DNA from: an uncultured Rikenella sp.
Lineage (GTDB): Bacteria > Bacteroidota > Bacteroidia > Bacteroidales > VadinHA17
NCBI GenBank assembly: GCA_964530645.1
Contig: CAZHAI010000001.1
Coordinates: 1-30,507 of the forward strand
Reading direction: 5' to 3'
Length of the DNA stretch: 30,507 nucleotides
The first letter of the stretch is position 1. Each line of letters begins with the position of its first letter. Made by a program: the position numbers and the translations under genes. The notes under the pieces were generated by a model. That model was not told where the DNA came from and did not search any database. It worked only from the letters and a program-made list of their open reading frames with translations. This document shows positions 1 through 30,507 of the stretch, one piece after another.

Positions 1-16
1 CTTTTTTTTCGAACCG

Positions 17-24
17 CAAAGGTA
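17..24 (-). promoter_or_regulatory. Bacteroidota -7 promoter element (TACCTTTG) for a gene to the left of the window
   Basis: caaaggta on + = TACCTTTG on -, an exact TAnnTTTG match pointing out of the window. No clear -33 TTTG. Confidence 0.5.
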
Positions 25-114
25 ATAAAAAGGCGGATAAAATGAAATATCCTTTCTTCTATTTGCAGCAGGCCGGTTCTGACAGGCTGTCGCATAAAGA
101 CGAAGGCATAATTT

Positions 115-1023
115 TTATTTGTGACGGGCTCTGGGATGGTACATCAACACTGTGTCCCTGAGGTAACTCCGGTCAATATGTGTATATATCTCCGTGGTTG
201 TTATGGATTCATGGCCCAGCATCTCCTGAACGGCACGCAGATCAGCTCCTCCCTCCACGAGGTGGGTGGCAAAGGAGTGCCGAAGAGTGTGCGGGCTGAT
301 GGTTCTGGTTACACCGGCAGCCGCTGCAGCATCCTTAACAATCTTAAACACCATGACCCGCGTCAGTTTCCTTCCGCGCCGGTTGAGAAAGAGAATGTTC
401 GGGTCAGTTATCAGGGGCATAACAGACCGGAACGCCATGTAATTGTCTATCTCTTTGAGAGTGACTGAACCGATTGGCACCAGCCGCTGTTTGTTTCCCT
501 TGCCTGTGACGCTGACAAAACCCTCATTCCTGTGGATATCAGTCAGGCGCATGTTTACAAGCTCTGAAACTCTTAGCCCGCAGCCGTACATTGTCTCGAT
601 GATTGCCCTGTTGCGGTGACCAAGGTCTGTGCTGAGATCAAATGATGCCACCATCCTGTCGATCTCATCCACCGAGAGCACCTCAGGCAGATGCAATCCG
701 CTCCTTGGTGCTTCAAGGAGGGCAGAAGGATCATCTTTGATTATGTTCTCTGCCAGCATATACTGGCAGAACGACCTGATGCCGGATATGAGCCGCGCCT
801 GGGTGGTTGCTGCATTATCCATCCCGGCAATTAATGCAACGAAGTCACTCAGGTCAGTGTAACTGAGTGCCGATGGGGCTTTCCCATCCCTGTGCTCTGC
901 AATATATTCACTAAGCCTCCGGACATCGTTCATGTATGCTGCCACGCTGTTCGCCGAGAGGGAACGCTCAATCCTGAGATACCTCCCGAACCCCTTGGTC
1001 GCATCACTCCATGATATTGTCAT
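115..1023 (-). CDS. xerD: Site-specific tyrosine recombinase XerD (chromosomal)
   Basis: N-terminal YLRIERSLSANSVAAY; catalytic motifs GLRVSE, GKGNK, HTLRHSFATH, LGH, TTEIY. Likely start MTISW at 1023; an upstream in-frame ATG lies at 1032. Confidence 0.92.
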   Translation of the reverse strand: MTISWSDATKGFGRYLRIERSLSANSVAAYMNDVRRLSEYIAEHRDGKAPSALSYTDLSDFVALIAGMDNAATTQARLISGIRSFCQYMLAENIIKDDPSALLEAPRSGLHLPEVLSVDEIDRMVASFDLSTDLGHRNRAIIETMYGCGLRVSELVNMRLTDIHRNEGFVSVTGKGNKQRLVPIGSVTLKEIDNYMAFRSVMPLITDPNILFLNRRGRKLTRVMVFKIVKDAAAAAGVTRTISPHTLRHSFATHLVEGGADLRAVQEMLGHESITTTEIYTHIDRSYLRDTVLMYHPRARHK

Positions 1024-1085
1024 ATGCTGCATTTACAAGGTCCTAAAGTTATATCTTATAAAGGTCTGAAATCCGGTCATTTCGT

Positions 1086-1093
1086 TATTTTTG
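1086..1093 (+). promoter_or_regulatory. -7 promoter element (TATTTTTG) upstream of the aroQ-pyk operon
   Basis: Exact TAnnTTTG match 36 nt upstream of the aroQ ATG. Confidence 0.55.
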
Positions 1094-1129
1094 TAACCGC
1101 GGTAATCACCGCTACACTGAACCCGGACT

Positions 1130-1555
1130 ATGAAAGTAGAAATAATCAACGGACCCAACCTCAATCTCCTCGGCAGGAGAGAACCGGCCATATACGGAAC
1201 AGAAGGAATCAGCGCGGTCATCTCGGCGCTCCGGTCACGGTTTCCGAAGGTTGAATTCACCCATTCACAGTCGAATATTGAGGGTGAACTTGTGAACATG
1301 ATACAGTCTGCCGGCAGCCGTGCAGACGGGATTATAATCAATCCCGGCGGTTACACTCATACATCGGTCGCCATAGCAGACGCCATAGCTGCCATCGGCA
1401 TTCCGGTGATTGAGGTGCATATCTCGAACCTTCTTTCCAGGGAGGAGTTTCGTCATACAAGCCTGACCGGCCGTTACTGCCGCGGAACCATCATGGGACT
1501 GGGGGTTGACGGATACAGGCTGGCAGTTGAAGCCCTGATTGAATTATCGAAATAA
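1130..1555 (+). CDS. aroQ: Type II 3-dehydroquinate dehydratase
   Basis: GPNLNLLGRREPAIYG, NPGGYTHTS and EVHISN...REEFRH motifs; 141 aa. Confidence 0.97.
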   Translation: MKVEIINGPNLNLLGRREPAIYGTEGISAVISALRSRFPKVEFTHSQSNIEGELVNMIQSAGSRADGIIINPGGYTHTSVAIADAIAAIGIPVIEVHISNLLSREEFRHTSLTGRYCRGTIMGLGVDGYRLAVEALIELSK

Positions 1556-1566
1556 CCCGGATCACA

Positions 1567-3024
1567 ATGGCAAAAGGCCTCCTTAAAAAGAGAACAAAGA
1601 TTGTCGCAACAATCTCCGACAGAAACTGCGAGCCCCAATTCCTGCGCAGGCTGCACGAGGCAGGAATGGATGTAGTAAGGATAAATTCCGCACATCTCGA
1701 TCCTGAGGGCGTCAGGAAGATCGTTTCCAATGCCAGGAGCATATCGGACAAGATAGCCATCCTGCTTGACACAAAGGGTCCGGAGATCAGGACCACCACC
1801 TGTGATGAGCCGGTCAGGTTCCTAAAGGGCGAAACCGTCCGGGTAGCAGGAAATACGAAGGAGAAGACCACACACGAGGTTATCAATGTCAACTACTGTG
1901 ACATCGCAAAGTATGTCCCCGAAGGAGCGTTTATCCTCATAGATGACGGGGAGCTCGAGATTAAGATAACAGGAAGGGAGGGCAGGACCCTCCTGGGCAG
2001 GATCGAGAACGACGGCACCCTTGGCTCGCGCAAGACTGTCAACATCCCGCAGGTCAGGATCAACCTGCCCTCTGTCAGCGAGCGTGACCTCGCCTTTATA
2101 GACCTGGCGGTGGAGCTTGATCTCGAATTCATCGCGCACTCTTTTGTAAGGTCGAAGGAGGATGTTCTGGCAGTACAGAGACTGCTTGACAATCTGTCGA
2201 GCCCGATCAAGATAATTGCCAAGATCGAGAACCAGCAGGGGGTTGACAACCTGGAGGAGATAATGGACCATTCATACGGCATTATGGTTGCGCGTGGCGA
2301 CCTGGCCATTGAAGTGCCTTTTGAACGTATCCCCGGGATCCAGCGAAACATTATCTCCAGGTGCATTGAGAAGCGCAAACCGGTCATTGTGGCTACCCAG
2401 ATGCTTCACTCGATGATACATAGCCCCAGGCCCACAAGGGCCGAGGTAAGTGACGTTGCCAATGCCATATACAGCCAGACCGACGCCCTTATGCTGAGCG
2501 GTGAGACAGCCGCAGGCAAATACCCGGTGGAGGCCGTCAGGACGATGACACGCATTGCCTCCGAGGTGGAGCAGGAAAAGGACGAGTATATCGAGATGCC
2601 CGCCGGTTCCCTGAGCGGCCCCGTCTCTGCATACCTGGCAAAAGTGGCTGTAAAAACATCAATAAGGATCAAGGCAAAGACAATCCTCTCGGATACAGTT
2701 AACGGCACAGCCATCAGGAACATGGCAGCATTCCGTGGGATAAATCCCGTAATCGCACATTGCTACTCTAACCGCACAATGAGGGAACTGGCACTGTCAT
2801 ACGGAGTCATACCTGTCTTCGTTGAAAAGAAAATGTCGGTAGACGAATTCATCCATACTGCAATAAAAGAGCTGCTGAGGAAACACAGCCTGAAAAACAG
2901 TGATATCGTGGTGGTACTGGCAGGTAACTTCTCAAGGGGTACCGGGTTCTCATTCATTGAGGTGGGGACAATTGATTACCTGAAGGAAAGGTCCGGTGTT
3001 ACCGAAAAGGATCTGATGGCGTGA
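1567..3024 (+). CDS. pyk: Pyruvate kinase
   Basis: RTKIVAT, LDTKGPEIRT, IAKIEN, MVARGDL, ATQML.SM...PRPTRAEVSDVANA, MLSGETA.GKYP; 485 aa. Confidence 0.97.
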   Translation: MAKGLLKKRTKIVATISDRNCEPQFLRRLHEAGMDVVRINSAHLDPEGVRKIVSNARSISDKIAILLDTKGPEIRTTTCDEPVRFLKGETVRVAGNTKEKTTHEVINVNYCDIAKYVPEGAFILIDDGELEIKITGREGRTLLGRIENDGTLGSRKTVNIPQVRINLPSVSERDLAFIDLAVELDLEFIAHSFVRSKEDVLAVQRLLDNLSSPIKIIAKIENQQGVDNLEEIMDHSYGIMVARGDLAIEVPFERIPGIQRNIISRCIEKRKPVIVATQMLHSMIHSPRPTRAEVSDVANAIYSQTDALMLSGETAAGKYPVEAVRTMTRIASEVEQEKDEYIEMPAGSLSGPVSAYLAKVAVKTSIRIKAKTILSDTVNGTAIRNMAAFRGINPVIAHCYSNRTMRELALSYGVIPVFVEKKMSVDEFIHTAIKELLRKHSLKNSDIVVVLAGNFSRGTGFSFIEVGTIDYLKERSGVTEKDLMA

Positions 3025-3052
3025 TTTTTGATGCAATCATTGGAGATCCGGC

Positions 3053-3514
3053 ATGAAAACGATATTATTTGCAATATTGCTGCTTCTCCACCCCGTACAC
3101 GTCTCACTTACCGGTATGGAATATGATGATGTGAACAGGATATGGTCAGTCTTTGTTAAGGTCTGGACTGATGATCTTGAGGCTGACATGGACCTTGGCA
3201 GGAGCGGTGGTGGCCCGATTTCAGGAAACCGGGAAGAGCGATTTTTTCTATATCTTTCCGACCGGATAATCATTATGGAGGATGGGATCCCCTTGCAGAT
3301 GGAACTGGTTTCTGCCACGGCAGACGGATTGGAACACCGGTTTACTCTCAGGGCACAAGGAAAGGGTGATGCAGACAGCGTGACAGTTGTAAACCGGATC
3401 ATGACCCGCCTTTATGAAGACCAGGCAAACATGCTCCTCATCAGCCTGGGCGTAACTGAAGAGGGATACCGTTTCACCGCGACTGATACGATGAAGAGCT
3501 ATAAAGTGAAATAA
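3053..3514 (+). CDS. Secreted hypothetical protein, DUF6702-like
   Basis: Short signal peptide followed by HPVHVSLTGMEY...VKVWTDDLE, resembling the Bacteroidota DUF6702 family (recalled motif). Confidence 0.7.
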   Translation: MKTILFAILLLLHPVHVSLTGMEYDDVNRIWSVFVKVWTDDLEADMDLGRSGGGPISGNREERFFLYLSDRIIIMEDGIPLQMELVSATADGLEHRFTLRAQGKGDADSVTVVNRIMTRLYEDQANMLLISLGVTEEGYRFTATDTMKSYKVK

Positions 3515-3525
3515 AAGGGAGTGAG

Positions 3526-6138
3526 ATGAGAAGAAGATTTTATTGCGCATTGGCCCTGATACTTGCTGTGACATCTGTCGCAACGGCGACTCACAACAGG
3601 GCCGGTGAGATCACCTACAGGCAGATTTCCGACCTTACCTTTGAAGTGACAGTGACAACTTTTACATATACCCTCAGCAAGGCTGACAGGCCGTCACTTG
3701 ACGTGGAATGGGGTGACAACTCAATCACCAGTGTCGGAAGGGACTCTGAGACTTTCCTGCCCAACAACTATAAGAAAAACGTTTACACTGAGCAGCATAC
3801 TTATCCCGGACCCGGTGTCTACAGGATAGTCGTACAGGATCCGAACAGGAACCTGGGCGTTGAAAACATCCCCAACTCGGTTAATGTTGTCTTTTCTATC
3901 TCTACCGTTCTCATCGTCAACTCCGCGGTAGGACGCAACAGCACCCCCGTGCTGCTCAATCCTCCCTATGACAAGGCAGCGCTTGGTCAGATTTTCATCC
4001 ATAACCCCGCGGCCTTCGATCCTGACGGTGACAGTCTTTCATATAAACTCACAGTCTGCACAAGGGAGGATGGCAAACCGATCCTGAACTATACATTACC
4101 TGCTGCTTCCAGAACTTTCTATGTTGATTCCATCTCCGGTGACCTGGTCTGGGATGCCCCGACTGCTATCGGCATTTACAATGTTGCAATGGAAATTCAG
4201 GAATGGCGAGCCGGCATTAAGATAGGCATCGTTGTCCGGGATATGCAGATTGAGGTATACGAGACTGACAACAAACCTCCCGTCACCTCTGCACTTCCGG
4301 ATCTGTGTGTGGAGGCAGGCGAGACCGTCTCACTTGAGATCACCGCCACAGACGCTGATCTCGATTCAATAACCCTTCTGGCTACCTCGGGTATTTTCTC
4401 TGCAACAGATTGTCCCGCCACTTTCACTACAATTTCCTCTTCAGCCGGGCTTACACGGGCAAGACTCATGTGGGTACCCTGCCACAGTGCCGTCCGTCAT
4501 CAGCCGTATGATATCATTATCAAGGCGGAGGACTCAAATGATGATCTCCAGCTTGTAGACATTGACAACATGAGCATCAAGGTTCTCGGACCTTCACCAG
4601 TGTTGCTCTCAGCTGTTCCTGTTGGCAAGTTCGCCCAGCTCACCTGGGCCGGCTACAATACAAGCTTTATTTCGGGATTCAGCATCTACCGGCGCGAGGG
4701 AGCATCTTCACTGACGGCTGACACCTGCTATGACGGCATACCGCCCTCTGCCGGATTCATCAAGGTCGGATATGTTGCCGGTCACACCGCCATCTCTTTC
4801 ACTGACACCGACAACGGCAACGGCCTCGACGCAGGTACCGAATATGCCTACAGGATAGTGGCTGTCTATCCCAACGGAACAGAGAGCAAGCCTTCCAACG
4901 AGATCGTTACATCGCTCATAACAGGCATTCCCCTTATAACAAACGTTTCAATCAGAAATACGCACCCGGTCAACGGGTCGCTGACTCTTGCCTGGCAGAA
5001 ACCCCGGGACCTTGATACTATTCCTGCCAACGGGCCTTATGAATATCTTATCTACCGGGCAGAGGGAGTCGCAGGCACCTCCTGGACCCTGATCCACACA
5101 CTCCCGACAGCCGATCTTAATGATACCGTGTATGTCGATACACTGATCAACACACTCGAAAAGGCCTGGGTGTACAAGGTTGAGCTTTACAATAACGCTC
5201 CTGGCGACAGGTTCCTGATTGGTGATCCCGGCATCGCTTCTTCGCTGTTTATCACGGCCCTGCCGGGAGACAGGAAGGTGAGGTTTGTAATTAACCGCAA
5301 TGTTCCATGGATCAATACCTCCTATGATTTTTACAGGTTCAACGGGGTGACATGGGTGCTTGTCGGGACAACCAACCAGCTCAACTTCACAGACGGGAAT
5401 CTTGTCAACGGCACAGAATACTGTTACTATGCCGTATCCACCGGAGGATACCAGGGAGCAGGTACGCCAAAGAACCTTATCAATCTTTCGCAGCGCACCT
5501 GTGCCGTGCCAGTGGACAATGAGCCCCCGTGCACGCCTGAACTGACAGTCTCATCTCAGTGCGACAGTCTTTACAATACAGTCCGCTGGACTATTGAAGA
5601 TCCTCTCTGTTCGGAGGATATCGCCGGATACAAATTATTCTACAAGCAGACGACAGGGAATGATTTGTCGCTACTGATCACATTTGATGACAGGGAAGTG
5701 CTTAAATACATTCACCCGCTTCCCGAATACGTTGCGGGATGCTATGCAATATCATCCTTTGACGTGAACGGGAATGAAAGTCCCCTTTCAACCATTGTTT
5801 GTGTGGATTCATGCAACTTCTACGAGATACCCAATGTATTCACTCCCAACGGGGATGATGTGAACGACTGGCTGCTGGCCAAGACCTCGGCGCTGGTGGA
5901 GCGGGTGGAGTTCAGGCTTTTCAACAGGGCCGGAGTTCTTGTGTTCAGCACTACCGAACCAAGGCTTAACTGGGACGGCACCTACAAGGGCAACGTAGTC
6001 CCAACCGGCGTATATTACTATGACTGTGAGGTATTTGAACGAAGGGTCAGCGGTCTGGAACAGTTTCATCTGAGCGGTTTCATCCATGTCATCACTGAAA
6101 AGGGAGCTGGTCCCGCAATTATCGAAGGAAAAAAATGA
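3526..6138 (+). CDS. T9SS cargo protein with type B (gliding-motility-associated, CHU_C) C-terminal domain and FN3/Ig-like repeats
   Basis: Signal peptide, then ATHNRAGEITY; FN3-like segments (YAYRIVAV, YCYYAVS); C-terminal IPNVFTPNGDDVND...FNRAGVLVF...WDG...GVYYY. Confidence 0.88.
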   Translation: MRRRFYCALALILAVTSVATATHNRAGEITYRQISDLTFEVTVTTFTYTLSKADRPSLDVEWGDNSITSVGRDSETFLPNNYKKNVYTEQHTYPGPGVYRIVVQDPNRNLGVENIPNSVNVVFSISTVLIVNSAVGRNSTPVLLNPPYDKAALGQIFIHNPAAFDPDGDSLSYKLTVCTREDGKPILNYTLPAASRTFYVDSISGDLVWDAPTAIGIYNVAMEIQEWRAGIKIGIVVRDMQIEVYETDNKPPVTSALPDLCVEAGETVSLEITATDADLDSITLLATSGIFSATDCPATFTTISSSAGLTRARLMWVPCHSAVRHQPYDIIIKAEDSNDDLQLVDIDNMSIKVLGPSPVLLSAVPVGKFAQLTWAGYNTSFISGFSIYRREGASSLTADTCYDGIPPSAGFIKVGYVAGHTAISFTDTDNGNGLDAGTEYAYRIVAVYPNGTESKPSNEIVTSLITGIPLITNVSIRNTHPVNGSLTLAWQKPRDLDTIPANGPYEYLIYRAEGVAGTSWTLIHTLPTADLNDTVYVDTLINTLEKAWVYKVELYNNAPGDRFLIGDPGIASSLFITALPGDRKVRFVINRNVPWINTSYDFYRFNGVTWVLVGTTNQLNFTDGNLVNGTEYCYYAVSTGGYQGAGTPKNLINLSQRTCAVPVDNEPPCTPELTVSSQCDSLYNTVRWTIEDPLCSEDIAGYKLFYKQTTGNDLSLLITFDDREVLKYIHPLPEYVAGCYAISSFDVNGNESPLSTIVCVDSCNFYEIPNVFTPNGDDVNDWLLAKTSALVERVEFRLFNRAGVLVFSTTEPRLNWDGTYKGNVVPTGVYYYDCEVFERRVSGLEQFHLSGFIHVITEKGAGPAIIEGKK

Positions 6139-7346
6139 CAGCAATGAAAAAAATATTCTTCAGCCTTGCCGTTTTGCTTGTCTCCCATATCATGTCAGGC
6201 CAGCAGTACTTTGATACGGTGCTCAGGGCGGTGAGCCTCGCCGGCAGGGGTGATGCAGAGCAGGCATCCCGACTTCTGGCTGAGACGGGCGGAACATCTG
6301 ATGATGCAGGATTGCTTAACGTAAGGGGGGATATATATCTGAAAGCCGGCATGCTCAGGGAAGCAAAAGCTGATTTTATGAGGGCGGAAAGCCTGCACCA
6401 TGGCTCCGGACTCTACGGCCTTGCCCGATGCGCTGCCGCAGCGGGTGACGCAAAAGCCACTGTATCAATTCTGGAATCACACCTTAAATCACCCCAACGA
6501 AGAAGCGAACCGGAGATAATACTTGATGCTGCCTTCAGTAAGATAACATCATCTCCCGAGTGGAGAGCTCTCTGGAAGAAGGACTGGTACCGGGTATATG
6601 AAAGGAAAAGCTGGGAGATAGATCATTACCTGAGGTCAGGCCTCACTGACCGGGCAGCTGAAGTATATGCCGAACTCTCTGCACTCTATCCCGAAATGCC
6701 CGTGACGGAGTACTGCAATGCGCGCATCCTGACAAGCCGCGGTAGATATCGCGAGGCCGCAGTCATTCTTGCAGGCCTGACATCATCACCGGATGCACCT
6801 TCCGAATGGTTGATGGCGCTTGCTGCCGCCAGGGAGGGAGAGAACAGTCACTATGAGGCTGCAACGGTATACGACAGACTGATCAAAGCACAGTACCCTG
6901 ATCCCGGTCTGCTTCTGAAGAAATCACGCATGCTTCTCAGGGCAGGTGACAGGGAAGCTGCAAAAAAGGAGATGCAGAGATATATCTCGATTGATCCTGA
7001 AAATACAGAAGCCCTGGGGCTTATTGGCAAGACCTATGCGGAGGAGGGAGCGATCTATGAAGCCCTTCCTTACCTGAATGAGAATGTTGAAAAACACCCC
7101 GGCGAGGCCTCTGCTTTCAGCCTCCGTGGTGATGCATGGCTGGCAGCACGTACATGGGACATGGCAGCAGAGGATTATACAATGAGCCTCGACCTTGACC
7201 CTGAAAACGGGCAGGTGAACCTTAATCTTGGGATTGCCCTCATAAACAGCGGCAGCAGCGGGGATGCATGCCATTACCTGCGCAAGGCCAGAAGCCTGGG
7301 TATTAAAGAGGCCACTGATTTGCTGGCAAAACACTGTCTCAGGTAA
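6135..7346 (+). CDS. Exported tetratricopeptide repeat protein
   Basis: Signal peptide and several TPR-like helical pairs (e.g. NVRGDIYLKAGMLREAKADF, LRGDAWLAARTWDMAAEDY, NLGIALINSG). 4-nt overlap with the upstream gene. Confidence 0.85.
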   Translation: MTAMKKIFFSLAVLLVSHIMSGQQYFDTVLRAVSLAGRGDAEQASRLLAETGGTSDDAGLLNVRGDIYLKAGMLREAKADFMRAESLHHGSGLYGLARCAAAAGDAKATVSILESHLKSPQRRSEPEIILDAAFSKITSSPEWRALWKKDWYRVYERKSWEIDHYLRSGLTDRAAEVYAELSALYPEMPVTEYCNARILTSRGRYREAAVILAGLTSSPDAPSEWLMALAAAREGENSHYEAATVYDRLIKAQYPDPGLLLKKSRMLLRAGDREAAKKEMQRYISIDPENTEALGLIGKTYAEEGAIYEALPYLNENVEKHPGEASAFSLRGDAWLAARTWDMAAEDYTMSLDLDPENGQVNLNLGIALINSGSSGDACHYLRKARSLGIKEATDLLAKHCLR

Positions 7347-7369
7347 ACATCACCCGGAGAGGTCAGAAA

Positions 7370-10300
7370 TTACCTTACATTCTTGAATATTCTGTCGTAC
7401 AGGTCTTTGGGCTTGAAGGGCTTAAGCACATAATCATTAATAGCCAGGTTCTCGATCTTGTCATGCGCCTCTGACATTACAGCGGCGGTGAGTGCCACTA
7501 TTGGTATCTGGCTGATTTTTCTGTCAGACGAACCCCTGATTATCCGTGTGGCCTCAATTCCATCCATTACGGGCATGTGAAGGTCCATGAGGATAAGGTC
7601 AAACTGCTGCTTCCTGATCTCCTCCAGTGCCAGTGCACCGTTCTCAACGTGGGTGACAATAACACCCCAGCTCTCCAGGAATTTATTAGCTACGAAGAAG
7701 TTTATCCTGTTGTCCTCCGCAACAAGTATTTTCTTGCCTGTAAGACCCTTCATGCTGTCAGTTGCAGCACCCTGTTCCGCTGCTTTTGTTTCGATGGCCG
7801 GAACACTGTATTCAATTGAGAATGTAAAGACAGCTCCCTTGTCAGGCTCACTGGCCACCCCGATGATTCCACCCTGGAGATTGACAAGTTTCTTGCAGAT
7901 GGCCAGACCCAGTCCTGTTCCTCCATACTTTCTGGTGGTATCAGCCGATGCCTGGGCGTAGCTCTCAAATATCTCCTGATGCTTATCCAAAGGAATCCCG
8001 ATACCTGTATCAGCAACCGAAAACTCTATCGTTGCTTTCCCTTCCACACGGCTGCCGACCGATGCTTTAAGCGTTACCCCGCCCTTTGATGTGAACTTCA
8101 TGGCATTGGAGAGCAGGTTTGAAAGAATCTGATTAAGCCTGATCGGGTCACCGATAAGTGTCACAGGAAAATCCGGACTCTTTTCCAGGGCGAAATAGAT
8201 GCCTTTCTCCAGTGCCCGGTGGCTGTATGACCTCCTGATGTCTTCAAGCATACTGACCAGGTCAAACTCCGTCTTCTCAAACACAATCTTTCCGGCCTCC
8301 ATCTTATTGTAGTCAAGGATATCATTGACAAGGCTGAGGAGGTGGTTGGCGGAGAACCGGAGTGTATTTATATAGTCCATCTGATCCTCCCGCGGGTTGC
8401 TCTGATGGAGCAGGTTGGTTATACCTATCACCTCATTCAGCGGTGTACGTATCTCATGACTCATCGTTGACATGAACTGCTGCTTGGAGAAAGCAGCCTC
8501 CTCGGCTCTCTTGCGTGCCGTGATCAGGTTGTCAAGCATTCTTCGACGCTGCAGCGTGAGAACTATCTGGTTTGCAATGAACTCGAAAACCTGCAGGTCT
8601 TCGTTTGTGAATGCATCGATCTTCTTGTAGTCCTGAAGGCAGATTGCCCCGATGACCTCGTCGTCCATCCTGAGCGGCACACCCATCCATATCTTGCAGG
8701 GCGAACCTACAAGGCTTATGGCACCGGTTTTTTCGATCTTGAGGATATCATGCTCATCGAGCAGCACGGCCTTGTTATTCCTGATAACCCACCCGGTCAG
8801 GGTGTTTCTGGCTGCCGTTTCCTGGAAATGGTCCCGCTCGTCCGCGAAGAAGGGAAATGTAAGTGTATCCTTCTCGCTGTTATACAGGGCAATGAAGAAG
8901 TTGTTGACATTCCAGAGCTTGCCTATCTCCTTTACAATTGTCGGATAAATGTCGAAGATATCACTGTCCTGCAATGCCACGGTGGAGATATTATACTGTA
9001 TCTCCTGCATGAGCCTGCTCTTTATCTCCCTCGATATGTCACGGTAGATCCCCAGGAAGGCGATTGTCCTGTCGTTTGAGATGACAGATGAAGCAATGAG
9101 GGAAACATTTATCCTGTTACCCTGTTTGTCCTTCCTCAGGGTCTCCAGGTAACCGGTACCTGTGGAGAGAGCCATCTCATCGATTTTCACCGCCTCGTCA
9201 CGAAGTTCATCCGGCACAACAAGGTCGTCAATCATCCTGTTCATTGCCTCATCGGTTTCGAAACCGAAGAGTTTAGTGAAGCCATGGTTGATGCGCATGA
9301 TCCGCCCGTCGAAGTCGGTCAGGACGATAGCCTCGGGGGCGGCATCAATGAGGTGTTCGAGCAGTGCCTTTTCGTTTGAAAGCTTTTGTTCGTACTCCTT
9401 GTGCTTGCTGACGTCAGTGAGCACGCACCTGTACCCCGTCACCCGGTTTCTTATAATGATGGGCCCTGCATGAAAAAGCACTGAAACATTTCGCTTCAGA
9501 TTATTTACAAGGATATATTCGTCAAATGTTATCTGACCAGGTTTGGTCAGGCCCGACAGTTCCCTCATCAGCCTGTCCAGGTCATCTGCCAGGAATAGCT
9601 CAGAGAGTGTTACCCCCTTTGCAAGGTCATTGTTGTCGAACCCCAGGGTCATCATCCCCTGGGTGTTCATGAATGTGACATGGCCCTGGGTGTCTATCTC
9701 CATTATCATCTCAGGCAGGAGTTCGGCGAAGGTCTCGAAGACGATACCCTGTTTGAGGATCTCGCTCTCTCTTTCCTTCTGGGCCTTTCCTGCCTCCCAT
9801 GTGACAAGGATGTCTCCTGAGGAGAGAAGCAGGCCTATGTAATATCCCGCCTCGTCACTGCCGTCAGGTGATACAGGTATCTTGTGGGGTCTGCGGCTTG
9901 TCTCCAGGCTGTCAAGCAGGCTGAGAAAGGCCTCGCTTTTTGCAAGGGGAGTCTCAATGACTTCCTTGCCCAGCATATCCTTGCGGTCAAGCTGTTCAAC
10001 ATCCTCAGCCCTGTAGTTGAATTCGATTATGAAATGCTTGTTCTCTGCTTCGCGCCTCAGGATGATGGAGTAACTGCTCATTGAATCGAAGATCTCCTTC
10101 AGAATCTTCTCCGACTCCGCCCTGGCGAAACCGCCGTTGAGCGCGCTAATATCATTGTAGTATGTAATGAGGTATATTTCTTCGCCAAGGAAAAAAGTAC
10201 GCGCGCTGAAGAGGAAGGTGCGCTCCTCACCGGAACGCATCCGCAGTTTTATCTCCAGGTCACTCACTCTCTTGAGTCTCGAGAGAAGTCTCATGTACTT

Positions 10301-10576
10301 GCGGCTCTGAATCAGGTCAACATAAAGCTGGATATCCTCGGAGGTCTTGCCAATGATCTCTTCTTTGCTGAAACCGGTAATATCCAGAAAAGCCTGGTTG
10401 ACCTCAATGTATTTCTGAGTTTCGAGGTTGCTCAGGGTGATCAGCTGGTTGGTGGAGTTAAAGGCCAGCTCGGGGATGTCTGCAAGATGTTTAAGAGAAG
10501 CCAGGTAAGCCGGGGATGTTTCCGATTCAGTGACTTTCTCTTTTCTCTTTTCCATCTGGGTGCCTGTTGGGTACAT
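7370..10576 (-). CDS. Cytoplasmic hybrid sensor histidine kinase/response regulator (multiple PAS, GAF, HisKA, HATPase, REC)
   Basis: PAS signatures (EVNQAFLDITGFSKEEIIGK; RINHGFTKLFGF...MNR), GAF region, SHEIRTPLN, NLLSNAMKFT, DTGIGI, GGTGLGLAIC, REC motifs ILVAEDN...LMDLHMPVMDG...KPF. No evident TM helix. Confidence 0.93.
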   Translation of the reverse strand: MYPTGTQMEKRKEKVTESETSPAYLASLKHLADIPELAFNSTNQLITLSNLETQKYIEVNQAFLDITGFSKEEIIGKTSEDIQLYVDLIQSRKYMRLLSRLKRVSDLEIKLRMRSGEERTFLFSARTFFLGEEIYLITYYNDISALNGGFARAESEKILKEIFDSMSSYSIILRREAENKHFIIEFNYRAEDVEQLDRKDMLGKEVIETPLAKSEAFLSLLDSLETSRRPHKIPVSPDGSDEAGYYIGLLLSSGDILVTWEAGKAQKERESEILKQGIVFETFAELLPEMIMEIDTQGHVTFMNTQGMMTLGFDNNDLAKGVTLSELFLADDLDRLMRELSGLTKPGQITFDEYILVNNLKRNVSVLFHAGPIIIRNRVTGYRCVLTDVSKHKEYEQKLSNEKALLEHLIDAAPEAIVLTDFDGRIMRINHGFTKLFGFETDEAMNRMIDDLVVPDELRDEAVKIDEMALSTGTGYLETLRKDKQGNRINVSLIASSVISNDRTIAFLGIYRDISREIKSRLMQEIQYNISTVALQDSDIFDIYPTIVKEIGKLWNVNNFFIALYNSEKDTLTFPFFADERDHFQETAARNTLTGWVIRNNKAVLLDEHDILKIEKTGAISLVGSPCKIWMGVPLRMDDEVIGAICLQDYKKIDAFTNEDLQVFEFIANQIVLTLQRRRMLDNLITARKRAEEAAFSKQQFMSTMSHEIRTPLNEVIGITNLLHQSNPREDQMDYINTLRFSANHLLSLVNDILDYNKMEAGKIVFEKTEFDLVSMLEDIRRSYSHRALEKGIYFALEKSPDFPVTLIGDPIRLNQILSNLLSNAMKFTSKGGVTLKASVGSRVEGKATIEFSVADTGIGIPLDKHQEIFESYAQASADTTRKYGGTGLGLAICKKLVNLQGGIIGVASEPDKGAVFTFSIEYSVPAIETKAAEQGAATDSMKGLTGKKILVAEDNRINFFVANKFLESWGVIVTHVENGALALEEIRKQQFDLILMDLHMPVMDGIEATRIIRGSSDRKISQIPIVALTAAVMSEAHDKIENLAINDYVLKPFKPKDLYDRIFKNVR

Positions 10577-10604
10577 AAATACGGGGGATAGCGGTCTGGC
10601 TGAA

Positions 10605-10612
10605 CAAATGTA
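10605..10612 (-). promoter_or_regulatory. -7 promoter element (TACATTTG) for the hybrid kinase
   Basis: caaatgta on + = exact TAnnTTTG on -, 28 nt upstream of the ATG at 10576. Confidence 0.55.
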
Positions 10613-10646
10613 GTTATATCTGCATGAGTTATAACGGAGTTCCCCG

Positions 10647-11297
10647 TCAACTTATTTTTCCCTCATGGGCCTGAAACCAGTCACACCATTTCTTCAGACC
10701 GCATTCGGCGCAGGAGGGTTTGCGTGCCGTGCAGACATACCTCCCGTGGAGGAGAAGCCAGTGATGTGCCATTGGCCTTATATCTTCCGGTATCTCACGC
10801 GTCAGCCTGAGTTCAACATCCAGGGGAGTCTTGGCTCCCGGCGTTAGCCCGAGCCGCCGGGCCACACGAAAAACATGGGTGTCAACAGCTATTACCGGGC
10901 TGTTCCATACGACGGAGGCAATAACGTTTGCCGTCTTACGCCCGACACCCGGAAGCTGTGTCAGCTCATCCCTGTCCAGCGGGATCTGTCCGTTATAGCG
11001 ACTGACAATCATCTCAGCCATCCCCTTCAGGTGTTTCGCCTTGTTGTTCGGGTAGGAACAGCTCTTAATAATTCCGAATATCTCCTCCCGGGTGGCTCCT
11101 GCCATTGATGCGGCATCAGGAAAACGGGCAAAGAGGGCAGGCGTGATCATGTTGACACGCCTGTCAGTGCACTGAGCCGAGAGGATCACTGCTACAATAA
11201 GCTGAAATGGATCGGTGTATGTCAGCTCTGTCTCTGCAACAGGCATATTCACTTCAAACCAGTCCATAATTCCGCTGTACCTGTCTCTTATCTTCAC
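10647..11297 (-). CDS. nth: Endonuclease III
   Basis: LIVAVILSAQCTD, HhH motif LPGVGRKTANV, AVDTH, and C-x6-C-x2-C-x5-C [4Fe-4S] motif; GTG start. Confidence 0.96.
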   Translation of the reverse strand: MKIRDRYSGIMDWFEVNMPVAETELTYTDPFQLIVAVILSAQCTDRRVNMITPALFARFPDAASMAGATREEIFGIIKSCSYPNNKAKHLKGMAEMIVSRYNGQIPLDRDELTQLPGVGRKTANVIASVVWNSPVIAVDTHVFRVARRLGLTPGAKTPLDVELRLTREIPEDIRPMAHHWLLLHGRYVCTARKPSCAECGLKKWCDWFQAHEGKIS

Positions 11298-11416
11298 GCT
11301 TCAATTAATGTTTGAGGAGCTGAATGTAGTATTTTTTTATTTTTTTTACCCCGAAAGGTTCACTATCTGAATAAAATCATGGTAAGTAATAGTTCTGTTT
11401 GTTATTTTTCGCCGGA

Positions 11417-12469
11417 ATGAACCAGGTAAAGATAAATACTGCAGGAGGCAGGTCGCTGGTTATCCTGGACGGCACCATGGATCATATATCCGGTTTGCTG
11501 CCTGACAGGGGCCTCTTCATAATCACTGACACCAATGTAAGCAGGCTCTATGGCCATGCATTCCCTCCCGGCGAGGTGCTTGTGATCGAAGCCGGAGAGA
11601 AGAGCAAGACGCTGGATGTGGCAGGAGACCTCTGCAGGAAGATGCTCGAAGCAGGTGCCGACCGTTCTGCGTTTATACTTGGCTTTGGCGGAGGGGTTGT
11701 CTGTGACATTGCCGGACTGACAGCCTCAATTTTCATGAGGGGCGTGAGGCATGCATTCGTCTCTACAAGCCTTCTGTCACAGGTCGATGCAAGCATTGGG
11801 GGGAAGACAGGCGTTAACCTCGGGGAATACAAGAACATGATCGGCACATTCCGTCAGCCGGAGTTTGTGCTGTGTGACCACAGTATGCTTGCCACACTGC
11901 CTGATGAGGAGTTCAGGTCAGGACTGGGGGAGTTGTATAAGCATGCAATCATACGCGACAGGAACCTCTTCCTTGACCTGTCAGCATCAGCCGGCCGCCT
12001 GGCCGAACGGGAACCGCAGATACTCGGTGATCTCATCCTCAGGGCAGTGAAGATTAAGGCTGCTGTTGTAAAGAGCGACCCGCTCGAGAAGGGTACACGA
12101 AGGATACTCAATTTCGGCCATACGTTCGGCCATGTGCTTGAGACCCACTATGCAATACCTCACGGTATCGCAATTTCACAGGGAATGATAATTGCGGCGG
12201 AATTGTCAGTATGGAAAGGGGAGTTGCCCCATGCCGGACTGAGGCTCCTGGAGATGGCGCTGGAAAAGGCCGGTCTGCTCACTCGATACCGGTTGCCGTC
12301 AAATGTGGTCAGCAGGATCTCAAGGGACAAGAAAGGCGAAGCAGACTCGGTGAATTTCGTCCTCCTGCGATCAGTGGGTAAAGCAATAGTACGCAGTTTA
12401 CCGCTTACCGAAATTCAGGCATTTGTTACTTATTACAACGAAAAGGAACTCGAAAGTCAATCACAATAA
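11417..12469 (+). CDS. aroB: 3-dehydroquinate synthase
   Basis: GEKSK, GGGVVCD, SQVDASIGGKTGVN, KNMIGTF, LNFGHTFGH, HGIA. ATG at 11417 is preferred over the TTG at 11399. Confidence 0.95.
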   Translation: MNQVKINTAGGRSLVILDGTMDHISGLLPDRGLFIITDTNVSRLYGHAFPPGEVLVIEAGEKSKTLDVAGDLCRKMLEAGADRSAFILGFGGGVVCDIAGLTASIFMRGVRHAFVSTSLLSQVDASIGGKTGVNLGEYKNMIGTFRQPEFVLCDHSMLATLPDEEFRSGLGELYKHAIIRDRNLFLDLSASAGRLAEREPQILGDLILRAVKIKAAVVKSDPLEKGTRRILNFGHTFGHVLETHYAIPHGIAISQGMIIAAELSVWKGELPHAGLRLLEMALEKAGLLTRYRLPSNVVSRISRDKKGEADSVNFVLLRSVGKAIVRSLPLTEIQAFVTYYNEKELESQSQ

Positions 12470-12477
12470 AAGGGAAC

Positions 12478-13473
12478 ATGAACACAGTTGGAAAAATATT
12501 CAGGATATCTGTTTTTGGTGAGTCACACGGACCATCAGTTGGGGTGGTAATTGACGGCTGCCCGGCAGGGCTGCCCTTCTGGAGGGAGGAACTGATGGCA
12601 GACCTGTCAAGGAGGAAGGGATTGTTGCCGGGAACCACCACCCGCAGGGAGAGCGATGAACCTGAGGTAATAAGCGGGATAATCAATGATTTCACAACAG
12701 GCGCTCCGCTTGTCCTGTGCACACGCAACAGCGATTTCCGCCCGGGTGACTACGAACAGTTCACCAGCATCCCCAGACCCGGCCACGCCGACTTCACCGC
12801 AGGTTACAAGTATAAGGGCTTCAGTGACATGAGGGGCGGAGGTCATTTCTCGGGCCGCCTGACATGGGGCATTGTTGCAGCGGGCTACTTTGCACGTAAG
12901 ATTCTTTCTCCCGCAATAATCACTGCCAGCCTTGTTGAAGCAGGAGGCGAAAAGGATACCTCTGCGGCAATTGCAAGAGCCATGGAGACCAATGACACAG
13001 TTGGCGGTGTTGTAGAGTGCGTTGTAAAGAATGTCCCCAAGGGACTTGGTGAACCCGGATTCCTGTCCGTTGAGGCAGCCCTCGGCATGATAGCCTTCGG
13101 GATACCGGCAGTAAACGGTGTTGAATTCGGGGCCGGATTTGCTTCATCAAGAAGCTACGGCTCCCTGCATAATGATCCGTTCGTTGATGCAAGAGGCAAA
13201 ACCTCGAGTAACAATGCTGGTGGTATAAACGGCGGGATTACCAACGGCAATGATCTCATAATCAGAGTTTCAGTCAAGCCGGCCGCCAGTACAGGAGTGC
13301 CTCAGAAAACTTTTGATACCGCCAGGGGAGAGATGACACAGTTGGAGATCACCGGCAGGCATGACGCCTGCATTGCCAGGCGCATACCCGTTATCCTTGA
13401 ATCGGCTGTGGCAATCGGCCTGGCAGACCTCCTGATGATGGACAGGGGGATTAACGGAATCAGGGAAAGATAG
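12478..13473 (+). CDS. aroC: Chorismate synthase
   Basis: FGESHG, RPGHAD, GGGHFSGRLT (variant of GGRSSARET), NNAGGINGGITNG, GRHDACI. Confidence 0.95.
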   Translation: MNTVGKIFRISVFGESHGPSVGVVIDGCPAGLPFWREELMADLSRRKGLLPGTTTRRESDEPEVISGIINDFTTGAPLVLCTRNSDFRPGDYEQFTSIPRPGHADFTAGYKYKGFSDMRGGGHFSGRLTWGIVAAGYFARKILSPAIITASLVEAGGEKDTSAAIARAMETNDTVGGVVECVVKNVPKGLGEPGFLSVEAALGMIAFGIPAVNGVEFGAGFASSRSYGSLHNDPFVDARGKTSSNNAGGINGGITNGNDLIIRVSVKPAASTGVPQKTFDTARGEMTQLEITGRHDACIARRIPVILESAVAIGLADLLMMDRGINGIRER

Positions 13474-13501
13474 CTTTCTTCCAGAGAACCGGGTGTTAAG
13501 T

Positions 13502-14818
13502 TCAGAGAGTCAATACGAGTATCCTGGCCGTTTGGTCACTGATCCTGTACCTGTTGTCAATCCTGTAACCCATTACCCAGATCACCCCGGTTTCAGAGAC
13601 AAGGAGCAGCACCTTTTCCTTTTCGGAAACGGGAACCTTAAGATCAATCAGGAAATCACTTATCTTCTTCATCGTCTTCATCCCCAGCGGCATGAACCTG
13701 TCTCCGGGCTCCCATGGCCTCACTGTAACGGGGAAGGTGACCAGATCCAGATCGAGTGACGCTATCAGCGGGGAGGAGGGGATTGCCTCATCCAGGGGTT
13801 CCGTCAACCGCATGTCGCTGAAGAGACCGGAAATACGCATGTCGTCGAGTGAATTGAAACGGTACTCCTCAGGGGACTGACCGTATCTGGGGGTGATTAT
13901 GATTTTCCCTCTGTCATTCAGAAGACGGTGGGTGGATGTAAACATGAACCTGCCTGTATCTGATCGCAGCAGGGCTATCACCTCCCCGGTCTGCCTGGGT
14001 GAGATCCCGTAACGCCGGAACAGTTCATAGATATGCGGGGCAACCGGAGTGAGTGATAAAAGACTTTTAATCTCAACCTCAGCATCCTCGCCCTCAGACC
14101 TGAAAAGCTCCCCGGCAAGCTTCGAGATATAGACATCAACTATCTCAGAGGAGGATTCAAGGTGTCTCATAGCGTCGGTTATGGCACCGAGCATTCCCGG
14201 GTTCACTTTCTCCAGCTCAGGCATTACTGTGTGCCTGATCCTGTTACGGGTATATTTGAGCTGCACGTTGGAACTGTCCTCCCTGTATCCGATCCTCTTC
14301 TCTGAAGCAAAAGCGGATATCTCTACCCTTGAGGCGAAAAGAAGAGGCCTGATAACGTCGCCACTATGCTGCTTCATACCGGTAAGTCCGTTCAGGCCTG
14401 TTCCTCTCAACAGGTTGATAATGAATGTTTCGACGTTGTCATTGAGGTTGTGTGCAACAGCCACGGCGTCAAATCCCTTCTGCCGCACCAGTGAGCTGAA
14501 CCAGTCATAGCGCAACTCGCGGGCTGCCATCTGGACGGAGATCTTCTTTGTGGCGGCGTAGCCCAGGGTGTCAAACCTGGTACTGAAAAATGGAATGTTG
14601 TTATTGCCGGCCCAGGATTTAACAAATTCCTCGTCACCGTCAGACTCTGTACCTCTGAGGGAAAAGTTGCAGTGGGCAATTGAGTGTTCGGTGCCTGATT
14701 CCCTGAACAGCCATGCCATCACCATGGAGTCGATCCCACCGCTGACAGCGAGGAGCACCCTGCTCCCGCTGGTGAACAATTTTTCCTGCCTTGAATATTC
14801 GAGAAACCTGCTGAGCAT
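13502..14818 (-). CDS. tilS: tRNA(Ile)-lysidine synthetase
   Basis: PP-loop AVSGGIDS, AHCNFSLRG.ESD, HNLNDNVET..INLLRGTG, RPLL, YTRNRIR; C-terminal RPWEPGDRF domain. Confidence 0.96.
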   Translation of the reverse strand: MLSRFLEYSRQEKLFTSGSRVLLAVSGGIDSMVMAWLFRESGTEHSIAHCNFSLRGTESDGDEEFVKSWAGNNNIPFFSTRFDTLGYAATKKISVQMAARELRYDWFSSLVRQKGFDAVAVAHNLNDNVETFIINLLRGTGLNGLTGMKQHSGDVIRPLLFASRVEISAFASEKRIGYREDSSNVQLKYTRNRIRHTVMPELEKVNPGMLGAITDAMRHLESSSEIVDVYISKLAGELFRSEGEDAEVEIKSLLSLTPVAPHIYELFRRYGISPRQTGEVIALLRSDTGRFMFTSTHRLLNDRGKIIITPRYGQSPEEYRFNSLDDMRISGLFSDMRLTEPLDEAIPSSPLIASLDLDLVTFPVTVRPWEPGDRFMPLGMKTMKKISDFLIDLKVPVSEKEKVLLLVSETGVIWVMGYRIDNRYRISDQTARILVLTL

Positions 14819-14834
14819 TCCGCGTTGCTTTGCA

Positions 14835-14842
14835 CAAAGTTA
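14835..14842 (-). promoter_or_regulatory. -7 promoter element (TAACTTTG) for tilS
   Basis: caaagtta on + = exact TAnnTTTG on -, 16 nt upstream of the tilS ATG. Confidence 0.55.
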
Positions 14843-14865
14843 AGCATCGCTGCCGGAAATGGCCT

Positions 14866-14881
14866 TTTTTGCCGGCAAAAA
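14866..14881. repeat. Perfect 16-bp palindrome TTTTTGCCGGCAAAAA
   Basis: Self-reverse-complementary sequence in the intergenic region between the Omp85-like gene and tilS. Confidence 0.8.
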
Positions 14882-14940
14882 TAGAATTGATCAGCAGGGT
14901 GATCTCTTTTTGCAATGCACCATCAGGGAGGAGGTTAAGG

Positions 14941-16764
14941 TCAGCGGAAGGGAGTCACCCCTGGCGGATCAGGCTCGAATCGCGGTGGCCTGAGTCGCCT
15001 GAGTCCGTCAGCAGCAAACCATGATTTTTCAGAGTACGGAGGCGAGTTGGGATACCAGGCCAGCCTTATCTGAAGGGTGTTGAGGACAAGCTGATCATTT
15101 CTGATCCTGACTCCGGCACCAAGCGCCGGGACAGTATAATATCCGCCGTCCGTGAAGTCCTCATTTAAAAGAATCCCCATGTCAGCAAAGGCAAAGAGGA
15201 CGAACCTGAATCCGGCGACCGGTTTGTGAAGAAACAAGACAGGCTCGAGTGAAAAGGCTAAACGGGTCGCACCGCTGATGGAGTCATTGCTGAATCCCCT
15301 GATTAAATCTTTATTGTTCAGATACAGGCATTCATCATAGTAACGGTTGAATCCTCTTGTATAATGAAAGTTCACAAAGGTGCGCATCTTCGATCTTCCC
15401 GCTCTGAAAAGAGGGGTGAAGTACCGCATGCTGGCCTGCACCATGCCCTGTTCAGTGTCTCCGTGGTTGTAGAAGGTTGAAAATCCTGCCCCGGCATAAA
15501 TGTACCCTAACCTGGTCAGAATGTTACCGTATGTAAGCTTTACCCCGGCGTAAGTGCGCCATTTGAACTCATTCTTTTCCCTGCCCCCGAGAAGTTCAAG
15601 CATGTAGCCGTAGGGAATATCTTCTGTTCGTCCGTAACTGTATATCAAAGAGGTATTTATGAAGCGCTGCGAAGAAACGGCGAGGCTTGCTGTGGCTATC
15701 TTGTAGTTCTGTAGCTGGTAGTATGAGAAATCATTTATCTCCGGCCTGCGGAAAACGTTGTTGTGCATGTATCTGCCGGTGATGATAAGCCTTGTGACAC
15801 TGCTTCTGTCAAGCATGAATGACCTTGCTGCCCAGAAGTCCTGCCAGGTGAACCTCAGGGGAGCCGGAACAGCCATTGTATCCAGATCCTCATTGGTGTA
15901 GGTGAGCTTCACGGAAGCAGACCATGCATACTTTGTGGAGGAGGTTATGAAATCCCTGCTGTATACCCCGCCCATGCGGGTGGTCCCGAGGCCGTCACTG
16001 AATTCAAGCTCCATATCGGAGAAGGTGCGGGCAATGTTGCGTACCGCATACCTTAGCCCGATGCCGGGTGCGGAGTACTCATTAAAATTGTATGGTGTGC
16101 TGATTTCAAGTTCATGCCCCAGCCCCGCAAAATTTCTGCTGTAAAGATTTACAGTTCCGCTCCTGATGTCACTGATCCCGACGTTCACCCCGTAGGGATA
16201 GTTTTCCCGCACAACCACTGCCACGTCAACACTGTTGCTGTCAACCGGCACAACGGTAATTGTGGCATCATCAATGAAAGGAAGTTCTCTTAAAAGCCTT
16301 TCATTGTCAGAGAGTTCCAGTGAGGAGATTGTGTCTCCCTCGCGGAAAAGGAGGCTATGGCTCAGGACGAATCGCCGCGTTTTCGTGTAGGTGGAGTTCA
16401 TCCGGGACTCCACCTTTGAGGGATTGTATTCAAGCGGGTTGTCAATGTTTGAACCAAAGGCGTTCAGTCTGATTATCTCCCTGTTCCGGATTACCTTTCC
16501 CTCGTAGGCCTGGTAGGCACTTGTACTTGTCATCTTTTCCCTTGCTGATCCCGGGGGCGGGGAAGAGACTACGATCATGTCATAGAGCAGCCTGGTAAGT
16601 TTCCGCTTTTCAGCCTTTACCTTTAGTGAATCATAGAAAGCTTTTGAAATGGTATCCGGGGGAACAGAATCCTGACTGCGGACGTCCAAACCCGCAAGAA
16701 GGAGAACCAGTGTCAGAAGAAAACAAAAAAGTGTGTGAGTTGTGCTATTTGCGCATGGCTTCAC
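14941..16764 (-). CDS. Outer-membrane protein, Omp85 (BamA/TamA)-like, with POTRA-like domain
   Basis: Signal peptide; POTRA-like segment (GKVIRNREII...LLFREGDTISSLELSDNERLLRELPFIDDA); amphipathic beta-strand-rich C-terminal half. GTG start overlaps the upstream TGA (GTGA). Confidence 0.65.
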   Translation of the reverse strand: MKPCANSTTHTLFCFLLTLVLLLAGLDVRSQDSVPPDTISKAFYDSLKVKAEKRKLTRLLYDMIVVSSPPPGSAREKMTSTSAYQAYEGKVIRNREIIRLNAFGSNIDNPLEYNPSKVESRMNSTYTKTRRFVLSHSLLFREGDTISSLELSDNERLLRELPFIDDATITVVPVDSNSVDVAVVVRENYPYGVNVGISDIRSGTVNLYSRNFAGLGHELEISTPYNFNEYSAPGIGLRYAVRNIARTFSDMELEFSDGLGTTRMGGVYSRDFITSSTKYAWSASVKLTYTNEDLDTMAVPAPLRFTWQDFWAARSFMLDRSSVTRLIITGRYMHNNVFRRPEINDFSYYQLQNYKIATASLAVSSQRFINTSLIYSYGRTEDIPYGYMLELLGGREKNEFKWRTYAGVKLTYGNILTRLGYIYAGAGFSTFYNHGDTEQGMVQASMRYFTPLFRAGRSKMRTFVNFHYTRGFNRYYDECLYLNNKDLIRGFSNDSISGATRLAFSLEPVLFLHKPVAGFRFVLFAFADMGILLNEDFTDGGYYTVPALGAGVRIRNDQLVLNTLQIRLAWYPNSPPYSEKSWFAADGLRRLRPPRFEPDPPGVTPFR

Positions 16765-17474
16765 TGTGCCTTGGAATTGTCATCCAGAATATCATCGGAG
16801 TTAAACTGGAACCCGAGTCTCTTTCCCGTGATCAGCCTCGAGTGTTGAATCTTCGACTCAGCCTGGCCTACGGAAGCAATCTTGACGGTGTCATATGGCG
16901 GAACCAGCAGATCAAATTCAAGAGAATAGTTGATGGCGGTGCACACTATCTTTCTCAGTGATTCATTGCTGAAGGCTTCATTGCCGTAGTTGGTGAAAAG
17001 CATTCCCATCTGCCTCTTTCCTTCGACAAAATATTGGTTCTCATGGTTGATGAAGATACGGGCAATAAGGTATCCGAGGTCATCAAGCCTGGAGTATTTG
17101 AATGAGTCAGCAAGAAAGTTGTAAATGTTTATTATACCGCTGTATGCGTTGAACTTGTTCTTCTGAATGTAGGCGGTCTTCCATGCAGGATGTTCCCGGT
17201 CAAACTGGAAGATATTTGAGTGCATGCTGAAGAGCAGCAGGTCGCCGGCAACCTTTATCTGTGCGTCAAAGTTGCTCCTGTCAGTGTATTCCATCCTGAT
17301 TCTGGGGTCAACGCCGGTGAGGTTGCCGTTCACTTCCCTCGCGAGGTTCTTCAGGATGTCTTTCACCATCATGAAGGCCGTACCGGTATTGTCGAAGACC
17401 TTTTGCTTTAGTACCGACTTGCCTTTCAGGGTGTCAATTATCTGTGTGGTTTTCTGCGTTATCTCATCCGCCAT
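16761..17474 (-). CDS. Conserved Bacteroidales hypothetical protein (cytoplasmic)
   Basis: 237 aa ORF, no signal peptide. Motifs MHSNIFQF, YNFLADSFKY, EGKRQ and FDLLVPPYD resemble an unnamed Bacteroidales family I recall. Confidence 0.8.
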   Translation of the reverse strand: MADEITQKTTQIIDTLKGKSVLKQKVFDNTGTAFMMVKDILKNLAREVNGNLTGVDPRIRMEYTDRSNFDAQIKVAGDLLLFSMHSNIFQFDREHPAWKTAYIQKNKFNAYSGIINIYNFLADSFKYSRLDDLGYLIARIFINHENQYFVEGKRQMGMLFTNYGNEAFSNESLRKIVCTAINYSLEFDLLVPPYDTVKIASVGQAESKIQHSRLITGKRLGFQFNSDDILDDNSKAQ

Positions 17475-17541
17475 GTCATCTCATTTACTCAACTGTCTAA
17501 AATTACAGATTTATTCAAAATAATAGCAAGTGGCAGGCATT

Positions 17542-17593
17542 AAAAACGAAATGGGCTCCGCCGCACATGATAAATCATGAGCGCGGAAGCCAT
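17542..17593 (-). terminator. Possible intrinsic terminator or stem-loop after proS
   Basis: On the - strand, an imperfect long hairpin (ATGGCTTCCGC..CATGA-ttta-TCATG..GCGGAGCCCAT) is followed by TTCGTTTTT, 16 nt after the proS stop. Confidence 0.4.
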
Positions 17594-17608
17594 GCCGGAT
17601 CATTTTTT

Positions 17609-19084
17609 TTAATAGGCTCTGGCAAATAAAACCCGTTTGTCAGAGGGCTTGCCGGTAAGGATGCATTTTCCGTCCTCCATGGGGTTGTTCAGGGGAATTG
17701 CCCTGATTGTAGCTTTTGTAAGATCCTTGATCTTCTCCTCGGTCTCTGCGGTGCCATCCCAGTGGGCCATTACGAAACCGCCCTTGTTCTCTATTATGTC
17801 TACAAATTCCTCCCAGGTATCGGCCTTGAAAGTATTGTTTTCCCTGAATTCAGCCGCTTTTCTGTAGATGTTCTTCTGGATATCTTCGAGAAGTGCCTGA
17901 ATACGTTCAACTATATTGTCGCGGCTGACAGTCTCCTTTGTGAGGTTATCCCGGCGGGCCACCTCCACTGTTCCCTCTTCAATGTCCCGGGGGCCGATTG
18001 CAAGTCTGACAGGCACTCCCTTGAGTTCGTACTCGGCAAACTTGAAGCCGGGTTTCTGTGTGTCGCGGTTGTCAAATTTTACCGAGATGCCGGCCTTCTC
18101 AAGCTTCGATTTGATGTCAAGGGCAATCTGCGAGATTGAATCGAGTTGTTCATTGCCCTTGTATATCGGGACGATTACAACCTGAATCGGTGCGAGCCTC
18201 GGAGGAAGTACCAGTCCGTTATTGTCAGCGTGAGCCATGATGAGTGCACCGATAAGCCGGGTGGTGACGCCCCATGAAGTGGCCCAGACATAGTCAAGTT
18301 TACCCTCCTGGTTGGTGAACTGAACATCGAAGGCCTTCGCGAAGTTCTGTCCCAGGAAATGGCTGGTGCCGCCCTGCAGCGCCTTGCCGTCCTGCATGAG
18401 CATCTCGATTGTGTAAGTGTCAATGGCGCCGGCGAACTTCTCACTCTCCGTCTTGACCCCTTTTATTACCGGTACACCCATGTAATTCTCCACGAAATCG
18501 GTATAGAGTTCCAGTATCCTGACGGCCTCTTCCCTTGCCTCCTCCATAGTTGCATGTGCCGTATGACCCTCCTGCCACAGAAACTCTGTAGTTCGCAGGA
18601 AGAGCCTGGTACGCATCTCCCATCTGACCACGTTGGCCCACTGGTTTATAAGGAGCGGAAGGTCACGGTATGACTGAATCCAGTTCTTGTAAGTGCTCCA
18701 GATGATCGTTTCCGAGGTGGGCCTTACAATAAGCTCCTCCTCAAGACGGGCATCGGGATCAACAACAATCCCCTTGCCGTCAGGAGAGTTCTTGAGACGG
18801 TAGTGGGTCACCACCGCACACTCCTTGGCAAATCCTTCCACATGAGCCGCCTCCCTGCTGAAAAATGACTTCGGAATAAAAAGAGGGAAATAGGCATTCA
18901 CATGGCCGGTAGCCTTGAACATCCTGTCAAGCTCCGCCTGTATCTTTTCCCATATTGCGTACCCGTAAGGCTTGATTACCATGCAACCGCGAACGGCTGA
19001 GCTCTCAGCCATATCAGCCTTGATCACCAGATCATTGTACCATTGCGAATAATTTTCCTCCCTGCTTGTAAGAAACTTGGCCAT
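17609..19084 (-). CDS. proS: Proline--tRNA ligase (archaeal/eukaryal type)
   Basis: [57 protein letters not shown], anticodon-binding domain and C-terminal C..TG domain; no INS editing domain. Confidence 0.98.
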
Positions 19085-19211
19085 TACTCAGTTATAGTTT
19101 GTATAATTGTTTACTGTAAAAAGATCGCGTAAAAATAGATAAATCTTGTTAATCAAGAAGTGAGCCCTGCATTTATCTGTCCGCAGGAGTGCAATTGGTA
19201 CGGAATTTGTA

Positions 19212-19219
19212 TAAATTTG
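19212..19219 (+). promoter_or_regulatory. -7 promoter element (TAAATTTG) for the lipoprotein gene
   Basis: Exact TAnnTTTG match 25 nt upstream of the ATG at 19245. Confidence 0.55.
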
Positions 19220-19244
19220 GGAAGATAACCAGGAGGAGAATAAA

Positions 19245-20744
19245 ATGAAAAGGCTTTGGTACATTATCCCGGCAGTAATTCTGACAGCAAGCGCATGTTC
19301 ATCTGTGCGCTTCGCGGGTGCCACAAACGATGACCTGTACTACAGGCCGTCAAATGCACCTGTTACAGCAGCCACGGTTCAGGACAGAACCGCCGGTCAG
19401 TACTATGACAATATATTTGCGGCTGATACCCTTATCGCAGATGAGTATATCCCTGACGGCGAATACCTGGAATATGCAGCCGGCGAGGCTAGTGTGGTGA
19501 ACAACTACTACGGCAGCCCCAGCGAAAGGATCTACATGTTCAATGATGACTATTTTTACCCTTACTGGAGAGACCCCTTCTACTACTCACCCTTCTCGAT
19601 GAGGCTCAACTTCGGTTACGGATACGGAAGCTGGAGCCCCTTCTCATCACGGTACTCCTGGGGATATGATCCTTTCTACTACGACATGTATTCACCTTAC
19701 TCATATTACAGCCCTTATGATTATTACTGGGGTGGATACCCATACTACGGCGGATACTACGGATACAATAATTATTACGGTTACAACAACTACTTCGGAT
19801 ACGGCGGTTACAACCCCTGGTATTCAGGCTATGGATGGCCTTCATACTATAACGGCAGCAATGACTATGTGGCAACAACCAGCCGCAGGGGAGGTTACAG
19901 CACCATGTCAAGAGGCACATCCTCCAACTCTGACAGCAGAAGCAAGTCCGGATATGCACCTTCCGGAACAACATACAACAGACGCGGCATCCCGGCAGCC
20001 GAATCAGCAACACCGGCCGGTGCCACAGGTGCCAACGCCAGGAGATCATCTCAGGAGGCCGGTACTGTAAGCAGGGAGGGGACCACTTCAGGTACGGTTA
20101 CCAGACCTGAATACACGAGGCGTGAGGCTGGCGAAACCACCGTCCGGAATCCGACCCAGACCCGCACACAGTCGCAGGTGAGGACTGAAACTCCGACCCA
20201 GAGCCGTACCCAGACGCCGGTCAGGACCGAAACATCCACACAGACACGTACACAGTCGCAGAATCCGGTAAGAACGCAGACCCAGACTGTCAACAGGCCT
20301 CAGTATCAGCCTTCCGAAAGGAGCTATACTCCGAGCTACAATAATCCCAGAGTGAGTTCAAGGCCTTCGTACAACACTACACGCAGCGGCGGCACGACTA
20401 CGCAAAGCAGCGGTACAGTATACAACAGAAGCACCTCCTCAGGCAGCAGCACACCGGCTTACACGCCCTCCAGATCGTCGTCATCCCAGGTGCAGTATTC
20501 TGCTCCCTCGCGCAGCAGCAGCGGATCTTCATACTCATCCGGCAGCAGCAATGGCGGATCGTCCTACTCAGGAGGCAGGAGCAGCGGCAGCAGCAGCAGC
20601 GGTTCATCCTATTCCTCCGGCGGCAGGAGCAGCTCCGGTTCGGGATCCTCATACTCAGGCGGAAGCTCCGGTTCAGTATCTTCCTCCTCATCCTCCTCAT
20701 CCTCCTCATCCGGGCGAAGCTCATCATCAGGCGGAAGAAGATAA
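19245..20744 (+). CDS. Lipoprotein with Tyr/Gly-rich and Ser/Arg/Thr-rich low-complexity regions
   Basis: Signal peptide II ending ILTASAC (Cys18), then NDDLYY; 36 Tyr in 112 residues (19533-19868); long Ser/Gly tail. Confidence 0.85.
   Translation: MKRLWYIIPAVILTASACSSVRFAGATNDDLYYRPSNAPVTAATVQDRTAGQYYDNIFAADTLIADEYIPDGEYLEYAAGEASVVNNYYGSPSERIYMFNDDYFYPYWRDPFYYSPFSMRLNFGYGYGSWSPFSSRYSWGYDPFYYDMYSPYSYYSPYDYYWGGYPYYGGYYGYNNYYGYNNYFGYGGYNPWYSGYGWPSYYNGSNDYVATTSRRGGYSTMSRGTSSNSDSRSKSGYAPSGTTYNRRGIPAAESATPAGATGANARRSSQEAGTVSREGTTSGTVTRPEYTRREAGETTVRNPTQTRTQSQVRTETPTQSRTQTPVRTETSTQTRTQSQNPVRTQTQTVNRPQYQPSERSYTPSYNNPRVSSRPSYNTTRSGGTTTQSSGTVYNRSTSSGSSTPAYTPSRSSSSQVQYSAPSRSSSGSSYSSGSSNGGSSYSGGRSSGSSSSGSSYSSGGRSSSGSGSSYSGGSSGSVSSSSSSSSSSSGRSSSSGGRR
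20151..20282 (+). repeat. Three degenerate ~14-aa coding repeats (PTQTRTQSQVRTET / PTQSRTQTPVRTET / STQTRTQSQNPVRTQT)
   Basis: Read directly from the translation; units start at 20151, 20193 and 20235 (42-nt period). Confidence 0.8.
20679..20711 (+). repeat. Poly-Ser tract (11 Ser) containing (TCCTCCTCA)x3
   Basis: 9-nt unit at 20682, 20691 and 20700. Confidence 0.85.
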
Positions 20745-20825
20745 ACAGTAACATTGATATAATTGATCCATGTTCCGCTCACCACGCAGGAGCAACAGGA
20801 ATTGTATATCTGAAAATTTAAGAAA

Positions 20826-22337
20826 ATGAAAAGAAAAATATTACTGATTGCCGCAGCAGCACTGCTCTTCCCTGTCTGGATGGCAGGACAGAACATGGAT
20901 GATGCACTCAGGTACTCCAGGCTATTCAACCAGGGTACTGCAAGATTCAACGGCATGAGCGGAGCCTTTACCGCCCTTGGAGGCGATGTTTCGGCAATTG
21001 GCCTTAACCCCGCTGCTGCAGGCCTCTTCCGTTCGACGGAAGTGACAATCACCCCGCAGGTCTTTTTCCGCGACATGAATACCGACTGGAACGGATTCGG
21101 GAGCGATGACAGCTATTCGGGAATCAATCTCGGGCAGATAGGCGTCGTATCATCAATCAGTACAGGGAGAACCTCCGGTCTCACAAACCTTTCAATCGCA
21201 TATTCCTTCAACAGGACAAACAACTATTACAGGTATGCTGTTGTAGACGGAGTCAGTGACGACGGATCCATGGCTGACTGGTGGGCATATGATGCCCGTG
21301 AGTTCAGAACCGGCGAACTTGGAGGCAAGGCATGGATGGCCTATGAAACCTATCTGATCGATACACTCCCGAACTTTCTGGATCAGTACGGATCCATCTA
21401 CTCATATTACGGGGAGGTTGATCCTGTTTACGGACAACAGGTAAAGAGAGTCATTGACAACTCCGGTTACAGCAACGAGCACACAGTGGCACTCGGTGCA
21501 AATCTTGGGGACAAAGTCTACCTCGGTGCCGGTTTTGGAATAACAAACCTTTCATATACAGGTCATTATACTCACAGTGAGATCGATGAAGCCCAGAATA
21601 CTTTTGATTTGCAGAACTTCACATACACTGACCATTTCAATGCAGTCGGATCAGGTTGGAACTTCAAGTTAGGGGCAATAGTCAGACCGTTTGAATCGTT
21701 ACGCATCGGAGTTGGATTCACCACCCCCACGATTTATAACATTGACGAGGTATGGTACAACAGTCTGTCTGTCAAACTTGACCGTAATACCCCTTCAAAC
21801 CCGGCTGATGACCTAAGCCCATTAGCAGAGCTTGACGACGACTACAGCTACCGCATCACAACCCCTTATCATCTCAATGCCGGCATTGCATACCAGATTG
21901 GTGACTTTGGCGTGATAAGTGCAGACTATGAATTGGTTGACTATGGTACTGCGAAGCTCAGCAGAGGCAGTGACGGTTATGACTTCAGCGCTGAAAACGA
22001 AGATCTTACAGCTGAAATGGGAAGCGCCGCCAACCTGAGGCTCGGTGCTGAGGCACGGTTAGGACCGCTGTATTTTCGCGGAGGGTACAGTTATCACGGC
22101 TCATCATTTACCGAAGGAACACTAAATGAGGATGCCACCTCTCACGGCTACAGCGCCGGGCTGGGGTTCAGGCAGGATAAATTCTACATAGATGCAGCTA
22201 TGGTGTGGCTTAACAGCTACGAAGCATATATGATGTTCCCCGATGATCCGAGACCTGATCCATTCTATAACAGTGATCCTGTCAATCTGAATACAAAGGA
22301 TAAGTACCTGTCGGTTACGGTCGGACTGAAATTCTAA
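20826..22337 (+). CDS. OmpP1/FadL/TodX-family outer-membrane beta-barrel
   Basis: Signal peptide; hatch motif GTARFNGMSGAFTALGGDVSAIGLNPAAAG; C-terminal beta-signal SVTVGLKF. Confidence 0.85.
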   Translation: MKRKILLIAAAALLFPVWMAGQNMDDALRYSRLFNQGTARFNGMSGAFTALGGDVSAIGLNPAAAGLFRSTEVTITPQVFFRDMNTDWNGFGSDDSYSGINLGQIGVVSSISTGRTSGLTNLSIAYSFNRTNNYYRYAVVDGVSDDGSMADWWAYDAREFRTGELGGKAWMAYETYLIDTLPNFLDQYGSIYSYYGEVDPVYGQQVKRVIDNSGYSNEHTVALGANLGDKVYLGAGFGITNLSYTGHYTHSEIDEAQNTFDLQNFTYTDHFNAVGSGWNFKLGAIVRPFESLRIGVGFTTPTIYNIDEVWYNSLSVKLDRNTPSNPADDLSPLAELDDDYSYRITTPYHLNAGIAYQIGDFGVISADYELVDYGTAKLSRGSDGYDFSAENEDLTAEMGSAANLRLGAEARLGPLYFRGGYSYHGSSFTEGTLNEDATSHGYSAGLGFRQDKFYIDAAMVWLNSYEAYMMFPDDPRPDPFYNSDPVNLNTKDKYLSVTVGLKF

Positions 22338-22344
22338 AAGTTGG

Positions 22345-22986
22345 TTAACAGTTGTCTGCATCCAGGGACCTCAGCAATAAAGCTCGGGTCCCTGGTCCGT
22401 TATTCAGGAGCAGGTCGATGATGCTCATCCCCGGGGTGAAACCGTGTCTTTCACCGAAGACCTGCGTGTACGGGATGTCTGAATAGCCTGCAATTTCTGA
22501 CTGTCTCTTCGGGGTGATGCTATAACGGTAATCATTCACCAGGCTGCCTTCGGGCTCGAATTTATCGGTATAATCAATCTGCACTCCCAGACCCAGTGCA
22601 TCGCAAACTGCGCCAAGCGCGGCGGTGTTCAGATCAAACAGGAAGCTGTACTGCCTGGTGATGACATCCCTGATAAGGTCATAGTAGTACTCGAAAAAAG
22701 GGGCAGCGGCATAAGCCGATGTTATACTCCCCAGGTGCTGCTCACGCCACCTTTTGCTCCCGTCAATCTCCAGCCCGCTTATGGGAGTCTTGTGAAATGA
22801 GCCCCTAAGAACAGGAACGATCAGGGGGAGGGAGCCGTTTGCTCCCATTATTATGCACCTGTTGCGGTAAGTCTGCCTGTGATAATTCTCGCATCTCTCG
22901 ATGATCACCCTTCTGCTCTTCGCTATGAGGCTGAAATACTCAGCGGGAGGGAAATATGCGGTGGAGAGAAGAACCTCCTCAGTCAT
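22345..22986 (-). CDS. WbqC-family protein
   Basis: STAYFPP, ENYHRQTYRNRC.I, W...H..SI.SAY..APFFEYY, Y.QVF...HGF.PGMSIIDLL.N.GP. Confidence 0.9.
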   Translation of the reverse strand: MTEEVLLSTAYFPPAEYFSLIAKSRRVIIERCENYHRQTYRNRCIIMGANGSLPLIVPVLRGSFHKTPISGLEIDGSKRWREQHLGSITSAYAAAPFFEYYYDLIRDVITRQYSFLFDLNTAALGAVCDALGLGVQIDYTDKFEPEGSLVNDYRYSITPKRQSEIAGYSDIPYTQVFGERHGFTPGMSIIDLLLNNGPGTRALLLRSLDADNC

Positions 22987-22991
22987 CTAAT

Positions 22992-23738
22992 TCAGAGGCT
23001 GTTGATCCGGCTTGCAGCAAAGCCTGCCCCGAACCCGTTGTCAATGTTCACCACTGTAACTCCTGCAGCACAACTCGTCAGCATGGCAAGAAGGGCTGAA
23101 ATGCCTTCAAACGACGCACCATATCCAACACTTGTAGGAACTGCGATCACCGGCATGTTCACAAGACCTCCGATTACGCTTGCAAGCGCACCTTCCATGC
23201 CGGCTATCACAACAGTTACCTTGCATGAGCGTATCTCAGGCAGCTTGTCAACCAGCCTGTGTATGCCGGCCACCCCGGCATCGTAGATCCTTACCACATC
23301 ATTGCCGAGAAGTTCGGCAGTGACTGCAGCTTCTTCAGCAACCGGGATGTCAGAGGTGCCTGCAGTGATTATAGCAATCTTTGTGGCCGGAGGAGTGATC
23401 TCCTTTCTCCTGATGCTGATTATGCGTGCAATCTCGTAGTAGACGGCATCTGGGAACGAGGGAGCTATGTAATCAAACATCTCTTTTCCTGCCCTTGTAC
23501 CTATTATATTATTGCCATGCCCTTCCATTGCATGAAAAATGGCCCTCACCTGCTCCGGCGTCTTGCCGGCGCAGTAAACTATCTCCGGATAACCCGTCCT
23601 GAGCTCACGGTGATGGTCAATGCGCGCGAATCCAAGGTCAGTATAAGGAAACTCTTTCAGCTTCTCCATGGCCTCCTCCACACTGACCGATTTGTTCCTG
23701 ATACCGTTTAGTATCTTCTCAAGCTCTGCTGCATTCAT
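22992..23738 (-). CDS. larB: NPN cofactor biosynthesis protein LarB (NaAD carboxylase/hydrolase)
   Basis: DHHRELRTGYPE, AGTSD.PVAEEA, DAGVAGIHRL, AGMEGAL, PTSVGYG, MLTSCAAG.VVNIDNGFGA. Confidence 0.95.
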   Translation of the reverse strand: MNAAELEKILNGIRNKSVSVEEAMEKLKEFPYTDLGFARIDHHRELRTGYPEIVYCAGKTPEQVRAIFHAMEGHGNNIIGTRAGKEMFDYIAPSFPDAVYYEIARIISIRRKEITPPATKIAIITAGTSDIPVAEEAAVTAELLGNDVVRIYDAGVAGIHRLVDKLPEIRSCKVTVVIAGMEGALASVIGGLVNMPVIAVPTSVGYGASFEGISALLAMLTSCAAGVTVVNIDNGFGAGFAASRINSL

Positions 23739-23740
23739 TA

Positions 23741-24529
23741 TTATTCCGTTTTATTCATGCTTCCGGTGCGGTAACCCTCAGCATCGATAGTAACATATTT
23801 GAAACCCAATGCCCTGATGGCTTCTGACAGGTTCACGCGCGTTTCCGTTATGGCCATCCGCTCGAAGTGTCCGGCTCTCAGCTCAATTCTGACAAGTTCA
23901 CCGTGCACTCTCACCCGGGCTCCGGGAAATCCTGCTGCTGTCACCAGGTTTTCAGCAGCCTCTGTTCTGCGCAGATCGCCCGTATTAATAACAGTATCAT
24001 GAGGGAACCTTGTCAGCAGGCAGGCATTTGACGGTTTGTCGCTTACCTCAAGTCCTGCTTCCCTGGCATATGCCCTTATCTCCGTTTTTGTGAGTTTGGC
24101 TTCAGCAAGAGGACTTCTGACACCGGCCTCCTTAAGAGCTTTCAGTCCGGGACGATACTCTTTGAGATCGTCGGCGTTTGTGCCGTCAAAGACGAAGGCA
24201 TATCCGTCATCACGAGCTGAGGCTGTAACCGCCTTCATCACCTCTGTCTTGCATAGATAACAGCGGTCCGGCGGATTGGAAAGCACCGCGACAGGGATCC
24301 CCAGCCCAAGTATCCTGTGCGTTACTCCGGCCTTCCTGCAGAAATGTCCGGCATCATCAACCTCTGAAGAGAACATGTACGGAGTGCTGACGGTTACAGC
24401 CATGACCCTGAGACCAGGAACGCCTGCGGCTACACTCACAAGAAAGGTGCTGTCAGTACCACCTGAAAGGGCGATCACAGCTGAACCGGCCTCCGCAAGG
24501 ATGGCCCTGAGGTTTTCGAGCTTATCCAT
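23741..24529 (-). CDS. larE: NPN cofactor sulfur transferase LarE (CxxC...C type)
   Basis: PP-loop LSGGTDS; RCYLCK (C90, C93); DGTNADD...YRPG; KPSNACLLTR (C170); RVRVHG; GYRTGSMN. True start is MDKLENL at 24529; the ORF-track extension to 24619 lies inside larC. Confidence 0.94.
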   Translation of the reverse strand: MDKLENLRAILAEAGSAVIALSGGTDSTFLVSVAAGVPGLRVMAVTVSTPYMFSSEVDDAGHFCRKAGVTHRILGLGIPVAVLSNPPDRCYLCKTEVMKAVTASARDDGYAFVFDGTNADDLKEYRPGLKALKEAGVRSPLAEAKLTKTEIRAYAREAGLEVSDKPSNACLLTRFPHDTVINTGDLRRTEAAENLVTAAGFPGARVRVHGELVRIELRAGHFERMAITETRVNLSEAIRALGFKYVTIDAEGYRTGSMNKTE

Positions 24530-24534
24530 TTGAC

Positions 24535-25896
24535 TTATTCCTTTCCGGTGAAAAGTGCCGATATCTCCTGCATTACCTGCTTCATCGGAAGGCCCGTCGC
24601 TGCTGCAATGGCTGCGCACCTGTCTGCCTCGGGCTTTACTGATACAAGCCTCTCACCGAAGAATGATTTTTTGATAACCACCTTCCCGAAACGGGTGTCA
24701 ATCTCCTCAAATTCCCTTTGCAGTGTCTCTTTGGTGAAGGGGGTGACTCTAAGACCGATTGTTGTTGATTCGGTAAACAGTATCTCCCTGACCGCATTTA
24801 GCTGGTCCTCTTCGCAGATGACGCTGAGAGTGAAGGCGGGCCTTCCCTTCTTCATTATGACAGGTGTATACCATACGTCGCCTGCACCCGCGGAAAAGAG
24901 TCTTCCTGTAAGGTATTCCGACAGTTCGGGGTTCATGTCATCAACATTGCACTGAACGAGCAGAGCCTGGTGACCCATGCCATGCTCCTCCGCAGTCTCA
25001 GCCAGATACACCCTGAGCATGTTTGGCCGCGATGGGTTGTCTTTGTGACCTATCCCGTAGCCGCTCTTCCTTATGATAAGATTCATTGATTGAGGAAGCG
25101 GCTCAGCCATCGCCGCTATTATTGCTGCCCCTGTCGGGGTTGTGGCCTCGAAACTTACTCCGCCGGTATGTACCGGGAAACCGCTGATTATTCTGGCAGT
25201 GGCCGGTGCTGGGACGGGCAGCAGGCCGTGCTTGCATTTCACCATGCCTCCACCGAGCTCAACAGCTGAAACATAAACCTTATCAACTCCAAGATCATCA
25301 AAACAGATTGCAGCTCCTACAATGTCAACGATTGAATCAATGGCTCCGACCTCGTGAAAATGAATCTCCTCTAGCGGTTTGTTGTGAACTGCTGCCTCCG
25401 CCTCCGCAATGTGACGGAAGATCTTCATTGACAGCTCTTTCACAGACAGGGGAAGGGTACTTGCATTAATTATCCTTTCGATGTCAGCCAGGTTCCGGTC
25501 AGGGTGGATCTCGTGGCCATGGCCATGGTCGTGGCTGTGGCCGTGCTCGTGGTCGTGCGCATGGTCCTGTTCATTGTCGTGCACATGGTCGTGCACATGG
25601 TCGTGGCTATGGTCATGCTCGTGGTCGTGCAAATGGTCGTGCTCGTGGTCGTGCAAATGGTCATGCTCGTGCTCGTGGAAATGCTCGTGATCCTCCACAC
25701 CTTCAGCAATGACTTTGACTTTGGTGCCTGCAATGCCGTGACGCTGGTCACGTGTAATCTCCAGCCGCCACCCTACTGTATTTAACTTCTGCAGGCCGCT
25801 GATCAGGGTCTCGCGACTGACACCCAGGTCTAGCATGGCCCCCAGGTTCATGTCGCCGCTTATGCCGGAAAAGCAGTCGTAGTACAGTATCTTCAT
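24535..25896 (-). CDS. larC: NPN cofactor nickel insertase (CTP-dependent cyclometallase) LarC, single uninterrupted ORF with His-rich insert
   Basis: DCFSGISGDM, HFHEVGAIDS, HG.LPVPAPAT, TPTGAA, NVDDMNPE, MKKGRP, ESTTIG.R, KPE. Confidence 0.95.
   Translation of the reverse strand: MKILYYDCFSGISGDMNLGAMLDLGVSRETLISGLQKLNTVGWRLEITRDQRHGIAGTKVKVIAEGVEDHEHFHEHEHDHLHDHEHDHLHDHEHDHSHDHVHDHVHDNEQDHAHDHEHGHSHDHGHGHEIHPDRNLADIERIINASTLPLSVKELSMKIFRHIAEAEAAVHNKPLEEIHFHEVGAIDSIVDIVGAAICFDDLGVDKVYVSAVELGGGMVKCKHGLLPVPAPATARIISGFPVHTGGVSFEATTPTGAAIIAAMAEPLPQSMNLIIRKSGYGIGHKDNPSRPNMLRVYLAETAEEHGMGHQALLVQCNVDDMNPELSEYLTGRLFSAGAGDVWYTPVIMKKGRPAFTLSVICEEDQLNAVREILFTESTTIGLRVTPFTKETLQREFEEIDTRFGKVVIKKSFFGERLVSVKPEADRCAAIAAATGLPMKQVMQEISALFTGKE
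25504..25689 (-). repeat. His-rich (HX)n tandem repeat within larC
   Basis: 29 His in 62 residues; 24-nt units at 25624-25647 and 25648-25671 (23/24 identical); perfect 12-nt duplication at 25576-25599. Confidence 0.92.
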
Positions 25897-25964
25897 TCTT
25901 TTTTAGTTTTTTTAACAATCGGCGCCCTGCCCGCATAATCGCTTGCGCCCGTGCTCTCAGGCTG

Positions 25965-26012
25965 CTAATATAAGAATACGGAGCCGATATATTGAAAAAA
26001 ATGTTTACTTTG
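25965..26012. promoter_or_regulatory. Candidate back-to-back promoters in the larC/DUF362 divergent region
   Basis: TATATTAG on - (25965-25972) and TTACTTTG on + (26005-26012), each with one mismatch to TAnnTTTG. Confidence 0.3.
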
Positions 26013-26050
26013 CATCTTCTCTTTTTAGGGGTAATATCTAACAGCAGGGA

Positions 26051-26977
26051 ATGAAAAGACGAAATTTCTTAAGGAGTTCGCTTGGTGCCGGACTGGCGGC
26101 AGGTACGTTCATGAGTTTTGGCAGGTACGAACAGGCATTTGCAGGAAAAAGACTGCCGGCAGGCGCCGATTATGACCTCATCGCAGTGATGGGAGGGGAG
26201 CCTGCAGCTATGTTTGACATGGGTATTCAGGCGATGGGAGGCATGGGGAGCTTCGTGAAAAAAGGGCAGAAAGTGCTGGTGAAACCCAATATAGGATGGG
26301 ATGTTGTGCCTGACAAGGGTGCAAACACAAACCCCGCCCTCGTTAAAAGGATAATCGAGCACTGCTACAGGGCAGGAGCAAAAGAGGTATATGTATTTGA
26401 CAACACCTGTGACAACTGGATAAAGTGCTACAAGAACTCCGGGATAGAACAGGCTGTGAAGGACGCGGGTGCAAAGATCGTCCCTGCAAATTCGGAGAGC
26501 TACTACCAGGAGGTTTCTATCCCCAACGGCAAGAAGCTGACGAAGACCAAGGTTCATGAGCTGGTTCTGGAGAGCGATGTCTTCATAAACGTACCTGTCC
26601 TGAAACATCACAGTTCAGCCATGATGACAGGAGCCCTTAAAGGGATGATGGGAGTTGTCTGGGACCGTGGATACTGGCACAGGAATAATCTCAACCAGTG
26701 CATCGCTGACTATGCGCTTTACCCGAAGAAGCCGCAGCTGAACGTTCTTGATGCTTACAACGTCATGATGCGCAACGGTCCCCGCGGTGTCTCAGTGGCT
26801 GACCTCTCCGCCATGAAATCACTTATGATCTCAACCGACTGGGTGGCAATCGATGCTGCCGGAGCAAAAATGATGGGCAAGGAGCCCTCATCAATAGAGC
26901 ATATTGCACTTGCTGCCGGAATGGGCATCGGCAAGATGGATCTTGCAGCAATGAATATCCACAGGATGAAAATGTAA
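26051..26977 (+). CDS. DUF362-family protein with Tat signal peptide
   Basis: MKRRNFLRSSLGAGLAAG twin-arginine leader; DUF362 motifs VLVKPNIGW, TNPALV, FINVPVLKHH...TGALKGMMG, D.VAIDA. Confidence 0.88.
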   Translation: MKRRNFLRSSLGAGLAAGTFMSFGRYEQAFAGKRLPAGADYDLIAVMGGEPAAMFDMGIQAMGGMGSFVKKGQKVLVKPNIGWDVVPDKGANTNPALVKRIIEHCYRAGAKEVYVFDNTCDNWIKCYKNSGIEQAVKDAGAKIVPANSESYYQEVSIPNGKKLTKTKVHELVLESDVFINVPVLKHHSSAMMTGALKGMMGVVWDRGYWHRNNLNQCIADYALYPKKPQLNVLDAYNVMMRNGPRGVSVADLSAMKSLMISTDWVAIDAAGAKMMGKEPSSIEHIALAAGMGIGKMDLAAMNIHRMKM

Positions 26978-26983
26978 CCCTGA

Positions 26984-28546
26984 ATGAGGTCCTCCGCCCT
27001 GAAACATATCCGAACCGTTTTTGCAGTTTTAATGCTGCTTCTGTTTGCATTTCTCTTCATTGATTTCAGGGGTCTTCTCGGGGAAAAGGCTTTTGCCCCT
27101 ATACTCTACCTGCAGTTCGTTCCCTCTTTCCTTAAATTTGTTATTGCGGGTGTGGCCGCCTCAACGGGCTTCATTGTGGTTTTGGTACTCACCGCACTTA
27201 CAGGCAGGACATACTGCTCGTTCCTCTGTCCCCTGGGGATACTGCAGGACGGCATCAGTCGTGTGGGAGGGCTTTTCAAGAGACGCTTCCGCAAATACGG
27301 ATACAAAAAGCCCTATACGATTCTGCGCTATTTTATCCTGGTGGTTACAGCAGCGATCCTGGCAGTCGGAGGCGTTTATGTCCTTACAATTCTTGACCCG
27401 TACAGCACCTTTGGCAGGTTCATGACCTATTTTGCGCAGCCTGTCGTACTCTTTATAAATAACCTGCTGGCATCCATCCTTGGTAAATTTGACATCTATA
27501 CAATTTACCGTGTTGACATTAAGCCTTATGAACTTGCTGTTTACATAGTTCCATCAGCATTCCTCCTGCTTGTCGGCATACTCTCATTCAGATACGGACG
27601 GCTCTACTGCAACACTGTCTGCCCGGTGGGAACACTTCTGGGGTTGCTGAGCAAGGTTTCGCTTTTCAGGATAAGGTTTGAAGATGAAAAGTGCACACGA
27701 TGCGGCCGGTGCGCAATGTCATGCAAATCATCCTGCATCGATTTCCTCAACAAGAGCGTCGATCTCAGCAGGTGCGTCAACTGCTTCAACTGCATTGACT
27801 CATGCAAGGAGAACGGCATGTCATATGGCCTGGTCCGGTTTAAGAAACCAGCCGCAGGTGAAGTCGGTACTGATCCGTCCAGGCGCAGTTTCATTGCCGG
27901 TTCACTGGTTCTGCTTGCCGGAGGATCTCAGCTGGTCAGGGCTCAGGGTACAACTCCCGCCCCCACAAAAGATTCCACAGTGAAGGAGGACAGGCTCTAC
28001 CCTGTTTCACCTCCGGGATCAGCAGGGCTTGAATCATTCACATCACGGTGCACCGCATGCACCCTCTGCGTCAACGCCTGCCCCACCAACGTACTCCAGC
28101 CTTCAGTAAGTGAATACGGATTTGCGGGAATCATGCAGCCCAGGATGGACTTTCACAGCGGCTTCTGCAACTATGACTGCAACCGCTGCACAGACGTCTG
28201 TCCGACCGGTGCCATAATGCCCCTCATGATTGAAGCCAAGAAGCTTACCCAAATCGGCAAGGCAGTCTTTATCAAGGATAATTGCATAGTCCATACCGAA
28301 AAGACAGCCTGTGGGGCGTGCTCCGAACATTGCCCTACCAAAGCATGCCACATGGTTCCCTATGAGGGCAAGCTGCTTATTCCGGAAGTAAGGGATGAGA
28401 TATGCGTCGGCTGCGGCGCTTGCGAATATGCCTGCCCGACAAGACCGTTCCGGTCCATCTTTGTTGACGGGAACCCCCTTCATGAAGCAGCCATCAAACC
28501 CGAGACGGAAGAGATGGAGGCAGTGCCATCCGAATTCCCCTTCTGA
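26984..28546 (+). CDS. Membrane polyferredoxin (NapH/MauN-like membrane domain fused to NapG/MauM-like multi-[4Fe-4S] domain)
   Basis: Several N-terminal TM helices; two CxxxCP motifs (YCSFLCP, YCNTVCP); six ferredoxin-type Cys clusters; internal SRRSFI plus hydrophobic segment. Confidence 0.9.
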   Translation: MRSSALKHIRTVFAVLMLLLFAFLFIDFRGLLGEKAFAPILYLQFVPSFLKFVIAGVAASTGFIVVLVLTALTGRTYCSFLCPLGILQDGISRVGGLFKRRFRKYGYKKPYTILRYFILVVTAAILAVGGVYVLTILDPYSTFGRFMTYFAQPVVLFINNLLASILGKFDIYTIYRVDIKPYELAVYIVPSAFLLLVGILSFRYGRLYCNTVCPVGTLLGLLSKVSLFRIRFEDEKCTRCGRCAMSCKSSCIDFLNKSVDLSRCVNCFNCIDSCKENGMSYGLVRFKKPAAGEVGTDPSRRSFIAGSLVLLAGGSQLVRAQGTTPAPTKDSTVKEDRLYPVSPPGSAGLESFTSRCTACTLCVNACPTNVLQPSVSEYGFAGIMQPRMDFHSGFCNYDCNRCTDVCPTGAIMPLMIEAKKLTQIGKAVFIKDNCIVHTEKTACGACSEHCPTKACHMVPYEGKLLIPEVRDEICVGCGACEYACPTRPFRSIFVDGNPLHEAAIKPETEEMEAVPSEFPF

Positions 28547-28638
28547 GGATATAAAACATGATTTTTGTCGTGTGAGGCAGAGTTAATTAGAGTTAACTTG
28601 CATGCTCTAATTTATTCTCTGAACTTAACGTTCGTTTT

Positions 28639-29061
28639 ATGAAACCTACACATATTGAACATATTGGAATTGCGGTAAATTCAATTGCCGAGGCCCTCCC
28701 TTTCTATGAAAAGGTGCTTGGCCTGAAATGCTACAACATAGAGGAGGTGGCTGACCAGAAGGTGAAGACCGCTTTTTTCATGATCGGGCAGACGAAGATC
28801 GAGCTGCTCGAGTCGACCGACCCTGAAGGACCAGTAGGCAAATTCATCGAGAAGAGGGGCGAGGGAATCCATCATATTGCATTTGCTGTTGACCGGATTG
28901 AGGAGAGGCTTCGCGAGGCAGAAGCTTCCGGCATCAGGCTCATCGATTCTGCACCGAGGAAGGGCGCGGAGGGACTCAGTATCGCATTCCTTCATCCGAA
29001 GTCGACTTTCGGAGTGCTTACCGAGCTTTGCGAGGACAAGAATAGCGAAAACAATAAATAA
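28639..29061 (+). CDS. mce: Methylmalonyl-CoA epimerase
   Basis: IEHIGIAV, KIELLE, KFIEKRGEGIHHIAF, AFLHPKST.GVL.EL. Confidence 0.95.
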   Translation: MKPTHIEHIGIAVNSIAEALPFYEKVLGLKCYNIEEVADQKVKTAFFMIGQTKIELLESTDPEGPVGKFIEKRGEGIHHIAFAVDRIEERLREAEASGIRLIDSAPRKGAEGLSIAFLHPKSTFGVLTELCEDKNSENNK

Positions 29062-29070
29062 CAAGGTTCA

Positions 29071-30507
29071 ATGAACAGTCAGGAAAGAATTAAACAACTC
29101 CTTGATTTCAGGGATAAGGCACGCAAAGGCGGTGGAGACAAACGAATTGAAGACCAGCACGCCAAAGGCAAGCTGACGGCAAGGGAACGCATTACCCTGC
29201 TGCTTGACGAAGGCAGCTTCGAGGAGTTTGACATGTTTGTAACCCACAGGACCGAGGACTTCGGGCTGGCAGACAAGAAGTTTCTCTCTGACGGCGTGAT
29301 TACCGGCCACGGTACAATAGACGGAAGGGTGGTCTATGTCTTTGCACAGGATTTCACTGTCTTCGGAGGATCCCTTTCGGAAACATTTGCCCAGAAGATC
29401 TGCAAGATAATGGACAAGGCCATGCAAGCCGGCGCACCGGTCATCGGCATCAATGACTCAGGCGGCGCACGCATCCAGGAGGGAGTCAGAAGCCTTGCAG
29501 GTTACGCCGAGATTTTTGAACGTAACATCCTTGCCTCGGGCGTCATACCCCAGATATCAGCCATCTTTGGCCCCTGCGCCGGAGGAGCCGTCTATTCACC
29601 CGCATTGACTGACTATATAATCATGAGCCGCAAAAGCAGCTACATGTTCGTCACCGGTCCCAAGGTTGCAAAAGCAGTGACAGGTGAGGATATTACAATT
29701 GATGACCTTGGTGGTGCCGGAGTCCATACTACCAAATCAGGCGTGGCTCATTTCGCCGTTGATGAGGAGAAGGAGGGGCTTGAACTGATCAGGAAACTTC
29801 TGGGTTTCATGCCTCAGAATAACCTCGAGGAGCCGCCTCAGGTTGAATGCGATGACCCAATCGACAGGCTGGAGGACGAACTGAACGATATTATTCCGCA
29901 AAATCCCAGCCAGCCATATGATGTCAAGGATGTCATTGTAAGGGTGGTTGATTATAATGATTTTCTCGAGGTTCATGAAGCCTATGCAAAAAACATCGTT
30001 GTAGGTTTTGCAAGGTTTGACGGCATGCCCGTCGGTATAGTGGCAAACCAGCCCGCATACCTCGCCGGAGTGCTCGATATCGAGGCTTCGCGCAAGGCTG
30101 CACGCTTCATTCGCTTCTGTGACGCATTCAACATCCCGATAGTGACCTTCGTCGACGTGCCCGGTTTCCTCCCCGGATCAACCCAGGAATACGGCGGCAT
30201 AATCATCCATGGCGCCAAACTGATGTACGCATACGGCGAAGCAAACGTGCCGAAGGTGACCGTCACCCTCCGCAAATCATACGGCGGAGCCCACTGCGTG
30301 ATGTCATCAAAACAGCTTAAAGGCGATATCAACTATGCATGGCCTACAGCTGAGATAGCAGTTATGGGTCCGCAGGGCGCAATTGAGGTCCTGGAGGGCA
30401 AAGCCATCAGTGAAATTGCTGACGCAGGTGAGCGCAAGGAGTATGTGGCCAAAAAGGAACAGGAGTACCGCGATAAGTTCGCAAACCCCTATGAGGCAGC
30501 AAAATAT
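29071..30507 (+). CDS. Acyl-CoA carboxyltransferase (methylmalonyl-CoA decarboxylase alpha subunit / PccB-like), 3'-partial
   Basis: Absent from the ORF track because it has no stop in the window. Translated by hand from ATG 29071: MNSQERIK...[23 protein letters not shown]...DGVITGHG...[10 protein letters not shown]...[11 protein letters not shown]...GPCAGGAVY...DVPGFLPG. Open for 479 codons to the edge. Confidence 0.93.

Follow-up and report, generated by a model that had tools for sequence, protein, structure and literature searches.

Which protein receives the nickel-pincer cofactor (NPN) when the genes for its synthesis stand apart from any lactate racemase gene, larA? About a quarter of prokaryotic genomes carry larB, larC and larE. 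In the window considered here, meaning the whole stretch of 30,507 nucleotides from an uncultured Rikenella sp. (Bacteroidales), these three genes lie head-to-head with a two-gene unit encoding a DUF362 protein with a twin-arginine (Tat) signal and a membrane polyferredoxin. We give an even chance to the proposal that the NPN-loaded, Tat-exported DUF362 protein and the polyferredoxin form a periplasm-facing, two-subunit oxidoreductase. If this is true, the pair may represent the first case of a nickel-pincer enzyme wired to a respiratory chain. The first-pass annotation had worried that such a link was already published; the searchable literature holds no proposal of a DUF362-NPN connection, and the sole role of DUF362 there is that of an outgroup in LarA phylogeny.

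The lar operon and the divergent gene pair

The relevant features of the window are the following:
22345..22986, minus strand: wbqC-like gene, last gene of the lar operon (PF08889, Pfam 133 bits)
22992..23738, minus strand: larB, nickel-pincer cofactor biosynthesis, NaAD carboxylase/hydrolase (NCBIfam NF033503 equivalog)
23741..24529, minus strand: larE, sulfur transferase (TIGR00268 equivalog)
24535..25896, minus strand: larC, CTP-dependent nickel insertase (PF01969, TIGR00299, LarC2 NF052512)
25897..26050, no strand: intergenic region of 154 bp from which the lar operon and the gene pair for DUF362 and polyferredoxin diverge
26051..26977, plus strand: Tat-signal DUF362 protein of 308 aa, candidate NPN-binding catalytic subunit (PF04015, 178 bits)
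26051..26143, plus strand: twin-arginine signal peptide, residues 1-31 (KRRNFLR ... AFA, then G)
26603..26680, plus strand: candidate cofactor site K185-H186-H187 ... T193-G194 ... K197 ... H210, from alignment to LarA and conservation
26984..28546, plus strand: polytopic polyferredoxin of 520 aa, a NapH-NapG fusion (Fer4_5 twice; many Fer4 matches; NapH/NapG/NapF NCBIfam similarity)
27872..27949, plus strand: internal twin-arginine motif and weakly hydrophobic fifth transmembrane segment, DPSRRSFIAGSLVLLAGGSQLVRAQG, residues 297-322

The larC, larE and larB genes are intact and tightly coupled, as first annotated, and their products pass curated cut-offs: LarB scores 297 bits (NF033503 cut-off, 175) and LarE 269 bits (TIGR00268 cut-off, 150), while LarC reaches 469 bits for PF01969, 215 for TIGR00299 and 142 for LarC2 NF052512. 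The mechanical larE reading frame extends to a GTG at 24619, overlapping larC; the family match begins at residue 33 of this long ORF, and the ATG at 24529 (MDKLENL...) is the likely start. LarE orthologues are 43-70% identical across about 257 aa. LarC carries a long His/Asp-rich insert at about residues 69-130. Using the internal larE ATG, larC and larE are 5 bp apart and larE and larB 2 bp; a fourth gene, wbqC, missed in the first-pass annotation, follows larB after 5 bp, so that larC-larE-larB-wbqC is confirmed as one tight operon.

The start codons of larC and the DUF362 gene face each other across the 154 bp, and the DUF362 and polyferredoxin genes are separated by 6 bp, both as originally reported. 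The intergenic region matches no Rfam family, and its promoter-like matches are generic only. The remaining ORFs of the window are housekeeping genes unrelated to the lar/DUF362 set. A six-frame search of the window with a LarA HMM found nothing (best E = 1.9). The claim that larA is missing is nevertheless limited to canonical LarA, because DUF362 is itself a clan-level relative.

The DUF362 protein as a distant relative of LarA

To our knowledge, the LarA fold is the only one long known to tether NPN. LarA lactate racemase and the homologous 2-hydroxy-acid racemases/epimerases (Lar_N PF09861 plus LarA_C PF21113; PDB 5HUQ, 2YJG, 9EIA, 6D6Z, 9Q3J) are also the nearest solved fold to DUF362: when the AF2 model (of moderate quality, pLDDT 73, pTM 0.78) was compared with the PDB using Foldseek, the top 18 matches were all LarA-family (probability 1.0, E = 4e-6 to 2e-4), with a sharp fall thereafter to generic Rossmann proteins. 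Pfam clan CL0471 holds both DUF362 and the DUF2088 of LarA (PMC11770544). The Pfam DUF362 model matches genuine lactate racemases at 26 bits, where its gathering threshold is 24, and the match covers LarA residues 82-245, a span containing all NPN ligands. Profile-profile alignment with hhalign, statistically weak taken alone (E = 0.24-0.29), gives the same register as this Pfam bridge, pairing H187 with the catalytic His174, T193-G194 with Ser180-Gly181, and K197 with the NPN-tethering Lys184. The equivalent of the nickel ligand His200 is ambiguous, and LarA His108 aligns with Tyr127. DUF362 is a shortened, very distant LarA homologue.

Across 532 DUF362 sequences, K197 is conserved in 99%, H187 in 98% and H210 in 98%, and the candidate-site residues are retained in a Streptomyces member only 26% identical. 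No conserved Cys cluster is present in the protein. The gene also shares with LarA a position beside larB, larC and larE. We regard the use of NPN by DUF362 as evenly poised between true and false.

The differences from LarA are substantial. DUF362 is about 150 aa shorter, fails the Lar_N model, and lacks the LarA_C domain with its substrate-binding residues, while the second catalytic His is gone, Tyr127 apparently standing in its place. Chemistry on 2-hydroxy acids can therefore not be taken for granted. DUF362 further departs from LarA in carrying a Tat signal and in having a membrane Fe-S protein as partner; this pairing suggests net electron transfer rather than the internal hydride return of a racemase.

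The Tat signal, already recognized in the initial reading, is seen in the N-terminus MKRRNFLRSSLGAGLAAGTFMSFGRYEQAFA, followed by G. Pfam TAT_signal gives E = 0.015 for the window protein and is significant in 30 of 66 relatives, and the RR pair is kept in 92-94% of the 532 orthologues. Such a signal places the protein in the periplasm and implies export in a folded, usually cofactor-bearing state. Zymomonas glucose-fructose oxidoreductase, a Tat-exported periplasmic enzyme with a tightly bound nicotinamide cofactor, embodies the same concept, a hydride-carrying cofactor being loaded in the cytoplasm and the folded holo-enzyme exported via Tat; it differs from DUF362 in its Rossmann fold, its use of NADP and the lack of an Fe-S partner in the membrane.

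Non-racemase NPN chemistry exists, as demonstrated by NphT, an NPMN-dependent hydride transferase of aldo-keto-reductase (AKR) fold (PDB 9YEB; Nat Chem 2026, PMC13524815). NphT was found by the same logic as here (larBCE present, larA absent nearby), and it, too, uses a Lys tether, together with a His nickel ligand. In contrast to DUF362, it is a cytoplasmic TIM barrel with no Fe-S partner, shuttling hydride between organic substrates. The NphT study focused deliberately on proteins without LarA homology, and DUF362 is not in its main text (PMC13524815).

The polyferredoxin and a candidate electron path

Hydropathy and a map of Cys motifs predict for the polyferredoxin four transmembrane helices, two CX3CP motifs, and two cytoplasmic plus four periplasmic [4Fe-4S] motifs. 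This predicted architecture matches the PFD family, whose dual Sec/Tat insertion was shown experimentally and whose Tat-dependent TMD5 is defined by a twin-arginine preceding a weakly hydrophobic segment (Tooke et al. 2017, PMC5449189). Insertion by Sec and Tat implies that the NapG-like domain of the window protein faces the periplasm. The family member PFD MLMS-1 Q1NSB0 (PMC5449189) likewise has four transmembrane helices, two CX3CP motifs, cytoplasmic clusters, an RR before TMD5 and four periplasmic clusters; seven clusters are predicted in it, against the six motifs counted here. NapGH serves the periplasmic nitrate reductase, whereas genes of the Nap, Nos or Mau systems are absent from the window. 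For the PFD family no physiological partner had been named before; at the present loci it is DUF362.

From these elements we infer NPN binding, export after loading, a physical complex and quinone coupling. NPN from the divergent larC-larE-larB operon would be loaded onto DUF362 in the cytoplasm, with the tether probably at Lys197 and with His187 and His210 as active-site residues. The loaded protein would then be Tat-exported in its folded state and dock onto the polyferredoxin at its NapG-like domain, which carries four clusters. The NapH-like membrane part, with the four transmembrane helices, both CX3CP motifs and the two cytoplasmic clusters, would link the chain to the quinone/quinol pool. 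The first-pass annotation had proposed that the polyferredoxin reoxidizes the cofactor and feeds electrons to membrane quinone. The NapH-NapG layout is consistent with an Fe-S domain that faces the periplasm and is tied to that pool, but the evidence favours the oxidative direction no more than the opposite one: since NapGH, where characterised, is described as a quinol dehydrogenase, a periplasmic reductase driven by quinol is at least as likely as a substrate dehydrogenase. We know of no precedent among NPN enzymes for oxidation of a hydride carrier by one-electron Fe-S clusters without a flavin.

Linkage to lar genes and competing explanations

DUF362 and the polyferredoxin are paired in 73 of 74 and 44 of 48 loci, and constitute a widespread, uncharacterised, conserved two-gene module of near-obligate pairing. 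Linkage of DUF362 to lar genes recurs beyond the window, in three phyla and three gene arrangements. In Bacteroidales (Bacteroidota), the divergent arrangement is found in 22 of 52 well-flanked near-clade loci and may stem from a single ancestral event. Among Competibacteraceae (Gammaproteobacteria), L060, L169 (complete genome CP065007.1) and L171 have the co-directional order DUF362-PFD-larC-larE-larB, while in L170 and L172 DUF362 is intact and retains its motifs, with neither PFD nor lar nearby; PFD and larCEB are thus gained or lost as one block. In Streptomyces sp. NBC_01450 (Actinomycetota), DUF362 lies about 4 kb from larE-larB-larC inside a biosynthetic cluster, without a polyferredoxin. 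The only neighbour common to the three lar contexts is DUF362. Only 4 of the 72,556 PLSDB records hold DUF362, and both Mb-sized ones among them also hold larB and larC.

The fold, the shared clan, the aligned Lys and His and this recurrent linkage support DUF362 as the NPN client that the first-pass annotation had proposed; most DUF362-polyferredoxin loci, however, lack a lar gene closer than 10 kb. This is the case for 30 of the 52 near-clade loci and for the whole distant clade (about 35% identical; 0/19 well-flanked loci with lar, 0/80 overall), and lar adjacency is equally absent from many Ignavibacteriota, Desulfobacterota and other Bacteroidota loci.

A possible, if doubtful, explanation is that the pair is a real periplasmic/membrane redox module without NPN, its conserved Lys, His and Asp binding another metal, cofactor or substrate. 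The lar neighbours would then be lineage-specific synteny, with larCEB serving a client encoded at another place in the genome, for example a LarA homologue of the canonical kind or an NphT of the AKR type. This explanation agrees with the non-adjacent loci, with the orphan yet intact DUF362 genes, with the weak E-value of the LarA alignment, and with two Bacteroidales loci (L063, L067) where the flanks are identical, the lar insert is absent and wbqC still adjoins DUF362. It also fits a P. distasonis fragment whose module has no lar gene nearer than 12 kb, and the lack of any Bacteroidales larB or larC in PLSDB. On the other side, many LarA homologues are not adjacent to larBCE either, which makes non-adjacency weak evidence against NPN use. 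Chance would hardly produce three different architectures in three phyla, as a cluster of about 3 kb falls beside one given gene of a several-Mb genome with a probability of about 1e-3 per lineage. The block-wise gain or loss of PFD with larCEB in Competibacteraceae and the invariance of the Lys equivalent to the LarA tether also speak for NPN use by DUF362.

It is improbable that the client is instead WbqC, or a gene outside the window, with the divergent DUF362 unit merely sharing the intergenic region. The wbqC gene does follow larB closely and accompanies it in 31 Bacteroidales loci, but it remains where the lar insert is missing and is not part of the Competibacteraceae or Streptomyces lar-DUF362 clusters. 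PF08889 is the sole family matched by WbqC; no NCBIfam family and no relation to a known NPN-binding fold were found.

Very improbable, finally, is a non-catalytic DUF362 that acts as an NPN carrier or serves the polyferredoxin's periplasmic Fe-S domain in an accessory or assembly role: near-obligate pairing and the lack of conserved substrate-related neighbours would suit it, but DUF362 has the fold of a LarA-like enzyme with a highly conserved polar pocket, occurs without polyferredoxin in Streptomyces and some Competibacteraceae, and the paralogous polyferredoxins are paired with bona fide enzyme folds (AKR).

The lar operon and the facing gene pair

A 154-bp intergenic region separates the minus-strand lar genes, whose products make the nickel-pincer nucleotide (NPN), from a plus-strand pair encoding a DUF362 protein and a polyferredoxin. 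The first-pass annotation had described larC-larE-larB as facing a Tat-exported DUF362 protein and a membrane Fe-S protein, with no lactate racemase gene larA in the window. ORF coordinates, intergenic gaps and family models bear out this arrangement, and a six-frame search of the window with the LarA HMM gave no match (best E = 1.9). The first-pass annotation had overlooked wbqC, which is a member of the lar operon. The products of larB, larE and larC all score far above the NCBIfam equivalog cut-offs.

Genes of the lar operon and of the facing pair
22345-22986, minus strand: wbqC (PF08889), last gene of the four
22992-23738, minus strand: larB, 5 bp to wbqC; equivalog model 297 bits (cut-off 175)
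23741-24529, minus strand: larE, 2 bp to larB; equivalog model 269 bits (cut-off 150)
24535-25896, minus strand: larC, 5 bp to larE; LarC1 215 bits (cut-off 90), LarC2 142 bits (cut-off 50)
26051-26977, plus strand: DUF362 protein, 308 aa; PF04015 178 bits (cut-off 24), profile positions 1-199 of 200
26984-28546, plus strand: polyferredoxin, 520 aa, a multi-[4Fe-4S] membrane protein, 6 bp past the DUF362 gene

Translation of larE probably begins at an ATG inside the ORF (24529); the mechanically called GTG start, at 24619, overlaps larC. At 93% protein identity, the MAG of an uncultured Rikenella sp. is the nearest relative. Other ORFs of the window are unrelated to these genes: they encode an integrase, pyruvate kinase, a T9SS protein, a hybrid kinase, Nth, AroB, AroC, TilS, ProRS, a porin-like protein and methylmalonyl-CoA epimerase. 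An Rfam scan and promoter and terminator scans of the window returned nothing informative.

LarC, whose orthologues range from 398 to 453 aa, contains a His/Asp-rich insert of ~60 residues (HEHFHEHEHDHLHDHEHDH..., LarC residues ~69-130, window 25510-25690) that is presumably a nickel-binding or nickel-storage region. LarE (window 23741-24529) combines a CxxC pair (DRCYLCK) with a conserved ACLL cysteine, a three-Cys pattern reminiscent of T. maritima LarE, which is reportedly of a [4Fe-4S]-dependent, non-sacrificial type; the NCBIfam name for LarE, in contrast to this pattern, reads 'sacrificial'.

Kinship of DUF362 to LarA and a candidate cofactor site

The central new fact on the window DUF362 protein is its homology to LarA, which we hold with high confidence. 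A Foldseek comparison of its AlphaFold2 model (moderate confidence: pLDDT 73, pTM 0.78) with the PDB returned LarA-family proteins as 18 of the top 18 matches (probability 1.0, E 4e-6 to 2e-4, query-normalised TM 0.33-0.47), followed by generic Rossmann proteins at E ~1e-3 and above. A sequence link surfaced in a search for homologues that started from three LarA structures, which recovered only close LarA relatives (73-99% identical) and did not deepen the profile: lactate racemases ~90% identical to L. plantarum LarA score 26 bits with the Pfam DUF362 model (PF04015, gathering cut-off 24). This match spans residues 82-245 of LarA (our reference being L. plantarum LarA, identical in sequence to PDB 5HUQ chain A) and takes in all cofactor ligands. 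Shared membership in Pfam clan CL0471 had been the reason for Desguin et al. to make DUF362 the outgroup of their LarA tree (PMC11770544).

The two families are bridged only by Pfam's broader DUF362 model and by profile-profile or fold comparison. PDB sequence searches with the DUF362 protein and with a 66-member profile of its relatives did not reach LarA, and an HMM built from the Tat-type DUF362 clade had no match among LarA sequences. Neither Lar_N (PF09861) nor LarA_C (PF21113) is present in the window protein, and the LarA HMM is silent in the window; the relationship is therefore one of clan-level homology, not of LarA family membership. Among the 66 relatives, Lar_N was detected in a single one, at E = 0.08. 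Relatives of the window protein form more than 5,500 clusters at 50% identity.

Profile-profile comparison of DUF362 and LarA with hhalign yields a weak E (0.24-0.29), yet a single alignment, which agrees in register with the Pfam DUF362 match on LarA and pairs the following residues.

DUF362 residues and their LarA counterparts
P87: LarA Pro76, TRP motif
H187: LarA His174, catalytic
T193-G194: LarA Ser180-Gly181, phosphate loop (S-G-G)
K197: LarA Lys184, NPN tether

The NPN-tether lysine and the phosphate loop that precedes it thus have counterparts in K197 and T193-G194, at an hhalign E of only 0.24-0.29. Across 532 DUF362 orthologues, conservation reaches 99% for both K197 and K185 and 98% for both H187 and H210, and the same site residues are kept in a non-secreted Streptomyces DUF362 protein of 26% identity. 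H210 lies 13 residues past K197 (the LarA spacing is 16) and is a candidate counterpart of the Ni-ligand His200 of LarA, whose placement is ambiguous; a low-stringency alignment puts H210 near LarA Met216/His217 instead. Only one of the two catalytic histidines of LarA has a counterpart: H187 aligns with His174, and the position of His108 is taken by Tyr127. Single-His LarA homologues are known (PMC12611868), so Tyr127 does not exclude NPN chemistry. The C-terminal domain of LarA is wholly missing. The DUF362 protein is a clan-level LarA relative in which a putative cofactor site has plausibly been retained; that it acts as a 2-hydroxy-acid racemase should not be taken for granted.

A two-gene module and its linkage to lar genes

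The N-terminus of the DUF362 protein (KRRNFLR ... AFA followed by G) displays a twin-arginine motif, an h-region and an AxA site, the sequence hallmarks of a Tat substrate, and its export is predicted. The RR pair is kept in 92-94% of the 532 orthologues, and the Pfam TAT_signal model matches 30 of the 66 relatives. The N-terminal, NapH-like part of the polyferredoxin has four transmembrane helices (~8-26, 52-72, 118-136 and 184-202), CX3CP motifs at C78/C82 and C209/C213, and, on the predicted cytoplasmic side, [4Fe-4S] motifs (CxxCxxCxxxC) at 237 and 264; NapH models match it at 82 and 70 bits, short of the equivalog cut-offs. Further along lie a twin-arginine and TMD5 segment (SRRSFIAGSLVLLAGGSQLVRAQG, residues 299-322), with a hydropathy under the transmembrane threshold used, and four more Cys clusters (356, 395-406, 434/443-450 and 474) with NapG/NapF similarity. 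The protein is a NapH-NapG fusion of the polytopic polyferredoxin (PFD) architecture, from which alone its topology is predicted. Experiments by Tooke et al. established that Sec and Tat jointly insert this architecture, the NapG-like domain ending up on the periplasmic side (PMC5449189); DUF362 goes unmentioned in that paper, and a term search of its text found no discussion of PFD gene neighbours. With both proteins apparently targeted to the periplasmic face, there is good support for a redox module of two subunits that faces the periplasm.

Homologous loci were sought with alignments narrower than the 66-member DUF362 set, and in 73 of the 74 genome loci thus collected, with DUF362 proteins 54-93% identical to that of the window, a polyferredoxin gene lies 3' of DUF362 on the same strand. 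These loci belong to Bacteroidota, Ignavibacteriota, Desulfobacterota, Gammaproteobacteria, Verrucomicrobiota and Kryptoniota. A more distant clade, at just ~35% identity, repeats this order in 44 of its 48 metagenome loci. Clustering of neighbours at the DUF362 loci for substrate clues revealed nothing conserved except the polyferredoxin. We consider it very likely that the two proteins form a functional module. Twelve loci without lar genes (L028:3601-4104 and 11 others) present a divergent gene ~660 bp upstream of DUF362, encoding a conserved, polytopic membrane protein of ~170 aa that matches no Pfam family.

Adjacency of DUF362 and lar genes is real, not general. The first-pass annotation had proposed a survey of whether the DUF362-polyferredoxin pair keeps company with lar genes: such adjacency was found in three phyla, but most loci have no lar gene within 10 kb. 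This is so for all 80 loci of the distant clade, and many near-clade loci from other phyla have no lar gene nearby either.

The Bacteroidales have larB and larC in the flanks of 22 of 52 well-flanked loci, and all their lar-bearing loci share the synteny wbqC-larB-(larE)-larC <> DUF362, so a single ancestral event may account for them. The lar insert is missing from L063 and L067, two loci whose flanks are the same; wbqC (PF08889) stays beside DUF362 there (L063:8978-9628, L067:9182-9850), which makes the lar cluster look like a block inserted between these two genes. At ~12 Bacteroidales loci, larB and larC are intact and larE is missing between them (L001:7651-9845, with a gap of 93 bp; also L017, L020, L021, L027, L034, L045 and L087); larE may lie elsewhere in those genomes or have been replaced.

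Competibacteraceae (Gammaproteobacteria) display a co-directional cluster of CBS, DUF362, polyferredoxin, larC, larE, larB and polA at three loci (L060, L171 and L169, the last from complete genome CP065007.1). Two other loci of this family, L170 and L172, have identical upstream synteny and an intact DUF362, with polyferredoxin and larCEB jointly missing: polyferredoxin and larC-larE-larB come or go as one block downstream of DUF362. Both orphan DUF362 proteins retain the Tat signal along with all of the conserved residues of the site. Since DUF362 is intact without its partners at these loci, either genes for the partners lie elsewhere or DUF362 can function without them.

The third context is that of Streptomyces sp. 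NBC_01450 (Actinomycetota), where a biosynthetic-type cluster, with neither polyferredoxin nor canonical LarA, has DUF362 and larE-larB-larC ~4 kb apart. DUF362 is the sole element common to the Bacteroidales, Competibacteraceae and Streptomyces lar contexts. One arm of the Streptomyces cluster (L176:7122-16380; NZ_CP109481.1, 37-46 kb) contains a LuxR regulator, the non-secreted DUF362 protein, with a Cys-containing C-terminal extension of ~170 aa, and a cyclase; the divergent arm contains DAHP synthase, a chorismate-binding enzyme, larE-larB-larC and then a 1648-aa ORF. This organization hints at an aromatic secondary-metabolite pathway with a step that depends on NPN.

A tblastn search of 72,556 PLSDB records found DUF362 in only four, and both Mb-sized ones also have larB and larC. 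P. distasonis carries the DUF362-polyferredoxin module. Among PLSDB entries, NZ_OY725750.1, NZ_OY725762.1, NZ_OY725888.1 and OY725868.1 are filed as 'plasmid 5/17/34/78' of strain TSDC17.2-1.1, and NZ_CP154629.1 as a 2.6-Mb Acetoanaerobium 'plasmid'; the presence of core housekeeping genes (tgt, lptF/G, ftsK, trxB) indicates that they are evidently misfiled chromosome fragments or whole chromosomes.

A possible nickel-pincer redox function

Our preferred reading is that DUF362 uses NPN, at odds that we judge evenly balanced. The protein would be loaded with NPN in the cytoplasm, then exported via Tat, and the polyferredoxin would let it trade electrons with the quinone pool. The first-pass annotation had favoured a dehydrogenase; given that NapGH, the characterised complex, is called a quinol dehydrogenase (PMC5449189), a reductase is no less likely. 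Coupling of a hydride carrier to one-electron clusters without flavin, via a Ni-centred one-electron step, is speculation. We propose tentatively, as a possibility rather than an expectation, that DUF362 is a major missing family of NPN clients and that its Tat form, with the NapH-NapG PFD, is the first nickel-pincer enzyme with quinone-coupled net redox, the Ni-pincer converting two-electron hydride transfer to and from one-electron Fe-S transfer. To our knowledge, every known nickel-pincer reaction is redox-neutral overall.

Operation of the same DUF362-polyferredoxin redox module without NPN is a possible, if less likely, reading; the lar-free loci speak for it and the conserved candidate site speaks against it. 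That NPN serves WbqC or an unseen client appears improbable: wbqC shares the operon of the window, but we rank it low because it is absent from both other lar-DUF362 contexts. We give hardly any credence to DUF362 being an accessory factor.

Many prokaryotes have been known since 2014-2015 to make the nickel-pincer cofactor without LarA. The concern that a link with DUF362 might already be in print found no confirmation: the searchable literature offers no proposal of DUF362 binding NPN. A 2026 Nat Chem study applied the logic of 'larBCE without larA' and arrived at NphT, an NPN-dependent hydride transferase of aldo/keto reductase (AKR) fold; it aimed at proteins without LarA homology, is silent on DUF362 in its main text, and names as non-LarA NPN clients only NphT and an NPAD-dependent ornithine cyclodeaminase (PMC13524815). 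DUF362 is a LarA-clan protein with a new predicted cellular location, a new partner and probably a new type of reaction as well.

Should DUF362 bind NPN, a large and widespread domain of unknown function would gain a cofactor and a testable chemistry, and nickel-pincer biochemistry would reach the periplasm and respiratory electron transport, in anaerobes that live in the gut, in wetlands, in sediments and in digesters. A physiological partner, unnamed in the 2017 study that settled the topology of the dual Sec/Tat polyferredoxins (PMC5449189), would also be at hand for that family. With or without NPN, a conserved two-gene periplasmic redox module is defined.

Paralogues of the polyferredoxin (38% identical) occur in P. 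distasonis (L174:1533-7530, NZ_OY725762.1) and B. finegoldii (L175:5938-8869, NZ_OY725888.1), where their partners are not DUF362 but ~465-aa proteins composed of a Tat signal, an AKR domain and a C-terminal 4Fe-4S dicluster domain. When the AKR domain of these proteins is aligned to NphT (9YEB), His occupies the site of the Ni ligand His144, but Glu that of the tether Lys200. With AKR and DUF362 partners, the polyferredoxin family therefore repeatedly pairs with exported enzymes of hydride-transfer folds, which fits the general NPN-redox idea and is no proof of it. The combination of polyferredoxin and Tat-AKR-ferredoxin in gut Bacteroidales may represent a sister class of periplasmic hydride-enzyme modules, perhaps following the same principle.

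Elsewhere in the window, at 19245-20744, a 499-aa secreted or lipoprotein-like ORF without Pfam match has an extremely high content of Tyr, Gly, Ser and Thr, together with long low-complexity tails; its synteny upstream of the porin-like gene is kept in relatives.

What the first reader, a model, noticed from the sequence alone, without database searches (positions are those of the whole stretch)
26573..26680. DUF362 protein keeps LarA-like NPN-binding residues (His187, Lys197, His210)
Seen: SDVFINVPVLKH-H187-SSAMMTGAL-K197-GMMGVVWDRGYW-H210. As recalled, LarA reads roughly [13 protein letters not shown]174[10 protein letters not shown]184-SILPG...N-H200, where His174 is a catalytic base, Lys184 forms the thioamide tether to NPN and His200 ligates Ni. 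The two align without gaps from xD to the Lys, with the same 10-residue His-Lys spacing and shared A, S/T and G. The Ni-ligand His falls at +13 instead of +16. The strand carrying LarA His108 appears to be FDNTC here with no His, which would fit one-directional oxidation rather than two-base racemisation. I also recall, but cannot verify, that Pfam groups DUF362 with Lar_N (formerly DUF2088).
Basis: partly seen in the sequence, partly recalled or inferred. Interest (0 to 1): 0.85.

Follow-up and report, generated by a model that had tools for sequence, protein, structure and literature searches.

The report
LarA-like periplasmic DUF362 beside nickel-pincer genes
A secreted protein of unknown function is a trimmed relative of lactate racemase that keeps the racemase's cofactor-anchoring lysine and catalytic histidine, and because it sits between the genes that make the nickel-pincer cofactor and a membrane iron-sulfur protein, it is a good candidate for a new kind of nickel-pincer enzyme.

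Summary
ORF 26051-26977 (+) encodes a 308-aa DUF362 protein with a twin-arginine signal, and H187, K197 and H210 lie at 26573-26680 as described.

- **Fold:** the 19 best PDB matches of its AlphaFold model are all LarA-family structures.
- **Register:** alanine probes scored against the curated Pfam DUF362 model show that LarA H174, K184 and D163 occupy the same model columns as H187, K197 and D176. The score losses match to 0.1 bit.
- **Conservation:** the residues are a family-wide DUF362 signature. They are lost together in about nine divergent paralogues.
- **Third histidine:** H210 = LarA H200 is not shown. It lies at K+13 rather than K+16, and the model does not align them.
- **Missing LarA features:** H108, R75 and the LarA C-terminal domain are absent.

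**Context:**
- The gene is always followed by a NapH-NapG-type five-helix polyferredoxin.
- larC-larE-larB lie divergently upstream in 77 of 113 informative loci.
- No LarA homologue lies within 10 kb of any locus.

Best reading (about 0.45): a Tat-exported, nickel-pincer-loaded oxidoreductase wired to the quinone pool. Cofactor binding is inferred, not shown. No paper found links DUF362 to this cofactor beyond shared Pfam clan membership.

The parts
26051..26977 (+). DUF362-family gene (308 aa): a single-domain homologue of the LarA N-terminal domain and a candidate NPN-binding periplasmic oxidoreductase
   Evidence: Pfam PF04015 at 178 bits. AF2 pLDDT 93.7. Foldseek top 19 PDB hits are all LarA family, E 8e-7 to 1e-4.
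26051..26143 (+). Predicted twin-arginine (Tat) signal peptide, MKRRNFLRS...QAFA|GK, residues 1-31. The cleavage site is inferred.
   Evidence: Sequence read. Pfam TAT_signal E=0.015, below the cut-off. R3 is present in 120 of 126 relatives and R4 in 111.
26573..26680 (+). Signature segment D176-x3-N180-x4-K185-x-H187-x9-K197-N-x2-G201-x8-H210. H187 is 26609-26611, K197 is 26639-26641, H210 is 26678-26680.
   Evidence: Alanine probes against the Pfam DUF362 HMM cost 4.3 to 6.7 bits each. The matching LarA residues D163, H174 and K184 give identical losses. The residues are lost together in about 9 paralogues.
26984..28546 (+). Polytopic polyferredoxin, a NapH-NapG fusion. It has 4 TM helices with two CX3CP motifs and 2 cytoplasmic [4Fe-4S] motifs. 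An internal twin-arginine motif (SRRSFIAG, residue 298) with a fifth TM helix follows, then a C-terminal domain with four Cys clusters, predicted periplasmic. It starts 6 bp after the DUF362 stop.
   Evidence: Pfam Fer4_5 x2 plus Fer4 families. NCBIfam partial NapH/NapG/NapF hits. Topology and motifs. Matches the dual Sec/Tat polyferredoxin family of PMC5449189. A match to this protein follows the DUF362 gene in nearly all loci that extend downstream.
25897..26050 (.). 154-bp divergent intergenic region between larC and the DUF362 gene
   Evidence: ORF map. No Rfam hit and no promoter or terminator signal above background.
24535..25896 (-). larC (nickel insertion, CTP-dependent cyclometallase) with a His-rich stretch
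   Evidence: PF01969 at 469 bits. NCBIfam LarC1 at 214.7 bits and LarC2 at 141.7 bits.
23741..24619 (-). larE (ATP-dependent sulfur transferase) with SGGTDS plus a CXXC-C cysteine pattern
   Evidence: TIGR00268 at 268.8 bits. Motifs read from the translation. Motif meaning from PMC9283937.
22992..23738 (-). larB (NaAD carboxylase/hydrolase)
   Evidence: NF033503 at 297 bits.

Best explanation
ORF 26051-26977 encodes a Tat-exported DUF362 protein. It is a trimmed, single-domain relative of lactate racemase LarA.

It keeps, at exactly homologous positions, the LarA catalytic histidine (H174 = H187) and the lysine that LarA uses to tether the nickel-pincer nucleotide (NPN) through a thioamide (K184 = K197). 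It also has a nearly invariant histidine (H210) close to where LarA has its nickel ligand.

Proposed mechanism:
1. LarB, LarE and LarC, encoded divergently next door, make NPN in the cytoplasm.
2. NPN is loaded onto K197, with H210 completing the nickel coordination.
3. The folded holoprotein is exported by Tat.
4. In the periplasm it moves a hydride between NPN C4 and an unknown substrate, with H187 as the single acid/base.
5. The two electrons pass to or from the menaquinone pool through the periplasmic Fe-S domain of the co-transcribed NapH-NapG-type polyferredoxin.

Shown here:
- LarA-like fold and homology.
- The register of H187, K197 and D176.
- Family-wide conservation and joint loss of the site residues.
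- The twin-arginine motif.
- Obligatory pairing with the polyferredoxin.
- Frequent lar adjacency with no LarA nearby.

Inferred:
- NPN binding and the role of H210.
- Export as a holoenzyme.
- Hydride chemistry.
- The substrate and the direction of electron flow.
For: **Fold.** The AF2 model has pLDDT 93.7. The top 19 Foldseek PDB hits are exclusively LarA-family structures (2yjg, 7s91, 8ezh, 6c1w, 5huq, 9eia, 9q3j, 4nar). They have TM 0.35-0.52 normalised to the query, and the next hits have E > 2e-3. The order of secondary-structure elements is collinear with an AF2 LarA model.

**Sequence homology.** True LarA proteins hit the Pfam DUF362 HMM above its cut-off (26.1 bits, E = 1e-5). Both families sit in clan CL0471.

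**Register.** Losses against the DUF362 HMM are identical for H187A/H174A (6.7 bits), K197A/K184A (5.6) and D176A/D163A (4.3). hhalign gives the same register.

**Conservation.** H187 is present in 118 of 126 relatives, K197 in 119 and H210 in 116. In 108 sequences N80, K185, H187, K197, R206 and H210 all occur together. About 9 divergent paralogues lose them together (Fisher p 4e-8 to 4e-11, uncorrected for phylogeny).

**Context.**
- Complete larB, larE and larC lie divergently upstream.
- The same arrangement occurs in 77 of 113 informative loci. These form one large Bacteroidales clade plus L132, L136 and L141 elsewhere on the tree; L136 and L141 have different flanking genes (L132 is too short to show its flanks).
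- No LarA homologue lies within 10 kb of any of the 142 loci fetched by then.

**Export.** A Tat signal is present, and the protein has no Fe-S-type cysteine motif of its own. Only C105 is well conserved. That fits a cofactor loaded in the cytoplasm.

**Literature.** About 15% of genomes have larBCE but no larA (PMC11796402). Two non-LarA users were found by the same neighbourhood logic (PMC13524815).
Against: - H210 is not aligned to LarA H200 by the Pfam HMM (H200A costs only 1.1 bits) or by hhalign. Spacing from the lysine is 13 rather than 16 residues, and LarA homologues keep 16 (PMC7583248).
- LarA R75, H108 and the whole C-terminal domain (Q295, K298) have no counterpart. D72 is N80 at best.
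- There is no Lar_N or LarA_C hit, even at E = 10.
- 36 of 113 informative orthologous loci have no lar gene within reach. These include cultured Prolixibacter denitrificans and Rosettibacter firmus. I could not check whether those genomes carry lar genes elsewhere.
- Most lar-linked loci belong to one syntenic clade, so there are few independent events.
- NPN is known only as a two-electron hydride carrier. Handing electrons to one-electron Fe-S clusters has no precedent.
- Clustering of the three residues in one pocket could not be measured.
- The lar genes might serve an enzyme encoded elsewhere in the genome.
Confidence: 0.45

Rival explanations
1. The protein is a LarA-fold redox enzyme that does not use NPN. 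The conserved K78/N80/D176/K185/H187/K197/H210 site binds another ligand: a simple metal, another nucleotide-like cofactor, or the substrate itself. Electrons come directly from the polyferredoxin. The lar genes next door serve some other enzyme, and the adjacency is inherited gene order.
For: - The triad is a signature of the whole, very large DUF362 family. That family is classically tied to Fe-S domains that are fused, nested or adjacent.
- The DUF362-polyferredoxin pair is near-universal, whereas lar linkage is not: 36 of 113 informative loci lack it.
- The LarA residues R75, H108 and H200 are not matched.
Against: - The retained residues are exactly LarA's cofactor-tethering Lys and catalytic His, at the same positions.
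- The divergent larC-DUF362 arrangement survives down to about 55% identity with different flanks, and even when only larC remains (L136).
- No other candidate NPN user lies within 10 kb.
- A Tat signal on a protein with no other recognisable cofactor motif needs an explanation.
Confidence: 0.3
2. The protein binds NPN but works like LarA, as a periplasmic racemase or epimerase with no net redox change. The polyferredoxin would be functionally unrelated, or would only keep the cofactor in the right redox state.
For: Every characterised member of the LarA superfamily is a racemase or epimerase of 2-hydroxy acids. LarA homologues with a single catalytic His exist and bind NPN (PMC12611868).
Against: - The second catalytic His (H108) and the substrate-binding C-terminal domain are missing.
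- The gene is followed by the polyferredoxin in nearly every locus, 6 bp downstream in the window, which argues for real electron exchange.
Confidence: 0.1
3. The protein binds NPN but is not an enzyme. It would act as a periplasmic carrier, storage or electron-relay module that uses the Ni-S centre, docked on the polyferredoxin.
For: The site lacks LarA's lid domain, so the cofactor would be exposed. A covalent tether would suit an extracytoplasmic cofactor (inference).
Against: The catalytic His equivalent (H187) and several further polar residues (K78, N80, D176, K185, D234) are as conserved as the tether. That looks like a catalytic pocket.
Confidence: 0.07
4. The resemblance of the three residues to LarA is coincidental. 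An H-x9-K spacing is common by chance, and these residues would be merely structural.
For: Profile-profile E-values are weak (0.13-0.16). The subfamily HMM does not detect LarA (at most 3.7 bits).
Against: - Score decrements through an independent curated HMM are identical.
- The significant Foldseek hits (E up to 1e-4) are all LarA-family structures.
- LarA scores above the DUF362 cut-off.
- The site residues are lost together.
Confidence: 0.03

Closest known systems
LarA lactate racemase and LarA homologues (Pfam Lar_N PF09861 + LarA_C PF21113; PDB 5HUQ, 6C1W, 2YJG, 6D6Z, 4NAR, 9EIA)
   Same: Same fold for the N-terminal domain and the same Pfam clan. The catalytic His174, the NPN-tethering Lys184 and Asp163 sit at identical positions. 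The gene is linked to larB, larE and larC.
   Different: - About 270 mature residues against about 424.
- No LarA_C domain (Q295, K298), no His108 and no Arg75.
- The third His lies at K+13, not K+16.
- Tat-exported rather than cytoplasmic.
- Always paired with a membrane polyferredoxin.
- No Lar_N HMM hit.
Single-histidine LarA homologues (LarA_Bw / LarA_Sp; PDB 9Q3J, 9Q3K, 9Q2U; PMC12611868)
   Same: These NPN enzymes of the LarA fold lack one of the two catalytic histidines, so they show that a one-His site can still hold NPN. They are among the Foldseek hits.
   Different: They are full two-domain LarA proteins, cytoplasmic and octameric, with Asn replacing the His. They have no Fe-S partner.
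NphT and related NPN-dependent aldo-keto reductases (PMC13524815); NPAD-dependent ornithine cyclodeaminase cited there
   Same: They were found by the same logic: larBCE clusters without larA. They carry a His/Lys pair for Ni ligation and a covalent tether, and they extend NPN chemistry beyond racemisation.
   Different: They have a TIM-barrel or other fold unrelated to LarA, are cytoplasmic, and have no electron-transfer partner.
NapGH quinol dehydrogenase and the dual Sec/Tat polytopic polyferredoxin (MLMS-1 Q1NSB0; PMC5449189)
   Same: The downstream gene has the same architecture: 4 TM NapH part, a twin-arginine motif before TM5, and a NapG-like periplasmic 4x[4Fe-4S] domain. The expected role is to link the quinone pool to a periplasmic redox enzyme.
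   Different: The known partner of NapGH is the nitrate reductase NapAB. Here the partner is a DUF362 protein of unknown activity.
DUF362 family at large (PF04015), including forms with nested or fused ferredoxin domains and CBM9/dockerin fusions
   Same: The window protein is a clear member (178 bits) and carries the family signature residues.
   Different: This subfamily has a Tat signal and a separate polyferredoxin rather than a fused Fe-S domain, and it is lar-linked. No DUF362 member has a solved structure or a known activity.

Membership tests
DUF362 (Pfam PF04015) | Match to the family HMM above the gathering score | tested here: met
   178 bits against a cut-off of 24. Residues 75-272 cover model positions 1-199 of 200.
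LarA superfamily (Lar_N + LarA_C) | Match to the Lar_N (PF09861) HMM | tested here: not met
   No hit even at E <= 10. The subfamily HMM scores LarA at 3.7 bits or less.
LarA superfamily (Lar_N + LarA_C) | C-terminal domain LarA_C carrying Q295/K298 | tested here: not met
   No PF21113 hit. The protein ends about 40 residues after the point equivalent to the end of the LarA N-domain.
LarA superfamily (Lar_N + LarA_C) | LarA N-domain fold | tested here: met
   Foldseek top 19 hits are all LarA family, E 8e-7 to 1e-4, TMq 0.35-0.52. The order of secondary-structure elements is collinear.
LarA superfamily (Lar_N + LarA_C) | Lys184, the thioamide tether to NPN | tested here: met
   K197A and LarA K184A both cost 5.6 bits against the same HMM. 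K is present in 119 of 126 relatives.
LarA superfamily (Lar_N + LarA_C) | His174, catalytic acid/base | tested here: met
   H187A and LarA H174A both cost 6.7 bits. H is present in 118 of 126 relatives.
LarA superfamily (Lar_N + LarA_C) | His200, the nickel ligand, 16 residues after the Lys | tested here: inconclusive
   A conserved His (H210, 116 of 126) exists at K+13. LarA H200A costs only 1.1 bits against 5.0 for H210A. hhalign puts H210 opposite M216. DSSP puts it about one turn earlier.
LarA superfamily (Lar_N + LarA_C) | His108, the second catalytic base | tested here: not met
   There is no His in 116-127 (DNTCDNWIKCY). LarA H108A does not lower the DUF362-HMM score (+0.8).
LarA superfamily (Lar_N + LarA_C) | Asp72 and Arg75 (catalytic residue and NPN phosphate contact) | tested here: inconclusive
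   hhalign aligns N80 with D72 and finds no Arg opposite R75, but confidence is low. This region lies outside the LarA stretch matched by the DUF362 HMM.
LarA superfamily (Lar_N + LarA_C) | Binds the nickel-pincer nucleotide | not testable with these tools
   This needs protein mass spectrometry and metal analysis after co-expression with LarB/E/C.
NPN biosynthesis cluster (LarB, LarE, LarC) | All three biosynthetic genes present and intact next to the candidate user | tested here: met
   NCBIfam equivalog hits above cut-off: LarB 297 bits, LarE 268.8, LarC1 214.7 and LarC2 141.7.
Tat substrates | N-terminal twin-arginine motif (S/T-R-R-x-F-L-K), h-region and AxA site | tested here: met
   KRRNFLRS, then a hydrophobic stretch, then AFA|G. 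RR is conserved in relatives. The Pfam TAT_signal hit alone is sub-threshold (E = 0.015). Export itself is not tested.
Dual Sec/Tat polytopic polyferredoxin (NapH-NapG fusion) | Four NapH-type TM helices with CX3CP motifs, a twin-arginine motif directly before TM5, and a C-terminal 4-cluster ferredoxin domain | tested here: met
   TM helices at 8-26, 52-70, 118-136 and 184-202. CX3CP at 78 and 209. SRRSFIAG at 298. Cys clusters at 356-484. Partial NapH/NapG/NapF NCBIfam hits. Family description in PMC5449189.

The most novel reading that the evidence does not exclude
DUF362 as a whole would be a second, redox-coupled branch of nickel-pincer (NPN) enzymes. This is a very large family whose members nearly always travel with fused, nested or neighbouring Fe-S domains. 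A LarA-type Lys/His site would hold NPN, and hydride chemistry would be coupled to Fe-S and quinone electron transfer, here outside the cytoplasm after Tat export. That would explain part of the roughly 15% of genomes that make NPN but lack LarA. It would also give NPN a role in respiration-type electron transport.
Probability: 0.3. Interest if true: 0.85.

Novelty: new variant of a known kind. Interest (0 to 1): 0.65.

Why it matters
Which proteins use the nickel-pincer cofactor in organisms that make it but lack LarA is an acknowledged open question (PMC11796402, PMC13524815). Only two non-LarA users have been reported so far.

DUF362 is a large family with no known function and no solved structure. 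The LarA field has used it only as an outgroup.

This work shows that DUF362 keeps LarA's cofactor-tethering lysine and catalytic histidine at homologous positions. It also shows that one subfamily sits between the cofactor biosynthesis genes and a quinone-linked polyferredoxin, behind a Tat signal. Together these make a concrete, cheap experiment possible: co-expression with LarBEC followed by intact-mass and nickel analysis.

If the result is positive, it would:
- assign a cofactor to a major DUF;
- extend nickel-pincer chemistry from isomerisation to net redox reactions coupled to Fe-S chains;
- provide the first extracytoplasmic NPN enzyme.

Tried and rejected
- **PDB by sequence:** phmmer and a 126-sequence profile against PDB sequences found no meaningful hit. 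No DUF362 structure exists to compare with.
- **Subfamily HMM against 123 LarA sequences:** scores were 3.7 bits or less.
- **hhalign of the DUF362 alignment against LarA** (single sequence, a 123-sequence alignment and a 27-sequence alignment): E 0.13-0.16, not significant alone. I used it only for the register.
I repeated it with a narrower alignment.
- **Longer DUF362 representatives** were scanned for informative fused domains. None were found, and the extra length probably reflects mis-called starts.
- **Rfam and promoter/terminator scans** of the lar-DUF362 region gave nothing above background.
- **A Pfam scan of the small membrane protein** upstream in lar-less loci gave no hit.
- **LarA or distant DUF362 paralogues** in the 142 loci fetched by then: none.
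- **3D clustering of H187, K197 and H210:** model coordinates are not exposed, so this could not be done.
- **Whole-genome check for lar genes** in the lar-unlinked organisms was not possible, because collection scans were exhausted and only 10-kb flanks are held.
- **A deletion/His-scan probe to test H210 = H200:** rejected, because any His placed at K+13 would score by construction.
Full report
**1. What is at the coordinates**

ORF 26051-26977 (+) encodes 308 residues. Translating 26573-26680 gives SDVFINVPVLKHHSSAMMTGALKGMMGVVWDRGYWH. H187, K197 and H210 lie at 26609-26611, 26639-26641 and 26678-26680, and FDNTC starts at residue 116.

The protein matches Pfam DUF362 at 178 bits (cut-off 24). 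It has no Lar_N or LarA_C hit, even at E = 10.

Its N-terminus, MKRRNFLRS...QAFA|GK, is a twin-arginine signal. The Pfam TAT_signal hit alone is sub-threshold (E = 0.015). The arginines are present in 120 and 111 of 126 relatives.

**2. Surroundings**

- Divergently upstream, on the minus strand, lie larC (24535-25896), larE (23741-24619) and larB (22992-23738). All score above NCBIfam equivalog cut-offs. A WbqC-like gene follows them.
- Six bases after the DUF362 stop starts a 520-aa protein (26984-28546). It has four NapH-type transmembrane helices, two CX3CP motifs and two [4Fe-4S] motifs. An internal SRRSFIAG twin-arginine motif with a fifth hydrophobic helix comes next, then a NapG/NapF-like domain with four cysteine clusters.
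- This is the architecture of the polytopic polyferredoxin that Tooke et al. showed to be inserted jointly by Sec and Tat, with four clusters outside the cytoplasm (PMC5449189).
- The rest of the window is ordinary chromosome: pyruvate kinase, shikimate genes, ProRS, TilS and a sensor kinase. There is no LarA.

**3. Is it related to LarA?**

Sequence searches against PDB found nothing. An AlphaFold model built on 126 diverse relatives is confident, with pLDDT 93.7.

Its 19 best Foldseek matches in PDB are all LarA-family structures: lactate racemases, malate racemase, the broad-spectrum racemase, single-His LarA homologues and 4NAR. Their E-values run from 8e-7 to 1e-4. After them comes a gap to generic Rossmann dehydrogenases at E > 2e-3.

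The order of strands and helices is collinear with an AlphaFold model of LarA through the whole N-terminal domain.

True LarA proteins hit the Pfam DUF362 HMM above its gathering score (26.1 bits, E = 1e-5, LarA 82-245 against model positions 18-171). The literature confirms that DUF362 and DUF2088/Lar_N share clan CL0471 (PMC11770544; PMC7955657). The homology is real, and it was already known at clan level.

**4. Are the three residues the LarA residues?**

Profile-profile alignments gave H187 = H174, K197 = K184 and D176 = D163 each time, but with weak E-values of about 0.14. I therefore used the curated Pfam DUF362 HMM as an independent ruler and scored single alanine substitutions.

| Window protein (wild type 178.0 bits) | Change (bits) | True LarA (wild type 26.1 bits) | Change (bits) |
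|---|---|---|---|
| H187A | -6.7 | H174A | -6.7 |
| K197A | -5.6 | K184A | -5.6 |
| D176A | -4.3 | D163A | -4.3 |
| H210A | -5.0 | H200A | -1.1 |
| K185A | -6.2 | H108A | +0.8 |
| K78A | -5.5 | D72A, R75A, S173A, M216A | about 0 |
| N80A | -4.9 | | |
| D234A | -3.6 | | |
| H186A | -1.1 | | |

The identical decrements mean that H174, K184 and D163 of LarA occupy the same model columns as H187, K197 and D176. The register for the catalytic His and the cofactor-tethering Lys is therefore established.

It is not established for the third His. H210 lies 13 residues after the Lys and H200 lies 16. All LarA homologues described keep 16 (PMC7583248). In both models a short helix spans K+9 to K+14, so H210 sits in its last turn and H200 just beyond it (the LarA model is low-confidence there). 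H210 may be an analogous ligand shifted by about one turn, but this is inference.

**5. Conservation**

The probe experiment also shows that the triad is a signature of the whole DUF362 family, not only of lar-linked members.

Among 126 relatives down to 33% identity, H187 is present in 118, K197 in 119 and H210 in 116. In 108 sequences N80, K185, H187, K197, R206 and H210 all occur together.

About nine mutually divergent paralogues (29-48% identical to one another) are well aligned in the flanks and have lost these residues together. Fisher p is 4e-8 to 4e-11, not corrected for phylogeny. The residues therefore behave as one functional unit.

**6. Genomic association**

I collected 142 orthologous loci by scanning genomes and metagenomes, and four more through two look-ups of cultured relatives.

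- A match to the polyferredoxin follows the DUF362 gene in nearly all loci that extend downstream, including all 22 lar-less loci with long flanks.
- Of the 142 scanned loci, 113 are informative. In 77 of these, one or more of larC, larE and larB lie divergently upstream; the longer loci carry all three.
- Those 77 form one large Bacteroidales clade plus three loci elsewhere on the tree. The flanking genes differ in L136 and L141 (L132 is too short to show its flanks), and L136 keeps only larC.
- No LarA homologue lies within 10 kb of any of the 142 scanned loci.
- The other 36 informative loci have no lar gene in reach, and neither do the cultured Prolixibacter denitrificans and Rosettibacter firmus. 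I could not test whether those genomes carry lar genes elsewhere.
- The linkage is suggestive, but it rests on few independent events.

**7. Mechanism**

The protein is exported folded, has no Fe-S-type cysteine pattern of its own, and is obligatorily paired with a protein that places four Fe-S clusters in the periplasm and connects to the quinone pool.

The most economical reading has these steps:
1. NPN is made by LarB/E/C.
2. It is attached to K197 in the cytoplasm. A covalent tether would suit an extracytoplasmic cofactor.
3. The holoenzyme leaves by Tat.
4. It catalyses hydride transfer with H187 as the only acid/base.
5. Electrons are exchanged with the polyferredoxin.

The direction is open. 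The weak point is chemical: no precedent exists for NPN passing electrons singly to Fe-S clusters.

**8. Rivals**

- The main rival is that DUF362 uses the same ancestral pocket for another ligand and that the lar genes serve another enzyme. It is favoured by the family-wide nature of the signature, the incomplete lar linkage, and the missing R75, H108 and H200 equivalents.
- A LarA-like periplasmic racemase is unlikely, given the missing second His and lid domain and the near-invariable redox partner.
- Chance resemblance is excluded.

**9. Comparison with the known, and novelty**

The protein is a clear member of DUF362. It fails membership of the LarA family proper: no Lar_N or LarA_C match, and no H108 or K298. 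Yet it shares LarA's fold and two of its three hallmark N-domain residues.

Full-text searches found no paper that proposes DUF362 as an NPN-binding family. DUF362 appears only as an outgroup to LarA trees and as a partner of Fe-S, CBM9 and dockerin domains. The recent search for non-LarA users deliberately set aside LarA homologues (PMC13524815).

The field states that about 15% of genomes have larBCE without larA, many of them cyanobacteria (PMC11796402). The window protein also weakly matches the cyanobacterial Npun_F2552 family, a lead I could not follow.

I therefore rate this as a new variant of a known kind. It is computationally well founded as homology. It is plausible but unproven as an NPN enzyme, and it is directly testable.

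Noticed in passing
window 26984-28546 (+): The gene after DUF362 is a NapH-NapG fusion with an internal twin-arginine motif (SRRSFIAG, residue 298) before a fifth TM helix. This is the architecture of the dual Sec/Tat-inserted polyferredoxins of Tooke et al. 2017. A strict RR-motif pattern matches 69 of 110 orthologues. Others, such as L047, have a KR variant.
   Followed up: partly
window 23741-24619 (-): LarE carries SGGTDS, a CYLC (CXXC) motif and a later Cys (SNACLL). This CXXC-C pattern was described for catalytic [4Fe-4S]-dependent LarE, not the sacrificial L. plantarum type. The listed GTG start overlaps larC, and the family match begins near residue 33, so the true start is probably the internal Met.
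   Followed up: partly
window about 25540-25700 (larC, - strand): The His/Asp/Glu-rich stretch of LarC (HEHFHEHEHDHLHDHEHDH...) is encoded by repetitive CAT/GAC/CAC codons. These create several spurious ORFs in other frames and a sub-threshold Rfam miRNA hit at 25539-25613.
   Followed up: no
window 22345-22986 (-): A WbqC-like gene (PF08889) lies directly downstream of larB on the same strand and is conserved there throughout the main Bacteroidales clade. It is not detected in L141, L136 or L132 (L132 is too short upstream to tell). Its role in a lar context is unknown.
   Followed up: partly
proteins P0142, P0147, P0160, P0162, P0169, P0207, P0221, P0223, P0231 (alignment A1): About nine divergent DUF362 paralogues, most with a twin-arginine signal, have jointly lost most or all of N80, K185, H187, K197 and H210 while aligning well in the flanks. 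They may be non-catalytic partner subunits. Their genomic context could not be retrieved.
   Followed up: partly
L091 9413-9928 (-), L145 9378-9911 (-), and 6 other lar-less loci: In 8 of 22 lar-less loci a 171-177 aa multi-pass membrane protein with no Pfam hit sits divergently upstream of DUF362, where larC sits in the lar-linked clade.
   Followed up: partly
L136 2881-4158 (-): In this deep-branching locus only larC remains next to the DUF362 gene. The next genes are DUF4294, a LigT-like phosphoesterase and a diphthamide-synthase-like PP-loop protein, not larE or larB.
   Followed up: partly
window 28639-29061 (+): A methylmalonyl-CoA epimerase gene (TIGR03081, 153.7 bits) follows the polyferredoxin. 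It is conserved at that position in the main clade but not in the outlying lar-linked loci.
   Followed up: no
window 14941-17474 (-) and 19245-22337 (+): Four sizeable ORFs (607, 237, 499 and 503 aa) have no significant Pfam or NCBIfam match. The 499- and 503-aa pair is syntenic across the Bacteroidales clade.
   Followed up: no
window 26051-26977 (+), NCBIfam result: The protein gives a sub-threshold match (66 bits, E = 4e-18) to the cyanobacterial Npun_F2552 family. Cyanobacteria are named in the literature as organisms that have larBCE but no larA, so this may be worth a neighbourhood check.
   Followed up: no

Follow-up and report, generated by a model that had tools for sequence, protein, structure and literature searches.

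[quoted passage not shown] In LarA, His108 and His174 are the catalytic histidines, Lys184 is the covalent NPN tether, His200 is the nickel ligand, and Asp72 (ribose) and Arg75 (phosphate/substrate) form a further motif (PMC12611868 for the NPN-binding residues). A single-histidine LarA subfamily (PDB 9Q3J and 9Q3K) keeps the NPN-binding residues with only one catalytic His and acts on an unknown substrate that is not lactate; its members are full-length, cytoplasmic DUF2088 proteins that keep His108 and lose His174 (PMC12611868). It has been known since 2014 that many genomes make the cofactor without having LarA: about 15% of genomes have larBCE without larA, and their clients are largely unknown (PMC11796402). 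Only two non-LarA users have been reported so far, namely the aldo-keto reductase homologue NphT, which was found through gene adjacency and a conserved Lys/His pair, and an NPAD-dependent ornithine cyclodeaminase cited in the same paper (PMC13524815). NphT has an unrelated TIM-barrel fold, is cytoplasmic and has no Fe-S partner; neither user is exported or coupled to Fe-S clusters. A +450 Da adduct is seen for LarA and NphT (PMC13524815). The other system relevant here is the NapG/NapH quinol dehydrogenase module, together with MauM/MauN and NosG/NosH. DUF362 (PF04015) shares Pfam clan CL0471 with DUF2088, and Desguin's group used DUF362 only as an outgroup (PMC11770544). Among the papers retrieved by a search for DUF362, none proposes a function for PF04015, and we found no paper that proposes the reading developed below.

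We analyzed a window of 30,507 nucleotides (contig CAZHAI010000001.1, assembly GCA_964530645.1) from a 65%-complete Bacteroidales metagenome-assembled genome (MAG) of an uncultured Rikenella sp. In this window, a gene for a DUF362 protein lies between a divergent lar operon and a gene for a membrane polyferredoxin. The features are as follows.
22345..22986 (-): WbqC-like gene, last gene of the lar operon, role unknown (PF08889, E 1e-38); syntenic in the whole clade
22992..23738 (-): larB (NF033503, E 7e-89, above cut-off)
23741..24619 (-): larE (TIGR00268, E 4e-80, above cut-off)
24535..25896 (-): larC, LarC1 plus LarC2 with a His-rich insert (PF01969, E 2e-140; TIGR00299 and NF052512)
25897..26050 (no strand): 154-bp divergent intergenic region between larC and the DUF362 gene
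26051..26143 (+): Tat signal peptide of 31 aa, with KRRNFLR motif, h-region L11-G24, R25 and A29-F30-A31 cleavage site
26144..26977 (+): mature DUF362 domain with a predicted LarA N-domain fold, stop codon included
26609..26611 (+): His187 codon, aligned with LarA catalytic His174
26639..26641 (+): Lys197 codon, aligned with LarA Lys184, the covalent NPN tether
26678..26680 (+): His210 codon, aligned with LarA His200, the Ni ligand
26984..28546 (+): 520-aa membrane polyferredoxin; a NapH-like half with TMs, two CxxxCP motifs and two cytoplasmic 4Fe-4S motifs, and a NapG-like half with four 4Fe-4S motifs
27881..27886 (+): internal twin arginine (R300 R301) ahead of hydrophobic segment 303-318, a relic Tat signal or signal anchor of the NapG-like half
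28514..28543 (+): C-terminal tail of the polyferredoxin (..VPSEFPF; consensus ExFPF), predicted to dock in a groove of DUF362

The original prediction described a Tat leader on a DUF362 protein that has only four scattered Cys and no ferredoxin motif, and this observation is confirmed. The ORF at 26051-26977 (+) encodes 308 aa beginning with MKRRNFLRSSLGAGLAAGTFMSFGRYEQAFA, followed by GK. The twin arginine sits in K2-R3-R4-N5-F6-L7-R8, close to the S/T-R-R-x-F-L-K consensus; the h-region is short, weakly hydrophobic and Gly/Ala-rich (13-14 residues, L11-G24; KD 1.37 over 13 residues), R25 provides a basic c-region residue, and A29-F30-A31 is an AxA peptidase site followed by G32. The signal peptide is therefore three bases longer than the range first given (26051-26140). 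Cys residues occur only at positions 105, 120, 126 and 217, with no CxxCxxCxxxC motif. Pfam gives DUF362 at E 3e-52 (178 bits against a cut-off of 24, residues 75-272 covering profile positions 1-199 of 200) and nothing else. The leader is a family trait: nearly all of the 150 nearest 50%-identity cluster representatives start with an RRxF motif, and in the 121 full-length ones R3, R4 and F6 are kept in 115, 107 and 105, respectively. TatC is encoded in this MAG (contig C177, E 2e-69) and in five relatives. The neighboring operon is also real, with larC, larE, larB and the WbqC-like gene all scoring above the curated cut-offs, and with larC starting 154 bp from the DUF362 start and running divergently. 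An Rfam search of the whole window found nothing, so there is no riboswitch in the divergent intergenic region. The WbqC-like protein showed no similarity to the ATP-grasp-like gene that follows larB in a polysaccharide gene cluster described below.

To identify the fold, an AlphaFold2 model was built with 86 relatives (pLDDT 94). Foldseek's 19 best PDB hits and the 12 best from VIA-align are all LarA-family structures. In the 12 VIA-align matches, Z is 16-18 and the rmsd 2.7-3.2 Å, with model residues 47-278 lying on LarA residues 33-270; the best match reaches Z 18.0 and rmsd 2.7-2.9 over about 207 residues (9EID/9EIA/5HUQ), whereas the next fold scores Z 5.6. The matched region of LarA is the N-terminal NPN-binding domain. 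The LarA C-terminal domain has no counterpart, as the protein ends about 30 residues after the N-domain equivalent. Homology at the sequence level is not significant. PDB searches with the single protein and with a profile found no relative, there is no Lar_N (PF09861) hit for the protein or in the genome, hhalign in global mode gave a meaningless alignment, and local mode aligned the His/Lys block only at E 0.019-0.066 with probability under 3%. The homology claim therefore rests on structure and clan, and the residue match rests on order, spacing and conservation.

The near-invariant polar residues are K78, N80, T93, D117, D176, N180, K185, H187, K197, R206, H210, D234 and D268. In the local profile-profile alignment, H187, K197 and H210 (93%, 94% and 92% conserved in the 121 representatives) fall on LarA His174, Lys184 and His200, with spacing 10 and 13 against 10 and 16. 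This assignment rests on alignment only. Of the two LarA catalytic histidines only the His174 equivalent is present, the reverse of the single-histidine LarA subfamily; the His108 region reads D117-N-T-C120. The strand equivalent to the Asp72-x-x-Arg75 motif carries the near-invariant K78-P79-N80, with no D-x-T-R.

We next compared 62 related loci from GTDB species genomes. The DUF362-polyferredoxin pair is kept throughout, down to 44% identity. The divergent larC-larE-larB(-wbqC) block is present in 44 of them, all Bacteroidales/Rikenellaceae-like and at least 61% identical; because the whole 15-kb region is syntenic in these loci, adjacency in this clade counts as a single event. A second, independent arrangement was found in G169, a 100%-complete Melioribacteraceae MAG in which DUF362, napH-like, napG-like, larC, larE and larB lie in this order on one strand with gaps under 20 nt, bounded by unrelated genes. 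The cultured isolate Saccharicrinis aurantiacus likewise has DUF362-napH-napG-larC-larB, with larE elsewhere. No LarA was found in either of these two genomes. On a DUF362 tree, the two lar-linked groups are separate, well-supported clades (SH-aLRT 99 each) with many unlinked lineages between them, indicating that linkage to lar genes arose at least twice.

A family-level signal was sought in an even sample of 301 genomes of the phylum. A DUF362-family protein is carried by 28 of the 32 LarB-positive genomes, against 27 of the 269 LarB-negative genomes. A cytoplasmic 375-420-aa subfamily with the same His-x9-Lys-x12-His block occurs in 24 of the 32 LarB-positive genomes and in 1 of the 269 others. 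In one family of 63 genomes (f22), only two genomes have LarB, and the same two are the only ones with DUF362, a 480-499-aa form directly upstream of larC-larE-larB inside a polysaccharide gene cluster. Among 14 control genomes, DUF362 was reported in five at the default threshold; four of these also have LarB and LarC hits, and two of the four, Synechococcus elongatus and Haloferax volcanii, are not among the controls with LarA hits. Relatives share labels, and thus these counts, which cover one phylum and the 14 controls, overstate independence; even so, the pattern recurs in unrelated families.

However, 22 of the 36 sampled genomes with a strong Tat-DUF362 orthologue plus polyferredoxin have no LarB, and all 22 are at least 99% complete. 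Five of these, from five families, were tested for LarC and all lack it, and nine of ten further genomes lack LarB. The lar-less species with the protein include the cultured Dysgonomonas hofstadii and Macellibacteroides fermentans. The candidate NPN residues are identical in LarB-positive and LarB-negative genomes. Taken at face value, this says that the family does not need NPN. The same test would also "disprove" LarA, as 12 of 30 genomes with LarA homologues lack LarB although those homologues keep all six LarA residues. Absence of lar genes is therefore weak evidence in this phylum, and is an unexplained fact in itself. In addition, four of five close relatives of this MAG (G311, G312, G314 and G315) carry a LarA homologue with all six LarA residues elsewhere in the genome, which could be a conventional client of the lar operon; it is not adjacent to the lar genes, and the fifth relative (G313) has none.

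The most constant companion of the gene, which the original prediction did not mention, is the polyferredoxin that starts seven bases downstream of the DUF362 stop. It follows the DUF362 gene in 47 of 49 loci compared and also in distant metagenomic relatives. A search for a conserved third gene across all loci found only an antisense shadow ORF and lineage-specific neighbors; a BLASTP comparison of one 168-aa membrane protein with an ECF-like protein of Dysgonomonas showed no similarity. The polyferredoxin shares the domain plan of NapH/NapG (Fer4_5 twice, six cluster motifs, a NapG/NapF-like C-terminal half) but scores far below the equivalog cut-offs (TIGR02163, 82 against 213 bits; NF007012, 52 against 269), and its two halves are fused. 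R301 of the internal twin arginine is invariant in the family alignment. In G169 and S. aurantiacus the two halves are separate genes, and the second begins MDKSRREAIKKGF, its own Tat signal; the C-terminal half is therefore almost certainly periplasmic.

We then modeled DUF362 residues 32-308 with polyferredoxin residues 325-520 and four 4Fe-4S clusters. The ipSAE was 0.61 (runs 0.57, 0.61 and 0.63), against 0.00 for the best of three controls. This mark was reached by 58 of 80 solved complexes and by 2 of 110 mismatched pairs, although the calibration holds only roughly here because our own alignments and riding ligands were used. The runs agree in at least 86% of contacts and the partner's pLDDT is at least 91. 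The confident contacts are the last ten residues of the polyferredoxin (511-520), lying in a groove of DUF362 formed by residues 45-47, 253-257, 269-276 and 298-305. This supports binding but does not show it.

Based on these data, we propose that the ORF encodes a periplasmic enzyme that is a shortened relative of lactate racemase, consisting of the N-terminal cofactor domain only. In this view, NPN is attached to Lys197, its nickel is completed by His210, and His187 serves as acid/base. Because the cofactor must be installed in the folded protein, export would proceed through Tat; a Tat leader is otherwise unexplained for a protein without an Fe-S, flavin or Moco motif. In the periplasm, the protein would dock on the NapG-like four-cluster domain of the polyferredoxin, partly through the conserved ExFPF tail, and the NapH-like membrane half would connect to the quinone pool or to cytoplasmic donors. 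The pair would thus couple hydride chemistry at NPN to one-electron transfer, making it a net oxidoreductase of unknown substrate and not a racemase, and the polyferredoxin would serve a DUF362 protein rather than a nitrate or nitrous-oxide reductase. The analysis itself establishes the Tat leader, the modeled fold, the residue conservation, the gene pairing and the lar linkage in two arrangements, while NPN binding, Tat-dependent export, the docking geometry, the direction of electron flow and the substrate are inferred. The original interpretation, that a cofactor loaded in the cytoplasm is exported and that NPN from the adjacent operon is the nearest candidate, is partly supported: the Tat logic is sound, and NPN is a much better candidate than adjacency alone suggested, but it remains unproven. 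We regard this as the best single explanation (probability about 0.55), bearing in mind that no NPN enzyme is known to be exported or to hand electrons to Fe-S clusters.

A less likely but serious rival is a periplasmic redox enzyme or subunit that works with the polyferredoxin without NPN, carrying another cofactor loaded in the cytoplasm or a metal ion held by the conserved His/Lys/Asp residues, while the lar operon serves a LarA homologue or another client and the adjacency is incidental or merely regulatory. The lar-less orthologues, the sporadic lar adjacency around a conserved DUF362-polyferredoxin unit, the LarA homologues of close relatives and the weak hhalign scores favor this view. 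It does not explain, however, why lar genes were joined to this gene pair twice in different orders, including operons in two genomes where no LarA was found, nor the co-occurrence of DUF362 with LarB.

An atypical Fe-S cluster on the four Cys, which the original prediction gave as its alternative, would explain Tat export and the link to an Fe-S partner, and Pfam notes that DUF362 occurs in some Fe-S proteins, through fused Fer4 domains. C105 and C120 are invariant among the 36 pair-associated orthologues, but C126 is Ser/Thr in five and C217 is Ala/Lys in three; in the 121 wider representatives the four Cys are kept in 86/51/44/35%, there is no cluster motif, and the invariant polar residues are His/Lys/Asp/Asn rather than Cys. 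A cluster on all four is therefore unlikely. Also unlikely is a non-enzymatic role as an assembly or escort factor for the periplasmic domain of the polyferredoxin, such as a partner in Tat co-export or a stabilizer bound to its C-terminal tail. The strict gene pairing and the tail-centered predicted interface are compatible with this role, but about 15 near-invariant polar residues cluster at the LarA-equivalent active site, DUF362 domains also occur without this partner, in cytoplasmic forms and in forms beside lar genes, and the polyferredoxin has its own twin-arginine motif.

A broader speculation, which we consider doubtful, is that DUF362 as a whole is the missing second branch of the LarA clan, made up of NPN-dependent oxidoreductases that pass electrons to Fe-S partners. 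These would account for many orphan larBCE sets, for example in cyanobacteria, haloarchaea and polysaccharide clusters, and the Tat-exported form would be the first extracytoplasmic NPN enzyme. Organisms that keep the enzyme, or a LarA homologue, without lar genes would scavenge NPN or a precursor, perhaps through the ECF S-component-like genes found beside the DUF362 gene in lar-less lineages.

If the NPN assignment fails, the result still defines a widespread two-gene periplasmic module, Tat-DUF362 plus a NapH/G-like polyferredoxin, of unknown function. If it holds, a DUF362 client would add a very large family to the users of the cofactor, as well as the first exported NPN enzyme, which would make Tat a carrier of an organometallic Ni-C cofactor. 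It would also be the first case of NPN wired to Fe-S clusters and the respiratory chain, which would extend NPN chemistry from internal hydride shuttling to net redox catalysis.

In the window, the features surrounding or overlapping the DUF362 gene were as follows:
22345-22986 (-), WbqC-like (PF08889) gene
24535-25896 (-), LarC gene, with an insert at about residues 68-128 of the product
26069-26611 (-), 180-aa antisense ORF inside the DUF362 gene
26984-28546 (+), polyferredoxin gene, with the internal twin-arginine at 27881-27886
28639-30507 (+), glyoxalase-fold protein (methylmalonyl-CoA epimerase-like) and carboxyltransferase

The WbqC-like gene is the last gene of the larC-larE-larB operon and is syntenic throughout the clade. 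Its product is not similar to that of the ATP-grasp-like gene that follows larB in the polysaccharide cluster of genome family f22, described below. LarC carries a roughly 60-residue His/Asp/Glu-rich insert (HEHFHEHEHDHLHDHEHDH...), presumably a nickel store. The larE product has a CxxC (CYLC) plus a third Cys (NACLL) and, judged from sequence alone, resembles the [4Fe-4S]-type, non-sacrificial LarE that is reportedly the theme of PMC9283937. The polyferredoxin has an invariant internal twin-arginine before a fifth hydrophobic segment and looks like a NapH-NapG fusion, the periplasmic Fe-S half of which would need Tat-type insertion within a polytopic protein; the split form exists in the Melioribacteraceae genome G169 and in Saccharicrinis. 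The antisense ORF recurs in 26 related loci only because it shadows the conserved DUF362 gene, and it is not a gene. The downstream glyoxalase-fold protein and carboxyltransferase are housekeeping propionate-pathway genes, syntenic in the clade and unrelated to the finding.

In lar-less Melioribacteraceae/Ignavibacteria, a 168-aa membrane protein (locus L045, 7302-7808 (-), with homologues in loci L048, L109-L111, L113, L114, L117, L120, and L124) lies divergently beside the DUF362 gene. Its AlphaFold2 model (pLDDT 83) best matches ECF S components (RibU, PanT, BioY, and ThiT), with VIA Z scores of 11.7-8.2 and about 150 of 167 residues aligned, but with a Foldseek E-value of only 0.3. A BioY gene sits in the same position in the loci of genome family f25, as do an ECF_trnsprt-like gene plus a small PRTase in Dysgonomonas. 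A paralogue of the DUF362 protein in genome G213 (second copy; locus L141, 7047-7949) keeps the Tat motif but has lost K78, H187, K197, R206, and H210, which are now V, N, Q, G, and Y, respectively. It has no polyferredoxin neighbor and is a degenerate or re-purposed copy.

Two further forms of DUF362 were found in other genomes of the phylum sample. A cytoplasmic subfamily of 375-420 aa, seen in loci L150-L153 (genomes G009, G133, G089, and G281) and at about 20 more places, has the block KCH-x9-K-x12-H and an aromatic-rich C-terminal extension. This subfamily is present in 24 of 32 LarB+ genomes and in 1 of 269 LarB- genomes. It is not adjacent to lar genes. In genomes G210 and G218 of family f22, a 480-499-aa DUF362 protein lies directly upstream of larC-larE-larB (locus L147, 6593-10863, and locus L148, 6945-11230) inside a polysaccharide (glycosyltransferase/acetyltransferase) gene cluster, and these are the only 2 of 63 genomes of that family that have either LarB or DUF362.

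We also examined LarA homologues in other genomes (loci L078-L093 and L103-L106). These proteins of 420-440 aa keep D72, R75, H108, H174, K184, and H200, and many of them sit next to a PfkB-type sugar kinase. They occur in 12 of 30 LarA+ genomes that have no LarB, all of which are at least 99% complete; one of these, G277, also has no LarC. These LarA homologues are clients without a cofactor pathway.
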